From contig JBIJDH010000011.1 of NCBI GenBank assembly GCA_044344255.1, positions 179,491-243,490 on the forward strand: DNA of 64,000 nucleotides, written 5' to 3'. The DNA comes from Myxococcota bacterium (GTDB taxonomy: Bacteria > Myxococcota_A > UBA796 > UBA2385). The position numbers and the translations under genes were made by a program. Each line of letters opens with the position of its first letter. The first letter of the stretch is position 1. The notes beneath the pieces are model-generated. The model made no database searches. It was not told where the DNA came from and worked only from the letters and a program-made list of their open reading frames with translations. Shown here one piece after another: positions 1 through 64,000 of this stretch.

Positions 1-1
1 C

Positions 2-694
2 AAGCCCGGAGACCTGCTCTTCGCGGACACCTTCCTCCGCACCGACCTCGCCGTCGCCGCCACCCCCTCCTACGTCCGGGCGGGACCGCGGGTGCTCTTC
101 GCGCCGATCGCCGTCTTCAACCTCGAGCTCAGCGCGCTCGGCTCCCGCTACTTCGGCACCTTCACCTCCGTGGTGGGCTTCCCCGAGCCCGACGCCGTGC
201 CCGACGCCGCGGCGATGGAGGCCGCCGTCGAGGCCGGGCAGCGCGGCACCGCCTGGCAGACCCGCGTGGGCAGCCTCGCGACCCTCCAGGGCAAGGTGGG
301 GCCCGTCGTGGCCGTGCTCCTGTGGGACCAGGCCCACTGGGACACCTGGCCGAGCGAGGAGGTGGTGGGCGACTACCTCTTCGAGCCCGAGGCGAGCCTC
401 ATCATCGCGCGTCACGACGACACCTGGGGCCTCAGCAGCCTGCTGCTCTACCAACACCGCCTGGGCGAGTGGACGGCGCGGGCCGGCCTCTACGAGAACC
501 ACCTCCGCAGCATGACCACGAAGGACGAGCTGCTGCGGCTCGGCCCGGTGGTGCAGCTCACCGAGCCCGAGGGGCGGTGGAGCTACCTCCTGCTCGTGCA
601 GGCCCACCTCGTCGAGCGGAGCTGGGAGGACCCCTTCCCCCCCTTCATCGCCGCGCGGGCCGCCTACGTGTGGAAGCCGCCGCCGATGCCCTGA
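2..694 (+). CDS. hypothetical protein, 5'-truncated by the window edge
   Basis: Frame is open from position 2 (KPGDLLFADTFLR...) through the listed ORF 92..694, with GC3-rich codons; no recognisable motif. Confidence 0.6.
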   Translation, partial: KPGDLLFADTFLRTDLAVAATPSYVRAGPRVLFAPIAVFNLELSALGSRYFGTFTSVVGFPEPDAVPDAAAMEAAVEAGQRGTAWQTRVGSLATLQGKVGPVVAVLLWDQAHWDTWPSEEVVGDYLFEPEASLIIARHDDTWGLSSLLLYQHRLGEWTARAGLYENHLRSMTTKDELLRLGPVVQLTEPEGRWSYLLLVQAHLVERSWEDPFPPFIAARAAYVWKPPPMP

Positions 695-1683
695 GCGCCG
701 CGCACCCCGCGCCCCTGCTCCCCCGCTCCGGCGCGCTCGGCGACCATCTCCCGCAGGGCGGCCTCCACCGGGCCGGGGCTCCAGCCGAGCTCATCGCGGG
801 CCCGCGCCCCGCTGCGGTAGCGGACGAGGCTCATCTGCTCGAGGGCCCCGGAGATCGGGCCGAGGCCGGGGAGGCGCCGCAGCAGACGGGCCGTGCGGGA
901 GGGCAGGGGCAGGACGAGGGGATGACGCCCCATCAATCGAGCGATTCTGACAATAACATCGGCGTAACGAAGGTTCTCCGCGCCGAGCAGGTACCGCCGG
1001 CCCGACTCCCCGTGCGTGTACGCGAGGATATGGCCGCGGCCCACATCCTCGACGCCCACGAAGCACTTGCCGCCCGGCGGCGCGGCGATGACGGGGAGGC
1101 GGGCGGCCCGCAGCAGCGGCCCGGTGACCACGCCGCCGACGTCACCCGGCCCCACCACGTAGTCGGGGTTGACGATCCAGCCGCCGGCCGCGGTCACCAG
1201 GGCCTCGGCGGCGAGCTTGGTGGCCCGGTAGGCGGCGGGTGTCCCCCGCAGCGGGGTGCGCGGGTCCTCGCTCGGCCCCTCCTCGACGCCGGGCTGCAGC
1301 GCATCTCCGAAGCCGGTGGTGATCGAGGAGGAGGTGTAGACCACGGGCAGGCCGAGGGCGAGCACCGCGCGGGTGCCCTCCACGTTGAGGCGCTGCATCC
1401 GGGCCTCGCCGCCCGGCCGGTCGTCCCAGACCCCCGCCACATGGAAGACGAGCCCGACCCCCTCCGCCGCCTCGCCGAGGCCCTCCGGCAGGCCCCGACG
1501 GAGGTGTCGCACCCCCGCCGGCCAGCGCGGGTGCGGCGGCGCGGGATCGAGCACCACGACCTCGACGCCCGCCGCGCACAGGGCCCGGACGACGCCGTGG
1601 CCCACGAAGCCGGCCCCCCCGGTGACGAGCGCGCGGGCGGGGAGGGGGCGGGGGCTCGACAGGGGGCGGGGAGGGGGCGTCAT
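664..1683 (-). CDS. NAD-dependent epimerase/dehydratase (extended SDR, HpnA/dihydroflavonol reductase-like)
   Basis: ALVTGGAGFVG Rossmann motif, NVEGT, YTSS, catalytic YRATK (YxxxK), GRRYLLG. Confidence 0.85.
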   Translation of the reverse strand: MTPPPRPLSSPRPLPARALVTGGAGFVGHGVVRALCAAGVEVVVLDPAPPHPRWPAGVRHLRRGLPEGLGEAAEGVGLVFHVAGVWDDRPGGEARMQRLNVEGTRAVLALGLPVVYTSSSITTGFGDALQPGVEEGPSEDPRTPLRGTPAAYRATKLAAEALVTAAGGWIVNPDYVVGPGDVGGVVTGPLLRAARLPVIAAPPGGKCFVGVEDVGRGHILAYTHGESGRRYLLGAENLRYADVIVRIARLMGRHPLVLPLPSRTARLLRRLPGLGPISGALEQMSLVRYRSGARARDELGWSPGPVEAALREMVAERAGAGEQGRGVRGAQGIGGGFHT

Positions 1684-2678
1684 GCCCGCCCCCGGCGGTC
1701 CCAGCGCGCGCCGGCCTGAAAGGCCCGCGACCGGCTGAGGTCATCGAGGATGAGCCGGATGGAGCGGGCGGTGTCGGGGTCCGGATCGAGGCGCTGCGCC
1801 GCCTGGAGCTGCTGGTAGGCGGTGGGGACCTGCCCGCTGTGGAGGTTGTGACGGGCAGAGGCGAGGAGCTGCTTGGCCCGCTCCTCGGTGGGCGTGCCCG
1901 GCCTCGGCCGACCGGCCCCCTCTCCGAGCCCGAGGCCGGTGAAGCGGACGAGGCCGCCGAGGGCGAGGCCGCCGAGGAAGCCGCCGACGTGGGCGACGTG
2001 CGCCACCGCGCCGCCGCCGGTGCCATCGGCGCTGAGCAGCATGGGGACGAGGTTGTCCCAGAGGAGGTAGACGACCAGCACGAGCCGCGCCGAGACGTTG
2101 AAGACCCGCACGAAGATGGGGAAGAGGAAGAGGAGGATCCGCACCGTGTTGTGCGGGAAGAGCACGAAGTAGAGGCCGAGCAGGCCGGAGATCGCGCCCG
2201 AGGCCCCGACGAGCGGCACCTCGGGGGAGGTGGCGACGGCGGCATAGCCGAGGGTCGCGAGGGCGCCGGTGAGCAGGTAGGCCAGGAGCGCGGGGAGGCG
2301 CCCCAGCCGGTGCTCCACGTTGTCGCCGTAGATCCAGAGGAACAGCATGTTCCCGAAGAGGTGCAGGAGCCCGCTGTGCATGAACATCGACGAGAACAGC
2401 GTGAGCAGGCGGGGCTCTGCGGGCCGGAAGCCGAACTGGAAGACCGCGAGGTCCCAGGCGGTCACCGAGATCTGGGCCGAGTGGAGGTCGAGCTCGGGTG
2501 CGCGCTGCTGGAGCGCCTCCAGCCAGCCGGAGAATGCAGGATCAAACGGATCTACCTGCACACCCGACAAGGGGAGGGTGTAGACGAGGTAGATGAGCAC
2601 GTTGGCGCCGATCAGGCCCCAGCTCACCCAAGGGGTGTACCCGGGGGGGTTCGGCGCGTCGCCGATCGGCAGCAGCAT
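1680..2678 (-). CDS. rhomboid family intramembrane serine protease
   Basis: MFMHSGLLHLFGNMLFLWIYGDNVE, catalytic GASGA, AHVAHVGGF; multiple TM segments. Confidence 0.9.
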   Translation of the reverse strand: MLLPIGDAPNPPGYTPWVSWGLIGANVLIYLVYTLPLSGVQVDPFDPAFSGWLEALQQRAPELDLHSAQISVTAWDLAVFQFGFRPAEPRLLTLFSSMFMHSGLLHLFGNMLFLWIYGDNVEHRLGRLPALLAYLLTGALATLGYAAVATSPEVPLVGASGAISGLLGLYFVLFPHNTVRILLFLFPIFVRVFNVSARLVLVVYLLWDNLVPMLLSADGTGGGAVAHVAHVGGFLGGLALGGLVRFTGLGLGEGAGRPRPGTPTEERAKQLLASARHNLHSGQVPTAYQQLQAAQRLDPDPDTARSIRLILDDLSRSRAFQAGARWDRRGRA

Positions 2679-2819
2679 GGTCGACCTCGACAGAAGGCGG
2701 TCTCGGAGAGCTAACGTCGGGTGGACGTGTCAGCGGACCACCTCCTCTCCACCCGAAAGCCCCGGAAAGGGCCTCGGCAGGCGACGGGATATGCGCACGA
2801 CCACCCCCGGGGTCTCCGC

Positions 2820-3941
2820 ATGGCCTTCTGGTCTCCCAAGCCGGTCTCTCCACCTCCGAGCCCCGATCCCACGAATTGCAGCTTCTGCGGCAAGGAGCGG
2901 ATCGCGGTGAAGAAGCTGATCGCCGCGCCGAAGGTGGCGATCTGCGACGAGTGCGTCCGACTGAGCCAGGACATCCTCGATGAAGAGGCGCTCGGCGCGC
3001 TGCCCCCGCCGCCCGAGAGCGTCAACCAGCTCCGCGGCCCGCTCGACCGCGCCGTCGTCGGGCAGCCCGCGGCCACCCGGGCGGTGGCGGTCGCGCTGTT
3101 CCGCCACCTGCGCGGGCTCAGCCTGAAAAGCAAGGAGCCGGCGAGCCGCGCTCCCCGGCTCCTGCTGATCGGCCCGCGGGGGAACGGGAAGTCCACCCTC
3201 GCGCGCGCGTTGTGCGCGGCCGAGCTCAGCGGGCTCCCCGCCTACCACGCAGACGCCAGCGCCCTCTCCGAGACCGGCTACGTCGGAGAGAACGTCGAGA
3301 ACCTCTTCGGGGCGCTGCTCGGGCGGGCGCCCAACGATGAGGTGGGGCGCCGCGGCCTCCTCGTCCTGGACGGGCTCCACCACCTCGTGCGGCAGCGGCC
3401 ACCGGAGGGCACCCGGGACGTGTCGGGGCGGGAGGTCCAACGCGACCTCGTCCGCCTGCTCGACGGGCTCTCGCTGCAGCCCACCCGCGGCGGCCCCCGA
3501 CACCCGATGAACCCCCAGCCGCTGGTGTCGGCCGATCGGCTCTTCGTGATCGCCCTCGCCACCTTCGAGGTGGAGGCCGACGACGAGCAGGGCCTCCGCG
3601 CGCGCCTGCGAGCGGCCGGCCTCGTCGACGAGCTGCTCAGCCGCTTCGATCGGATCGTGCTCATGCCCCGGCTCGACTCCCCGAGCCTGCGCCAGGTCCT
3701 CCAGCGCGCCCTGACGGAGCTCAGCGCCGAGTTCGCCCCCCTCGGCGTCCCGATCGAGGCCGCAGGCGGCGAGGAGCGCCTGATCGCGGCGGCGCTCCAC
3801 TCCCCAGACGGCGCCTACGCGCTCCAGCCTCCCCTCGCCCGCCTCGCCGAGCGGGCCCTCCTTGAGGCGCCCCGCCGCTGGGCGCTCGACGACGCCCTGG
3901 CAGAGGCGCTGCTCCAGCGCGAGCCCCCCGTCGGGGGCTGA
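2820..3941 (+). CDS. ClpX-like protein (C4 zinc finger + degenerate AAA+ domain)
   Basis: CSFCGK...ICDEC zinc finger, Walker A GPRGNGKST, GYVGE pore loop, RDVSG pore-2; Walker B reads LVLDG; ATG at 2820 chosen as start. Confidence 0.8.
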   Translation: MAFWSPKPVSPPPSPDPTNCSFCGKERIAVKKLIAAPKVAICDECVRLSQDILDEEALGALPPPPESVNQLRGPLDRAVVGQPAATRAVAVALFRHLRGLSLKSKEPASRAPRLLLIGPRGNGKSTLARALCAAELSGLPAYHADASALSETGYVGENVENLFGALLGRAPNDEVGRRGLLVLDGLHHLVRQRPPEGTRDVSGREVQRDLVRLLDGLSLQPTRGGPRHPMNPQPLVSADRLFVIALATFEVEADDEQGLRARLRAAGLVDELLSRFDRIVLMPRLDSPSLRQVLQRALTELSAEFAPLGVPIEAAGGEERLIAAALHSPDGAYALQPPLARLAERALLEAPRRWALDDALAEALLQREPPVGG

Positions 3942-3970
3942 GCCCTGCGGCCTCTCCCCCCCAGGCGCCC

Positions 3971-5572
3971 TCAGCGGACGCCGTGCGCCACCACCGCGCC
4001 GCCGCCATTACAGGCATCCGAGGCCCCGCCCTCACACTCCCCGTTGGTGCAGCTCAGATCCAGCGTGGCGCCGCCGAAGAGATCGCCCGAGGCGTCGTAG
4101 ACCCCGTCCGGGGCGTTGACGTCGGCCCCGGAACCGAGCGCCACCGCGCTGAAGGAGAGGTCCGTCGAGCAGCCGAAGGTGACGAGGCCGCCCACGCCGG
4201 TCGAGGTGTTCCGGCTGAAGCTCCCACCAGACTGGGTCCAGCTACCGCCCTCGAGGGTCACGATCCCAGACAACGGCGACGAATTGTCCGAGAAGGTGGT
4301 GCCCGACACCGTGGCGGAGACCGCGCTCGCTCCGAACATGTACCAGGCTCCCCCCATATACCCGGCGTAGTTATCATCAAATGCGCCGCCGCTCACCGTC
4401 ACGTTCACGCCCGTCGTGGCCAGCGCGCCCCCGTTGGTCGGCGCGGAGTTGTTGGAGAAGGTGACGTCGGTGAGGGACAGGGTCTCCGTCCCGGAGAAAG
4501 AGAGGACGTAGATCGCTCCGGCCATCGACGAAGCGGTGTTCGACACAAAGGTGGTGTTGTCGATCGAGACCGCGCCTGGGGAGTTGAAGAACGCCGCCGC
4601 GCCGGCGGTCCCGCTGTTGGTGCTGAAGGTCGCCCCGGAGATGCTCGCCGAGCCGCCGGACATGAAGAGCGCGCCGCTGTTCCCTCCGCTGGCATTGCCG
4701 GAGAGCGTGGTGCCGTCCACGGAGAGCGCGCCCCCGAACATGGTGATCGCCCCATAGCTGCCCGAGTAATTGTCGGTGATGGAGCCTCCGTTGATGTTGA
4801 TCTCAGAGGTCCCGGTCCACATGCCGGCGCCATCCTGACCGGAGATGACGGAGTCATTCATCTCGAAGCTCGCATCGGCGGGGAGGTTGACCCCCGTCCA
4901 GCCGTCCACCAGCTCCACACGGTGGAGCGCGACATCCGAATCCGCACCTCCGTAAACCGCGCAATAGCCGCCGGTCACCCGGATGTCGGAGACGGTCGCG
5001 ACCGAGCTGTCCGCGATCCAGATCCCATAGGCGTCCGCGTTCACCCGGAAGGTCGTGTCGTCGCCCCCTTCGATGGCGCTCTCACCGCTCATGGTGATGG
5101 CGACCGGCCATTCTCCGCCACAGACGCGGAGGGTCGCGTCCACGAGATCGATCACGGCGGGGGCCTCGTCGGTGGCGGCGTCGAGGGTGGCGGTCATGTC
5201 GACCGGGTCGGCGCCGTCCGCGAGGAGCCAGTGGCCGCCGTCGTCCTGGCCATCGCAGTCCTGGTCCACACCATCACACCAGAGCTCGGCCGCCCCGGGG
5301 TGGATGGTGGGGTCGCCATCGTTACAATCATCGGCCTCGAGCACGCCGTCGCCGTCGGCGTCCACGTCGACCGGGTCGGTGTCGGCGTCCGCGTCGCTGT
5401 CGGCGTCGCTATCGGCGTCCGCGTCGCTGTCGGCGTCGCTGTCCGCATCCGTGTCGGCGTCACCCTCTTCTGCAGAATTCCCCGAGCTGTCTTCTTTGTC
5501 ACCACAGGCGGCGAGCGACAGGGACAGGGAGAGAGAGGCAACAAGGGAAAAGGAGAGCGAGGCGAGGCGCAT
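3971..5572 (-). CDS. surface lipoprotein with DAD(S/T) linker, DCND...PGA..CDG.DQDCDG metal-binding motif and beta-helix (GGA...FxxN) repeats
   Basis: Lipobox LAAC; repeated FSxN.A...GGA motifs typical of Pmp/pectin-lyase-like beta-helices. Confidence 0.75.
   Translation of the reverse strand: MRLASLSFSLVASLSLSLSLAACGDKEDSSGNSAEEGDADTDADSDADSDADADSDADSDADADTDPVDVDADGDGVLEADDCNDGDPTIHPGAAELWCDGVDQDCDGQDDGGHWLLADGADPVDMTATLDAATDEAPAVIDLVDATLRVCGGEWPVAITMSGESAIEGGDDTTFRVNADAYGIWIADSSVATVSDIRVTGGYCAVYGGADSDVALHRVELVDGWTGVNLPADASFEMNDSVISGQDGAGMWTGTSEININGGSITDNYSGSYGAITMFGGALSVDGTTLSGNASGGNSGALFMSGGSASISGATFSTNSGTAGAAAFFNSPGAVSIDNTTFVSNTASSMAGAIYVLSFSGTETLSLTDVTFSNNSAPTNGGALATTGVNVTVSGGAFDDNYAGYMGGAWYMFGASAVSATVSGTTFSDNSSPLSGIVTLEGGSWTQSGGSFSRNTSTGVGGLVTFGCSTDLSFSAVALGSGADVNAPDGVYDASGDLFGGATLDLSCTNGECEGGASDACNGGGAVVAHGVR
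5374..5465 (-). repeat. Asp-Ala-Asp-Ser/Thr low-complexity coding repeat
   Basis: gtcggcgtc(gct/cgc) repeats encoding GDADTDADSDADSDADADSDADSDADADTD. Confidence 0.85.
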
Positions 5573-5701
5573 GGGAGGCTCCAATCTGCGTTCAAGGCCA
5601 GCATCCGCTGACCCTCCCTGGATAGGACATCCGCGTCTCCCTGCCATCCCTCACACTTCCCACAGGCCCACGGTGACGGGGTGGCTCCCCAAGGGCGGGG
5701 A

Positions 5702-5920
5702 CGCCCCACCTCGCAGCTCCGCGCCGCCATCTCGGCGTCGGCGGGGCGCTCGAGCCGCGCCGCGCCGATCTCCGTCTCCACGCGCTCGATCTCGAAGCTC
5801 AGGAGCCCGCCGCCGCACGTCGAGGCCGCGCCCTCCTGCGACCTGTGGACGCTGTGCATCCGGCAGATGAACTCCTCCCCGAAACGGTCGACGATGTCCG
5901 ACGACCAGGCGGGGTCGACG
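5702..5920 (-). pseudogene. decayed, internally deleted copy of the 3' part of the lipoprotein gene at 13979..14707
   Basis: Translates IVDRFGEEFICRMHSVHRSQEGAASTCGGGLLSFEIERVETEIGAARLERPADAEMAARSCE versus VVDRFGDEFVYRMHNIHRS[...]EEGATSKCGGGLLSFEIERVEAETGPVRLERPADAEMAARSCE; stop codon lost. Confidence 0.8.
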
Positions 5921-6109
5921 CGGCTCCCGCAGTGAACTGACGGTGGGCACGGAGGGCGACAGGGAGTGATCCATCATCAGCCGCAGTGGAGCCGGGGATG
6001 GCGGTCTCGATGGCGGCGTTGACCTGGCCGTGAATGGACATGGCTTGCTCCGCTTGATTCAGGAGGTTTGAGAGCGCGGAGCCAACCCGGCCGGGCGCTC
6101 TGTCCCGCC

Positions 6110-9100
6110 TCAGGTCCGACCGCGCCGTCGCGCCAACTGAGAGGCGTAGATCCGCCGCAAGAAGTCGTACAAGACCAGCTCCGTCGCCCGCTGAGCGCCA
6201 CGTAAGAGGCGGTTGGCCTGCATATGGAGGTAGCTCGCCCCGAGATCTTGGATGGTCACGCAGAGCTGGCCCTGCCGAGCCGCGGCCCGCAGCTCCTGAA
6301 CGATCGGGGCCAGGCGGAGGGACCGCGCTGCCAACAGAGAGAGCCCGGGCGCCAACGCATCGTCTCCTGACCCGGAGGGATCCCAGAGCAAGTCAAGACC
6401 TGGCCGCTGGGCGCGATAATTGGCGTCGAGCTGCCGCTCGAAGGGGGGCGTGACGCCAAACTCCTCGGCGAACCCGCGCCCAATCGCCACCACCAGCGCT
6501 GACTTTTCGGGGATGCTGAGGCCGATATCGTTGAGCAGGAGATCCATTCCGCGCAGGGCGAAGCGCCACCGCAAGTCATTGCCCTCATCACCGGACAGGA
6601 GCTCCACAATCCCGAGCGCGGCCTCGCTGTCGGCCTCGAAGAGCCGCTCGGAGAGGGCCATCCCGACGGGGCCACCGTAACGCTCGACCTCCCGCTCGTA
6701 GGTGTCGAGCTGGAGCCGCCAGACCTGCCCACCCTCCAGGAGCGGCGCGACACACGCATAGAGGGCCGGGGCGATCTGCTGCCACAAGAGCCCTGGTTCT
6801 GCCTCGATGCGGAGGCGCAGATGCCAGTCGGGGTCACCGTACCGAATGAAGAACCAACGCTCGGCCCCCGCTTCCCGGGCGAGCTCCGTCAGGGGACGCA
6901 CCACCCGCCGGAGCACCTCATCCGCCGTGGCGGTGCCGGTGTAGAGCTTTGCGTAGAGCCAGCGCGAGCCCGGAGCAAAGGCGCGCGGGAAGAGGTGGAG
7001 CGCCGGGCTCTCTCCCGGCCGGGTCACCCGCGGGGGGCTCCCGGTCGGGGCCGTCGGGCCGACCGCGGCGGCATCAGGGATCACGGGGAAATCAGGGATC
7101 ACGGGGACATCAGAGGTCACGAGGAAGGGGACCACCAGCTCATGCGTAAAACGACCCTCCGAACCCTCACAGAGCAGCTCGTCATAGGCCGGAAAGACCT
7201 CGCGGAGCTCGACCTCGGCCCCCTCCTCGAGCAGCGCCGCGAAGGCCTCCACGCTCAGAACATTGTCGAAGTCGATGGGGAGCGTGTTGTCGCCTTGTCC
7301 GAAGAGCAGGCGACACGGGAGGGCGCGCTGCTTCCGGAGCTCCTGGGCGCGCAGGAAGCGCTCATCCCCCCTCGCGAGGCGCAGTGGCCGGACTTCGGAG
7401 GGCTGCAACACCCAGGTCGCGAGGGAGAGCACCAACCTCCCGTGAGAGACCCGAGGCAGGAAGGGCGCTCTCGCTAACGATCCCCAGCTCCAGCAGAGAT
7501 TGTACCCGTCGCTCCGTAAGAGGCACAGGAGCTGGTAGAGGCCCAGGTCGGCGCCAGCAAAGTCGTGGGTGTTCGCCATACGGGGGATGATGGTTCGATT
7601 GAGCCGCACGGATCGCAGACGCACCCGACCGCCCTGCACCGAGATCATCAGATCCTGTACTGGGATCTGCGCTTCCGCCTCGGCCGCGGAGGCCCCCAGG
7701 TACGGGATCTCGTAGCGCCGCAGGCGGGGCCGGCAGATGATGTTTCCCGCGCGCCCCGCCGGCAGATGGATGATCTCTGCGAAGATCTCGTCCGGAGAGG
7801 ATGCCTCCTCTTGGCGCATATGCGCCTCGACCCCGGCACGAAGCAAAGGGTCCACATGGCAGAAGCGCCCGAGCAAGTTCGAGCCCCCCGCGGAGGCCTC
7901 CAACCACAGCTTGAATCGCCCCGCGCTCGCTTCCGCCGCCGAGGGCGCCGCCACGCTGGCTCGTACGGCGATTGAGGCGGGGAGCGGCACCGGCGCCGTC
8001 ACCCGAAGCGCATGGAGATCATCCTGACAAAGTATGATCTCCCTGGCACCGTCTTGGATTGCTCTGTGCATTATGCGCAATAGATGGGGATCACGCGGGT
8101 CGCCTGGGGAGGGGCGGGCCGCGGCCGGAAAGTCCAGCTTCGCCAGGAGGGGTGAGCACTCTTCCGCTCCGGCTCCGACCCCGCCGATGCCACAGTCCTC
8201 ATCGAGGGCCTCCAGCAGCGGCACCTCGCGCCCCTCATACCGAGCCACAAACCTGCGCCTGAAGTCTTCGAAGGGGTCAACCGCGGGGCTGAGGCTGTGC
8301 AGGAGCGCCAGCCCCCGCCTCATCTCATCGATGAGCTCTCGCCCCAGGGTCGCCTCGAGGGCCGGCCTGGTCATGTCCACCTGGAGGAGCCGAGGCAGCT
8401 CCACCTGCGCAGGCAGCCGCTCCAGCGAGGCGGCGATACGGAGATAATGATCCGGAGGCGCACCCAGACCCCCTCTGTCGAGGTCCTCGATCAGGATGGC
8501 CGTCTCCCGGAGGATATCGGCGAATGGTCTGCTCTCTTCTGAAGCCGAGAGGCATTCGATCAAGGAGGAGATGGGCTGTGCCGCCGTGACCGATGGCTCG
8601 AGCAGAGGCACCAGAAGCTGACTGTCGATGAGCGTATGAACGAAGGCATACGCCTCGACCAGGCTGATCTCGTCAGAGACAAGCACGGAGCAGAGCTCGT
8701 CGAAACCGGCTGTGGCGCGCGCCCTCTCTAGTATCGCCAACAGGTAGTCCGTCGGCTCCACAGAGACGAGGTGATAGCTTCGCTCTCGACCCCCACGCCA
8801 TTCAACATACCGGATCCGACCTGCGGACCCGTAGAGGCTTGTGTTCGTGGTATACGAGAAGCTGCGCCGCAGCGCGCGGTCGGCGGTCAGCGCCTCTGTG
8901 AATACACAGAGGTAGTGCATGTCCAAGCGGCTGTGGCGCCGAAGCTCGGACCGCGGAGACAAGGAGAGCACAGTTGCTGCGCCCATGGTGCCGGTGGAGG
9001 TGCCAGCGAAGAGGCCAAAGGGGGTGGGCCGGCCAGCCATGCGCTGGAGGTAGCGCACGAGTGCCCTCTCGACCCTCGAGCCCCGATCGCTGTCCGGCGC

Positions 9101-9469
9101 CGCAAGCCAGGTGGGCAAATGCGCGCTGAGGCTGGGAGAGGCGACGAAGAGCGCCTCCCGAATGACCGGGTCCTTGAGCTTCTCCCGCAAGAAGGCGCGC
9201 AGTCGCTGCCTGTCCTGCGCCAGCGCAGGGCCGAGCTCCGCTTGAGCTTCGGCTTCGCTCGCCCCCACCGCGCAGAGACCGTCGCCGAAGGCGAGGAGCA
9301 CCCCAATGGGCAGGAGCGGAGTACGAAAGGCAAAAAAGTCCCCCGCTATGAAGGTTAACGGGGAGGTCAACGGGGAGCTCAACAGGGGGCTCAACAGGGG
9401 GCTCAACGGGGGTGTCACCGACGGAGAGATGGCGTTCCCTCGAGAGAGACCGCCCCGACGCGCGCGCAT
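6110..9469 (-). CDS. lanB: lantibiotic dehydratase, full-length LanB (glutamylation + elimination domains)
   Basis: FRTPLLP, EALFVASPSL, RMAGRPTPFGLFAG, LLGRF, GNIICRP, FLPRV, GDNTL; C-terminal WLYAKLY, WFFIRYGDPDWHLRLR, YEREVERYGG, HMQANRL; start uncertain. Confidence 0.92.
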   Translation of the reverse strand: MRARRGGLSRGNAISPSVTPPLSPLLSPLLSSPLTSPLTFIAGDFFAFRTPLLPIGVLLAFGDGLCAVGASEAEAQAELGPALAQDRQRLRAFLREKLKDPVIREALFVASPSLSAHLPTWLAAPDSDRGSRVERALVRYLQRMAGRPTPFGLFAGTSTGTMGAATVLSLSPRSELRRHSRLDMHYLCVFTEALTADRALRRSFSYTTNTSLYGSAGRIRYVEWRGGRERSYHLVSVEPTDYLLAILERARATAGFDELCSVLVSDEISLVEAYAFVHTLIDSQLLVPLLEPSVTAAQPISSLIECLSASEESRPFADILRETAILIEDLDRGGLGAPPDHYLRIAASLERLPAQVELPRLLQVDMTRPALEATLGRELIDEMRRGLALLHSLSPAVDPFEDFRRRFVARYEGREVPLLEALDEDCGIGGVGAGAEECSPLLAKLDFPAAARPSPGDPRDPHLLRIMHRAIQDGAREIILCQDDLHALRVTAPVPLPASIAVRASVAAPSAAEASAGRFKLWLEASAGGSNLLGRFCHVDPLLRAGVEAHMRQEEASSPDEIFAEIIHLPAGRAGNIICRPRLRRYEIPYLGASAAEAEAQIPVQDLMISVQGGRVRLRSVRLNRTIIPRMANTHDFAGADLGLYQLLCLLRSDGYNLCWSWGSLARAPFLPRVSHGRLVLSLATWVLQPSEVRPLRLARGDERFLRAQELRKQRALPCRLLFGQGDNTLPIDFDNVLSVEAFAALLEEGAEVELREVFPAYDELLCEGSEGRFTHELVVPFLVTSDVPVIPDFPVIPDAAAVGPTAPTGSPPRVTRPGESPALHLFPRAFAPGSRWLYAKLYTGTATADEVLRRVVRPLTELAREAGAERWFFIRYGDPDWHLRLRIEAEPGLLWQQIAPALYACVAPLLEGGQVWRLQLDTYEREVERYGGPVGMALSERLFEADSEAALGIVELLSGDEGNDLRWRFALRGMDLLLNDIGLSIPEKSALVVAIGRGFAEEFGVTPPFERQLDANYRAQRPGLDLLWDPSGSGDDALAPGLSLLAARSLRLAPIVQELRAAARQGQLCVTIQDLGASYLHMQANRLLRGAQRATELVLYDFLRRIYASQLARRRGRT
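9355..9412. repeat. 12-bp degenerate tandem repeat (about 5 copies) near the 5' end of lanB
   Basis: ttaacggggagg/tcaacggggagc/tcaacagggggc/tcaacagggggc/tcaacggggg; encodes PLSPLLSPLLSSPLTSPLT. Confidence 0.75.
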
Positions 9470-9497
9470 CGGGGCGGTTGAGCTCGGAGTGCGTGGA

Positions 9498-9617
9498 TCA
9501 GTAGGTCCACTTGATCTTGTTGTAGGAGCTGGTCTCGCCGGCCTTCACGTTGGTCTTCACCTTGAAGTCCTTGGCGGTGGTCTTGACGAGGTTGAGCTTG
9601 GGGGTGGTGGTGTCCAT
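9498..9617 (-). CDS. putative RiPP precursor peptide, 39 aa (MDTTTPKLNLVKTTAKDFKVKTNVKAGETSSYNKIKWTY)
   Basis: GGAG RBS just upstream of ATG 9617, strongly GC3-biased codons, immediately upstream of lanB, Ser/Thr-containing C-terminus after KVKTNVKAG. Confidence 0.8.
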   Translation of the reverse strand: MDTTTPKLNLVKTTAKDFKVKTNVKAGETSSYNKIKWTY

Positions 9618-9687
9618 GAGTGCTCCGGAGTGAACGGCATCAGCGCCTGTTGAATGGATACCCGGCGCCCCCGGCCCGCACATCCTT

Positions 9688-9730
9688 CATGGATCTTACA
9701 TCCATGGATCTTACATCCATGGATCTCACA
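9688..9730. repeat. 15-bp tandem repeat (about 3 copies) overlapping the stop codon of the Cys-cluster gene; contains ATCCATGGAT palindromes
   Basis: catggatcttacatc catggatcttacatc catggatctcaca. Confidence 0.85.
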
Positions 9731-11078
9731 ACCGCTCGAGGAGCCCGAGGGCGAGGAGCCCGTCGAGGAGCTCGGCCGCCTGCTCCCAGGATCTCCCCGA
9801 CCACTCCTTGGCCTCCGCGGCCACGAAGCCCTGGCGCCGCGCATACAGGGTTCGGCCGAAGCGTAAGAGCTCCGGCTCATCGAAGGAGAGCTCCGTGGAC
9901 CCGGCGCTGATCTCGACGGTGGCCGCGCCGGTCTCCGAGAACAGGACACGCTCCTGAATCGGGAGCCTCGGGACCACCCGTAGCCGATCTTCGGGCTCGA
10001 CCGCCCGCGCCACGACCGGCCCCCCTTCGACCAGCAGGCCGTTCTTCCAAAGCCGGATGGCATCCTCCGCGGGTAGCATCCGATCCGGGAGCTTCAGCCC
10101 CTCCTCGGTGAGCGGCCCGCCTTCAAAGGCCAGGAGCGCGCTCCAGAGGTCGATCGACGCTACATGGACGTCGAGCGCGCCCTGCACGGGGGTGTAGGCG
10201 ACGCTCTCGTTCCCCTCTTCGTACTCCAGGGCCAGGCCCGGGCGGGCGGGGCGAAGGTGGCGAGGCGGAGCGATCGGGGACATCAGGCGGAGGCGGCGGG
10301 AGAGGGCCTCGGCCTCGGGGCCCACCCGCATCAGGACCTCCGACCAGGAGAGCCCCTCCACATCGGCGGCGCAGGCCTCGAAGAAGCTCAGCTCCCGCCC
10401 GGCCCAATCCCCCCACAGCTCCGCATGAAGCTCGGCGCTGATCGTTCCATCATCCTCGATCCAACCGCCAAAGGTCCTCGTGGTCACACGGTTTCGTGTC
10501 CCGTTCGACTGGAAGGCGGCCTGGTAGAAGCCTTGGTGGTGGAGGTGGCGGTTGGCGCAGTCCACCGAGAGCTTCTCCTCCACAAGGGCGAGCAAGAGGG
10601 TGAGCTGCTTCCAGACCTCCGCCCCGGGGATTCCATCTTCCATGAGGCAGAAGAATGTTTGACAGACGGCGTTACGATTCTCCCAGATCGTGCAATCACC
10701 GCTATCATAGTACGGACAACGCATTTCCAGGTCTGCGCCGAATTTTCCCGGGCTGGACTCATAACGGCGGTGGTAACGGGGCGAGGACTGTAGCCCGAAT
10801 GGACTGAGTCCGATGCGACGACCGATCTGTTCACGGAGGCGCGAGGCGCCCTCGCCACCCGCGAGCAGCGCTCGTCCGACAGCGAAATTCGGCACATCCG
10901 GCCAGTAGGTGCAGCACTTGACGCTCGGGAGAAAGGCGCGGCCGAGCCCGGTGGCCGGGGGCTTACACATCGCGCAGTCCCCGCAGGTGGCTTTGGGCTC
11001 AGAGCCGAAACGCCGACCGACGGCCTGTTCCATCCAGCGGGTGTAGGTGGAGTTCAGCGCGGAGCTCGGGTGGGACAC
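9726..11078 (-). CDS. YkgJ/FliB-like cysteine-cluster (putative Fe-S) protein with C-terminal winged-helix/RRE-like region
   Basis: TCGDCAMC...KCCTY, then RCPYY...DCTIWENRNAVCQTFFC (CP..CxI...RxxxCxxF pattern); ends WEQAAELLDGLLALGLLE. Confidence 0.65.
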   Translation of the reverse strand: MSHPSSALNSTYTRWMEQAVGRRFGSEPKATCGDCAMCKPPATGLGRAFLPSVKCCTYWPDVPNFAVGRALLAGGEGASRLREQIGRRIGLSPFGLQSSPRYHRRYESSPGKFGADLEMRCPYYDSGDCTIWENRNAVCQTFFCLMEDGIPGAEVWKQLTLLLALVEEKLSVDCANRHLHHQGFYQAAFQSNGTRNRVTTRTFGGWIEDDGTISAELHAELWGDWAGRELSFFEACAADVEGLSWSEVLMRVGPEAEALSRRLRLMSPIAPPRHLRPARPGLALEYEEGNESVAYTPVQGALDVHVASIDLWSALLAFEGGPLTEEGLKLPDRMLPAEDAIRLWKNGLLVEGGPVVARAVEPEDRLRVVPRLPIQERVLFSETGAATVEISAGSTELSFDEPELLRFGRTLYARRQGFVAAEAKEWSGRSWEQAAELLDGLLALGLLERL

Positions 11079-11101
11079 GGGCAGCTCAACCTGGGCAGGG
11101 G

Positions 11102-12019
11102 CTAATCAGGAGGGGTGGCGAGGGAGGCGCGCCCGAGGGCGAGCTCCGCGAGGTCATTGAGGTACTGAGTCTGATCTTCGTTCAGGGCCCCACGCTCCAG
11201 GGCATCGATGAGCTCGGTGACCTGCTCGGGCTCGTTGAGGGCGCACAGGATGCCGTCCATCTCGGGACGGGAGAGGGCGTAGCGGTAATAGTCGGTGATG
11301 TGCGGGCGCCAATGCGAGGGTCCGAGGCCCAGCGCCGCGGAGTCGGGTTCGGACAGATATCCGTGCGTGCTCTTGAAGTTGTAGAGGAGGGCCGGGCTAC
11401 CCTTCGAGAGCTGCGGAAAGACCTCCTCCTCGGCCCCGCGGTGAAGCGGGTTGTACCGAAGAAATCCGATGTCGATCAGGCCGTGGTTGAGGGCGAGAAC
11501 TCCGGCTCGGCGGTCGTGGAAGCTCGCGCCGATCGCCCGCGAGGCGGGCTCGCGCTCGGGTTGATGCGCGCGGTACTCTCCGAGCCGCACCAGGAGGTCG
11601 GCGGCATAAGCGCCCCCGGCGATCGCGAGATCGACCCGCTCCAGCCCTTTGATCGCGGCCACGACCTCGTGGAAGGGCGCGTGACAGAATTCGGGCTGAG
11701 TGACGTAGGAGACGACGCCCACCACGACCTCGTCGCGTACGCCCCCGCCCCGCTCGAAGAGCAGCTCGAGGCCCCGCCGTAGCTTCTCGTAGAGCGGCCA
11801 GTGCATGTCAGCCGTCACAAAGAAGAAGTTGACGCCCGCGTCGAAGGCCGCGGGGACCACCCGCGGGTCGCCAACCAGGCCAAGGCAGACGGGGCTCACC
11901 CCGACCGGGAGGCCGCCCATGCGGTAACGGTGCCTCAAGCTGGGGAGGCTGCGCGCGTTGACCGGGGATTGACGCCGAGGCGGGAGCATCGGGGCGAAGA
12001 GTAGTCGGGGACAATCCAC
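11102..12019 (-). CDS. aldo/keto reductase-like protein
   Basis: VSPVCLG, AFDAGVNFFF, IGASFHDR, RYNPLHRGAE, YRYALSRP..DGILCALNEPEQV resemble AKR TIM-barrel segments; start uncertain. Confidence 0.65.
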   Translation of the reverse strand: MDCPRLLFAPMLPPRRQSPVNARSLPSLRHRYRMGGLPVGVSPVCLGLVGDPRVVPAAFDAGVNFFFVTADMHWPLYEKLRRGLELLFERGGGVRDEVVVGVVSYVTQPEFCHAPFHEVVAAIKGLERVDLAIAGGAYAADLLVRLGEYRAHQPEREPASRAIGASFHDRRAGVLALNHGLIDIGFLRYNPLHRGAEEEVFPQLSKGSPALLYNFKSTHGYLSEPDSAALGLGPSHWRPHITDYYRYALSRPEMDGILCALNEPEQVTELIDALERGALNEDQTQYLNDLAELALGRASLATPPD

Positions 12020-12050
12020 GAGTCAAGCATCCGGGTCGGAGGGGGGTCCG

Positions 12051-13799
12051 TCAGTCGCGGCGCGAGGTGCGAAGGCTGGCCAGGACGGTCGCGAGGAGCC
12101 CGAGGAGCAGGCCGCCCCCAGAGGTTGATGTGCTACAGACCCCCTCCTTCGGTCCTGCTCGCACAACGCTCCCGCCACCGTCGTCACCGTCGGGCAGCGC
12201 CTCGCCCCCTGAGCCATCCTCCCCCGGGTCGGCCGAATCGACGACCGCCGTGTCGGCCCCGCCTCCGTCACTCGCCCCCGTGTCTGTCGTGACCCCCGTG
12301 TCGGTCGTCGCCCCCGTGTCGGTTCCGCCCGTGTCTCCGAGACCCTCGTCCACCTCGCCGTCGCAGTCCTGATCCAACCCGTCCGACAGCTCTGTCGCCC
12401 CGGGATAGATGGAGGGATCGGCGTCGTTACAGTCGCCTGCGTCCTCCGACCACCCGTCCAGGTCGTCGTCGGTCGCGCTCATAGACGACAGGAAGACATA
12501 GACCAGCCCCTCGTCTGCGGCCGCCGCCGTGCCGTAGGGGGCGGAGACGGCCAGATCGGGGAGGCCATCTCCGTTCCAGTCCCCGCCCGTCGTGACCGCG
12601 GCGCCAAAGTCGTCACCGGTGGCGGTGGAGGAGGCCGTCCAGGAGGGCGTTGCAGCCAGACCCGTAGCGCTCCCCGGGTAGATCGCGACGAAGCCCGATC
12701 CGGTGACAGGATCCCCGGCCATGGCGGTCAGGACGAGGTCGGTGAATCCATCACCATCGAAGTCTCTGCCGCCCGCGATGCCAGCGCCGAGCTCCAACAT
12801 GGACGGATCTCCGAGGATGGACCAGTCCGGGAGGGCTGCGGGGCCCGTCGGGCTGCCGAGGTAGATGTCGACGCGCCCCTGCCTCGGGTTGGTGTCCTCC
12901 CAGATGGGGGCGCTCACCGCGAAGTCGGCGAATCCGTCCGCGTTGAGGTCTCCGAGCCCGGTGACCTGCATCCCGAATTCTGTCCAATCCTGTCCAAGGA
13001 AAGTCCCGTCGACGGTGGCGAGCTCTCGAAACCCACTCCCCCACCGCTGGTAGATGTGTACCGAGCCATAGGAAGAAGGCTCCATGGCGTCCCCCACGGC
13101 AATGTCGTCGAAGCCGTCTCCATCGACGTCTCCGATGCCGGCCACAGAGTAGCCGAAATAGGGGTCTACCCCAGCCAAGGTTTTCCAGTAGGAAGTTAAC
13201 CCGGTCGAGGAGCCCATCACGACGAGGGCATAACCATCGCGATCACCGTCGTCCTCGGCCGAGGTCATCGGCGCGCCGACGATGACGTCGTCGTAGCCAT
13301 CTCCATTGGGGTCGCCTGCGGCGGCGAGACCGTAACCACCCATGCCGACGTCTTCTCCCTCAGAGAAGAGCTCCACGGAGAAGCTCGGGACAAGGGCCGG
13401 GCCCGTCGGCCCTCCATAAAAGGCGTAGAGGGCGCCCGAGCCCGTCCCTCCTTTCGGGGCCGCGACCACGATGTCGGCGTAGCCATCGCTGTTCACGTCC
13501 CCGGCGCCTGCCACCGACGAGCCGAACTGCCCCTCGGCCAGTCCCCCCGTGTATGACCAGGCGGGCATGAGGTCGAGCCCTGTGGGGCCACCGAGGAACA
13601 GATAGACCACCCCGTCCTGATGACTGACCACGGTGGCGGTTGGCGCGGCCACGAGCAGGTCGTCGAAGCCGTCGCCGTTCACGTCTCCGGCCGACGCGAG
13701 GGAGACACCGAGGTAGTGGTCCGCCACGCCGAGGCCGATGACCTGGGTGGCGGTCGTGAGCGAGAGGAGGCCAAGCGCGGGAAACATCGGCGGGACCAA
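12051..13799 (-). CDS. FG-GAP/integrin-alpha beta-propeller protein with DCND metal-binding motif and MYXO-CTERM-like tail
   Basis: Seven GD(V/L/F/W/P)(N/D)(G/S/A)DG..D...AP-type repeats; C-terminus GVCSTSTSGGGLLLGLLATVLASLRTSRRD; AAGGAG before TTG 13799. Confidence 0.85.
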   Translation of the reverse strand: MVPPMFPALGLLSLTTATQVIGLGVADHYLGVSLASAGDVNGDGFDDLLVAAPTATVVSHQDGVVYLFLGGPTGLDLMPAWSYTGGLAEGQFGSSVAGAGDVNSDGYADIVVAAPKGGTGSGALYAFYGGPTGPALVPSFSVELFSEGEDVGMGGYGLAAAGDPNGDGYDDVIVGAPMTSAEDDGDRDGYALVVMGSSTGLTSYWKTLAGVDPYFGYSVAGIGDVDGDGFDDIAVGDAMEPSSYGSVHIYQRWGSGFRELATVDGTFLGQDWTEFGMQVTGLGDLNADGFADFAVSAPIWEDTNPRQGRVDIYLGSPTGPAALPDWSILGDPSMLELGAGIAGGRDFDGDGFTDLVLTAMAGDPVTGSGFVAIYPGSATGLAATPSWTASSTATGDDFGAAVTTGGDWNGDGLPDLAVSAPYGTAAAADEGLVYVFLSSMSATDDDLDGWSEDAGDCNDADPSIYPGATELSDGLDQDCDGEVDEGLGDTGGTDTGATTDTGVTTDTGASDGGGADTAVVDSADPGEDGSGGEALPDGDDGGGSVVRAGPKEGVCSTSTSGGGLLLGLLATVLASLRTSRRD

Positions 13800-13978
13800 G
13801 GCGGAGCTCCTTCAGGGCGGGGCCGCCCGCAACCAAAGGTTGCACGCTCGGACCACGTTGTCAACGACCACACTGACAAAATGGCGCAATACCCCTGCTT
13901 TGTTCGCGCCCGGGGGTGGTCCGTGTATCGGTGCCGGTGGACGAGCCCCCCGTCGGCGTATGAGCGCCGACGGCGCCC

Positions 13979-14707
13979 CTACTCGCAGCTCCGCGCCGCC
14001 ATCTCGGCGTCGGCGGGGCGCTCGAGCCGCACCGGGCCGGTCTCTGCCTCCACGCGCTCGATCTCGAAGCTCAGGAGCCCGCCGCCGCACTTCGAGGTCG
14101 CGCCTTCCTCCAACGGCCGCTCGGTGTAGGCGGCGATGACCGTCACGCGCCAGAGGAGACCGTCGATCCAGAGGTCATCGGCCCCGCCAGCGTCGATCAC
14201 CACCTCACCCTGATCGGAGGGGAAGACGGGGCTGAGCCAGCGCCGCTCCACGCCGTCCTCCTCCGAGCGGTGGATGTTGTGCATGCGGTAGACGAACTCA
14301 TCCCCGAACCGATCGACCACGGCTTCGTTCCGATCGGCTCCCCACAGGGCCCACACGAGGTCTACGTCATCGGAGAGCGCGAGGCCGCTTGGGGCGCCGG
14401 TGGCGGAGGGGGTGACCGAGAGGGTGAGCGCCGTGTCGGCGAAGCGCGAGAGGTCGGTGACCGCGGGGCTGTGGACCTCGAGCGCCCAGGCCTCCTCCTC
14501 ACCCTCGAGGGTCAACGACCATTCCCGCTCGGCGCCAGTGACGCGGAGCAGGCCCGACTCCTCCCAAGGCCCCAAGGATGGGTCCACGGTGAAGTCTGCC
14601 TCCACGACCGCCGCCTCGAGCTGCCGCCCCTCGAGGCTGTTGTTGGGGAGACAACCGGTGAAGGGCACGAGGAGGGCGAGCACGACGGGAGGGCGGCGGA
14701 CGTCCAT
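13979..14707 (-). CDS. hypothetical lipoprotein
   Basis: MDVRRPPVVLALLVPFTGC lipoprotein signal; ATG at 14707; paralogous remnant at 5702-5920. Confidence 0.7.
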   Translation of the reverse strand: MDVRRPPVVLALLVPFTGCLPNNSLEGRQLEAAVVEADFTVDPSLGPWEESGLLRVTGAEREWSLTLEGEEEAWALEVHSPAVTDLSRFADTALTLSVTPSATGAPSGLALSDDVDLVWALWGADRNEAVVDRFGDEFVYRMHNIHRSEEDGVERRWLSPVFPSDQGEVVIDAGGADDLWIDGLLWRVTVIAAYTERPLEEGATSKCGGGLLSFEIERVEAETGPVRLERPADAEMAARSCE

Positions 14708-14918
14708 GGGAGCTCCAGGCAGGAAGGAACTAGCTCGAGCGAGCCACACCGAAGCACACGACGTGCCAGCGAGCCGTGGTGCAGATCGCCGGAGAGCGCC
14801 CGCGGTCTGTGGAGCAGAACCCTGACATCGCTGTCCCGCTGGCGCGGCTCGGGCCGGCATCGAATGGCATCCCCGCCCTGCCGTCGACCGGCTACACCCG
14901 GAAGGTAGAAGGCAGCCC

Positions 14919-15683
14919 ATGACCGCCCTGATCCTCCTCGCGCTCTCGCTCCTACCCCCCGCCCACGCCGAGACCGAGCCGGAGGCCGCCGCCGCCGAGC
15001 ACAAGCGCCCGCCGTCCCAAGGTCAGGGGGAGAAAGGGCAGAAGGGCAAGGGGGGCAAGCACGGCAAGAAGGGCAAGAAGGGCAAGCCCGCCGAGCCCGA
15101 GTGGAAGAAGGAGGTCTACGCGGCCCCCTCGGCCGGCCTGACCACCTGGAATGACGGCACGAACACCACCACGGCCGCCAGCGTCGGCGCCGAGGCGGGG
15201 GTCCACTACTGGCAGGTCCACAAGCCCCTGCCCCGCTGGCAGGGGACCACCCGGGTGGCCGGCGACTACATCATGGGGAGCAACAACGTCTCGGGCTACG
15301 ACGTGCGGCTCGGCAGCTTCATCGGCCCTTCCTGGAAGTACGCCGGCATCCAATTCGGCCCCGACGTCTACCACAACCAGTACCGCTACGGCACCACCGA
15401 GCTGCCCCCCACCACCGGCGTCTCCGTGCCGGTCACCGCCACCGGCTGGTTCGACCCGGTCACCGTCTACGCCGGCATCGCGCCCTCCTGGTTCCTCTCC
15501 TCGGAGCGCGAATCGGTCAACTGGGGCGAGGCCGACTCGCTCGGCTTCGGCGACGAGTTCTCCATCCGCGCCGGGGCCTCGCTGCGGGTGGACAAGCTCC
15601 GCGTCGGGGTCGACTTCGTCCGCACCGAGACGGCCTACGGCACCCAGCAGGGATATGGCCTGAACATGGGCTACAATCGGTGA
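14919..15683 (+). CDS. secreted/outer-membrane beta-strand-rich protein with Lys/Gly-rich N-terminal segment
   Basis: Signal peptide ending AHA; alternating beta-strand pattern; C-terminal YGLNMGYNR. Confidence 0.6.
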   Translation: MTALILLALSLLPPAHAETEPEAAAAEHKRPPSQGQGEKGQKGKGGKHGKKGKKGKPAEPEWKKEVYAAPSAGLTTWNDGTNTTTAASVGAEAGVHYWQVHKPLPRWQGTTRVAGDYIMGSNNVSGYDVRLGSFIGPSWKYAGIQFGPDVYHNQYRYGTTELPPTTGVSVPVTATGWFDPVTVYAGIAPSWFLSSERESVNWGEADSLGFGDEFSIRAGASLRVDKLRVGVDFVRTETAYGTQQGYGLNMGYNR

Positions 15684-16960
15684 TCACGGGGCCGAACCCC
15701 TCCAGGCGCCGCCTCCGACGGGCGCGCTGGCTCGGCCACGCGCTCGGGCTCGCCTTCGGGTTCGCCTTCGGGCTCGGGCTCTCGCCGCTCGGGGCGTCGG
15801 TCGCGGAGGCGCACGGAGACCAATTCGGCGCCGCGCAGCTCTCGGTGAACCCCGACGACACCGCTGAGCTCTGGGCCCTCATCCCCAGCTTCGGCCTCGT
15901 TCACAGCCGGGACGGCGGCGCCGCCTGGGCCTGGACCTGCCTCGCCGGCTTCGACACCACCCGCGCCTACGCGGTGCTCTCGGTCGGCTCCGGCTTCGCG
16001 CTCGTGACCACCACCGACGGGGTGGTCCGGGTCGGGGAGGACTGCGAGCACACCCTGCTCGAGGGCATCCCCGGCTTCGGGGGCCCGCTGGCCCGCGACG
16101 GCGACGAGGCCCTCGTGGGCGTGAGCGGCACCGAGCAGGGCGGGGTCTACCGTTGCACGGGGAACCTCTGCGCCCCCACCCAGCTCCAAGGCCCACAGCT
16201 CTTCGTGAAGTCGCTGCTGGCCACCGATCGCGGCTTCCTCGCCACCGTCGTCGAGGGGGAGAGCTTCGCCGCCACCCTCTGGTCGAGCCCCGACGGCGAC
16301 CGCTGGACCGCCCTCGCCGGCTGGCCGGACGGGAGCCTCGATCCCACCCTCTTCTTCGCCCGCGAGGACACCGTCCTGCTCTGGGCCCACCCCCGAGACG
16401 AGGGTGGCCAGCCCGCCCTGCTGCGCAGCGACGATGGCGGCCTCCACTTCAGCGAGGTCTACTCCACCGGAAGCTCATCGGACCCCGTCGCCGGCTTCGC
16501 GGCGGTGGACGGCGGCGAGACCCTCCTGCTCGGCCCCGGCGCCGGCCAGACCCTCCGCTCCACCGACGACGGGCGGAGCTGGTCCGACGTCTCCGGCGAG
16601 GCCCCCGAGGTGGTCTGCGGGGAGAGCGTCGGCGACGAGACGTGGATCTGCACCGACCACGTCCAGGACGGCGTCTCCATCATGGTCACCGAGGACGCCC
16701 GCACCTACGTGCCCGTCGCCTGCCTCGAGGAGGCCACCCCCGCCGCCTGCGCCGAGGCCACCTGCGAAGACCAGCTGCTGGCCTACACCTACTCCGCCAT
16801 CTCCGGTGGAGGCCGCTGTGACATCATCCTCCGCCCCGATCCGCCCGACGAGGGCTCGGACGGCTGCGGGGGCCGGGCCTCCCTCCTCCTTTGGCCGATC
16901 GGGCTCTGGCTGCGCGCCCTCCGCCGCCCCCGCCGCGACGACCGCCGCCCCTCCGCTTGA
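15680..16960 (+). CDS. BNR/Asp-box beta-propeller protein with MYXO-CTERM-like tail
   Basis: SRDGGAAW, SPDGDRW, SDDGGLHF, STDDGRSW Asp-boxes; C-terminus DGCGGRASLLLWPIGLWLRALRR. Confidence 0.75.
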   Translation: MITGPNPSRRRLRRARWLGHALGLAFGFAFGLGLSPLGASVAEAHGDQFGAAQLSVNPDDTAELWALIPSFGLVHSRDGGAAWAWTCLAGFDTTRAYAVLSVGSGFALVTTTDGVVRVGEDCEHTLLEGIPGFGGPLARDGDEALVGVSGTEQGGVYRCTGNLCAPTQLQGPQLFVKSLLATDRGFLATVVEGESFAATLWSSPDGDRWTALAGWPDGSLDPTLFFAREDTVLLWAHPRDEGGQPALLRSDDGGLHFSEVYSTGSSSDPVAGFAAVDGGETLLLGPGAGQTLRSTDDGRSWSDVSGEAPEVVCGESVGDETWICTDHVQDGVSIMVTEDARTYVPVACLEEATPAACAEATCEDQLLAYTYSAISGGGRCDIILRPDPPDEGSDGCGGRASLLLWPIGLWLRALRRPRRDDRRPSA

Positions 16961-16966
16961 GGCACC

Positions 16967-17395
16967 ATGGCCCGCACGCGCCCCCCCCTCTCCCGGACAC
17001 CCTCCGCGCGCGCCCTGTGCGCCGCGCTCCTCGCGCTCGGCTGCGCTGACCGCGGAGACAGCGGAGCCGGCGACGCCACCGTCACCCTCCGGAGCCCCGA
17101 GGCCGACGCCACCGTCTGCGGCGCGCCCCTGCACGTCGAGGTCGATGTCCGTGGCTTTCGCCTCGTCCCCCCCGTGTCCGACCCCGAGGACGCCGAGGCG
17201 GGGACCGGCCACGTCGACGTGATGCTGAACGGACAGGACGCCGACATGATCTGGGCGGAGACCACCGACATCGAGGGGGTGGCCGACGGGCTCTACCAGC
17301 TCAAGGTCGAGCTCTCCAACGCCGACCACACGCCCATCACCCCCTACGCCGGCGACCTCATCTACATCACCGTCGACGACGGTCTCTGTCCCTGA
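16967..17395 (+). CDS. small Ig-fold lipoprotein (GHVDV...NADHTP type)
   Basis: Lipobox LALGC; SP..DATV, GHVDVMLNG, VELSNADHTP. Confidence 0.65.
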   Translation: MARTRPPLSRTPSARALCAALLALGCADRGDSGAGDATVTLRSPEADATVCGAPLHVEVDVRGFRLVPPVSDPEDAEAGTGHVDVMLNGQDADMIWAETTDIEGVADGLYQLKVELSNADHTPITPYAGDLIYITVDDGLCP

Positions 17396-17509
17396 CCGTG
17401 GCTGTCCCTGACCGCGGACCCGGGCGGACGAGGGCAGAGACTTCACAGGATTTGGTTTTCCGGCTGGTAAGGACCGTGGTAGGCTCCCGCTCGACCCGCG
17501 GAGCCCGCC

Positions 17510-18025
17510 TTGACCCGATTCAGCACCCCCACCTGCGCCGCCTTGGCCCTGACCTTCGCCATCGCGGCCTGCTCCAAGAGCGGGGGCGACAGCGGCGGCG
17601 ACGCCGGTGGGGATGACGGCGCGGCCGCCACCACCGGCAAGCTGAGCTTCCGCTTCGCGATCGACGAGAACCAGGCCGCCGTCATGGCCGAGCCCCCCTC
17701 CGGCACCTTCTACGGCGGCATCTTCGTCGAGGCCGACGTCACGCCGGTCGGGACCGTCGAGGGCGCGGTGGCCCTCGAGACCTTCGCGGTCGAGGTCGCC
17801 CTCACGATGGACGGCACGCCCACCGAGGCGCTGCACACCACGGGCGACTTGCCGGTCGGAAAGCTGTACATGATCGGCTTCCTGGACAGCGACGGCAACT
17901 CCCCGGCCGAGACGGCCCCCGACTCCGGCGATCCCGTCACCGCCCCCGGCTACGACGATCGCTTCGAGGTCGTCGGCGGTGAGATCACGGAGTGCGACGT
18001 GCTCCTCGACCTGCTGATGCCCTGA
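17510..18025 (+). CDS. hypothetical lipoprotein
   Basis: Lipobox IAAC, Gly/Asp linker, GFLDSDGN...PDSGDPVT. Confidence 0.65.
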   Translation: MTRFSTPTCAALALTFAIAACSKSGGDSGGDAGGDDGAAATTGKLSFRFAIDENQAAVMAEPPSGTFYGGIFVEADVTPVGTVEGAVALETFAVEVALTMDGTPTEALHTTGDLPVGKLYMIGFLDSDGNSPAETAPDSGDPVTAPGYDDRFEVVGGEITECDVLLDLLMP

Positions 18026-18054
18026 AGGGATGCCCTGAAGGGATGTCCTGAAGG
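18016..18054. repeat. 13-bp tandem repeat x3 spanning the stop codon
   Basis: gatgccctgaagg gatgccctgaagg gatgtcctgaagg; TGA 18023-18025 in the first unit. Confidence 0.9.
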
Positions 18055-18105
18055 CCACCCCTCGGTCCACGCCCCCGCTTCTTTGAATCGCGCCCCGGAG
18101 CACCC

Positions 18106-19074
18106 ATGAGCCGCCTCACCGCCCTCGCCCTTCCAGCCGCCCTCCTGCTCGCGTGTGGGGCCGATCCCGCCGACAGCGCCGACGCGCTCAACGCCACCGA
18201 CCTCCGCTTCGACGTGCCGGCCATGCCGACGGGCGGCCTCCAGTGGGTGATGCCCGAGGCCTTGATCGAGCCCTACACCGACACCATGGCCTGCTACGTC
18301 GACAGCTACCAGGGTGAGACGGTGGGCGTCAGCGCCATCGAGACCTACCAGGCGCAGGGCTACGGCCACCACGTGCTCTTCTGGACGGGCGAGGTCGACC
18401 CCGACCTCTACCCCGACGGCTCGGTCTTCGATTGCACCGACCCCCGCACCATGTCGGCCTTCCTGCCCTTCTTCATCGTGCAGCCCGACCGCGAGGCCGA
18501 TGGCGCGACCATCGCGTCGGCCAAGCTCCCCGAAGGGATGGGCATCGGCCTCGACTCCGGCACCCGCTTCATCATCCAGATGCACTACCTCAACACCACC
18601 GGCGAGACGCTGCGCGTCCGCGACGTGGTGAACTTCTCGGTGATGCCGGAGTCGTCGGTGGAGGTCTGGGCCGCGCCCTGGGGCCACGGCATCACGAGCA
18701 TGCCCCTGCCGCCCGGCGAGGAGACCACCATCGCCTTTGACTGCGACTGGCCCTCCGACGTCAACCTCCTCAACGTCTTCGGTCACATGCACCAGTACGG
18801 GACGAAGCTCAGCCTCGACCACACGAACGAGGCCGGCACCTCCCGCCTGTACGACGTCCCCACCTGGACGGCCGAGTACCGCGACACGCCCCCCGCCACC
18901 AACTTCGACCTGCCCGGCTACCCGGTGAAGGCGGGCGACGTGTTCCGCACCTCCTGCACCTGGTTCAACGACACCGACCGCACCCTCGACTACCCCGACG
19001 AGATGTGCGCCACGACGGGCATCGCCTACCCCTCCCGGGTCTCGATGTACTGCAACCCGCGGCCGGTCGAATAG
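18106..19074 (+). CDS. copper type II ascorbate-dependent monooxygenase-like lipoprotein (PHM/DBH family)
   Basis: CuH ligands GHHV and QMHY, CuM ligands GHMH and DEMC; lipobox LLAC. Confidence 0.82.
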   Translation: MSRLTALALPAALLLACGADPADSADALNATDLRFDVPAMPTGGLQWVMPEALIEPYTDTMACYVDSYQGETVGVSAIETYQAQGYGHHVLFWTGEVDPDLYPDGSVFDCTDPRTMSAFLPFFIVQPDREADGATIASAKLPEGMGIGLDSGTRFIIQMHYLNTTGETLRVRDVVNFSVMPESSVEVWAAPWGHGITSMPLPPGEETTIAFDCDWPSDVNLLNVFGHMHQYGTKLSLDHTNEAGTSRLYDVPTWTAEYRDTPPATNFDLPGYPVKAGDVFRTSCTWFNDTDRTLDYPDEMCATTGIAYPSRVSMYCNPRPVE

Positions 19075-19113
19075 GCCACGCGGCCGGACAGGCGGGGCCC
19101 TTCGACGTGTCGC

Positions 19114-19734
19114 TCAGCGCTGGAGGATGCCCGCCTTGACCATGCGGACAGCCTCGCGGAGGCGGCGCCGGCGCCAGGCCTCGGCGTCCACCCCCGGCGG
19201 CCAGGCGTCCGGCCCCTGGTGGAGCAGGGCGATGGTGCCGAGCAGCAGGGTGCCGACCCCGATGAGGAAGGCCTCCGGGTCAGCCGCGGGGTCAAAGAGG
19301 CCCTCCCGCTGCCGGAGCCGGAGGAAGTCAGCGCCCACCTGCATCCAGGGGCGGACGTCGCTCGTCACCCGCGCGCCGAGGGGGGAGCCCTCGGTGACGA
19401 GGTCGAGCAGGGCGACCCGCGCGATGTCAGCGTGGAGCGTGAGGAAGGTGATGAGCTCCTCGACGGCGGTGTCGACGCGGTCACCGTCGCTCGAGATGAT
19501 GTCGAGCACGCGCGGCAGCACCTCGCCCCACACGCGCCCCATCTGCTCGACCACCGACCGGCGGAGCTCCTCCTTGGAGGGGAAGTGGTAGAGCAGGAGC
19601 TGCTTGCTGATGCCCACGGCCTCGGCCACCTGCTGGACCGTGGTGCCCGAGAAGCCCTGCTGCGCGAAGAGCCGCAGCGCAGCAGCCCGAATCTGCTCTC
19701 GCAGCGCCTCTGTGTCATGTCGCCGAGTGATCAA
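19114..19734 (-). CDS. TetR/AcrR family transcriptional regulator
   Basis: IRAAALRLFAQQGFSGTTVQQVAEAVGISKQLLLYHFPSKEEL HTH; start approximate. Confidence 0.9.
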   Translation of the reverse strand: MITRRHDTEALREQIRAAALRLFAQQGFSGTTVQQVAEAVGISKQLLLYHFPSKEELRRSVVEQMGRVWGEVLPRVLDIISSDGDRVDTAVEELITFLTLHADIARVALLDLVTEGSPLGARVTSDVRPWMQVGADFLRLRQREGLFDPAADPEAFLIGVGTLLLGTIALLHQGPDAWPPGVDAEAWRRRRLREAVRMVKAGILQR

Positions 19735-19816
19735 GCCGACCCCTTCCGGCCTCGGAGGTAACCCGCCTCCTCCCAACCCTCACCTCGCCGGCCTGCGCGG
19801 GGTCAGCCGAGCGGGC

Positions 19817-20368
19817 TCAGAGGCACTTGTAGAGGATGGGGTCCTCCCCGAGCTCCACGTCGAAGGGGAAGGTGTCCGAGGGGGCGTCGTCCATGAAGAA
19901 GAGGCCGTGGATCACGGTCCCGGCGACGGTGCCCTCGATCGTGGCGGCGTAGACCGGCGGATCCATGCCGGTGTCGGGCACCGGGCCCCCCTCTCGCACG
20001 AGGGCGATGGAGAGGGTGAGCGCACCCGCCTCGCCGAGCGTGATCGGGCCGGCCACGTCTCCGTGGGCGCAGTCCCCCTCGAGGAAGGCCGACGCGTCGT
20101 CGTCCACGCGGAGCATCCAGTGCTCGCCGCCCCAGGTGCCCGCGGGGAGGGTGGTGTCGGCGTCACTGTCGGCGTCGCTGTCGGCGTCGCTGTCCCCATC
20201 TGCGTCGCTGTCGGCGTCGGCGTCGGTGTCCGCGTCCGCCTCACCGTCCGGGTCACCGTCCTTGGCCTCCGGCGCGCAGGAGAGGAGGCCGAGACCGAGA
20301 CCAAGGCCGAGGAACCCCGAGAGGGCCAGGGGCCCGGCGCGCCAGGGATGGCCGTGGGACAGGTTCAT
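19817..20368 (-). CDS. hypothetical lipoprotein with DADSDA linker
   Basis: Lipobox LLSC, acidic repeat, GTWGGEH...DCAHG domain. Confidence 0.65.
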   Translation of the reverse strand: MNLSHGHPWRAGPLALSGFLGLGLGLGLLSCAPEAKDGDPDGEADADTDADADSDADGDSDADSDADSDADTTLPAGTWGGEHWMLRVDDDASAFLEGDCAHGDVAGPITLGEAGALTLSIALVREGGPVPDTGMDPPVYAATIEGTVAGTVIHGLFFMDDAPSDTFPFDVELGEDPILYKCL

Positions 20369-20423
20369 GAGGGACCTCCGAGAGGGGACATCTGCACGGC
20401 GCCACACCCCCGCGGGAGCGAGG

Positions 20424-21089
20424 TCACTGGACGTACAGGGTGCCGAACCAACTGTTGGTCATGTAGTAATAAACACCATATCCGTAGGGATCATAGGTGA
20501 GCGAAAGCTGGTCGATGTAGCCGGACGAGAAGCTGACGGCGGTCCCATCGTCGTAGGCGTACCAGAGCGGCACCCATTGGGCCCCGTAGGAGTAGTAATA
20601 CCAGAGGATCTCGTAGCTGCCGTAGTAGTCGGCGTCATAGCCGAAGGCGTAGAAAGTGTCGCCGCCGCCACAGCCACCGGGGTCGGTGGAGCCGGACTCG
20701 TCGTAGTCGAGGGCGATCTCGAAGGCCCACTCGCAGTCCGCGCAGGTGTAGGTGGGTGAGGTCGAGCTCAGGCTCCAGTAGAGGGCGCAGTCATAGTCGT
20801 AGGGGACCGGGGAGGAGCCCTGCAGGTAGGTCATCCAGCCCCACAGCTCGGTATACTCGCCTTCACCCTCGCCTTCGCCTTCACCCTCGCCCTCGCCTTC
20901 ACCTTCGCCCTCACCTTCACCCTCGCCCTCGCCTTCCCCACCATCGCCGCCGTCCGATCCGTCGGAGCCGTCCGTGCCATCGGAGCCGTCCGCATCCTCC
21001 CCCTCCTGCCCACCGTCAAAGGCGGCCTTCTCGAAGAGGTGACAGGCCGGGAGCGCCAAGCTCAGCCAGATCCAAGAGATTGGACGCAT
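20424..21089 (-). CDS. hypothetical lipoprotein with (EG)n linker and Tyr-rich C-terminal domain
   Basis: Lipobox LPAC; DGS repeats and about 13 EG repeats; CADCEWAF. Confidence 0.7.
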   Translation of the reverse strand: MRPISWIWLSLALPACHLFEKAAFDGGQEGEDADGSDGTDGSDGSDGGDGGEGEGEGEGEGEGEGEGEGEGEGEGEGEYTELWGWMTYLQGSSPVPYDYDCALYWSLSSTSPTYTCADCEWAFEIALDYDESGSTDPGGCGGGDTFYAFGYDADYYGSYEILWYYYSYGAQWVPLWYAYDDGTAVSFSSGYIDQLSLTYDPYGYGVYYYMTNSWFGTLYVQ

Positions 21090-21112
21090 ACCGGACTCCG
21101 TGGCGCCGAAGC

Positions 21113-21652
21113 TCAGGATCCGACCCGGACCAGCGAGAAGGGCCCACCCGCACCGTAGTAGGTGCAGCGACCCTCCATCGCATCATCCCCGAGCATCGCC
21201 CCGCCCGCCGTGATGTTGATCATGATCGAGCCGGAGTCGCAGACGAAGCGGAGGCTGATGTCGGGGTCGGTGTAGCGCCCCACCACCCGCCCGGTGCAGG
21301 CGTAGGTGTAGCCGTAGGAGTCGAAGGTCAGCCGCATGTCGCCGGTGATCGCGCCGTCGGTGACATCATTGACCGTCGCGAAGAGGTTGAGCGTGATCGC
21401 GTAGGCGGTCAGCTCACAGCTCCCTTGCCAGTCACCGAGCAGCTCTTCCGGGTTGGCGTTGCCGCTGTCGGTGCCGGGGGTGTCGGTGTCTACGCCCTTA
21501 CACTGACCATAGAGGCACTCGCTCTGCGGCGCGTCCTCTTCGTCGTCTCGCGGATCTCGAGCGCCATGCCAGCAGGAGACCGACAGCAGCGCGGCCACGG
21601 CGACGAAGGCCGAGCGGGCCGCGACGATGGGGGTTTGATTGGCTGCAGTCAT
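21113..21652 (-). CDS. hypothetical lipoprotein
   Basis: ATG 21652, hydrophobic signal ending SVSC, LGDWQGSC beta-domain. Confidence 0.55.
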   Translation of the reverse strand: MTAANQTPIVAARSAFVAVAALLSVSCWHGARDPRDDEEDAPQSECLYGQCKGVDTDTPGTDSGNANPEELLGDWQGSCELTAYAITLNLFATVNDVTDGAITGDMRLTFDSYGYTYACTGRVVGRYTDPDISLRFVCDSGSIMINITAGGAMLGDDAMEGRCTYYGAGGPFSLVRVGS

Positions 21653-21725
21653 GGGCCCGAACGCTCCGCCTCGAGGATCATCCCAGCGTAGCCGATACCG
21701 AGCCGGGCCGCCTCGCCCGCCTCGC

Positions 21726-22238
21726 TCAGCCGCAGTCGAGGGTGTCGCCGCAGACGGCGGTGACGAACGAGCCGGCGACGACGTTCGCGTCATCAAAGGT
21801 GAGCTCGTACTGGCCGCGGAGCTCGCTGCTGTTGGCGCTCGTGATCGTCAGCTCGATCAGGGCCGCGTACAGGGGCTCGGTGAGGTCACCCCCGGGGAAG
21901 AGCAGGGCTTCTCCGTACCCATCAGCCATGCCGAAGCTGTACATCGCGCCGGTGGTGGGCGGGATCTCCTCCTCCTGCCAGAGCGAGATCCGGATCCAGT
22001 CGTGGGCGGGGGGCGCCGCGTCGCAGACGCTGGAGTCGAGGCCGATGAGGATGTCCCAGCCCGCGGTGTCGAAGGGGCTGCAGGACGCGGAGGTGGTGCC
22101 GTCCTCAGAGCCGCCACCCCCGCCCCCGCCGTCGTCGAGCTTGCCCACGCCGACGCCGGTGTCGCCGGTGAGGTGGCAGCCGCCCAGGAGGCTGGCCGAC
22201 ACGAAGACGAGCGGGCGAAGAGACACGAACATCAGCAC
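21726..22238 (-). CDS. hypothetical lipoprotein
   Basis: Lipobox LGGC, poly-Gly linker; overlaps the gatA stop. Confidence 0.55.
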   Translation of the reverse strand: MLMFVSLRPLVFVSASLLGGCHLTGDTGVGVGKLDDGGGGGGGSEDGTTSASCSPFDTAGWDILIGLDSSVCDAAPPAHDWIRISLWQEEEIPPTTGAMYSFGMADGYGEALLFPGGDLTEPLYAALIELTITSANSSELRGQYELTFDDANVVAGSFVTAVCGDTLDCG

Positions 22239-23689
22239 CTCGGTGAGATGAACCCCGGGGAGGACCGCGGAGAGAAGAGCCCGCGGTCTGCCTCGATGGC
22301 AGCGGCGAGCGCGAAGGCCGTCCCCTCTTCGAATCGGCGGGCCCAGAGCTGCGCCCCGACCGGGAGCCCCTCGGAGAGGCCGGCCGGCACGCTCAAGGCG
22401 ACGTGACCGGTGAGGGAGGCCGGGGCGGTGAAGATGTCGGAGAGGTACATCGACAGGGGGTCGGTCATCCGCTCCCCGAGGCGGAAGGCCACGGTGGGGG
22501 AGGTGGGGGTGAGCAGGGCGTCGACCCGGGTGAAGACCGCGTCGAGCTCAGCCGACATCCGCTCCCGGACCCCCTGGGCGCGCTGGTAGTAGGCCTCGGC
22601 GTAGCCGGCTGAGAGCACGAAGGTGCCGAGCAGGATGCGCCGCTGGACCTCCGCGCCGAAGCGGGCAGAGCGGGTGCGGATGTAGAGCTCTGCGAGCTCG
22701 TCGGCCTCCTCCCGCGGTCCGTAGCGGACGCCGTCGAAGCGGGCGAGGTTGCTCGAGGCCTCGGCCCCGGTGACCACCTGGTACACCGCGATGGCGAGGG
22801 GCAGCGAGGGGACCGACACCGCCTGCACCCGGGCGCCCTGCGCCCGCAGGGCCTCCACCGCCGCCTCCACCGCCGCGCGGACGCCGGGCTCGATGCCCTC
22901 GCCCCAGCACTCGACGGGCAGGCCGATCCGGAGGCCGGCGACGGGGCGCTCGCAGGCGGCGAGCAGGCCGGCGGGGTCGAGCCGCGCGGTGGTGCCATCG
23001 CGCGGGTCAACCCCAGAGATGACCTCGGTGAGCAGCGCACAGTCGCGGACCGTGCTCCCGAAGGGGCCCAGCTGATCGGTGGAGGAGGCGAAGGCCACGA
23101 GGCCCGACCGGCTGATCCGCCCGTACGTGGGCTTGAGGCCGACCACCCCGCAGAGGCTGGCAGGCTGCCGCACCGATCCCCCCGTCTCCGAGCCGAGGGC
23201 GATCGGACAGACCTGAGCCGCCACCGCCACCGCCGAGCCCCCCGATGAGCCGCCCGGGACCCTGGACGGATCCCATGGGTTCTTCGCCGGAAAGTAGGCG
23301 GAGTTCTCCGTGGAGGAGCCCATGGCGAACTCGTCCATGTTGGTGCGCCCGATCGGCACCGCGCCGGCCGCCCGCAAGCGAGACACGGCGGTGGCCGTGT
23401 AGGGGGCGCGGTAGCCCTCGAGCATCCGGGAGGCGCAGCCAAGGGGCTCGCCGGCGTCGGCGATGTTGTCCTTGAGGGCGACCGGCACCCCTGCGAGGGG
23501 GCCGGGATCACGCCCTGCGACCACGAGGGCGTCTACCGCCTGCGCGTCGGCCAGGGCGCGCTCGGCCTGGAGGTGCAGGAAGGCGCCGAGCCCAGCGGCG
23601 GCCTCGGCCCGAGCCAGGGCCTCCGTGACCACCGACACTGCGCTCCGCTCACCGGCGCGCACCGCGGCGGCGAGGGTCAGGGCGCTCAC
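22232..23689 (-). CDS. gatA: Asp-tRNA(Asn)/Glu-tRNA(Gln) amidotransferase subunit A
   Basis: GVPVALKDNI, TNMDEFAMGSSTENS, PGGSSGGS, ETGGSVRQPA, SSNLARFDGVRYG, RRILLGTFVLSAGY. Confidence 0.95.
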   Translation of the reverse strand: MSALTLAAAVRAGERSAVSVVTEALARAEAAAGLGAFLHLQAERALADAQAVDALVVAGRDPGPLAGVPVALKDNIADAGEPLGCASRMLEGYRAPYTATAVSRLRAAGAVPIGRTNMDEFAMGSSTENSAYFPAKNPWDPSRVPGGSSGGSAVAVAAQVCPIALGSETGGSVRQPASLCGVVGLKPTYGRISRSGLVAFASSTDQLGPFGSTVRDCALLTEVISGVDPRDGTTARLDPAGLLAACERPVAGLRIGLPVECWGEGIEPGVRAAVEAAVEALRAQGARVQAVSVPSLPLAIAVYQVVTGAEASSNLARFDGVRYGPREEADELAELYIRTRSARFGAEVQRRILLGTFVLSAGYAEAYYQRAQGVRERMSAELDAVFTRVDALLTPTSPTVAFRLGERMTDPLSMYLSDIFTAPASLTGHVALSVPAGLSEGLPVGAQLWARRFEEGTAFALAAAIEADRGLFSPRSSPGFISPRC

Positions 23690-24003
23690 TCTCCCACCAC
23701 GACCGGGACGCGCACCTCGTCTCCCTGCCGATCGGCGGCGAGCGCGATGAGCGCCGCACCGTGGGGGAGCTCGGGGTGGTCGGGCCGGGGCCGCAGCGGC
23801 GGCAGCGTGGCGGCCAGGGAGGCGCCGGTCGCGGCGTCAAAGAGGCGCTGACGGCCCTCTCCGGGGAGGAGCCCCACCCGGCTGAGCTGATCGATGTAGC
23901 CCACGATGCCCGCAAGATCAGCCACGAGGGCCTCTTCGCGGTCCGACTCCACCCGCAGCCGGGCGAGGCCGGCCACCTTGCGGAGCAGGGCGACGTCGAT
24001 CAC
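23686..24003 (-). CDS. gatC: Asp-tRNA(Asn)/Glu-tRNA(Gln) amidotransferase subunit C
   Basis: KVAGLARL...DLAGIVGYIDQL...LRPRPD...VPVVV; overlaps the gatA start. Confidence 0.85.
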   Translation of the reverse strand: MIDVALLRKVAGLARLRVESDREEALVADLAGIVGYIDQLSRVGLLPGEGRQRLFDAATGASLAATLPPLRPRPDHPELPHGAALIALAADRQGDEVRVPVVVGE

Positions 24004-24007
24004 CGGC

Positions 24008-24328
24008 TCACTTCCGCTTCGAAAAGCTGAACAGCTCGCCGAGGGTGGCGACGAAGCCGGACTGATCGGGGCCCGCGATCTTCTCGAGCTCGCCCGCGTC
24101 GAGCAGGACGGCGCCGCACGCAGGGCAGACCTCGATCTCCACCCCCTTGAAGAGCTGCGTGTCCATCTTGCTGCCGCACTTGCCGCAGTGGAGGTGGTGC
24201 AGGGCCTTGAGGGCCGCCTTCTCTTCCGCGACCTTCCTGGCCTCTTCAGCCGCTCGGATCTTGTTAATCTTCTCCTGCTCTTCCCGGAAGAAGTGCTGGT
24301 CCTCGAGATCTACACCCTTCGTGGTCAT
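24008..24328 (-). CDS. zf-TFIIB-like zinc-ribbon protein
   Basis: EDQHFFREEQEK, CGKCGSKM...EVCPACGAVLLDAGELEKI. Confidence 0.8.
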   Translation of the reverse strand: MTTKGVDLEDQHFFREEQEKINKIRAAEEARKVAEEKAALKALHHLHCGKCGSKMDTQLFKGVEIEVCPACGAVLLDAGELEKIAGPDQSGFVATLGELFSFSKRK

Positions 24329-24357
24329 GTCGAGCCTCCTGGCAACGGACGACAGTT

Positions 24358-25731
24358 CTACCCGATGAGGCCGCGTGCGCGCCACTGGTCGAGGAAGGCG
24401 GAGCGAGCCGCGACCACGTCCGGGAACCGCACCGCGTGGCCCTGATCGCGGGCCAGCAAAGCGAGCTTGAGCAGGTGGTCGGGCGCAGCCCCGTAGAAGC
24501 ACTCGTCGGGGACCTCATCCTCCGAGAAGGCGAAGCCCGGGAGGGCCACCGGTGGCCGAGGGGCGTTGTCGGCCATGGCGTCCAGGTCGAGGGCGAGGCC
24601 GATCGAATTCGCCGCCTGGAGGCGCTTGTTCCAAGGCTCGATGCCAAAGCGCTCACAGACGTACTTGATCCAGCTCGTGTGATCGTAGACGGTGTGGTCT
24701 ACCCCCGCCTTGACGTAGGGGCCAATGAGCAGGGTGGGTACACGAAAGCCGAGCTGATCGAAGCCCTCTGCGGCGAGGTCGTCGTCGGTGGTGGGCGGCG
24801 CCACGTGATCGAAGAAGCCGCCGTGCTCATCGTAGAGGAGCACGATGAGGCACTTGTCCCAATAGGGAGAGGCGGCGAGGGTCTCGTAGATCCCGGCGAT
24901 GAAGAGCTCACCGAGGCCGACATGGTGCGGAGGGTGGTTGTCATTATACGCGAAGCCAGGGTCAATCCAGACGACAGACGGGAGGGTCCCCCCGCTGACA
25001 TGACCGGCGAATTCCTCCACCATAAACACCGTATCGTCGGTCCAATGGTCAGCCAACAAACCGATGAAGGGCAGGTCTGTATAATAATAACCCCAGGATA
25101 CCCCAGCCTCCTCGAGAGCCTTCCACACGGAACGATTGGTGAACAGCGTGCCGGCCGGGAAGGAGTTGTCGATCTTGCCGTCGCTCGTCGCGAGGTGGGC
25201 CATCAGCCGATTCGGCCAGGTGGGGCCCATGATCGAGCAGAACCAGCGGTCGCAGACGGTGTAGGCGTCGGCCAGGGCCCAGGTGATGGGCACGTCGTCA
25301 CGGGTGAGGTACTGCATCGCCCCATGCCCCGCATTGGGGGCGCCGCGAGCGCCGTACTCGATGACGAAGCCCTGGTTGGTGCCCTCGGAGAACTGCCGGT
25401 GCGAGGACTCCCAGCCGTGGGGAGGGTCGTAGATACAGACCTCGTCCGAGGCGTAGGGGGTGACGAGGGCCCCGGAGGCGTCTGGGTTGCTCATGTCGGC
25501 GGTGAGGCCGTCTTCGTCGGCCTTGCCCTCCGTGAGCTTCCTCGCCCCCAGGAAGTGATTGAAGGAGCGGTTCTCCATCATGATCACGATGACATGGTCA
25601 ATGGAGCCGACCTCCGCCGTCTCACCGCCCGCGGCCGCCGGGCCGCCCTTGGGCCGGCAGGCCGAGGCGGCGACAGCAGCGGTCACCTGGGCCCCCGCTT
25701 GTAGGGCAGCACGTCGGGTGAAACGGGGCAT
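24358..25731 (-). CDS. Tat-exported phosphoesterase / phospholipase C (alkaline phosphatase superfamily)
   Basis: TRRAAL Tat motif, IDHVIVIMMENRSFNH, GPTWPNR, YDEHGGFFDHV, GFRVP, YDHTS. Confidence 0.9.
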   Translation of the reverse strand: MPRFTRRAALQAGAQVTAAVAASACRPKGGPAAAGGETAEVGSIDHVIVIMMENRSFNHFLGARKLTEGKADEDGLTADMSNPDASGALVTPYASDEVCIYDPPHGWESSHRQFSEGTNQGFVIEYGARGAPNAGHGAMQYLTRDDVPITWALADAYTVCDRWFCSIMGPTWPNRLMAHLATSDGKIDNSFPAGTLFTNRSVWKALEEAGVSWGYYYTDLPFIGLLADHWTDDTVFMVEEFAGHVSGGTLPSVVWIDPGFAYNDNHPPHHVGLGELFIAGIYETLAASPYWDKCLIVLLYDEHGGFFDHVAPPTTDDDLAAEGFDQLGFRVPTLLIGPYVKAGVDHTVYDHTSWIKYVCERFGIEPWNKRLQAANSIGLALDLDAMADNAPRPPVALPGFAFSEDEVPDECFYGAAPDHLLKLALLARDQGHAVRFPDVVAARSAFLDQWRARGLIG

Positions 25732-25788
25732 GGTCGCCTCCCAGTGGGGCGCGGAGGATATCCGCGCCGGACCGGAGAGTCGACCCGC

Positions 25789-26076
25789 TCAGCTCGCGAC
25801 GACGCGGCGCCGAGCCTCCATGTGCTCGCGGACCAGCGGACCGGTCTCCAAAGTCTGGCCGTAGACCCCCGGCTCGTCGGTCAAGAGCAGCACACCCGAG
25901 CTCAGCCACTGGCCGAGGGTGGTCCAGCTCACGCCCAGGCGCTCGAGGTCAGCGGCGGCGATGGTGGGCATCACCACCCCCGCGGCGGCCGCGCCGCTCT
26001 CCGCCGAGCTGGCCCGCCCAGCCCTGGACTTCCGCGTAGATGATGCTTTCGCTGGTAACTTTTTAGCTGTGGTCAC
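25789..26076 (-). CDS. small hypothetical protein with basic N-terminus
   Basis: GTG 26076 (VTTAKKLPAKASSTRKSR...); protein-like C-terminal part; start uncertain. Confidence 0.4.
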   Translation of the reverse strand: MTTAKKLPAKASSTRKSRAGRASSAESGAAAAGVVMPTIAAADLERLGVSWTTLGQWLSSGVLLLTDEPGVYGQTLETGPLVREHMEARRRVVAS

Positions 26077-26240
26077 GTTCGGATCCAGGGTTCGGGTTGG
26101 CTCGTGTGGGGGTCGCAGGTGAGGGAGCGGGCGATTGGGCAGGGCTCTTGGAGCACGCCAGCGGGAGACTATTCCGAGGCGACGCGGGTGGGAATGGCGG
26201 CGCCGCATCGAGGGGGCCTGCCACTCTGATAGAGTTGAAT

Positions 26241-26300
26241 CAAAGGTACATAAATCACAGATATATCGAACACAGATATATCGATCACCTACATTAATCA
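26241..26300. repeat. AT-rich 15-bp-period direct repeat with GATATATC palindromes
   Basis: cacagatatatcgaa (26256-26270) cacagatatatcgat (26271-26285), flanked by degenerate units. Confidence 0.75.
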
Positions 26301-27427
26301 CAGAGACGGCTGCCCACTCGCCCGAGGCTCTCGAGGTCGTGCACCTCGGTCTCGAGCCGCGGGACGCTCCACAGGGTCTGGTCGCGGCGGAGCAGCCGGG
26401 AGAGCGGCACCACGAGGCCCTCCTCGATGATCGCCAGCTCCCGGAGCCGGCGGTGGGCCGAGCCCAGGCGCGCGAGGAGCCGGGCGTCGGTCTGCGCGGG
26501 GAGGCCCCCGGCGGCGGAGGCGACGAAGGGGCCGAGCTCGGCGGAGGCGTCGGCGGGGAGGCCCTTGACGACGTGCCGCTGGTTGACGATGAGGCCGGGG
26601 TTGTTCATCTTGCGCCCGCGCAGCTCATCGAGAAAGAAGCGGGCGACCTCAATGGAGGGCTCGTTCGGCGCACAGACGATGACGAAGGCGGTCCGGTGGT
26701 CGTGGAAGAGCTTGACCACCGCCTCGTGGCGCTCGCGAAACCCATCGTAGAGGTCTCGAAAGGCGACGAAGAACTCTGTGAGTTCGCGGAGGAACTCCTC
26801 TCCGAATATGTACGAGAGCAGCTTCATCACGACGGAGCTCGTCCCCGCGAGGATGCGCCCGAGCATCCGGGACTCCTGCGGCGGGGAGTCGAGGAACCAC
26901 TTCATCACCTTCTTGTCGAGGAAGCGGGCGAGGCGACCCGGGCTCTCGAGGAAGTCGAGGGCGTTCTTCACCGGCGGGGTGTCGAGGATGACGAGATCAT
27001 AGCGGCCGGAGAGCACGACGTCGTGCAGCTTCTCGGTCGCCATGTAGTCCTGGGACCCCGCGATGTTGTCGGCGATGGCCCGGTAGATACGATTGGTGAG
27101 GATGCCGTCGCGGGTGCCAGGGTCCGGCGCCAGCCGCCCGATGAGATCGTCGAAGGTCTTTCGATTGTCGAGCATCATCGCCCACAGCTCGCCCTTGGCA
27201 TCGGGGAGGGCGCTGAGGTCGATCCGAGACTCATCGTTGCCGAAGCGCTTGAGGCCGAGCGAATTCGCCAGTCTACGGGCGGGGTCGATCGTGAGGACGA
27301 GCACCCGCTTGCCGTCACGGGCGGCGCGCAGGCCGAGCGCCGCGCTGGTGGTGGTCTTGCCGACGCCGCCGGAGCCGACGCAGATGACGAGCTTGCTCGA
27401 CTGGAGGAGCGTTCCGAGGCTGTTCAT
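26294..27427 (-). CDS. ArsA/Get3-family ATPase
   Basis: GSGGVGKTT, TIDPARRLA, YDLVILDTPP. Confidence 0.9.
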   Translation of the reverse strand: MNSLGTLLQSSKLVICVGSGGVGKTTTSAALGLRAARDGKRVLVLTIDPARRLANSLGLKRFGNDESRIDLSALPDAKGELWAMMLDNRKTFDDLIGRLAPDPGTRDGILTNRIYRAIADNIAGSQDYMATEKLHDVVLSGRYDLVILDTPPVKNALDFLESPGRLARFLDKKVMKWFLDSPPQESRMLGRILAGTSSVVMKLLSYIFGEEFLRELTEFFVAFRDLYDGFRERHEAVVKLFHDHRTAFVIVCAPNEPSIEVARFFLDELRGRKMNNPGLIVNQRHVVKGLPADASAELGPFVASAAGGLPAQTDARLLARLGSAHRRLRELAIIEEGLVVPLSRLLRRDQTLWSVPRLETEVHDLESLGRVGSRLCD

Positions 27428-28374
27428 GCGCGGGACTCCGCCAGCTCCTGGCGGGCCAGGGCGGCTGCAAGCTGCCGGACCACCTGCGCAGGGCCGCCTT
27501 CGAAGCCGCCGAGCGAGCCGAGCCGGGGGAAGGAGACCACCTCGGCGCCTTGGATCTCCAGCTTGAGCCGAGACAGGGCCTCGGCGGTGGAGGCCTCGAG
27601 CCCCGCCTCCCAGCGGCCGGCCTGGAGCAGCTCCCGAGCCAGCGGACGATCGGCGGGGGTCGCGGCCTCGAGGCGCTCCAACAGCTCCCGCTCCGACTCC
27701 GTCAGGGTGGGGATGGCGGCGCGGTTGAGCACCACGAGGGGGGTGCGGAGCTCCGGGACCTCGACGTGCAGCTTCTCCCAGAGCTCGACCATCTCGTTGA
27801 CCACCATCTCTTCGGGGAGACCGACGATGAGCAGGGCGGTGCGGTCACTGCCGAAGAGGGAGAGCACGGCGCGGCTGCGCTGGCCGACCGGCCCCGAGCC
27901 CATCAGGTTCACCGCCACGTGGGGGACGCGGAGGATGCTGACGGCATGACCGCTGGCCGGCATGTCGACGATGACCTGGTCGTACTGCTCGGTGAGGGTC
28001 AGGATGCGCGAGAGCACCATCGTCTCGCGGGCGCCGGGCGTGGCGTCGAGGAAGGTCTGCACCGTCTTGTTCCCGAGGATCATGCGCACGATGCGCTGAG
28101 CGGGGACGGTGGACTCCAGCCACTCGATCAGGGCCTCCTTCCAGGTCACGTTGCAGATGTCGAGGTTCGGCGCCACCGTGATCGGCTGGTAGCCGGGGGT
28201 GCGGCCGAAGGGCCCGGTGAGGGCGGACTGGAAGTTGTCCACCTCCACCACGATCACGCGCCGGCCCCGCTCGGCCTGGAGCCGCCCGATGGCGGCCGCC
28301 AGGGTCGTCTTTCCAGTGCCCCCCTTGCCCGTGATGAGCAGGAGTTTCCGGCCAAAGAGGTCGTGCAAGCTCAC
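27424..28374 (-). CDS. ArsA-related P-loop ATPase (partner subunit)
   Basis: GKGGTGKTT, DATPGARE, VDMPASGH, LPEEMVVNE. Confidence 0.85.
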   Translation of the reverse strand: MSLHDLFGRKLLLITGKGGTGKTTLAAAIGRLQAERGRRVIVVEVDNFQSALTGPFGRTPGYQPITVAPNLDICNVTWKEALIEWLESTVPAQRIVRMILGNKTVQTFLDATPGARETMVLSRILTLTEQYDQVIVDMPASGHAVSILRVPHVAVNLMGSGPVGQRSRAVLSLFGSDRTALLIVGLPEEMVVNEMVELWEKLHVEVPELRTPLVVLNRAAIPTLTESERELLERLEAATPADRPLARELLQAGRWEAGLEASTAEALSRLKLEIQGAEVVSFPRLGSLGGFEGGPAQVVRQLAAALARQELAESRA

Positions 28375-28421
28375 GGGTGACCGGGGGAAAAGGGGGGGAG
28401 GGCGGCGAGCGAAGGCGGGCG

Positions 28422-31100
<2,679 letters not shown>

Positions 31101-32213
31101 TTAGCCTGTCCGCACGCTCCCTTCCACCACCTGCCAGCGCGTGGTCTCGCCGGTGGGCAGCGGGCCGAGCCAGCCCGGCTCGGTGGTGGTGATCCAGACC
31201 TGGTTGTCGAAGGAGCCGAGCAGCTCGACGAGGCGCGCCATCCGACCCCGGTCGAGCTCGCTCGTGAGGTCGTCGAGGAGGAAGAGCGGGGGCTCATCTC
31301 CGCGGTCGGCGGCCGCTCGGATCTCGGCCAGCTTGAGCGCGAGGACGAGGCTCCGCACCTGGCCCTGGGAGGCGAAGCTGCGGGCCAGCCGCCCCTCGAC
31401 GCGGATGTCGAGGTCATCCTTGTGGGGGCCGACGAGGGCGAGGCCCCGCCGGCGCTCCTCCCCGCCGGCGCTGGCGAGGGCGCGCTCGAGGTGGAGCGGG
31501 AGGCGGTCGGGGTCCTCCACGCCCACCCCGCGGAGGACGAGCTCGACCGGCGCCCGCCCGCCGCCGATGGCGCGGTGGAGCTCGACGACGTGGGCCCGCA
31601 GCTCCTCGACCACCCGCAGGCGCCGCAGCGTGAGGCGGGCGCCGAGCTCGACCAGCCGCTGGTTCCAGGTGGCGAGCTCGATGGGATCGACCCGCCCGCC
31701 CCGCAGCAGCGCCCCCTTCTGAGAGAGCACCCGCTGGTAGTCCCGGACGAGCTCGAGGTGGCTGGGATCGGCCGTGAAGGCGGCCCGGTCGAGGAAGCTC
31801 CGCCGCTCGGCGGGCTCACCGCGGATGATCCGCGCGTGGTCCGGCGAGAAGATGACCGCGCGCAGGACAGCGAACCAGTCGCGCAGCCGGCGGACCGGGG
31901 CCTGGTCGAGCGACAAGGAGCGCTTCTCCCCCTTGCGGCGCCACTCGAGCTGGCGGGTGCCGCCCATGCCGCGCACCTCCGCGCGTAGGACAGCCTCACC
32001 CGGCTGGCGACCGACGCCGGAGCCCTGGCGGATGAGGCGGGCCGTCCGCGCCTCCCGGAAGCTGCGGAGCGTGGCCAGCATGCCCACGGCCTCGAGGAGG
32101 TTGGTCTTGCCCTGGGCGTTGTCGCCGTGCAGCACGACAAAGCGGGTGAAGGCCTCCAGGCGGGCCTGACGCAGGTTTCGCCAGTCCACGGCCTCCAGCG
32201 TGACGAGCCGCAC
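31101..32213 (-). CDS. recF: DNA replication/repair protein RecF
   Basis: WRNL, GDNAQGKTNLLEA, GPHKDDL, ASQGQ, LLDDLTSELD; located between dnaN and gyrB. Confidence 0.95.
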   Translation of the reverse strand: MRLVTLEAVDWRNLRQARLEAFTRFVVLHGDNAQGKTNLLEAVGMLATLRSFREARTARLIRQGSGVGRQPGEAVLRAEVRGMGGTRQLEWRRKGEKRSLSLDQAPVRRLRDWFAVLRAVIFSPDHARIIRGEPAERRSFLDRAAFTADPSHLELVRDYQRVLSQKGALLRGGRVDPIELATWNQRLVELGARLTLRRLRVVEELRAHVVELHRAIGGGRAPVELVLRGVGVEDPDRLPLHLERALASAGGEERRRGLALVGPHKDDLDIRVEGRLARSFASQGQVRSLVLALKLAEIRAAADRGDEPPLFLLDDLTSELDRGRMARLVELLGSFDNQVWITTTEPGWLGPLPTGETTRWQVVEGSVRTG

Positions 32214-32233
32214 GCTCGAACCCCCTCCGGCGC

Positions 32234-33349
32234 TCAGTCCAGGCGCATCGGCATGACGACGAAGAGGCAGTCATCGCGGCCCGGCAGGCGGACGATGCAG
32301 GGGTCCAAGGTGTCGCCGAGGTCGAGCGAGATGCGGTCGCCGCGGGTGTTTGAGAGGATGTCCTGGAAATACTTGACGTTGAAGCCCGTGAGCAGGGGAG
32401 TGCCCTGCACATCGGCCTCGACCTCGGCCCGCACGTCCCCGGCCTCGACGTTGGCGGCGGAGAGCACGACACGGTCGCTCTCGAAGGAGAAGCGCACGAG
32501 GTGGTTGCGGTCGGACGCCATGATCACCACGTTGCGCAGCGCCTTGTCGAAGGCGTCGCGGTTCATCTCCACGTGGCGCTTGAAGCTCTGGGGCAGGACC
32601 TGGCGGTAGTCGGGGAATTCCCCCTCGACGAGGCGCACGATGAGCGTGAGGCCCGGCGTGCTCACCACCGCGGAGCGATCGCCGAAGGCGACGGTCCAGA
32701 GGGAGTCATCGGCCTCCACCATCTTGCGGATCTCGCCCAGCGCCTTCTTCGGGAGCAGCATCTTGCGGCCCATGCCGAACTGCCCCTCGTAGGGGGTCTC
32801 CGAGTAGGAGAGGCGGCTGCCGTCGGTGGTGACGAGGCGCAGCGTGTTGCCGGCCTTGCCTCCGACCTCCTCGAAGTGGGCGCCGTTCAACCCGTAGCGG
32901 TTCTCGTCGCCGCTCACGGAGAACAGGGTCTCCTCGATGATCCGACGGAGGCCCCGACCTTGGATCTGGAGCTTCGCCTTATCGTTTTGCGTAGGCAGCG
33001 GCGGGAACTCGTCGGGAGAGCCGGCGAGGATGTTGAACTCGGCCGTGCCCGACCGCACCGAGAGGCGGTTGCCGCTGTTGGTGCGGAGGTGCACCACCTC
33101 GCCGTTCAGGGCCTTTGAGACCTGGAAGAGCGTGGCGGCGTCGACGGACAGCTCACCCGGCCCCGCGACCTGGGCGGGGTAGTCGGCGACGAGGGTGAGC
33201 AGCGTGTCGGTGGCGGTGAGCCGCAGCCGCTCGCCAGAGGCCTCGAGCAGCACATGGGCGAGGGCGGGGTTGGTGGTCCGGCGCTCGATGATGCCTTGAA
33301 CCCGCTGCAGCCCGCGCGTGAGCTCTTCCCGACCGATCGTCACATCCAT
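32234..33349 (-). CDS. dnaN: DNA polymerase III subunit beta (sliding clamp)
   Basis: LTATD, FPPLP, RYGLNG, VTTDGSRL, LVEGEFPDYRQV, GFNVKY, VVMPMRL; ATG 33349. Confidence 0.96.
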   Translation of the reverse strand: MDVTIGREELTRGLQRVQGIIERRTTNPALAHVLLEASGERLRLTATDTLLTLVADYPAQVAGPGELSVDAATLFQVSKALNGEVVHLRTNSGNRLSVRSGTAEFNILAGSPDEFPPLPTQNDKAKLQIQGRGLRRIIEETLFSVSGDENRYGLNGAHFEEVGGKAGNTLRLVTTDGSRLSYSETPYEGQFGMGRKMLLPKKALGEIRKMVEADDSLWTVAFGDRSAVVSTPGLTLIVRLVEGEFPDYRQVLPQSFKRHVEMNRDAFDKALRNVVIMASDRNHLVRFSFESDRVVLSAANVEAGDVRAEVEADVQGTPLLTGFNVKYFQDILSNTRGDRISLDLGDTLDPCIVRLPGRDDCLFVVMPMRLD

Positions 33350-33554
33350 GGGGCCTCTCCCTGCCTTCTCGAAAGCCAGACCAAGGGGAGCCGGCTCCGA
33401 GGAAGCCAAGCCACGGTCTGATTGGGGCGCCCCGTATCCAACCGCGCCGCTCGGCGGGAGGACAAGGTCACGCTTCGCTCGCGCTCCCTCCGAAGCCCAC
33501 CCGCAGGACCGACGGACCCCGACCTCGCTCGCACTCGCGCAGACACCTCGACGA

Positions 33555-33826
33555 GCACGAAGAAAAAATTCAGGGTCAGTTTAGATCCGTCGATCGATCC
33601 ATAGGGGGCTGTTGACGGTGTGGACAACTCGGCGCAGGTTGGTTGAAGGCCAACTTTTTCTTGTGTTCCTTGTGGAACGCGCTGTGCGGGGAGGGCTGGT
33701 GACCGCCGTCTTCCTGGGGAAGACCCGGGGCTGAGACCTGCGACGCCGAGATGTTCACCGGTGGTCCACAGCCGCCTGCACAGCCATCCGTGGTTTGTGC
33801 ACAGCTTTGTCAACAGGTATGGATCA
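33555..33826. promoter_or_regulatory. candidate replication origin (oriC): DnaA-box cluster plus AT/GATC-rich segment
   Basis: TTGTCCACA (minus strand, 33619-33627) beside CCGTCAACA; TGGTCCACA 33762-33770, TTGTGCACA 33795-33803, TTGTCAACA 33807-33815; A-tract and repeated GATC at 33560-33603; directly upstream of dnaN. Confidence 0.65.
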
Positions 33827-34552
33827 CTTCTGCTTGTCAGCCTCAGCCTTGGCTTTTGCGGCCTTGGCCTCCGCGGCTGCCTTGGAGCCAGGCGTCACGG
33901 AGATCCCGAATTCCCATCGTGCAAAGCCGCCATCTCCGTCATCGGCCACCACCTTCACCCGATAGTCGCCGCCCTTCTCATCCTCCGAGCCCTTGTAGTG
34001 GAGGATCCCTTGTTTGGGATCGACCGTCATCCCGCCAGGGGCCCCTTCGAGGCGGAAGGTGATCACGTCGTGATCGGGATCCTCAGCCTCAAGGCGCAGT
34101 CCGTCGATCGCGGCGGCGGCGCGGCTTGGGTCCGTGGTGAAACGGGGGGCGGAGTTCTCGAGGAGGAAGGGCTCGCTCTCCCTCTCCGTCGTGCCCTCCG
34201 CGTCGCTGGCCTTGACCAGGACGGCGATCTTGTCGCCCTTCTCGAAGTCTGAGCCGCGCACGCGGTCGTCGGTGCGGTTCAACAGGCGCTCGCCGTTGCG
34301 GATCCAGACATAGTCGAGGTCGACCACGTCCTGGTCGGGATCGGAGGCCTTGGCGATCACCTCGATGTCGTCCTTCACCGTGGGGCGCGCGGGCTTGAAG
34401 GTGATGCTGTTGACCTGGGGCGGCTTGTTGGTAGGCCCCCGGACCACCGCGACGGGCTCTGGCTCAGCCTCAACGGCGGGTGGTGGGGGCGGCGGGGAGA
34501 CCGGCACGGGATCGGAGCCGCAGGCGAGCAGGCTGAGGAGCGCGAGGAGCAT
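33824..34552 (-). CDS. lipoprotein with two Ig/cadherin-like domains
   Basis: Lipobox LLAC, NKPPQV...ASDPDQD, NSAPRFTT...AEDPDHD...PGGMTVDP. Confidence 0.75.
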   Translation of the reverse strand: MLLALLSLLACGSDPVPVSPPPPPPAVEAEPEPVAVVRGPTNKPPQVNSITFKPARPTVKDDIEVIAKASDPDQDVVDLDYVWIRNGERLLNRTDDRVRGSDFEKGDKIAVLVKASDAEGTTERESEPFLLENSAPRFTTDPSRAAAAIDGLRLEAEDPDHDVITFRLEGAPGGMTVDPKQGILHYKGSEDEKGGDYRVKVVADDGDGGFARWEFGISVTPGSKAAAEAKAAKAKAEADKQK

Positions 34553-34776
34553 GGGGGCCTCGGTGGTAGGCGAACGCTGGGGGGGGGCGTGATGGGGGGC
34601 ACGACGCCGGGGGGGCGCGACGTCGGGGGCGGCACGGTCTGGCGATGGCGTCGAAATTACCTGAGGCGATCGTCCCGTGGGGCGCCCGGGCCGCGCTCGG
34701 CGAACGACCCCAGACCGGGGTATCGGGCCGCGTCCCCCCCTGTGTTGGCCCCTCTCGCTCCGGTCGAGGCGATCCC

Positions 34777-35679
34777 GTGCGAATCTCCCTCGAAGAGGCC
34801 GTGGTCCGGCTGTCTCGCGCTGAGCTCGTCGCCTTCCCCACCGAGACGGTCTACGGCCTCGGCGCCGACGCTGCGGACCCCATCGCCCTGAGGCGGGTCT
34901 TCGCGACCAAGGGCCGTCCGGTCGATCACCCGCTCATCGTGCACGTCAACAGCCTGGAGGCCGCCGAGCGCCTCGGCGTCTTTGATGCGCGGGCCCGCGT
35001 GCTCGCGCGGCGCTTCTGGCCGGGGCCCCTCACGCTCGTCCTGCCGCGGCGCTCCGGGGTGCCCGACGAGGTGACCGGGGGCCTCGACACCGTCGGCCTC
35101 CGCATCCCGGCGCACCCGCTGGCCCTCGGCCTCCTCGCCGCCTTCCCCAGCGGCCTCGCCGCTCCCTCGGCCAACCGCTTCGGCCGGACGAGCCCCACCA
35201 CCGCGACGCACGTCGAGGAGGAGCTCGGCCTGGGCTTCCCGATCCTGGACGGCGGCCCCTGCGCGGTCGGCGTGGAGAGCACTATCGTCGAGCTGCCTGC
35301 GGACGGGGCCGCCCCCGCCCTGCTGCGCCCGGGCGGCCTGCCCACGGAGGTGATCGTCACGCTGATTGGCCCCCTCGGGCGCTCGGTGACCCGCGCTCCA
35401 GGGACGCTGACCGCCCATTATGCCCCTCGAACCTCACTCCTCATCGCGGAAGACCCCGAAGCCCGGGCGGCGGAGCTCCGCGATCGGGGGCTCCGGGTGG
35501 CGCTGCTGCCCGCGGGGGAGCCCGCGGAGCACGCCCGGCGGCTCTTCGCGGAGCTGCGGGCCCTCGATCAGCTCGGCGTGGACGTCCTGGTCGCGGGGCT
35601 CGCGGTGGAGGCGGGGCTCGGGGTGGCGGTCAATGATCGTCTGCGTCGCGCCGCCGCGGGGAGCCCCCTTCGCGGCTGA
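34777..35679 (+). CDS. tsaC: L-threonylcarbamoyladenylate synthase (Sua5/TsaC)
   Basis: VAFPTETVYGLGADA, KGRP..PLIVH, FWPGPLT, APSANRFG, GVESTIV, C-terminal SUA5 domain; GTG 34777 chosen as start. Confidence 0.92.
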   Translation: MRISLEEAVVRLSRAELVAFPTETVYGLGADAADPIALRRVFATKGRPVDHPLIVHVNSLEAAERLGVFDARARVLARRFWPGPLTLVLPRRSGVPDEVTGGLDTVGLRIPAHPLALGLLAAFPSGLAAPSANRFGRTSPTTATHVEEELGLGFPILDGGPCAVGVESTIVELPADGAAPALLRPGGLPTEVIVTLIGPLGRSVTRAPGTLTAHYAPRTSLLIAEDPEARAAELRDRGLRVALLPAGEPAEHARRLFAELRALDQLGVDVLVAGLAVEAGLGVAVNDRLRRAAAGSPLRG

Positions 35680-35867
35680 GTGGCCAAGGGTACGGAGCTT
35701 GTTCCGTGTTCCTTCGGCGGAGATCTGCGAATTGTCAGCCCCTGGTCGGCGCTGTGGGTCGTGCGCCGCGTACCTCGCTGGACTTCCAGATGATGATTCG
35801 GTTAGGGCCCGCACGTCTCGCGATCTTCGCGATCCAACCCTGCGGAAGATCCCCGGAGTCGGTCGTC

Positions 35868-36287
35868 ATGCGTATGCTCATCAGCTCACTTGTGCTCCTC
35901 GCTGCCGTCGCTTGCGGCGGCTCCACCCCAGAGAAGCCGGCCGCTCCCGCTGCCCCCGCTGCCCCCGCCGCCCCTGTGGCCCCGGTCGCGACGGCCCCCG
36001 CCGCTCCGGCTGCCCCCGCCGCCGGCCCGGCCGACGGCGAGACCATCTACAAGACCTACTGCCTCCCCTGCCACGGCGCCGACGGCAAGGGCAACAACGG
36101 CCTCGCCGCCAACTACGTGGACGACAAGACCCGCCTCGCCCAGCCCGATGAGGTGCTGATCGCCAGCATCAAGAACGGCAAGACGGGCACGGTGGGCACC
36201 ATGCCCCCCTGGGGCGGCACGCTCAGCGACGCGCAGATTACGGCGGTGCTCGGCTACGTCCGCACCTCCTTCGGCGCGCCCAAGTAG
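35868..36287 (+). CDS. class I cytochrome c lipoprotein
   Basis: Lipobox AVAC, Pro/Ala linker, CLPCH haem motif, distal GTMPPW. Confidence 0.9.
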   Translation: MRMLISSLVLLAAVACGGSTPEKPAAPAAPAAPAAPVAPVATAPAAPAAPAAGPADGETIYKTYCLPCHGADGKGNNGLAANYVDDKTRLAQPDEVLIASIKNGKTGTVGTMPPWGGTLSDAQITAVLGYVRTSFGAPK

Positions 36288-36322
36288 TCGGACAGCGTAG
36301 TCGGACAGCGTAGTCGGACAGC
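36284..36322. repeat. 13-bp perfect tandem repeat x3 spanning the stop codon
   Basis: gtagtcggacagc x3; TAG 36285-36287 in the first unit. Confidence 0.9.
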
Positions 36323-36363
36323 GGGTCGATCGGCTCGACGTTCGACGGCCCTCCGTGGTCCCG

Positions 36364-36410
36364 GAAGCGCCCCAACCCGAAGCCCGGGTGCGGGGCGCTT
36401 CTTGGTTTCT
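36364..36410 (+). terminator. putative intrinsic terminator after cytochrome c
   Basis: GAAGCGCCCC...GGGGCGCTTC stem with inner ACCCG/CGGGT pairing, followed by TTGGTTTCT. Confidence 0.6.
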
Positions 36411-36454
36411 GGGGACGGGGCCCACCACCTGCACAACACGGTAGACTGCCGACC

Positions 36455-38752
36455 ATGTTGACCGATACCCGCCGCGGCCAGGCCGCCCCGACCCCGTCTG
36501 CTCCCTCCCCCTTGCCCGTCGTGGGGACATCGCTCCCCCGCGTGGACGGTCCGTCCAAGGTGACGGGGAGGGCCCGTTATGTGGACGACTTCGCCCCCGA
36601 GGGCTGCCTCTACGGCGCCACCCTCCGCAGCACCCGGGCCCACGCGCGCATCCTCGCGGTGGAGCCCGATCCGGCCTTTGATTGGACCGGGATCACGATC
36701 TGCACGGCGAAGGACATCCCGGGCGAGAACCTCGTCTACCTGATGACCGAAGACCAGCCTGTGCTCTGTGACGGCCTCACGCGGCACGTCGCGGAGGCGG
36801 TGGCCCTCGTCGCGGCCCCCACCCGTGACCGCGCCACCGAGGCGCTGCAGCACCTCCGGGTCACCTACGAAGACCTCCCCGCCCTCCTCGACCCCCTCGT
36901 CGCCGAGGGCCACTCGGTGCGCATCTTCGGCGAGGACAACGTCTTCAAGCGCATCCACATCGACAAGCTCCCCGAGGGTGGGCCCGTGGAGGAGGAGGGG
37001 CTCATCATCGTCGAGGGCACCTACACGGTGGGCCTCCAGGAGCAGCTCTACATCGAGCCGCAGGGCATGCTCGCGCTCCCCCGGGCCGACGGCGGCCTCA
37101 CGCTGCTGGGCTCGATGCAGTGCCCCTTCTACATTGACAAGGCCCTCAAGCGGGTGCTCGGGCACGAGCGCTTCAACGTGGTGCAGGCAGCGACCGGAGG
37201 GGGCTTCGGCGGTAAGGAGGAGTACCCCTCGATGATCGCCGCTCACGCTGCGATCCTCGCCGTGAAGACGGGGCGGCCGGTGAAGCTCGTCTACCGCCGG
37301 GATGAGGACCTCCGCGCCACGACGAAGCGGCACCCGGCGGTCATCCACCTCCGCACCGCCTCGACGCCCGCGGGGGCCACCCGGAAGCTCGAGGCTCGGA
37401 TCGTGGTCGACGGGGGGGCCTACAACACGCTCACCCCGGTGGTGCTGTCCCGGGCCGTCCTGCATGTCACCGGCCCCTACCGCGCCGATGAGGTGCACCT
37501 CGATGGGGTGGCGGTGGCTACGAACACGCCCCCCAACGGGGCCTTCCGTGGTTTTGGTGCGCCGCAGGCGCTCTTCGCCGCTGAGCGCCACATCGACGCC
37601 ATCGCCCGCCGGCTCGGTCGTTCGCCCGTCGAGCTGCGCCGGCAGCTCCTCTACCGAGACGGTGACCGCAGCGCGACCGGTCAGCTCCTCACCGACACGG
37701 GCGCCGCCGCCGTCTTTGAGGAGGCGCTCGCCGCCGCCGAGGCCCCCCTCCTCCCCTCTCCGCCCGATCCGGGTGGCGCGGGGCGCCGCCTCGCGCGCGG
37801 CCGCGGCGTCTCGCTCGTCTTCCACGGCTGCGGCTTCACGGGCAACGGCGAGGCCTGGTTGAAGGGCAAGGCTGGCCTCGCCCTCGAAGGAGACCGCGTC
37901 CGGGTGCTGAGCTCCTCGACCGACATTGGACAGGGGGCTGAGACCACCTTCGTGCAGATCGCCGCTGACGAGCTCGGCCTCGCCGCCGACCGCTTCGACA
38001 TGTCGCCCCACGACACCGCCCTCGTCCCCGACTCTGGGCCCACCGTGGCTTCCCGCACCTGCATGGTGGTGGGGCACGTGATCCAGGAGGCCGCTCGAAA
38101 GCTGCGGGCCGCCCTTCAGGCCGAGACGGGCCTCGCCGACGAGCGCGACTTCGACCGCCTCCTCGCCGCGCGGCGCTCCGCCGCCCCGCTGCGGGTCGAG
38201 CACACCTACGAGGACGACGGCTCGATGCGGTGGGACGCCGACCTCTACCAGGGGGACGCCTACCCCACCTTCGGCTGGGCCGCCTGCGTGGTCGACCTCG
38301 ACGTGGACATCGACACTGGCGAGGTGATCTACCGCCGCCTCGTCAGCGCCACCGACGTCGGGCGGGCGATCAACCCCGTCATCGTGACGGGTCAGATCGA
38401 GGGCGGCTCCGTTCAGGGTCTCGGCTACGCGACCTCGGAGGAGGTGGTGCTCGACGATCAGGGCGGGATGCGAAACAACCGATTGACGAACTACATCATC
38501 CCCACCACGATCGACGCGCCGGAGATGATCACCCGCCTCGTCGAGATCCCCTACCGCCGCGGCCCCTTCGGCGCGAAGGGGGTGGGAGAGATCCCGGTCG
38601 ACGGTCCGGCCCCCGCGGTGGCCCAGGCCATCGAGGCCGCGGTGGGCGTGACGCTCGACCGCCTCCCCATGACCCCCGAGCGGGTGCTCGCGGCCCTCTC
38701 CCTGGCCCCCGCCTCCCACCCGGCCGGACCGGCCGCGCAGGTGAAGTCGTGA
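36455..38752 (+). CDS. xanthine dehydrogenase family molybdopterin-binding (large) subunit
   Basis: KVTGRARYVDD, GGGFGGK, AFRGFGAPQ, GQIEGG, AKGVGE. Confidence 0.92.
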   Translation: MLTDTRRGQAAPTPSAPSPLPVVGTSLPRVDGPSKVTGRARYVDDFAPEGCLYGATLRSTRAHARILAVEPDPAFDWTGITICTAKDIPGENLVYLMTEDQPVLCDGLTRHVAEAVALVAAPTRDRATEALQHLRVTYEDLPALLDPLVAEGHSVRIFGEDNVFKRIHIDKLPEGGPVEEEGLIIVEGTYTVGLQEQLYIEPQGMLALPRADGGLTLLGSMQCPFYIDKALKRVLGHERFNVVQAATGGGFGGKEEYPSMIAAHAAILAVKTGRPVKLVYRRDEDLRATTKRHPAVIHLRTASTPAGATRKLEARIVVDGGAYNTLTPVVLSRAVLHVTGPYRADEVHLDGVAVATNTPPNGAFRGFGAPQALFAAERHIDAIARRLGRSPVELRRQLLYRDGDRSATGQLLTDTGAAAVFEEALAAAEAPLLPSPPDPGGAGRRLARGRGVSLVFHGCGFTGNGEAWLKGKAGLALEGDRVRVLSSSTDIGQGAETTFVQIAADELGLAADRFDMSPHDTALVPDSGPTVASRTCMVVGHVIQEAARKLRAALQAETGLADERDFDRLLAARRSAAPLRVEHTYEDDGSMRWDADLYQGDAYPTFGWAACVVDLDVDIDTGEVIYRRLVSATDVGRAINPVIVTGQIEGGSVQGLGYATSEEVVLDDQGGMRNNRLTNYIIPTTIDAPEMITRLVEIPYRRGPFGAKGVGEIPVDGPAPAVAQAIEAAVGVTLDRLPMTPERVLAALSLAPASHPAGPAAQVKS

Positions 38753-39219
38753 AGCTCGATCTGCTGGTGAACGGTGAGGCTCGGACGGTCGAGGCCCCGC
38801 CAATGGCGCGCCTCCTCGACGTCCTCCGGGAGGACCTCCGGCTGACCGGGGCCAAGGAGGGGTGCGGCGAGGGAGAGTGTGGAGCCTGCAGCGTGCTGCT
38901 CGACGGTCGGGTGGTCAATTCCTGCCTCGTCCCCGTCGTCCAGGCGGTGGGCGCCCGGGTGACCACGGTCGAGGGCCTCTCGGAGAGCGATCGGGTCCTG
39001 CACCCCGTCCAGGCGGCCCTGCTCGCCCATGGCGGAGCCCAGTGTGGCATCTGCACGCCCGGCTTCGTGGTAGCCGCGGCTGCCTTGCTCGAGCGCAACC
39101 CCCACCCGACCCGAGAGGAGGTCCGGGTCGGCTTGGCGGGTAACCTCTGCCGCTGCACCGGCTACCAGAAGATCGTAGACGCCGTCGCGGTGGCCCTGTC
39201 CGCAGAGAGCGCCCGATGA
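38749..39219 (+). CDS. xanthine dehydrogenase family (2Fe-2S) small subunit
   Basis: GAKEGCGEGECGAC...SC, QCGICTPG, GNLCRCTGY; GTG 38749 overlaps the upstream stop. Confidence 0.93.
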   Translation: MKLDLLVNGEARTVEAPPMARLLDVLREDLRLTGAKEGCGEGECGACSVLLDGRVVNSCLVPVVQAVGARVTTVEGLSESDRVLHPVQAALLAHGGAQCGICTPGFVVAAAALLERNPHPTREEVRVGLAGNLCRCTGYQKIVDAVAVALSAESAR

Positions 39220-40079
39220 AGACGAGCACCGCACCGGTCTTTCGCGCGGGGAGCCTGCAGGAGGCCCTCTCGCTGCGCTCCACCCACCCCCAGGCCACGG
39301 TGCTGGCGGGCGGCACGGACGTGATGGTGTACATCGAGTCCGACAGCCTGAGCCCGACCGCGATCCTCGACCTCTGGCCCTGTGACGAGCTCCGCGGCGT
39401 CTCGGTCGAGGCGGACGGCGCGGTCGCGATCGGCGCCCTCACCACCTGGACCGACGTCGCCCTCCACCCCTCCCTCCCCGCGGCCCTGCGGGACTGCGCC
39501 CTCACCGTGGGGGCGCTGGCGATCCAGAACCGCGGCACCGTGGGCGGCAACATCGTCAACGCCTCTCCCGCCGGCGACTCGCTGCCCCTCTGGCTCGCGA
39601 TGGAGGCCGTCTTCGAGCTCGGGAGCCTGCGCGGTCGTCGTCTTGTGCCCGCCGCCGCCTTCTTCCGGGGCTACAAGTTGATCGACCTCGCCCCGGATGA
39701 GCTCCTCCTCCGCGTCCACATCCCCGTCGGCGCAGGTGCGGGGCTGACCTACCGCAAGGTGGGCACCCGCCTCGCCCAGGCCATCTCCAAGGTGGTGCTC
39801 GGCGGTCGGATCGTGCTCGCGGGCGGCGTGGTGGTGCGAGCCCGCGTGGCCCTCGGCTCGGTGGGGCCGGTGCCGCTGCGCTGCCGCTCGGTCGAGACCG
39901 CGCTGCTCGGCCGGGCCATCGACCCCGGGGCCGCCGACTTCGTGCTCGACGACATCCGCCCGATCGACGACGTGCGCAGCACCGCGGACTATCGAGCCCG
40001 CGTGTCCCGCAACATCGTGCACGCCTGGCTGACCTCCCTCGCGGGAGACCTTGCCAGCGACCCCGGCGGGGCTAGATAA
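39216..40079 (+). CDS. xanthine dehydrogenase family FAD-binding subunit
   Basis: LAGGTD, IQNRGTVGGNIVNASPAGD, PIDDVRSTADYR. Confidence 0.92.
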   Translation: MKTSTAPVFRAGSLQEALSLRSTHPQATVLAGGTDVMVYIESDSLSPTAILDLWPCDELRGVSVEADGAVAIGALTTWTDVALHPSLPAALRDCALTVGALAIQNRGTVGGNIVNASPAGDSLPLWLAMEAVFELGSLRGRRLVPAAAFFRGYKLIDLAPDELLLRVHIPVGAGAGLTYRKVGTRLAQAISKVVLGGRIVLAGGVVVRARVALGSVGPVPLRCRSVETALLGRAIDPGAADFVLDDIRPIDDVRSTADYRARVSRNIVHAWLTSLAGDLASDPGGAR

Positions 40080-40101
40080 GCCTCCCTACCTGGAGGTCTG
40101 T

Positions 40102-40827
40102 ATGTCTTTCCCGAGCGTGTCTCGCCCCCTCTCCCGCGCCGCGGAGAGTGAGCGGGTCGGCTACCTCAAGCGCGTGCTGCTGTGGACGGTCGGCGGGCTC
40201 ACCCTGTCCGGCGTCACGGGGGTGCTCTCTGCCGGGGGCCTCGCGCTGGCGGCCTCGTCGGGGATGACCTTCCTCTTCAACAAGTGGGTGTCGATGGGCC
40301 TCATCCTCGGCGCCTTCGCCGTGGCCCAGATGGTCGCCCCCAAGCTGGTCTTCGGAGAGCAGAAGCTGCTCGGCTTCGGCCTCGGCGCCGTGGCCCAGGG
40401 CTTCGCGATGGGCTTCCTCCTCCTCGCCGCGGCGGCGATGGGCGCCGCGACGGGCAGCCCCTTCGGCCTGATCGGCATGGCGATGGCGATGACCGTGCTC
40501 ACCGGCGTGGGCCTTACGAGCTACGTCTGGACGGGCCCAAAGGAATTTTCGATGCTCGGCGCGGCCCTCTCGGCCCTGTCCATCCCGATGCTCGTCCTGA
40601 TGGGCGTCGGCCTCGTCTTTCCCGCGCTGTTCGGCGGGACCTTCGGCCTCATCATCTCGCTCGTCTTCGTGGGCGTGAGCGTGGGCGGGCTGCTCTATCA
40701 GATCAATCAGGTGATGCACCGCCTGAACACAGACCAGCACATCGAGGGCGCCTACACGATCATGATGGGCATCCTGGTCCTGTTCTGGAACATCCTGTCG
40801 CTCTTGATGCGCATGAACCGTCGCTGA
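40102..40827 (+). CDS. Bax inhibitor-1/YccA family membrane protein
   Basis: About seven TM segments, YLKRV at the N-terminus, LFWNILSLL at the C-terminus. Confidence 0.75.
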   Translation: MSFPSVSRPLSRAAESERVGYLKRVLLWTVGGLTLSGVTGVLSAGGLALAASSGMTFLFNKWVSMGLILGAFAVAQMVAPKLVFGEQKLLGFGLGAVAQGFAMGFLLLAAAAMGAATGSPFGLIGMAMAMTVLTGVGLTSYVWTGPKEFSMLGAALSALSIPMLVLMGVGLVFPALFGGTFGLIISLVFVGVSVGGLLYQINQVMHRLNTDQHIEGAYTIMMGILVLFWNILSLLMRMNRR

Positions 40828-40834
40828 GCGCGCC

Positions 40835-41400
40835 TCAGTAGGGGCTGCGGGAGGGGTCGCCGAACCACCCCGTCAGCCCCAGGCGATAGACGAAGGCCCC
40901 GTGGCGCTCGACGAGCCCGTGCTCCCACCCCGCGGTCTTCCCGTGTCCACCCCACCACAGGGTGATGTGGTCGTCCCAGGGGTAGAGCATGCGAAGCTCC
41001 AAGGAGCCGCCGGGCGTCGGCCTCGCCCCCCGGCGGAGGGCCTCGGGCTGGGTCCAGAGGGCGAGGGCCGAGCCGAGCTGGACGGGCCCGACCGGCAGGC
41101 TGAGCAGCTCGGCGCGGACCCCGGGATAGACCCGATCATCGCTCAGGCCGAGGCTCAGGCGACCGAGCAGGGCCGGTGGGGTCCAGTCCCAGCGCCCCTC
41201 GGCGTCGGCGACCCAGCCATAGGGCGTGCGCCCGCTGTCGAAGCCGGTCACGGCGAAGCGCTCCCCCAGGCGCAGCCCATGGACGGTGAAGCTCAGCGGC
41301 TCGTCGTGGCGAAGGAGGTGGAGGGGGATGTGTCGATGAAGCAGGGTCTCCACCTCGGGATCGAGGCCGGAGAAGGCCAGCGCGGTCGGGCCGCGGCGTC
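40835..41400 (-). CDS. hypothetical beta-strand-rich protein, possibly a 3' remnant of an outer-membrane protein gene
   Basis: Only the distal part of ORF 40835..41767 looks protein-like (TPYGW, LALWTQPE, GHGKTAGW); no convincing start. Confidence 0.35.
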
Positions 41401-41903
41401 GACCGAAGGGGGTGCCCCAGCCACGAGGGCGGGAGGTGGCCACCACCCGCTTGGCGCGCTTGGGGGGGATGGCGGCGGCGCGGATCCCCGTCGCCTTGCC
41501 GGTGGTCTGGTTAAATGTAAGGACCTTACTTCGTTTTCGCGGTGTACCGACCGCGGAGGTGCAGGCCCAGGCGGGGTGGAGGCCCCAGGGGTCGCCGCTC
41601 GGCCGCTCCAGCTGGGAACGGACGGCGGGCTCTGTGGGGGAGGCGACCACCGCGGCCAGGGAGGGGAACGACACGCACCAGGTGAGGGAGATCCATCCGC
41701 AGAGCGGCAGATACGGCCGGGACCGCGCTGCGCGCTCCGTCAATTCGCCCGCTGGGATCGGCTCCACATCTCGGGGTGGCTCGTCCGGGGCTCATGCTGG
41801 GGTCCGTTGGCGCTTACGCGGGCCTCCGGATGTAGCCGTGCGATTCCACTTGGGTATCCCGCGAAATCCAATCCAGCGACGCTGCTTTACGGGGATTCAG
41901 ACC

Positions 41904-42899
41904 CTACCGATCCGGTTCGCGAACCGGCGCCTGCCCCGCCGACCGCCGCTCCCGGCTGCGCAGGTAGTCCGGCCAGAGGGCCTCGCAGAGGCGGGTCAGC
42001 GCAGCGTCTACGGCCTGTGTGGCGGCCCAGACGCCGTCGGGGAGGGTCTCTTCGAGGAGTCGGTTGGTCTCCAGCGCCTTGGCGGCGAGGGCCTCGGGGC
42101 TGGGAGGGTCGTCGAGGGAGCCCACGCGGGTCTTGCCGAGGAGCTCCGACAGGGAGCCCGACAGGCCCACATTGGAGGGGTGGATGCTGCGATCGGCGTC
42201 GACGACGAGGCCGGTGTTGAAGAAGGGGGTGGGCGCGACGGTGAAGAGGTTGCGGAGGTAGAGGCGCTGCCCGTTCTCCCAGGCCTGTCGGATCTCGCTC
42301 TCGATCCCCTGGAAGCCCTCCCGCAGCGCCAGGAGCTGCTCGGGCTTCCAGGGGATGTAGTAGCCGGGGAGCAGGTTGAAACGCCAGAAGCCGAGGCTCC
42401 GCAGGTGGCGGAAGTTCTCGAGGGCCCGCGCGGCGGTGGAGGGGGCGAAGGTCTGGGTGATGACCACCCGCGGGGTCCGCAGCAGGGCCTCTCGCAAGCC
42501 GAGCACGTGGTCGTAGGTGTCGGGCACCCCGGGGAGCGCGCGGCGGAGCCGGCGGTGGTCCTCGGGGGCGCCGTCCATGGACAGGGTCAGGATGCCCTTC
42601 GGATAGGCGCGCAGGTAGTCGAGCCACTCGGCGTCGAGGCCGAGGCCGTTCGTCGACAGATACACACTCCGGACGCGGGGCTCCTCCCGCGCGGCCTCCA
42701 TCGCGGCCCGGACCACGCCGGGGACGAGCAGGGGCTCGCCGCCGAAGAGCTTGAGGTCACCGCCGCCGTATCGCTCGGCGAAGAGGCGCACCGCGCGTCG
42801 GGCGTCGTCCTCGGAGAGCGAGGGCCAGCCGTCCTTGGCGGTGGGGCAATAGGCGCAGCGGAGGTTGCAGGCCCGCGTGACCGTGAGGATGAGGCTCAT
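41904..42899 (-). CDS. radical SAM protein, last gene of the His-Xaa-Ser cluster
   Basis: CNLRCAYC, FGGEP, LSTNG, LSMDG; no C-terminal Cys-rich SPASM motif. Confidence 0.88.
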   Translation of the reverse strand: MSLILTVTRACNLRCAYCPTAKDGWPSLSEDDARRAVRLFAERYGGGDLKLFGGEPLLVPGVVRAAMEAAREEPRVRSVYLSTNGLGLDAEWLDYLRAYPKGILTLSMDGAPEDHRRLRRALPGVPDTYDHVLGLREALLRTPRVVITQTFAPSTAARALENFRHLRSLGFWRFNLLPGYYIPWKPEQLLALREGFQGIESEIRQAWENGQRLYLRNLFTVAPTPFFNTGLVVDADRSIHPSNVGLSGSLSELLGKTRVGSLDDPPSPEALAAKALETNRLLEETLPDGVWAATQAVDAALTRLCEALWPDYLRSRERRSAGQAPVREPDR

Positions 42900-42940
42900 G
42901 GGGCCCGCTCAGGGCGGCGGCGCCGGGCCCGGCCGAGCCC

Positions 42941-43303
42941 TCACCACTGGCCGTGAGAGCCGTGGGAGCCGTGGGAGCCGTGGCTGCCGTGCGACCCATG
43001 GGACCCATGCGAGCCGTGGCTACCGTGGCTGCCGTGCGACCCATGGCTGCCGTGGGAGCCGTGGGAGCCGTGGGAGCCGTGGGAGCCGTGGCTGCCGTGC
43101 GAGCAGTGGGTGACGTAGACCAGCCCCGCGTTGTCGGGGTCGGCGAGCAGCTCGTCGGCCTTGATCGCCGCCTCGTCGGCGCGGATCACCGGGTTGACCT
43201 GCTGGAGCTCCTGGAGCTGCAGGAAGTCTACCGGTCGCCGCTCCAGCTTGGGGAGTTCGGCGGCGGAGTCAGCTTGAAACTTACCATTCTGCAGGGTGGC
43301 CAT
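42941..43303 (-). CDS. hxsA: His-Xaa-Ser repeat precursor protein (HxsA-like)
   Basis: About 65-aa leader, then HCS(HGS)16HGQW; AGGAG RBS; adjacent to HxsB. Confidence 0.9.
   Translation of the reverse strand: MATLQNGKFQADSAAELPKLERRPVDFLQLQELQQVNPVIRADEAAIKADELLADPDNAGLVYVTHCSHGSHGSHGSHGSHGSHGSHGSHGSHGSHGSHGSHGSHGSHGSHGSHGSHGQW
42950..43102 (-). repeat. 17 x 9-bp Ser-His-Gly coding repeat
   Basis: Units ncc(g/a)tg(gga/cga/aga/gct) with synonymous variation only. Confidence 0.95.
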
Positions 43304-43311
43304 GTGCTCTC

Positions 43312-44859
43312 CTAGACCGTCGCGGCGTCGCCCGCGGTGACGAGGTCACCGGGCGCGGGCATACGGGGACGGTCTACCGTCCAGCGTCGGAAGATGGTCT
43401 CGGCAAGGGGATCGTTCAACAGCCGCTCAAAGAGGATGTGGAGGATGCCCAGGTGCTGTTGGTGCTTGAGGGTGAGCGGGCGTTGTCCGAAGAGGTCGCC
43501 GCTCAGCATATAGTTGTGGTCGGGACGGACGCCGCACCAGGGGGCGGCGAAGCAGCTCTCACACTGGGGCAGCGCGTCGAGGAAGCTCGAGGCTGCGAGG
43601 GCTCGCACCGTGGGGTGGCGGGTGGCCTCCTCGAAGCTGGTCTGGTCGACGTGGCCGATGAGGAAGAAGGGGTCCCCCATCGCGTGGACCATTCTGCCCT
43701 CGTCAGAGGGGAGGATCGCGCCATCGTAATTGTAGCAGATCTGCCCGGTCCCGGCCCCGAGGGGGGAGCGGATGTCGACGAAGTTGGGGTCGTCGGGCGT
43801 GAGCAGCTTCTTCAGGAAGGTCGCCGCGGTGCCCTCCATGATCTGGACGCCCTTCTTGTTCAGCTCGATGATGTAGTCGAGGATGTCCCGGTAATAGTCC
43901 AGGAACTCCTCCATCGAGTAGCCGATGGTCTTCCAGGTCTTGGTGGCGAAGCCGAAGGGGTTGAGCGGCCGGATGTGGATGTTACGGAGGCCGAGCTCCA
44001 CGTAGAGATCGACGATCTCCCGCCCCTTCCCGAGCGAGGCGCGGGTGGTGGTGGTGAGCGCGTCTACATGCCAGAGCTCGGGGTCGCGGCCCATGTCCAC
44101 GTAGCGCTGGTTGATCTTCTTCATCCAGCCGATGACGGTGTCGAAGGCGGCGCCCTTCTGGCCGGTCCAGGGCCGGTTTGTGTCATGGAGCTCGCGGGGG
44201 CCGTCGAGGCTCGTGCAGAGCAGGACGCCGTTCTTCACCAGCCAGTCCGCCGTCTCGTCGGTCATGTACGTCATGTTCGTGACGACGGAGTGGTCCAGCG
44301 TCTTCCGCTCGTAGCGGTTCTTCTCGCGGCTGTACTCGACGCAGAACTTGATGACGTCGAGGTTCACGGTGGGCTCGCCGCCCTGGTACTCGAAGCAGAG
44401 GTAGGGCGAGGGCGTGCGCATCGCGTGGTCCACCACCTTCTTCGCCGTCTCCAGGGACATGTCGGTGTCGACACGGTCCATGTCGGTGCGGGAGGCGTGG
44501 CAGTAGCGGCAGCTCTGGTTGCAGCGCAGCGTGGAGATGACCACCGCGAGGTGGGGGCCCTGGCCGAGGTACCGGCGCTTGCGGCGCACCTTTCGGGCGA
44601 GCTCCTCGAGGTCGAGGTCTGCGCGGAGGAAGGACTTGGCGCGGAGGGCCTCGTAGTCGGCGTGGCCGGGCTCGATCTTCCCGCCGAGGAGGTCCGTGAA
44701 GCCCTCGTCGGAGAGGGCGTGCCACTCGCCCGCGTCATTGGAGAGCACCACCCGCCCGGCGACGCGGCCCCAGCGGAAGAAGCCGAGCTTGCTGGCGTCG
44801 AGGGCTTGGGGCTGCAGGCGGAGGGTGCCGCTCCGCTTCTCCTGAGCGGGCCCGCTCAT
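43312..44859 (-). CDS. hxsB: His-Xaa-Ser system radical SAM maturase HxsB
   Basis: N-terminal VVLSNDAGEW RRE-like region, TLRCNQSCRYCHAS, EYQGGEP, TSLDGP, RPLNPFGFA, DIRSP.GAG...YNYDG...SDEGRM, CESC.....C. Confidence 0.88.
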   Translation of the reverse strand: MSGPAQEKRSGTLRLQPQALDASKLGFFRWGRVAGRVVLSNDAGEWHALSDEGFTDLLGGKIEPGHADYEALRAKSFLRADLDLEELARKVRRKRRYLGQGPHLAVVISTLRCNQSCRYCHASRTDMDRVDTDMSLETAKKVVDHAMRTPSPYLCFEYQGGEPTVNLDVIKFCVEYSREKNRYERKTLDHSVVTNMTYMTDETADWLVKNGVLLCTSLDGPRELHDTNRPWTGQKGAAFDTVIGWMKKINQRYVDMGRDPELWHVDALTTTTRASLGKGREIVDLYVELGLRNIHIRPLNPFGFATKTWKTIGYSMEEFLDYYRDILDYIIELNKKGVQIMEGTAATFLKKLLTPDDPNFVDIRSPLGAGTGQICYNYDGAILPSDEGRMVHAMGDPFFLIGHVDQTSFEEATRHPTVRALAASSFLDALPQCESCFAAPWCGVRPDHNYMLSGDLFGQRPLTLKHQQHLGILHILFERLLNDPLAETIFRRWTVDRPRMPAPGDLVTAGDAATV

Positions 44860-45074
44860 GGGCTCACCCGGGAGAGGCGCACGGTCTCGAAGAGCACGTG
44901 GTTCGAGAAGTGATCGGGCAGCGAGCCCAGGCGCCCTTCGGCGATCGTCACCCGCAGGCTGTGGTCGGTGGGCTCGACGGTGAAGGACGCCAGCGCGGAG
45001 TACGCGGCCACCGCGGCGCGCACGGCCTCCTCCCGGTAGAGGGAGCGCGAGAACTCCAAGACCTCAGCCCCCAT
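44856..45074 (-). CDS. small HxsD-like protein
   Basis: FSRSLYREEAVRAAVAAY...DHFSNHVL resembles the HxsD pattern; ATGA overlap with hxsB. Confidence 0.7.
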   Translation of the reverse strand: MGAEVLEFSRSLYREEAVRAAVAAYSALASFTVEPTDHSLRVTIAEGRLGSLPDHFSNHVLFETVRLSRVSP

Positions 45075-45558
45075 TCTTGTCGTCGCTCCCGCTCGTGTCT
45101 GGGGTGGCGTCTGGGGTGGCGCTGGGGGTGGTGACGCCGGTCTGCGCGGCGCTCTGCCACGGGACCTCGATGTCGAGCTTGTCCTCGGCCAGCTCCTCGG
45201 CGTCGAGCTCGGCCAGGAGGGCGTCGATGCTCGAGCTCTGGGGCGTCGAGAAGAAGGCCCGCGCCATCACATACTCGCGGATCTTCCCCGTCCGCTCGGA
45301 GACCCGGGTGCGGAGGAGCTGATTGAGCAGCTCGTTGCCAAACTCCCCGGCCAGATCTTCGAGGGCCTCGGGGGTGGAGGGCCCCTTGGGACGGATGCGC
45401 ACGGAGACCTGACGGTCCGCGGGGCGGCTGAGGAAGAGGAAGCAGCGGTCGACGAACAGATAGGCCGCGCCATAGACCGCGTCTCGCGGATAGACCTCCT
45501 CGTCTACGAGCAGGTTGATCTCGCGGCCGTCGGTCTCCCAGTGGAGATCTGTGCTCAC
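45064..45558 (-). CDS. hxsD: His-Xaa-Ser system protein HxsD
   Basis: VDEEVYPRDAVYGAAYLFVDR, EFGNELLNQLLR...TGKIREYVMARAF, terminal IEVPW. Confidence 0.85.
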   Translation of the reverse strand: MSTDLHWETDGREINLLVDEEVYPRDAVYGAAYLFVDRCFLFLSRPADRQVSVRIRPKGPSTPEALEDLAGEFGNELLNQLLRTRVSERTGKIREYVMARAFFSTPQSSSIDALLAELDAEELAEDKLDIEVPWQSAAQTGVTTPSATPDATPDTSGSDDKNGG

Positions 45559-46100
45559 GTCAAGGTCTCCGCGCCGTAGAGCGCCACCCGCTGGCCGTGG
45601 GGCAGCAGGCGGCCGAGGTCCTTGAGCTCGGCGTTGGACTCGAGCTCATTCTTGCGCACGCGGTCGGCGAGGCCGAGCAGAACACGCCCGAGCCGCTCGT
45701 CGGTGGGCTTCTCACCCTGTCCGCCGTCCATGAGCACGAGGTCAAAGAGCTCGCTGTGCGCCAGCCCCCTGGCCTTCCCCTCTCGGGCGCAGATGTGGAC
45801 GCGGGCCACGCGGACCCCCTCGGTGTCGCCGCCGTCCCGGTGCAGCTCAAGCACCACGGCCCCCCGCTCGACCGGGGACAGGCTGCCCATGCGCCAGCCG
45901 AGGCCGAGCGAGCTGCCGGGGCGGACGGGCGAGAAGAGCCACCAGGGCGGGGTGGGATCGCTCCCTCCCTCGGCCAGGGCCTTGAGCGCGCTGCTGCGGG
46001 CGGTGGCGGCGGCGGCGGCCGGAGCGCTGGCTCCGAGGAGGGCCGCCGCGGCGCCGAAGCCGAGGCCCATGTTCTTCAGGAGTTCACGGCGGGAGCTCAT
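45555..46100 (-). CDS. Tat-signal hypothetical protein
   Basis: MSSRRELLK twin-arginine signal; DLVLMDGGQGEKPTDE; overlaps both neighbours. Confidence 0.75.
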   Translation of the reverse strand: MSSRRELLKNMGLGFGAAAALLGASAPAAAAATARSSALKALAEGGSDPTPPWWLFSPVRPGSSLGLGWRMGSLSPVERGAVVLELHRDGGDTEGVRVARVHICAREGKARGLAHSELFDLVLMDGGQGEKPTDERLGRVLLGLADRVRKNELESNAELKDLGRLLPHGQRVALYGAETLT

Positions 46101-48253
46101 CACCACACCCCGTTGGTGATTTCGAGGTCGTAGGCCTGACACGAGGTCACCGCGCTGCTCAGCCGGACCACGCGGATGTAGTAAGTCGAGCTCATGTCCT
46201 CGCACTCATTGCGGGTGGAAGACCCGTAGCCGCAGGAGCGGGTGTCAGAGGGGGCGGCGTGGACCGACTCGCCCTTGTCTTGTACGTAGTCGTTGTACTC
46301 CGAGTAGCCGCCCGTGGTGGCCGGGCACTCGACGTCGACCGAGTCGTAGCCGTCCTTGTAGACGTAGACCGCGTAGGCCGTCCCGCCGTCGTACATGGTC
46401 ACGGCGAAGTTGTAGTAGTTGATGCCGAGCGAACGATCGCTGGCGACGTCGTCGGAGGTGGAGACGACGTACCAGTCTTCGCTGTCCCCATCGAGGATGT
46501 TGCCCTCGATGGTGATGGTGCTGGTGCCCGAGTCGTTGAGCGTCGACCAGGCGTTGATCGCCGCGGCGCCGGCGTCGCCGGTGCCGGAGCTGTCCTCGTA
46601 GATGTCGTAGGGGTCACAGACCTCGGTGGTCACCGTGTTGGAGACGGGCGAGGTGTTGCCGGCGGAGTCGGTACACTCGGCGTAGCAGGAGGTGGTGTTC
46701 CCCCGCGTCAGCGTGTCGCTGTAGCTGAAGGTGTTGTCGCCGTCGCAGACATCGGTGCCGACCCAGGAGGTGGAGTCGTCGGCGCAATAGACGGTGAGGT
46801 CGCAGCCCGCCTCGCAGGTGCCGGAGAGGGTCCAGGAGGTCTCGTTGCGGTAGCTGGTGGGCGTGTTGATGATCGGCGCGTCGGGGGCCGAGACGTCGTA
46901 GACGGAGGTGGTGGCCGAGGCGCTGGTGCCGTCGTCTTCACCGTCGTTCGGGGTCACCACACACTGCCAGGTGTCGCCGTCGCCCAATTTGTCGGAGGTC
47001 ACGACGCTCGAGGTCTCCGTGGTGAGCGCCCCGTTCTTGTACCAGGTGTAGATGTAGGTGATGGGGTCACCATCGGCGTCGTAGGCCGGGTTGGTGACCG
47101 CGCAGTAGAGATTGTCGGTGGGCTCGGGGGCGGAGGGCTGCAGCTCGACCGTGGGGGCGTCGGGCGGCGTGTTCTCGATCTCGATCGTCGAGGAGCGGAC
47201 CGGGTCACCGTCGCCGTAGTCGTTGTAGGGCGTGACCTCGACCTGGATGAGGTCGTGCTTGACGGTCTTGCCGGAGGGGTAGGTCTCGGTGGCCTCGGCG
47301 AAGTCTTCGGCCATGGTGCTGCCGTCGAACTTGAACCAGCGGAAGCGATACTTCTCGGGGGCGTCGTCGAGGTCTTCCCAGCCCTGGGGATCGGCGACGA
47401 GCTCGTCGTCGGTGTAGGCGGGGGAGGGGTCGATGCCCACCAGCTCCACGCTCGGGGGGCCGTGCTCGTAGATGATGACGGTCGTGGTGGCCTGGTCGGT
47501 CTCGCCGGTGGCGTCCTCGACCCGGAACGTGAGGAGGTGCGTGCCGACGGTGAGGTAGCCGCCCGTCTCGTAGGCGCCCGACGAGGTGGGCGCGGCGCCG
47601 AGGCCGAGGTCTCCATCGATCGAGGAGGTGACGGTGACGACGAGGTCTTGGGGGTCCTCCTCGGCGTCGGAGACCGTGGCGGAGAAGATGATCAGCTCTT
47701 CGGCCGCGTAGTAGGAGTCTGCGACGGGGCTCACGATGTCGATCGTGGGCGCCGTGTTGGCCGAGATCGTGATGTCGGTGCTGGCCTTGGCGCGGTCCCC
47801 GCGGTCGTTGACGACCGTGACCTCGACCGTCCGCAGGCCGGCACCCTCGAAGGCGGCGGAGCAGTAGGTGTAGCCGCTCGCGTCGGTGGTCTCCTCTTCG
47901 CAGAGGACCTCGCTGCCGCTCACCCAGCGGCTGGTGATGCCGGTGGGGTCGGAGTCCCCGTAGGTCTCGACCAGCGCCTCGAAGTCGATGGCCTCACCCT
48001 CGAAGAAGGTGCTGCCCGATGAGGGGTTGGTGATGGTGACCGCAGGCGGCTGCTTCAGCACCGTGACCGTCTTGTCGGAGCAGGCCGCGACGAGGGGCAG
48101 GGCGAGCAGGAGCCAAGCGACCCGGGGAGTCGGGCCGGCCAACGAGGACTGCAACGAGGTCGGGAAGAGAGATGGGGGCATCGGCAAGCTCGACGTCCTG
48201 GGGGGCGACGTGGGGTCCGTCGTTCGGGTCGTGGGCGTTCGGGTCTGGATCAT
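46100..48253 (-). CDS. large surface lipoprotein with multiple Ig-like/PKD-type repeats
   Basis: Lipobox VAAC, NTAPTI, NTPP, DADGD, VTPND repeats, Cys-paired C-terminal domain; start 48253 or 48181. Confidence 0.75.
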   Translation of the reverse strand: MIQTRTPTTRTTDPTSPPRTSSLPMPPSLFPTSLQSSLAGPTPRVAWLLLALPLVAACSDKTVTVLKQPPAVTITNPSSGSTFFEGEAIDFEALVETYGDSDPTGITSRWVSGSEVLCEEETTDASGYTYCSAAFEGAGLRTVEVTVVNDRGDRAKASTDITISANTAPTIDIVSPVADSYYAAEELIIFSATVSDAEEDPQDLVVTVTSSIDGDLGLGAAPTSSGAYETGGYLTVGTHLLTFRVEDATGETDQATTTVIIYEHGPPSVELVGIDPSPAYTDDELVADPQGWEDLDDAPEKYRFRWFKFDGSTMAEDFAEATETYPSGKTVKHDLIQVEVTPYNDYGDGDPVRSSTIEIENTPPDAPTVELQPSAPEPTDNLYCAVTNPAYDADGDPITYIYTWYKNGALTTETSSVVTSDKLGDGDTWQCVVTPNDGEDDGTSASATTSVYDVSAPDAPIINTPTSYRNETSWTLSGTCEAGCDLTVYCADDSTSWVGTDVCDGDNTFSYSDTLTRGNTTSCYAECTDSAGNTSPVSNTVTTEVCDPYDIYEDSSGTGDAGAAAINAWSTLNDSGTSTITIEGNILDGDSEDWYVVSTSDDVASDRSLGINYYNFAVTMYDGGTAYAVYVYKDGYDSVDVECPATTGGYSEYNDYVQDKGESVHAAPSDTRSCGYGSSTRNECEDMSSTYYIRVVRLSSAVTSCQAYDLEITNGVW

Positions 48254-48413
48254 GCTGTTCCGCGCCTTGCCCTCCCGGGAGGGGAAGTCAAGGGGCAGTA
48301 TGCGGTCGAAGAGCGGCGCGGCGCAAGCGCCCCGCGCGACTTTTCCGAGAACCGCGCTGGCGTACCTTGTCCCCGTGGCTCTCCTGTGAGTACTCTCGCC
48401 GTTCGGAGGCGGA

Positions 48414-49370
48414 ATGATCCCTGTCATGCTGAGCGTGTTGCTCTCCCCACCGGCTGAGGCCGGCGATCTCGCGACCTTCGTGGGAGGAGCGGCCCATGTG
48501 AGCGCCGACGCCACGGCCGCAGGCGACACCCTGGGCGCGGAGGCGGAGGTTGACCTGCGGGCCGAGCAGGGCCCCCTCTACATCCGGGTCGATCTCGACT
48601 ATCAGAGCTCCCTGACTGACCCCGCGACCGACGGTGACACCGTGCTGGCCGAGGTCATGCCGGAGTGGGCGATGGTGAAGGCCACCATCGGGCCCGGCTA
48701 TGTCAAGGCGGGTGTGGTCACCGCCGGCATCGGCCTCGAAGACTGGGACCCCTGGAACAACTATCTGCCCACCTACTCCTTGTGGTTCGCGGGAGGCAGC
48801 CCCGGCCGGCTCATCGGCGGACAGGCGGGCCTGACGGTGGGCGACGGCGGAGACCTCTTCGCCTTCGGCGGCTACGACGTAGACTATGGCGCGGTCGCGG
48901 CGGGGGCCGGCATCAACGTCGAGCAGGACGCCTGGGGCACCTACTCCGGCCTCGCGGTCTACCCCTCCCTCGACTACGACGGCGACGGCACCGCCGGGGC
49001 CTTCCTGGAGGTGGTCTCGGCCACCGAGCTCTACCCGAGCGAGAAGCTGACGCTCACCCTCGATGGCGGCGTCGGACTGAACGAGGGCCACCTCGTGGGC
49101 GCGGCGCAGCTCCTCGGCGTGCTGCTGCCGGAGGGGATCGTGAGCCCGACGCTGCGGGTGGAGGGCCGCCTCGACCCCGACGCCTTCTCCGGCCTCCCCG
49201 CGGGCACCGCGAGCGCGGGGGCGAAGTCCACCCTCTTCGATCACCTCGTGCTGATGGGTGAAGCCAAGGAGACCTTCTTTGGCGATGGCGTCAACGACTT
49301 CGGCCTCTATGTCTCTGTCACGGGGCTCATCGCCCCGCCCGACGGCGACACCGCCCGCTTCGAAGACTGA
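48414..49370 (+). CDS. putative outer-membrane beta-barrel (porin-like) protein
   Basis: Signal peptide ending AEA, amphipathic beta-strands, IGLEDWDPWNNY loop; upstream of the ABC transporter. Confidence 0.55.
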   Translation: MIPVMLSVLLSPPAEAGDLATFVGGAAHVSADATAAGDTLGAEAEVDLRAEQGPLYIRVDLDYQSSLTDPATDGDTVLAEVMPEWAMVKATIGPGYVKAGVVTAGIGLEDWDPWNNYLPTYSLWFAGGSPGRLIGGQAGLTVGDGGDLFAFGGYDVDYGAVAAGAGINVEQDAWGTYSGLAVYPSLDYDGDGTAGAFLEVVSATELYPSEKLTLTLDGGVGLNEGHLVGAAQLLGVLLPEGIVSPTLRVEGRLDPDAFSGLPAGTASAGAKSTLFDHLVLMGEAKETFFGDGVNDFGLYVSVTGLIAPPDGDTARFED

Positions 49371-49462
49371 GCGCGCTTCGAAGACGGAGCTCGCCCCTCC
49401 GTGGGCTCCCCGCTTCTGTTCATGTTGGTCCTACCGCTGCTCCTTTGTTGTTTGGAGGCGAG

Positions 49463-51073
49463 TTGATCCCATCCCCCTTCGCGCGGACGATCGCGCTGTT
49501 TGTGGCCCTGCTGGCGCTCTTGGGTCAGCCTGCCCTCGCGCAGGACACCCTCGACTCGGCGAAGAAGGCCGGCCAGCTCATCTGGGGCGCCGACCAGGAG
49601 GGTGGAGCGCCCTTCATCTTCCCCTCCGAGCAGGACCAGGAGGTGCTCATCGGCTTCGAGGTCGAGATGGCCGAGAAGATGAGCGCCCTCATCGGCACGA
49701 AGATCACCTTCCAGCAGTCCCAGTGGGACGCCCTGCCGAGCATGCTGCAGGCCCGGAAGGTCGACTTCATCATGAACGGCTACGAGTGGATGCCGGACCG
49801 TGTCGCCGACATGGAGACCTCCATCCCTTACTACGTCTATGCGCTCCAGCTCGAGGTGCGCGACGAGGGGCCGATCACCACCTGGGAACAGCTCAAGGCG
49901 CTGAAGCCCGATGGCAGCAAGTGGAAGGCCGGCGTGCTCAGCGGCTCGGCGGCCGAGGAGTACCTGAAGGAGAAGGACTTCGCCGACACGGTGGAGCTCG
50001 CCTCCTACGACGGCGTCACCGACTCCATGCGCGAGGTCGAGACCGGCAAGATCGACCTCACGCTCCAAGACACGCCGATCGCCAACTACTACGCCAAGGA
50101 CTTCAAGCACCTCCGCTTCGTCGAGGCGCCGGTTGCGCCCGGCTACTACGTCATCTACGCCCGGAAGGGTGACAAGGCGCTGATCGAGGCGATTAATTCG
50201 GCGATCATCACGATGTACCGCAACCGTGACCTCGAGCGGATCTACTCGAAGTATGGGATGTGGGATGACAACCAGCGCGTGCTCGGTGACATCATCGACC
50301 ACGGCAAGTTCTTCGGCAACGCAGACTCCCTCGCCGCTCCCACCGCAGAGGAGGCCGCCGCCACCGCCGCGGAGGCCGGTCCGGAGGCGCCGCCCACCCC
50401 GGAGGCCGAGCTCGACTTCTGGGGCAAGTTCTTTGACTACGCGGGCCTGCTCGGCGCCTCGGCGGGGATGACGGTCGCGCTGTCCTTCCTGTCCTTCCCG
50501 CTGGCCGTGATGCTCGGCATGCTCATCGGCCTCGGGCGGCTCTACGGGCCCTCGTGGGTCCGCCTGCCGCTCACCGCCTATGTGGAGTTCCTCCGCGGCA
50601 CACCGCTGATGCTGCAGCTCTACTTCATCTTCTACTTCCTGCCGGAGCTCGGCGTCTCCATCCCGGCCTTTCCCACGGCCATCATCGGCCTCGCGGTGAA
50701 CTACTCGGCCTATGAGTCGGAGATCTACCGCGCCGGCCTCCAGGCCATCCCGCCGGGCCAGATGGAGGCGGCGATGTCCCTCGGCATGTCCAAGATGATG
50801 GCGCTCCGCCGCATCATCGTGCCGCAGGCCTTCCGCATCGTGATCCCGCCGGTGGTCAACGACTTCATCGCCATGTTCAAGGACACCTCCGTCTGTTCGG
50901 TGGTGACCATCGTGGAGCTCACCAAGCGCTTCAGCGTCCTCTCGCGAAACAACGTCTCTGATCTCGTGGTGCTCATGTTCCTCACCGGTCTCCTCTACCT
51001 GCTCATGAGCTACCCCATGAGCCTCCTGGCCCGGCGGATCGAGAAGCAGCTCGGCAATGAGGTGCGCGCATGA
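49463..51073 (+). CDS. polar amino acid ABC transporter, fused substrate-binding protein + permease
   Basis: GADQEGGAPF, GFEVE SBP motifs; RGTPLMLQL, AYESEIYRAG...GQMEAA..LG, PQAFR, KDTS. Confidence 0.92.
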   Translation: MIPSPFARTIALFVALLALLGQPALAQDTLDSAKKAGQLIWGADQEGGAPFIFPSEQDQEVLIGFEVEMAEKMSALIGTKITFQQSQWDALPSMLQARKVDFIMNGYEWMPDRVADMETSIPYYVYALQLEVRDEGPITTWEQLKALKPDGSKWKAGVLSGSAAEEYLKEKDFADTVELASYDGVTDSMREVETGKIDLTLQDTPIANYYAKDFKHLRFVEAPVAPGYYVIYARKGDKALIEAINSAIITMYRNRDLERIYSKYGMWDDNQRVLGDIIDHGKFFGNADSLAAPTAEEAAATAAEAGPEAPPTPEAELDFWGKFFDYAGLLGASAGMTVALSFLSFPLAVMLGMLIGLGRLYGPSWVRLPLTAYVEFLRGTPLMLQLYFIFYFLPELGVSIPAFPTAIIGLAVNYSAYESEIYRAGLQAIPPGQMEAAMSLGMSKMMALRRIIVPQAFRIVIPPVVNDFIAMFKDTSVCSVVTIVELTKRFSVLSRNNVSDLVVLMFLTGLLYLLMSYPMSLLARRIEKQLGNEVRA

Positions 51074-51816
51074 TCGTCGTGAAAGATCTCATCAAGCGGC
51101 ACGGCACCCTCGAGGTCATCAAGGGGATCTCGCTCACCGTCGAGAAGGGCGATGTGGCCGCGATCATCGGGCCCTCCGGCGGAGGCAAGAGCACCTTCCT
51201 CCGCTGCATCAACGGGCTCGAGCCCTTTCAGGGCGGCACCGTCGAGGTGGGCAAGCACACGCTCAGCCCCGCCACCCACCCCAGCCGGGACGCGCAGACC
51301 CTCCAGGAGGTGAGGAAGAAGGTGGGCTTCGTCTTCCAGCAGTTCAACCTCTTCCCCCACTTGAACGTGCTCGAGAACCTGATCGAGGCCCCCACGAACG
51401 TCAACGGGGAGCCGCGCGGTCAGGCCGAGGCGCGGGCGATGGTGCTGCTCCGCCGGGTGGGCCTCGACATGAAGGCCCGCTCCTACCCGCGGGACCTCTC
51501 GGGCGGGCAGCAGCAGCGGGTGGCGATCGCCCGCACGCTCTGTATGCAGCCGGAGTGCATCCTCTTCGACGAGCCGACGAGCGCCCTCGACCCTGTCATG
51601 GCCGGCGAGGTGCTCAAGGTGATCCAGGACCTCGCGGAGGCCCACCAGACCATGATCGTCGTCACGCACTCGATGAGCTTCGCGCGGAACGTCTGCGACC
51701 ACGTGCATGTCTTCGCGGGGGGCTACGACGTCGAGTTCGGGCCGCCGGCGAAGGTCTTCGGGGACCCGCAGCACGCCACCACGCGCTCCTTCTTGAAGGA
51801 CGCCGGGCGGGACTGA
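51070..51816 (+). CDS. polar amino acid ABC transporter ATP-binding protein (GlnQ-like)
   Basis: GPSGGGKST, FQQFNLFPH, LSGGQQQRVAIAR, FDEPTSALDP, VTH. Confidence 0.95.
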   Translation: MIVVKDLIKRHGTLEVIKGISLTVEKGDVAAIIGPSGGGKSTFLRCINGLEPFQGGTVEVGKHTLSPATHPSRDAQTLQEVRKKVGFVFQQFNLFPHLNVLENLIEAPTNVNGEPRGQAEARAMVLLRRVGLDMKARSYPRDLSGGQQQRVAIARTLCMQPECILFDEPTSALDPVMAGEVLKVIQDLAEAHQTMIVVTHSMSFARNVCDHVHVFAGGYDVEFGPPAKVFGDPQHATTRSFLKDAGRD

Positions 51817-51893
51817 GCGGGCGCGCGCGGGGCCCCACCGGGTGGGATAGAGGCGGGGTTCCCGGCGTTCAGCCGGCCGGGAGAGGAGCGAGG

Positions 51894-52619
51894 ATGGGCA
51901 AGGGAGGCCGCCGCGGCGGAGAGCCGCCCTGGGAGGGCGTGTTGGAAGAGGTGCGCCGCGCGCTGGTGGAGGCGAAGATCGAGGATGACGGAGTCCAGGA
52001 CGCGCTCATCGAGGGCCTCCGCCACGCGTTGGGCGAGCTGGACGAGCTGGACGAGCTGGGCGGAGGCGACGCGGATGACGACGGCGTCACCCGCCTCCCC
52101 GGTCGCCCGGACGTGACGGTGGTGGAGGGCGGGCGCGCCGAGGACGACGCGCCCCTGGCCCCCGGCCCGCGCCCGGACCTCCGGGTGGCGGCCCCGCTGG
52201 GGACGGTCGAGGGTCGATCGCGCAGAGACGAAGGGGACGACGAGGACCACGAAGACGACGACGACGGCCCCGAGGGAGGCTTCGACGGTCCGCGGGTGGT
52301 GGCGCATATCCGCGTGCTCCGCCGCGGCGCGGACCCGCTGGCCGACCTCGACGACCTCGACGCGGGCGCTCCCCGCTCGCTGGAGGGGCAGCTCCGGGTC
52401 GTCCCGGGCGAAGGGCAGTCGGTCTTCCGCGGGGCGAGCCCCCACTGTTACCGTATCCACTGCGATCTGGGTGCCATCGACGTCATCGCCGACGAGCTGT
52501 ACATCCAACGGGTCCGGGTGGGGCAGTCCATCGACGTGGAGGGGCGCGACGTCCGGGTGGAGGGGGCCGGCCCCGACGAGAGCGCGGGTCGTTACCATCG
52601 AATTGGAGAGTCGGGATGA
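51894..52619 (+). CDS. hypothetical acidic protein
   Basis: ATG 51894 after a GGAG RBS; ATGA overlap with xth. Confidence 0.6.
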   Translation: MGKGGRRGGEPPWEGVLEEVRRALVEAKIEDDGVQDALIEGLRHALGELDELDELGGGDADDDGVTRLPGRPDVTVVEGGRAEDDAPLAPGPRPDLRVAAPLGTVEGRSRRDEGDDEDHEDDDDGPEGGFDGPRVVAHIRVLRRGADPLADLDDLDAGAPRSLEGQLRVVPGEGQSVFRGASPHCYRIHCDLGAIDVIADELYIQRVRVGQSIDVEGRDVRVEGAGPDESAGRYHRIGESG

Positions 52620-53395
52620 GCTTCGTCCTCAGCACGGTCAACGTCAACGGCCTCCGGGCGGCGGTGCGGAAGGGCTTTCGGTCTTGGGTGGCGGAGCTTC
52701 AGCCCGACGTGCTGTGCTTGCAGGAGGTGCGCATGGAGGCCGCCCAGGCCACCGACGATCACCGCGCTCCCCAGGGCCACACGGGCTTCCAGGTGGACGC
52801 CGAGAAGAAGGGCTACTCCGGCGTCGCCGTGTGGACCCGCCTCCCCGTGCTGGGCAGCCGTGTGGGCCTCGGCCTCGAGGCCGCCGACCGGGAGGGCCGC
52901 GCGGTGCGGGTCGACACCCCGGAGGGCACCTTCGTGAGCCTGTACGTGCCGAGCGGCTCGTCGGGCGAGGCCCGTCAGGCGGCGAAGGACCAATTTATGA
53001 TCGACTTCCTCCCGATCGCGCAGGGCTGGCTCGACGAGGGCCGCCCCTTCGCGATCTGCGGCGACTGGAACGTCGCCCGGGAGGACATCGACATCCACAA
53101 CCCGAAGTCGAACGTGAAGTCCTCGGGCTTCCTCCCGCATGAGAAGGCCTGGATGACGGAGCTGCTCCGTCAGGGTTGGGTCGATCTCTTCCGGCACACG
53201 CACCCCGGTGAGAAGACCTGGACCTGGTGGTCGCAGCGGGGGCAGGCGCGGGCCCTCGATCGAGGGTGGCGCATCGACTACATCCTCTGCTCCCCCTCCC
53301 TCGCCGAGCGGGCGGAGGACTGCTGGATCACGGGGAGGGAGCCGGCGTTTTCAGACCACTGCGCCGTCAACGCCCGCTTCCGTAGCCTCGGCTGA
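52616..53395 (+). CDS. xth: exodeoxyribonuclease III
   Basis: NVNGLRA, CLQE, GYSGVA, YVPSG, CGDWNVA, WTWWS, GWRIDY, SDHC. Confidence 0.95.
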   Translation: MSFVLSTVNVNGLRAAVRKGFRSWVAELQPDVLCLQEVRMEAAQATDDHRAPQGHTGFQVDAEKKGYSGVAVWTRLPVLGSRVGLGLEAADREGRAVRVDTPEGTFVSLYVPSGSSGEARQAAKDQFMIDFLPIAQGWLDEGRPFAICGDWNVAREDIDIHNPKSNVKSSGFLPHEKAWMTELLRQGWVDLFRHTHPGEKTWTWWSQRGQARALDRGWRIDYILCSPSLAERAEDCWITGREPAFSDHCAVNARFRSLG

Positions 53396-53410
53396 CCTGC
53401 GCAGGGCGCA

Positions 53411-54184
53411 TCAGAGGCAGTCCCAGGGGCCCAGCGCGCGCTCGGCCCAGGCGGCCCGCTGCGCCTCGAAGCCGCGGTCGTCCGGGAAGGGGGCGGGGTG
53501 TGCCTGGATCCATGCGGCCCGCTCGGAGACCGTGTCGCCGTTGATCGACCAGCTCCGCGGCGCCGGCAACATCGAGGCGAGGCGGGCGGCTTGGTCGGGG
53601 CTGAGCGAGCGGGCGGGCTTGCGGAAGTAGCGCAGGGCGCCGGCCTCCATCCCGAAGGTCATCTTCCCGGTCTCGGCGATGTTGAGGTAGACCTCGAGGA
53701 TGCGGTCCTTCGGGAGCAGGAGCTCGAGCCAGACGGTGTACCAGGTCTCGAGCCCCTTTCGCAGCCAGCTCCGCTCCTGCCAGAGGAAGACGTTGCGGGC
53801 CACCTGCTGGGTGATGGTGCTGCCCCCGCGGATGCGGTGGCCGGCCTCGTTGTTGTCGAGGGCCTTGCAGACGCCCTCCCAGTCGAAGCCGGAGTGGAAG
53901 AAGAAGCGGGCGTCCTCGGAGGAGACGGCGGCGCGGGCCACGGCCTCGCCGAGCTCGTCGCGGTCGAGGCTCTCGTGGCGGGGCCAGCTCGGGCGGTTGG
54001 AGGCCCGGGTGGCCTCGACGGCGCGGTCGAGCATCGTGAGCGTGAGCGGGGGATCGACGAAGCGCAGCAGCAGGACCTGCGAGATCGAGCCCACGACCAA
54101 GGCCAGCAGCAGGGCGCCGAGGCCCCGCGTGACGCGGGACAGGGCGCCGGTTCGCCGCCCGCCGCGGCCCCCGGCCGGGCTCAC
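53411..54184 (-). CDS. mtgA: monofunctional biosynthetic peptidoglycan transglycosylase
   Basis: SEDARFFFHSGFD, RGGSTITQQVARN, RKGLE, KDRILEVYLN. Confidence 0.92.
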   Translation of the reverse strand: MSPAGGRGGRRTGALSRVTRGLGALLLALVVGSISQVLLLRFVDPPLTLTMLDRAVEATRASNRPSWPRHESLDRDELGEAVARAAVSSEDARFFFHSGFDWEGVCKALDNNEAGHRIRGGSTITQQVARNVFLWQERSWLRKGLETWYTVWLELLLPKDRILEVYLNIAETGKMTFGMEAGALRYFRKPARSLSPDQAARLASMLPAPRSWSINGDTVSERAAWIQAHPAPFPDDRGFEAQRAAWAERALGPWDCL

Positions 54185-54870
54185 ATCGCGACCAGTCGGC
54201 CGTTCGTTTCGCGGTGACCGCGGCGCTCGGGGGTGATGACCACCTCCATCGAGGTAGAGAGGCCGGCGCCGGAGACGGTGATCGTGGCGCGGCCGGTGCG
54301 CATCCCGACGAGCTGCCCGTCGCGCACCGCCGCGACCGCGGGGGCCGAGGAGGACCAGCGCAGGGGGACGCGGTCGACCGTGCGGCCGGCCTCGACCGCG
54401 AGCGCGGTGAGCAGCAGCGTCCGACCGACGGGCAGGGTCTGCGGGGACGCGGCGCCGACGAGCTCGATGCGGTCGGGCATCACGACGGAGAGGGCCGCTC
54501 GGTCGTGGAGGGAGCCGATGGAGGCGACGAGCTGCCCCTCTCCGCCTCGGAGGGGGACCAGCCGCCCGTGCCCGTCGAGGGCGGCGAGGTCAGCCGGCTC
54601 GACGGACCACCGCAGGGCGGCGGGCGTGGGCATGGGCTCCCCCGCCGCGTCGCGCACGGTGACGCTGGGGAGCGGCAGCGGCTCGACTCCGTAGGCGATG
54701 AGGGCGGGGCCCTCCACCGAGACCCGGGAGGGCGCTGCGCCGCCGCAGCCGCCAACGCCGAGGCCGACGCCGATACCCCCGGCCAGGGCCAGGGCCAGCC
54801 CCACGAGGCCCTTGCGGGCGGGGAGGGAGGCGCGCAGGGGCCGCGGGGAGCTGGTGCGACGAGCGCTCAT
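54181..54870 (-). CDS. lipoprotein with bacterial Ig-like (Big_2) domains
   Basis: Lipobox-like VGGC; WSSSAPAVAAVRDGQLVGMRTGRATITV. Confidence 0.7.
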   Translation of the reverse strand: MSARRTSSPRPLRASLPARKGLVGLALALAGGIGVGLGVGGCGGAAPSRVSVEGPALIAYGVEPLPLPSVTVRDAAGEPMPTPAALRWSVEPADLAALDGHGRLVPLRGGEGQLVASIGSLHDRAALSVVMPDRIELVGAASPQTLPVGRTLLLTALAVEAGRTVDRVPLRWSSSAPAVAAVRDGQLVGMRTGRATITVSGAGLSTSMEVVITPERRGHRETNGRLVAM

Positions 54871-54927
54871 GGGCAGATCTCTACGCGAAGACCCGCGCAT
54901 CGTCAAGAGCCGGCCTGACCCAACACT

Positions 54928-55923
54928 TCAGCTCCCTTGAGCGGCCCGCTTGATTCGGCGGAGCGCGGGCTCGGGGAAGGAGAGGTCGAGCACCAGCATG
55001 TTCTCGACGCTGCCGCGCACCTGGGCGGGCACGGCGAGGGCCGCGCCGTCGGGGAGGGTCATGCGCAGGGTGAGGGCGTAGCCCCCCGGCGGATGGGGGG
55101 CCGGCAGCGGGGCGACGAAGCGGCTCTGGGAGAGGGAGATCTCCCAGTCGAGGTGGAGGTCGGCCCAGGTGTTCCAGACGGCGTGCAGGGTCGCACCGTC
55201 ACGAGAGAGGGAGATCTCGGCCCGCGGCCGGAGCTCCTCCTCGGTGAGGGGCTCGATCTTCAGGTCATCATAGAGCAGCCCGTCGTCGAGCCCGATCAGC
55301 GCTGGCCCGGGGGCCGTCGGGTGAGGCGGCGCGACCCGGCTCGACCGCTCGAGGCGCTTGGCGAGGCCCTTTCGGAGCGCCTCGCGGATGGCGGTCCGAC
55401 CGCTCCGGCCCTCCGCGGGGAGGTTGGAGGCCTCACCGTCGGCCGAGCCCTGGGAGCCCTCGGTGGCACCGCCGGAGGAGTGGGACACCTCCGAGATCTG
55501 CGAGATCTGCGAGGCGGGTGAGGCGGACAAGGGGGTGCTGTGGTGGGCTTGATTCACCCGCACGCGCTCCTCCGCCCAGTGGAAGAGCTTGCGGCGCTCC
55601 ACCTCGGGGAGGAAGCAGAGCTCGGCCACGTAGATGGTGGGCCCGCCGCCGTCCCGCCGCGCCTCGACCACCACGACCTCGGCTGAGGCGCTGTCGTAGG
55701 CGTGGGTGAGCTCGAGGCGGAGCTCGAGCCGCTCGCCCACCAGGAGCTCGCCATAGGAGAAGAAGGCGATTCGCTCACCCTCGAGCCAGCTCGCCGTGCC
55801 AAAGACGCGGCGGTCCCGGTTGCGGAGGGCGACGGCGGAGTCAATGTCGACCCGGCCGAGGCGCTCGAAGTCGATCAAGCTGAGGTGCGGGAGGGTGGCG
55901 GCGTTGTCGAGGGGTTCTTGCAC
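54928..55923 (-). CDS. hypothetical protein with degenerate PilZ-like domains
   Basis: VGERLELRLEL...AEVV and LTLRMTLPDG...AQVR beta-barrel patterns; RxxxR and DxSxxG motifs not intact. Confidence 0.45.
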   Translation of the reverse strand: MQEPLDNAATLPHLSLIDFERLGRVDIDSAVALRNRDRRVFGTASWLEGERIAFFSYGELLVGERLELRLELTHAYDSASAEVVVVEARRDGGGPTIYVAELCFLPEVERRKLFHWAEERVRVNQAHHSTPLSASPASQISQISEVSHSSGGATEGSQGSADGEASNLPAEGRSGRTAIREALRKGLAKRLERSSRVAPPHPTAPGPALIGLDDGLLYDDLKIEPLTEEELRPRAEISLSRDGATLHAVWNTWADLHLDWEISLSQSRFVAPLPAPHPPGGYALTLRMTLPDGAALAVPAQVRGSVENMLVLDLSFPEPALRRIKRAAQGS

Positions 55924-56104
55924 GGTTGCACCGGTGGTGAGCGGCGTCCGCGTCGGGAGTGCCCGGGCGGAGAGAGCCGACCTGTCCTGTCTTCACAATC
56001 ACCGCGCGGCTGTGGAGCGTCGAGGGCGGCTCGGTGACAAGCGGGGAAACTGTCCGCGGCGGTGATCCCGGCGGGTGTCGCTTCACCGACCGGAGGTTGC
56101 CCGC

Positions 56105-56132
56105 TTGACATCGCCATCGCATCGACCATTGT
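56105..56132 (+). promoter_or_regulatory. possible sigma70-type promoter
   Basis: TTGACA-16 bp-CATTGT, about 30 bp upstream of ATG 56164. Confidence 0.35.
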
Positions 56133-56163
56133 GAAGGTCAGGTGTGAAGCGCGGGTGACCTCC

Positions 56164-58782
56164 ATGTCGATCGGATCCTCCTTCATCCCCCGCTTCGCCC
56201 TGGCCCTCTTGGCGCTCGCCGGGTGCGCGGGGAGTGACGGCGACGGGAAGGCCCCGGGCGCCGACGACGGCTCGGGCAGCGTCGTCATCGACCTCGACGG
56301 CGACGGTGTGGCCGAGGATGACGACTGCGACGACGGCGACGCCACCGTCTCCCCCGCGGCCGACGAACGTTGCGACGGCCGGGACAACGACTGCGACGGG
56401 CTCAAGGACGAGGAGGACGCCGTCGACACGTCCCCCTACTTCCGCGACGCGGACGGTGACGGGTACGGCGACACCGACCGGGTCACTCAGGCCTGCTCGG
56501 CGCCGGTCGGCAGCGTGCCGGTGAGCGGGGACTGTGATGACGCCAATGACGCCGTCTACCCCGACGCGCCCGAGCGCTGCGACGGCCTCGACCAGGACTG
56601 CGACGACCTCATCGACGAGGCGGTGACCGAGCTCTGGTTCGAAGACCAGGACGGTGACGGCTACGGCGACCCCACCACCGGCCTCTCCTCCTGCGACCCG
56701 GGGGAGGGCTATGTCGCCGACGGCTCCGACTGTGACGACGCCGAGCCCGCCGCCTTCCCCGGCAACCCCGAGCGCTGCGACGGCCTCGACAACGACTGCG
56801 ACGGGGCCCTCGATGAGGCCGGCGCGCTCGACGCCCCGGCCTGGTACACCGACGCCGACCTCGACGGCTACGGCGACCCTGCCACCGAGCGGCCGGCCTG
56901 CGCGGCCCCCGAGGGCGCCGTCGCGGCGGCGGGCGACTGTGACGACCTCGACCCCGACATCTCGCCCGCCGCCCTTGAGCGCTGTGACCTCGAGGACAAC
57001 GACTGTGACAGTGTCATCGACGAGGACGACGCCACCGACGCCCCCCTCTGGTACCTCGACCTCGACGGGGACCTGTATGGCGACCCCGCCACCGCGGCCC
57101 CCGCCTGCAGCCCGCCCTTGGGCGCGGTCGCCGATGACCAGGACTGTGACGACCTCGACCCCGACATCTCGCCCGCCGCCCTCGAGCGCTGTGACCTCGA
57201 GGACAACGACTGCGACGACACCATCGACGAGGCGGACGCGATCGACGCCGCAGACTTCTACCTCGACCTCGACCTCGACGGCTACGGCGGGAGCACGGTC
57301 ACCGTCGGCTGCTCCGCCCCCGAGGGCAGCGTCGCCGAGGGCGGCGACTGTGACGATTCGGACCCCACGGTCTCCCCGGGCCTCGTCGAGGTCTGCGACG
57401 ACGGCAAGGACAACACCTGTGACGGCACCGACGACGGCTGCCGCCTCGACGGCGCGCGGGCGGTGGCCTCCGCCGCCGCCACCCTCGAGGGTCAGGGCAG
57501 CTTCGACCGCCTCTCCTCGGCCCTCCTCCTCGCCGACCTCGACGGCGACGGGCAGGGGGACGCCGTGGCTGGCAGCCGCACCGATGACGACGGCGGGTCG
57601 GGCTCGGGGGCGGCCTTCTTCTTCGCCGGGCCGCTCTCGGGCAGCCGCCCGGCCACGGGCGCGGTGGCCTACGCCGGGGAGGCCGCCGGCGACGCGGCGG
57701 GCACGGCCCTCGGCGCGGGAGATGTAGACGGGGACGGCTTCCTCGACCTGCTCGTGGGCGCCCCCGACGCCGACACCGCCGGCTCCCAAGCGGGCGCCGC
57801 CTACCTCCTCTTCGGCCCGCTGTCGGCCGACCTGTCCCTCAGCCTCGCCGACAGCCGGCTCCGCGGAGAGGACGGCGGCGATCAGGCCGGCAGCGCCCTC
57901 GGCCTCGCCGGAGACCTCGACGGCGACGGCCTCTCCGAGCTCGTGATCGGCGCCCCCTTCGAGGAGGAGGCCGGGGCCAGCGGCGGCGCGGTCTACCTCT
58001 TCAGCGCCCCGGCCGCGGGGGAGCTCGGCCTGGCGGGGGCGGACAGCAAGCTCGTGGCCGAGAGCGCCGGGGACGAGGCCGGCGCCGCCCTCGACAGCCG
58101 CGGCGACCTCGACGGGGACGGGCTCCAAGACCTCGTGATCGGCGCCCCCTCCGAGGACTCCGCCGCCGCCAACGCGGGCGCGGTCTACCTCTTCTACCAG
58201 CCCGGCTCGGGCACGCTGAGCCTCTCGGTGGCCGACAGCAAGCTCCAGGGCACGGTGAAGGACGACACCTTCGGCGCGGCGGTGGCCACCGTCGGCGACG
58301 TGGACGGGGACGGCACCGACGACCTGCTCGTGGGCGCCCCCGGGGAGGACAGCGCCGGGAGCGCGGCCGGCGCGGCCTACCTCTTCACCGGGCCGCTGTC
58401 GGGCACCCTCTCGGTCGCCTCCGCCGAGGCCACCGTCCACGGCGGGGCGGCCGGCGACGAGGCCGGCGGCGCCGTCGCGGGGGCGGGAGACGTCGACGGG
58501 GACGGCGGGGTGGACCTCCTCCTCGGCGGCCCAGGCGCCTCGGGCGGGGCGGGGCGGGTCTGGCTCCTCTACGGCCCCGTGAGCGGGGTCCTCTCCCTGT
58601 CGCTCTCCCTCTCCGGCGTGGGGGCCACCGTCGAAGGGGAGGCGGGCAGCGAGCTCGGCGTCTCGCTCGCCCCCGGCGAGGACGCAGACGGAGACGGCTT
58701 CTCCGATCTGCTGCTCGGCGCAGAGTCCGCCTCCACCTTGAGCGGGCGGGCCTACCTCTTCGGGGGCTCCGGCGGCTGGTGA
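56164..58782 (+). CDS. surface lipoprotein with six DCDD...ERCDG.DNDC metal-binding motif repeats and an FG-GAP propeller
   Basis: Lipobox LAGC; six repeats; GD(V/L)DGDG..DL.(V/I)GAP repeats. Confidence 0.88.
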   Translation: MSIGSSFIPRFALALLALAGCAGSDGDGKAPGADDGSGSVVIDLDGDGVAEDDDCDDGDATVSPAADERCDGRDNDCDGLKDEEDAVDTSPYFRDADGDGYGDTDRVTQACSAPVGSVPVSGDCDDANDAVYPDAPERCDGLDQDCDDLIDEAVTELWFEDQDGDGYGDPTTGLSSCDPGEGYVADGSDCDDAEPAAFPGNPERCDGLDNDCDGALDEAGALDAPAWYTDADLDGYGDPATERPACAAPEGAVAAAGDCDDLDPDISPAALERCDLEDNDCDSVIDEDDATDAPLWYLDLDGDLYGDPATAAPACSPPLGAVADDQDCDDLDPDISPAALERCDLEDNDCDDTIDEADAIDAADFYLDLDLDGYGGSTVTVGCSAPEGSVAEGGDCDDSDPTVSPGLVEVCDDGKDNTCDGTDDGCRLDGARAVASAAATLEGQGSFDRLSSALLLADLDGDGQGDAVAGSRTDDDGGSGSGAAFFFAGPLSGSRPATGAVAYAGEAAGDAAGTALGAGDVDGDGFLDLLVGAPDADTAGSQAGAAYLLFGPLSADLSLSLADSRLRGEDGGDQAGSALGLAGDLDGDGLSELVIGAPFEEEAGASGGAVYLFSAPAAGELGLAGADSKLVAESAGDEAGAALDSRGDLDGDGLQDLVIGAPSEDSAAANAGAVYLFYQPGSGTLSLSVADSKLQGTVKDDTFGAAVATVGDVDGDGTDDLLVGAPGEDSAGSAAGAAYLFTGPLSGTLSVASAEATVHGGAAGDEAGGAVAGAGDVDGDGGVDLLLGGPGASGGAGRVWLLYGPVSGVLSLSLSLSGVGATVEGEAGSELGVSLAPGEDADGDGFSDLLLGAESASTLSGRAYLFGGSGGW

Positions 58783-58855
58783 GGTCGCGCGTCGGGCCCC
58801 GCAGGCGCGCCGACCGCCCTCGGCGCGTTCACGCCGAACGCATGAGCCGGCGCCC

Positions 58856-58945
58856 GTGCCCCTCCCGAAGGTCTTCGGCGACCGGTATCGCCTGACCGAG
58901 CGCCTTGGTTCGGGGGCCTTCGGAGAGGTCTACGCGGCCCCCGTC
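58856..58945 (+). pseudogene. N-terminal stub of a Hanks-type Ser/Thr protein kinase
   Basis: PKVFGDRYRLTERLGSGAFGEVYAA (subdomain I GxGxxGxV); homology ends at the convergent subtilase gene. Confidence 0.65.
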
Positions 58946-58959
58946 GGAGGGCCCGCCCT

Positions 58960-60147
58960 TCAGTCGACGAGGGCGCTGAGGTCGACCATCGGCTCGGGGT
59001 GGTCCCCGTTGGCCCCCTCGAGGCCGCCTTCGCCGTTGTTCACCAGGGCCGTCCGCACCTGGGAGGCCGACTTGTCGGGGTTGAGCGCCATGTAGACCGC
59101 GGCCACTCCGGCCACGTGGGGGGTGGCCATCGAGGTGCCGTCGAGGGCCTCGTAGCCGCCGTCGGGCCAGGTCGAGTAGATGCTCACGCCGGGGGCGGTG
59201 ACATCGACGGCGTCGCCAAAGTTGGAGAAGTCGGCGAAGCCGCGGTCGGTGCCGCCGCGGGTGTTGTAGGCGCTGACGACCACGCCGCGGTCGAGGCCGG
59301 CGGGCACGACGTTGCGGGTGTTCTGGGCCTCGTTGCCGGCGGCGATGCAGACGACCACGCCGAGCTCGGCCAGCTTGTCGAGGGCGTCGGCCATGTCGTC
59401 GTCGAAGCTCGAGCCGCTCGGGCCGCCGAGCGACATGTTGACGACCCGGATCTCGGGGTGATCGGCCACATACTCGAGCCCGGCGATGATGTCGGACATG
59501 TAGCCGCTGCCGTCCGAGCCGAGCACGCGCACGTCGTGGATCGCGACCCCGGGGGCCACGCCCACCACGCCCGTCCCGTTGGCGATGGCGCCGATGGTGC
59601 CCGAGACGTGGGTGCCGTGGCCGACGGGGTCGGTGCCGTCCGCCTCGTCGCCGGTGTGGCGCCCGACGATGTCCTCGTGGGCGACGACGTTGAGGTCTGG
59701 GTGGTCACCCTGGACGCCGGTGTCGATCACCGCCACCTCGGTCCCGTCGAGGAAGGAGGGGGAGGCAAAGGGGCCGCCGATGCGGGTGATGCCCACCGGG
59801 GTCTCGTCGGGGCCCACCTCGAAGTCCTCGTCGGGATCGACGGGGTCGGTGAAGTCGTCGGGATCGTCGAGGCGGATCTCTTTCACCACCGTCACCTTCT
59901 CGAGCTCCGGCACCACCACGTCGGGGAGCACCATCGAGAAGCCGTTGCCCACCGAGTCATAGACGTTGATCAGGTCAAAGCCGAACTCGTCGGAGAGGGC
60001 AGCGGCGGTGTCGGCGACGTCGGCGGCCGGGGTGGTCAAGGTCACGAAGTAGGTGGAGAAGAACGGGTCGCCGTCCTTCCCGACTGTGCAGCCGAGCGTG
60101 AGGAGGAGGGGCAACACGAGGGGCGAGGAGCGGAGGGGTTGGCGCAT
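58960..60147 (-). CDS. S8 subtilisin-like serine protease lipoprotein with I9-like propeptide
   Basis: VIDTG, HGTHVSG, AAGN, GTSMATPHV; lipobox TLGC. Confidence 0.93.
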   Translation of the reverse strand: MRQPLRSSPLVLPLLLTLGCTVGKDGDPFFSTYFVTLTTPAADVADTAAALSDEFGFDLINVYDSVGNGFSMVLPDVVVPELEKVTVVKEIRLDDPDDFTDPVDPDEDFEVGPDETPVGITRIGGPFASPSFLDGTEVAVIDTGVQGDHPDLNVVAHEDIVGRHTGDEADGTDPVGHGTHVSGTIGAIANGTGVVGVAPGVAIHDVRVLGSDGSGYMSDIIAGLEYVADHPEIRVVNMSLGGPSGSSFDDDMADALDKLAELGVVVCIAAGNEAQNTRNVVPAGLDRGVVVSAYNTRGGTDRGFADFSNFGDAVDVTAPGVSIYSTWPDGGYEALDGTSMATPHVAGVAAVYMALNPDKSASQVRTALVNNGEGGLEGANGDHPEPMVDLSALVD

Positions 60148-60164
60148 GGGGCCTCGAGGTCAAC

Positions 60165-60241
60165 GGGGGGCGAAGGGGGGGCGAGAGGGGGGGCGAAGGG
60201 GGGGCGAGAGGGGGAGCAAAGGGTGGGCGAAGGGTGGGCGG
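60165..60241. repeat. degenerate ~12-bp purine-rich tandem repeat upstream of the subtilase
   Basis: gggggcgaaggg / ggggcgagaggg type units, about 6 copies. Confidence 0.6.
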
Positions 60242-60423
60242 GCCGGAGGGGAGGCTCGACGGTGGCTTCGCTCCTGGGCGCGACGCTCCACCTGAGCTGC
60301 CATTCAAGGACGGATATCCCTTCAAGGGGGGCTCCGTCGTGGAAGGGGAGGCATCTCGGGTGACGCCACGGGTTGACGAGCGAGGAGCTGCCCGGGTACG
60401 GGGCTGGCTCCGCGGAGGGTCCC

Positions 60424-60939
60424 ATGCGCCAGCTCCTGTTCGCCGTCCTCATGCTCACGACCACGCTGTCTGCCTGCGGGTGGAAGCACCGTGTCAAGGA
60501 TATGTCTAACGAGGAGTATGGGCGGTACACCTCGCTCAAGGTCTACATGACCGAAGAGCAGGAGAAGGCCTGCCTGAAGAAGAAGACCGAAGAGGAGCGC
60601 AGCGCCTACCTGAAGGAGCTCGGCCTCTGGGATCGCTTCTACAAGTACGATGAGGCCCAGCGAAAGCAGATCGTAGACGGCAAGGTCGAGGTGGGCTGGA
60701 CCTCGGACATGGTCTTGATGAGCTGGGGCCTGCCTTATGACAAGCGGATGCTCCCCGGGCGGAAGGCAGAGCGCTCCTGGATGTGGGTCTACCGCTTCGA
60801 GCAGCAGCCCGACGGCTCGGTGATGGTGTGGGAGAAGGGCAGCAAGACCGCCTACTCCGCCGTCAAGTTCTTCCAGCGTGAGGTGATCCTCGACGACGAC
60901 CACGTCGCCGAGCTCCGGGACAAGAACGCGAGCTGGTAG
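60424..60939 (+). CDS. hypothetical lipoprotein
   Basis: MRQLLFAVLMLTTTLSAC; VGWTSDMVLMSWGLP resembles SmpA/BamE-like small domains. Confidence 0.7.
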   Translation: MRQLLFAVLMLTTTLSACGWKHRVKDMSNEEYGRYTSLKVYMTEEQEKACLKKKTEEERSAYLKELGLWDRFYKYDEAQRKQIVDGKVEVGWTSDMVLMSWGLPYDKRMLPGRKAERSWMWVYRFEQQPDGSVMVWEKGSKTAYSAVKFFQREVILDDDHVAELRDKNASW

Positions 60940-60966
60940 GCCGCGCCCCGACGAGGACGCGCGCCC

Positions 60967-61605
60967 TTAAGAGGCCGCCGGATCGGGCCGCCCCCGGATG
61001 GGCAGGACGCCGAGCTCCCGCAGGCGATCGGCGGCGCGGCGGCTCCCGGTCTGCTGCCACTCCTCGTAGAGCCGGAGGACGCCGGCGTCGGTGGTGTCGT
61101 CGGACTGGGCGCGCACCGCGTCCCGGACGTCGTGGAGCACCTCGCTCGCGGCGTCGAAGCAGTCGGCCAGCTCGGAGAAGACCGCGTCGAGAGAGCGGGT
61201 GCCGGACGGGCCGTCGGCCGCAGCGGCGCCGCTGAGGCTGCGGAGCAGCCGGGAGACCCGCTCGTAGGCGGACGCCCCCATGACCCGGTAGTAGTCGAGG
61301 CCGACCTGCTGCCGCTCGACGTGCCCGCGGAAGAAGCCCGAGGTGTACAGCGCCTCGTCGCCGAGCTCCCGCCAGGCGGTGACGGCCTCGGCGCGGGTGG
61401 CGGACTGCGCGGCGAGGCGGCGCTCGACGAGCGTGTGAGGCGCGTTCGCCGTCTCGGCGTGGCCCTTCTCGACGAGGAGGTTCGTGAGGTACCACACCCC
61501 CTCCCGGCTGACGACGGTGCCCCGCTCTTCGACCGCGCGCCCCACTTCGGCGTGGAAGAAGTCGAACAGGTTCGGGCTCGTGACCAGGTGGGCGCTTCGG
61601 CTCAT
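60967..61605 (-). CDS. conserved hypothetical protein
   Basis: YLTNLL, LGDEALYTSGFF, YYRVMGASAY, LYEEWQQTGS; ATG 61605 with GGAG RBS. Confidence 0.75.
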   Translation of the reverse strand: MSRSAHLVTSPNLFDFFHAEVGRAVEERGTVVSREGVWYLTNLLVEKGHAETANAPHTLVERRLAAQSATRAEAVTAWRELGDEALYTSGFFRGHVERQQVGLDYYRVMGASAYERVSRLLRSLSGAAAADGPSGTRSLDAVFSELADCFDAASEVLHDVRDAVRAQSDDTTDAGVLRLYEEWQQTGSRRAADRLRELGVLPIRGRPDPAAS

Positions 61606-61678
61606 CTCCCTTCTCCTCGGGTGGTAGGGTGTCGGGCCTCCTCTCAGACGCAGCATCGAAAGAATTTCATGCCAACCG

Positions 61679-61706
61679 TTGACGCGGGGGCGCGGGTGCC
61701 TAAGGT
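61679..61706 (+). promoter_or_regulatory. possible promoter of groES-groEL
   Basis: TTGACG-16 bp-TAAGGT. Confidence 0.4.
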
Positions 61707-61928
61707 TTGCGGCGCTCTGAGGACCCCGAAGGGACCCTCGCTTCGCTGGCGTCGCGCAATCTGCGCGACTCGGCGGGGCAGCTTCCTTGGGAATCGGCTC
61801 GACAAGAGCCTGGGTTCCTGGCTTCGTCCCCCAATCCCCACCGCGCTGGCTTCGGGCGCTCCTTCGCTCCGAAGCTGAGCCATCCCTGAAACCCCCGACT
61901 CCCCCCTGGAATCCGGAGGCATGATCTC

Positions 61929-62222
61929 ATGACCACTGTTCGCCCCCTCTTCGACCGGGTGTTGGTCAAGCGTAACGATGAGCCCACCAAGACCAAGTCT
62001 GGGCTCTTTCTCCCCGAGACCGCCAAGGAGAAGCCCATCGAGGGCACCATCCTCGCGGTGGGCTCCGGCCGCGTCGGTGACGACGGCAAGGTGACCGCGC
62101 TCTCCGTGAGCGTCGGCGACCGCATCATCTTCGGCAAGTACTCGGGCACCGAGATCAAGGTGGACGGCGAAGAGCGCCTGATCCTCCGCGAGGAAGACAT
62201 CCTCGGCGTCATCCTCGGCTGA
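61929..62222 (+). CDS. groES: co-chaperonin GroES
   Basis: RPLFDRVLVKR, SGLFLPETAKEKP, KYSGTEIK, ILREEDIL. Confidence 0.97.
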   Translation: MTTVRPLFDRVLVKRNDEPTKTKSGLFLPETAKEKPIEGTILAVGSGRVGDDGKVTALSVSVGDRIIFGKYSGTEIKVDGEERLILREEDILGVILG

Positions 62223-62299
62223 TGTTCGGCGCGGGGCCCCTCGCGGGGTCCCGGTGCCTGGAGCCGGCTCGTCCTTTTGCATCCTGGGCTCGACTGTAG

Positions 62300-63970
<1,671 letters not shown>

Positions 63971-64000
63971 GCGCGGCGGTCGCGCGCGGGGGCACAGACC

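Follow-up and report, generated by a model that had tools for sequence, protein, structure and literature searches.

The four-gene cluster in the window (the whole 64,000-nucleotide stretch analysed, from a lake bacterium) is, judged by its sequence, a class I lanthipeptide cluster which has lost its cyclase and its cysteine, and not an independent class. The fuller reading, that a class I-type cluster was horizontally acquired, lost LanC and the Cys-bearing tail of its peptide and is still predicted to work without forming rings, we hold to be about evenly balanced. The original prediction of four co-oriented genes was correct: all lie on the minus strand and encode an AKR-fold protein, an eight-Cys protein, a 39-aa Cys-free peptide and a two-domain LanB (Table 1). 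Domain and profile searches bore out that LanC, YcaO, a protease and an exporter are absent among them; a Pfam search of the locus found no protease or exporter beside them either, and two C39 domains in the window's own genome (95.24% complete) are both on other contigs. The genome-wide HMM check that had been proposed returned one PF04738, one PF14028, zero LanC and zero YcaO.

Table 1 Features of the cluster and its borders (positions within the window)
Feature	Position	Strand	Remarks
141-bp direct repeat, 91%	5702..5842		Second copy at 13974-14114
LanB dehydratase, 1119 aa	6110..9469	-	PF04738 (E 1e-149) and PF14028 (E 2e-65)
28-bp gap, site of the ~1.3-kb LanC gene in L052	9470..9497		No LanC remnant seen
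Precursor peptide, 39 aa	9498..9617	-	GGAG upstream, GC3 1.0, no Cys
Eight-Cys YkgJ/FliB-like putative Fe-S protein, 450 aa	9726..11078	-	Seven invariant and one near-invariant Cys across 91 sequences
AKR-fold (TIM barrel) protein, 305 aa	11102..12019	-	Aldo_ket_red E 0.064, sub-threshold in Pfam

The LanB is full-length with its glutamylation and elimination domains fused, aligns to MadB, MibB and NisB, keeps 78 of the 81 columns conserved in at least 90% of 39 relatives, and is apparently intact. Its first ~40 codons are a low-complexity 12-bp tandem repeat, so the real start may lie further in; tandem-repeat DNA is also present before the peptide gene, and an SD-like motif is not apparent upstream of the LanB ATG. 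A custom nine-sequence LanC HMM gave zero matches at E ≤ 10 in all six frames of the genome, and a Pfam search, whose control also matched nowhere, found no LanC there. The same genome yielded no YcaO (control matched in 5 of 14 genomes), no HopA1, the marker of class V kinase/lyase systems, and no second elimination domain, its single PF14028 being fused to LanB. Mis-assembly as the source of the missing LanC was ruled out by contigs which cross the junction in runs from three other studies (X8 and X11, 9378-12400; X18, 8990-9716). In other genomes the single-protein LanC searches were insensitive, missing one that has a LanC-like match (G330), and the weak LanC of L090 escaped the Pfam genome search; outside the window's genome, LanC absence therefore means only 'not found'.

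All four genes were found at only one other locus, L052 (64-69% identical), in the same order; a LanC gene lies there between those for the peptide and LanB, and the peptide contains a Cys. In a FastTree LanB phylogeny, where L147 forms a long branch, the two are sisters (support 100) within a 17-row, mostly LanC-bearing clade. Because the sister has both LanC and Cys, and the LanB nests among LanC-bearing LanBs, we read the window as derived class I. The proposal that the cluster fits no known class thus survives in part: it falls outside the definitions of class I, thiopeptide/pyritide and pearlin, yet as a cyclase-less derivative of the first. A free-standing new class defined by the four-gene set did not stand, the set being found again in only 1 of 160 AKR-family loci. 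The 141-bp repeats flank an 8.3-kb block comprising the cluster and an FG-GAP gene, the second copy forming the 3' end of an ORF (13979-15004), which suggests insertion of the block. Of the order's 154 genomes, only 2 match the family strongly; 29 weak matches with E values of about 1e-22 to 1e-28, many of them interrupted by stops, were left out of it. The window differs from the X8/X11 allele, which also lacks LanC, at 14 sites; 9 of these differences are synonymous, where 26% would be expected (P = 0.003; P = 0.016 at 33% expectation), and the sites represent essentially one alternative allele. All frames are open with zero indels in four runs, and the cluster seems to be under selection.

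With class I lanthipeptide clusters (NisB/NisC, MibB, MadB; PF04738 and PF14028 with PF05147) the window shares a two-domain LanB and an adjacent leader-core precursor, but it has no LanC, no core Cys and no linked protease or exporter. The YcaO and split LanB of thiopeptide/goadsporin-type clusters are absent, as are the split LanB and separate PF14028-like pyridine synthase of pyritides, and the short LanB of pearlins, which lacks the elimination domain, was not found. According to the accessible part of PMC11002830, the LanBs of pearlins and pyritides are truncated or split; a LanB homologue, a Cys-free precursor and the lack of LanC are what the window has in common with them. Cys-free LanM precursors and cyanotins are likewise cases of a lanthipeptide dehydratase acting on non-lanthionine peptides, as described in the available portion of PMC7268733, but the enzyme there is a LanM with a cyclase domain and here a LanB without one.

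The precursor (68% identical to that of L052) has a 27-aa leader ending in K-T-x-V-K-A-G and, with the cleavage site inferred, a predicted 12-aa core, ETSSYNKIKWTY, with four Ser/Thr, two Lys and zero Cys. Its last nine residues align to a single strand of Hcp, the tube protein of type VI secretion, which the core appears to resemble; the L052 core has no Hcp-like score, and no Hcp was found in the producer's cell. The genome has ~10 other mini-ORFs with such a leader, and all of their cores are Cys-free. JmjC proteins adjoin similar leaders in the genome, but an HMM of the C-terminal part of the Cys protein found no match in them, which lends no support to a leader-binding domain in common.

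The 305-aa protein, likely to start near codon 11 or 34, was modelled with a pLDDT of 92, and the model confirmed an AKR fold: the best 29 structural matches were nearly all AKRs (Z 17-20.4; about 20 for the best AKR structures, rmsd 3.0 over 245 residues), Foldseek concurred and hhalign matched it to canonical AKRs at 97.9%. The nucleotide-binding barrel SmbA was among the matches too (Z 18.2). The protein has the TIM barrel of AKRs but not their Asp/Tyr/Lys/His tetrad, which in sequence alignments only is replaced (Val/Leu stands at the Asp position, Val at that of Lys and either His or a displaced Tyr at that of Tyr, and the His region has no match), so the protein could be non-catalytic. 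The family, for which 938 homologues were found, has invariant polar residues of its own (D38, H40, Y44, Y72, H135, R137, R155 and H160), and the Asp, His and Tyr of a D-M-H-W-P-x-Y motif are invariant.

Because the AKR loci are related to one another and were selected with two motifs, their counts are not independent; at 54 of 80 a Ser/Thr dehydratase adjoins the AKR-family gene (LanB at 32; a class V HopA1 lyase and APH kinase, unrelated to LanB and present for example in L092, at 22; both at none), and at 25 none was seen nearby. Among the 53 loci of at least 12 kb, 42 have LanB or the HopA1/APH pair and 11 no dehydratase nearby. Of 301 genomes of the phylum, just 8 have a LanB above cut-off, and HopA1 partners are spread over at least three separate AKR lineages. 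LanB+AKR loci with at least 2.5 kb of flank comprise 10 without LanC and 23 with it (22 not judgeable); among hand-picked precursors, 13 of 18 at LanC-free loci are Cys-free vs. 3 of 21 at LanC loci, and Ser and Thr far outnumber Cys at both. LanC-free, Cys-free versions recur in several lineages; L073 and L117 are LanC-free with Cys-bearing precursors, and their genomes have LanC elsewhere. The neighbourhood comparison agreed with the earlier placing of the two extra genes in the pathway, but the set recurs only with LanC and a Cys peptide, and the AKR gene's general partnership with peptide dehydratases had been overlooked, as had the RRE-like domain of the Cys protein (below) and the Hcp-like core.

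Our best inference, from this co-occurrence, is that the AKR-fold protein is a candidate new LanJ-like dehydroamino-acid reductase. The available text of PMC10373908, PMC11519912 and PMC9811515 describes Zn-dependent LanJA, flavin-dependent LanJB and F420H2-dependent LanJC. Like LanJ genes, the AKR-fold gene is associated with Ser/Thr dehydratases and with cores that are rich in Ser and poor in Cys, but its TIM barrel is none of the three folds named there (Zn-dehydrogenase, flavin reductase, F420 reductase), and its partners are class I LanB or class V-type kinase/lyase, whereas LanJ-made D-amino acids occur, in the accessible part of PMC11519912, mainly in classes II and V. Neither an AKR nor a YkgJ protein was described from clusters of this kind in the literature within reach (most subscription papers were not) or in the supplement of PMC7268733.

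The eight-Cys protein matches CxxCxxCC (PF03692) at E 0.05 (14.7 bits vs. a cut-off of 23; Atlas lead 0.81). Its C-terminal winged-helix domain (residues 358-450) is RRE-like, with a topology fitting the three strands and three helices of PqqD; the best structural match is the winged helix of the MINA53 oxygenase (Z 9.7), with Z 6.3-7.2 for the PqqD, PbtF and ThcOx RREs, and a relative (P0199) carries PqqD domains. The N-terminal domain, searched as part of the full protein, had no clear solved-fold match. The short form of the family is found mostly in non-RiPP contexts, the gene adjoins an AKR gene in only 3 of 160 loci, and, since it is found next to LanC in L052 and with no dehydratase at all in L032, the protein does not stand in for LanC. 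A search with the single Cys protein found no related loci, alignment A4 gave no usable motif, and a predicted complex with the precursor (score 0.07) carries no weight either way. FliB, in the portion of PMC8598068 available, is a [4Fe-4S] flagellin lysine methyltransferase dependent on SAM. The window protein is like it, by description, in eight conserved Cys (CxxC...CC and later Cys), the weak PF03692 match and a Lys-containing candidate substrate, but has 16-19 residues between CxxC and CC, where FliB has CX4CX3CC, and an added winged helix. It is a candidate peptide lysine methyltransferase.

We propose, from family knowledge and the intact enzyme, that LanB would glutamylate core Ser/Thr from Glu-tRNA and then eliminate, giving up to four Dha/Dhb; with zero Cys and zero LanC, no thioether ring would form. 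The AKR-fold protein would act on the dehydro residues, most likely, as its gene neighbourhood suggests, as an NAD(P)H-dependent C=C reductase yielding D-Ala/D-Abu, a fourth kind of LanJ. The eight-Cys protein may hold the leader through its winged helix and alter the core, more tentatively by FliB-type lysine methylation, and unlinked genes would serve leader cleavage and export. The product would be short and linear, would contain reduced residues, dehydro residues or both, and would resemble one Hcp strand in sequence, which upholds a linear dehydro-peptide, further tailored by two other proteins, as the likeliest product. It is possible, though doubtful, that a fourth LanJ class makes D-residues in class I/V-type peptides across Myxococcota, Planctomycetota and Acidobacteriota, that LanB with AKR and without LanC or Cys evolved repeatedly, and that the cluster here makes a methylated peptide with D-residues which mimics an Hcp strand.

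The normal AKR reaction is ketone reduction. In a ring-less pathway the AKR-fold protein might not reduce C=C bonds and instead reduce to a lactate cap the N-terminal 2-oxoacyl group that arises on leader cleavage just before Dha/Dhb, or be a non-catalytic binding, immunity or regulatory partner, which we consider unlikely. The replaced tetrad would suit it, several predicted cores start with Thr (L072, L077, L117), and an N-terminal lactate is installed by short-chain dehydrogenases in class I lanthipeptides (PMC7268733, part available), but most predicted cores, including the window's, do not begin with Ser/Thr, the family retains invariant polar residues as an active site would, and long Ser-rich, Cys-poor cores suit iterative reduction. 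Quite unlikely, in our view, is a decaying relic in which LanC was recently deleted, the peptide truncated and the remaining genes left useless; a complete class I cluster as nearest relative, the missing exporter, the tandem repeats, the lack of an evident SD-like motif for LanB, and the rarity of the family in its order are consistent with it, but the open frames, the absence of indels, the synonymous excess between strains, the kept LanB columns and the tracking of Cys loss with LanC loss in other lineages speak against it.

Very unlikely, finally, is a cyclic product. The eight-Cys protein might form a non-thioether link, for instance by joining Lys or Trp/Tyr to Dha/Dhb, or the 5% of the genome that was not assembled might contain a LanC whose substrates are different peptides, with Cys. 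Two Lys do lie beside the four Ser/Thr, the N-terminal domain matches no solved fold clearly, and L073 and L117 have Cys-bearing precursors while LanC lies elsewhere in their genomes; against this stand the Cys-free cores of the other mini-ORFs, the blank custom LanC HMM and the occurrence of the eight-Cys protein beside LanC or without a dehydratase. Counting against our preferred reading, a class I-type cluster still working without rings, no second example of the four-gene set without LanC was found, and neither a protease nor an exporter is linked to the cluster.

If the AKR-fold protein does reduce dehydroamino acids, it would represent a new class of enzymes that introduce D-amino acids into peptides; its homologues number in the hundreds, its substrates are short and easy to express, and a LanB pathway would be shown to form D-residues. 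The window is a minimal test case (one 39-aa peptide and three enzymes) with L052 as its natural paired control, a pair on which the evolutionary change from ringed to ring-less peptides can be tested directly, and the Hcp-like core poses the testable question of whether peptides may copy a strand of a secretion tube.

All four open-reading frames of the original prediction, an AKR-fold gene, an eight-Cys protein, a 39-aa peptide and a LanB, were confirmed in place on the minus strand. Pfam recognised both the glutamylation and elimination domains in the LanB, to which MadB, MibB and NisB could all be aligned, and of 81 columns that 90% or more of 39 relatives conserve it retains 78, amongst them the Arg, Tyr, Asp and His motifs that are catalytic in NisB. 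The 39-aa peptide has GGAG upstream and contains no Cys. No LanC was found beyond the cluster either: profile searches of the window's own genome (G000, 8.18 Mb, 95.24% complete) gave none with Pfam, where the control of the search was also blank, and none with a custom HMM which, at other loci, picks up distant LanC-like proteins with E-values of 1e-43 or lower. Neither YcaO nor HopA1 was found in G000, where PF04738 and PF14028 occur once each. The cluster's neighbours are FG-GAP and MopE-motif surface proteins, and short tandem repeats lie at the LanB start, in its interdomain linker and ahead of the precursor.

The window stretch is present in 20 listed sequencing runs from 16 studies, labelled as freshwater, and four of these runs are possible sources. 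Across the four runs compared, contigs of X8, X11 and X18 span the peptide–LanB junction with zero indels, which rules out an assembly artefact; X14 has a gap there. Strain differences in the three enzyme genes were synonymous in 9 of 14 cases against 26% expected (P 0.003; at a 33% expectation, P 0.016), a small sample from one alternative allele, and this excess argues against decay of the cluster. The cluster is real and is probably functional.

The AKR alignment was searched against genome contigs, and the best of the 80 loci kept (from 94 confirmed), L052, has the same gene order as the window, sharing 69% identity in the AKR, 67% in the Cys protein, 68% in the precursor and 64% in the LanB. 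Between precursor and LanB, L052 carries a LanC with visible His and Cys-His motifs, which is inverted, whereas LanC is co-oriented in L062, L066 and L084; its peptide extends further than that of the window and includes one Cys. A FastTree phylogeny built from 41 LanBs places the proteins of the window and of L052 as sisters (support 100), in a clade of 17 rows of which 12 have LanC. The simplest reading of these sequences is that LanC was lost in the window's line. Amongst 154 genomes of the order, 2 contain a strong AKR-family match, and an 8.3-kb block is bracketed by a 141-bp duplicate of the 3' end of a neighbour gene; together these fit acquisition of the block as an island. The cluster had been put forward as a candidate undescribed RiPP class, but with a sister carrying LanC and Cys it is instead a cyclase-less variant. 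It operates like a class I dehydratase pathway, yet is not a lanthipeptide, and no earlier description was found in the open-access literature searched.

Ring-less versions of the LanB and AKR cluster recur. LanC is present in 23 of 55 such loci, absent in 10 whose flank is 2.5 kb or longer (in one, L147, the LanB is fragmented) and not classifiable in 22, and the LanC-free loci are dispersed across the LanB tree (FastTree). Amongst 43 hand-picked precursor candidates, 13 of 18 were Cys-free at eight loci classed as LanC-free (these include the window, and L080 and L128 with short flank on one side) vs. 3 of 21 at the twelve loci with LanC. L080 combines LanB, AKR, an exporter, JmjC, a B12 radical SAM enzyme and six Cys-free precursors, and C39 exporters occur at L127 and L131. 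Elsewhere, L077 holds an AKR, a YcaO, four short precursors and a full LanB but no LanC, and a prenyltransferase-like gene lies ahead of LanB in L058.

The eight-Cys family comprises 1724 representatives (E ≤ 0.001), with Cys invariant at seven positions and nearly so at one. Residues 358–450 of the window protein form three strands and three helices, resembling RREs and oxygenase winged helices, and 32 of the 91 members aligned carry such a C-terminal extension. Of 301 genomes of the phylum, 31 contain short forms, mostly in non-RiPP settings; at L161 and L162 one separates an AKR gene from a Cys-free precursor. Apart from L052, the closest full-length genomic relative is at L032, where it is bordered by mini-peptide arrays sharing the leader motif, and no dehydratase was found at this locus. 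FliB, in which eight Cys are conserved, uses a [4Fe-4S] cluster in methylating Lys (PMC8598068), so lysine methylation is our best, if tentative, guess for this candidate enzyme.

In most of 18 proteins of Hcp, the type VI secretion tube protein, one and the same strand aligns with the last nine residues of the window core, and 6 of the 18 gave alignment scores of at least 30 vs. 4 of 4000 control pieces, in a comparison chosen after the likeness was seen; unlike the window core, the L052 core has no Hcp-like score. Five consecutive L032 mini-genes match Hcp positions 15, 39, 56, 109 and 141, in Hcp order, with single cores scoring only slightly above control maxima, and one mini-gene matches PF05638 at E 0.013. 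At L162 the core is a match to a mid Hcp strand, and that at L161 resembles the Planctomycete DUF1559 pilin-like motif. No Hcp gene was found in G000, in the L032 genome (G216) or in a further genome (G301). About ten more mini-ORFs with the leader motif of the window precursor are scattered in G000, some adjoining JmjC or 2OG-oxygenase/ATP-grasp genes and one (C51) with a core like the Hcp N-terminal strand; these could be substrates in trans.

Coordinates of features in the window, its genome and related loci
Feature	Position	Remarks
Short tandem repeat	window 7073-7126	LanB interdomain linker
Short tandem repeat	window 9357-9412	LanB start
Short tandem repeat	window 9688-9730	ahead of precursor
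LanC	L052:10588-11880	inverted relative to neighbours; head to head with LanB
Mini-ORF array	L032:8244-8990 (G216:C162)	MKxKTKxKxG leader and short core in each
Mini-ORF array	L032:10822-11673 (G216:C162)	MKxKTKxKxG leader and short core in each
Cys-free double-Gly precursor	L161:2181-2384	with AKR gene and short eight-Cys gene
Cys-free double-Gly precursor	L162:1375-1530	with AKR gene and short eight-Cys gene
LanC-free LanB locus with YcaO	L077:6871-14061	
Archangiaceae cassette	L092:10001-15066	example of the L082-L126 group
G000 mini-ORF	C5:33967	
G000 mini-ORF	C26:123429	
G000 mini-ORF	C51:11055	
G000 mini-ORF	C69:28435	
G000 mini-ORF	C70:166964	
G000 mini-ORF	C73:27084	
G000 mini-ORF	C75:3706	
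G000 mini-ORF	C77:98546	
G000 mini-ORF	C77:156701	
G000 mini-ORF	C83:266139	

The AKR-fold gene has 938 homologues amongst 8000 scored candidates, and the closest structural matches of its model (pLDDT 92) are AKRs (Z 20.4, rmsd 3.0, 245 residues). Other residues stand in place of the canonical AKR tetrad, and the family shows invariant residues of its own, the invariance of one motif across loci being partly circular as it doubled as the search pattern. LanB is present at 32 of the 80 genome loci, and 22 carry a HopA1 lyase and APH kinase, the class V dehydratase pair; of the rest, one has LanC only and 25 none of these, and amongst loci of at least 12 kb a dehydratase is present at 42 of 53. 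The 80 metagenome loci, mostly short and taken from 247 confirmed, gave LanB at 23, LanC only at 7 and none at 50. As background, 8 of the 301 genomes of the phylum contain a LanB above cut-off, and the AKR-fold gene is an optional accessory, since none of four LanB loci chosen irrespective of it carries one. Two cassettes are seen: one conserved in Archangiaceae (L082–L126 group), with AKR-fold gene, JmjC, HopA1 lyase, APH kinase and a second cupin, without LanC; the other acidobacterial (L105, L110, L123, L125 and L129), with APH kinase, HopA1 lyase, a LanC-like protein and AKR-fold gene.

As this reductase-fold gene accompanies two unrelated dehydration chemistries, the simplest reading is that its protein acts on the product which both share, Dha/Dhb, and we infer that the candidate reductase may form D-Ala. 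Known LanJs, reductases making D-residues from Dha/Dhb, are Zn-, flavin- or F420-dependent (PMC10373908, PMC11519912, PMC9811515). A description of the AKR-fold family could exist in literature beyond the scope of our search. This unstudied partner is the most valuable lead to come from the window cluster.
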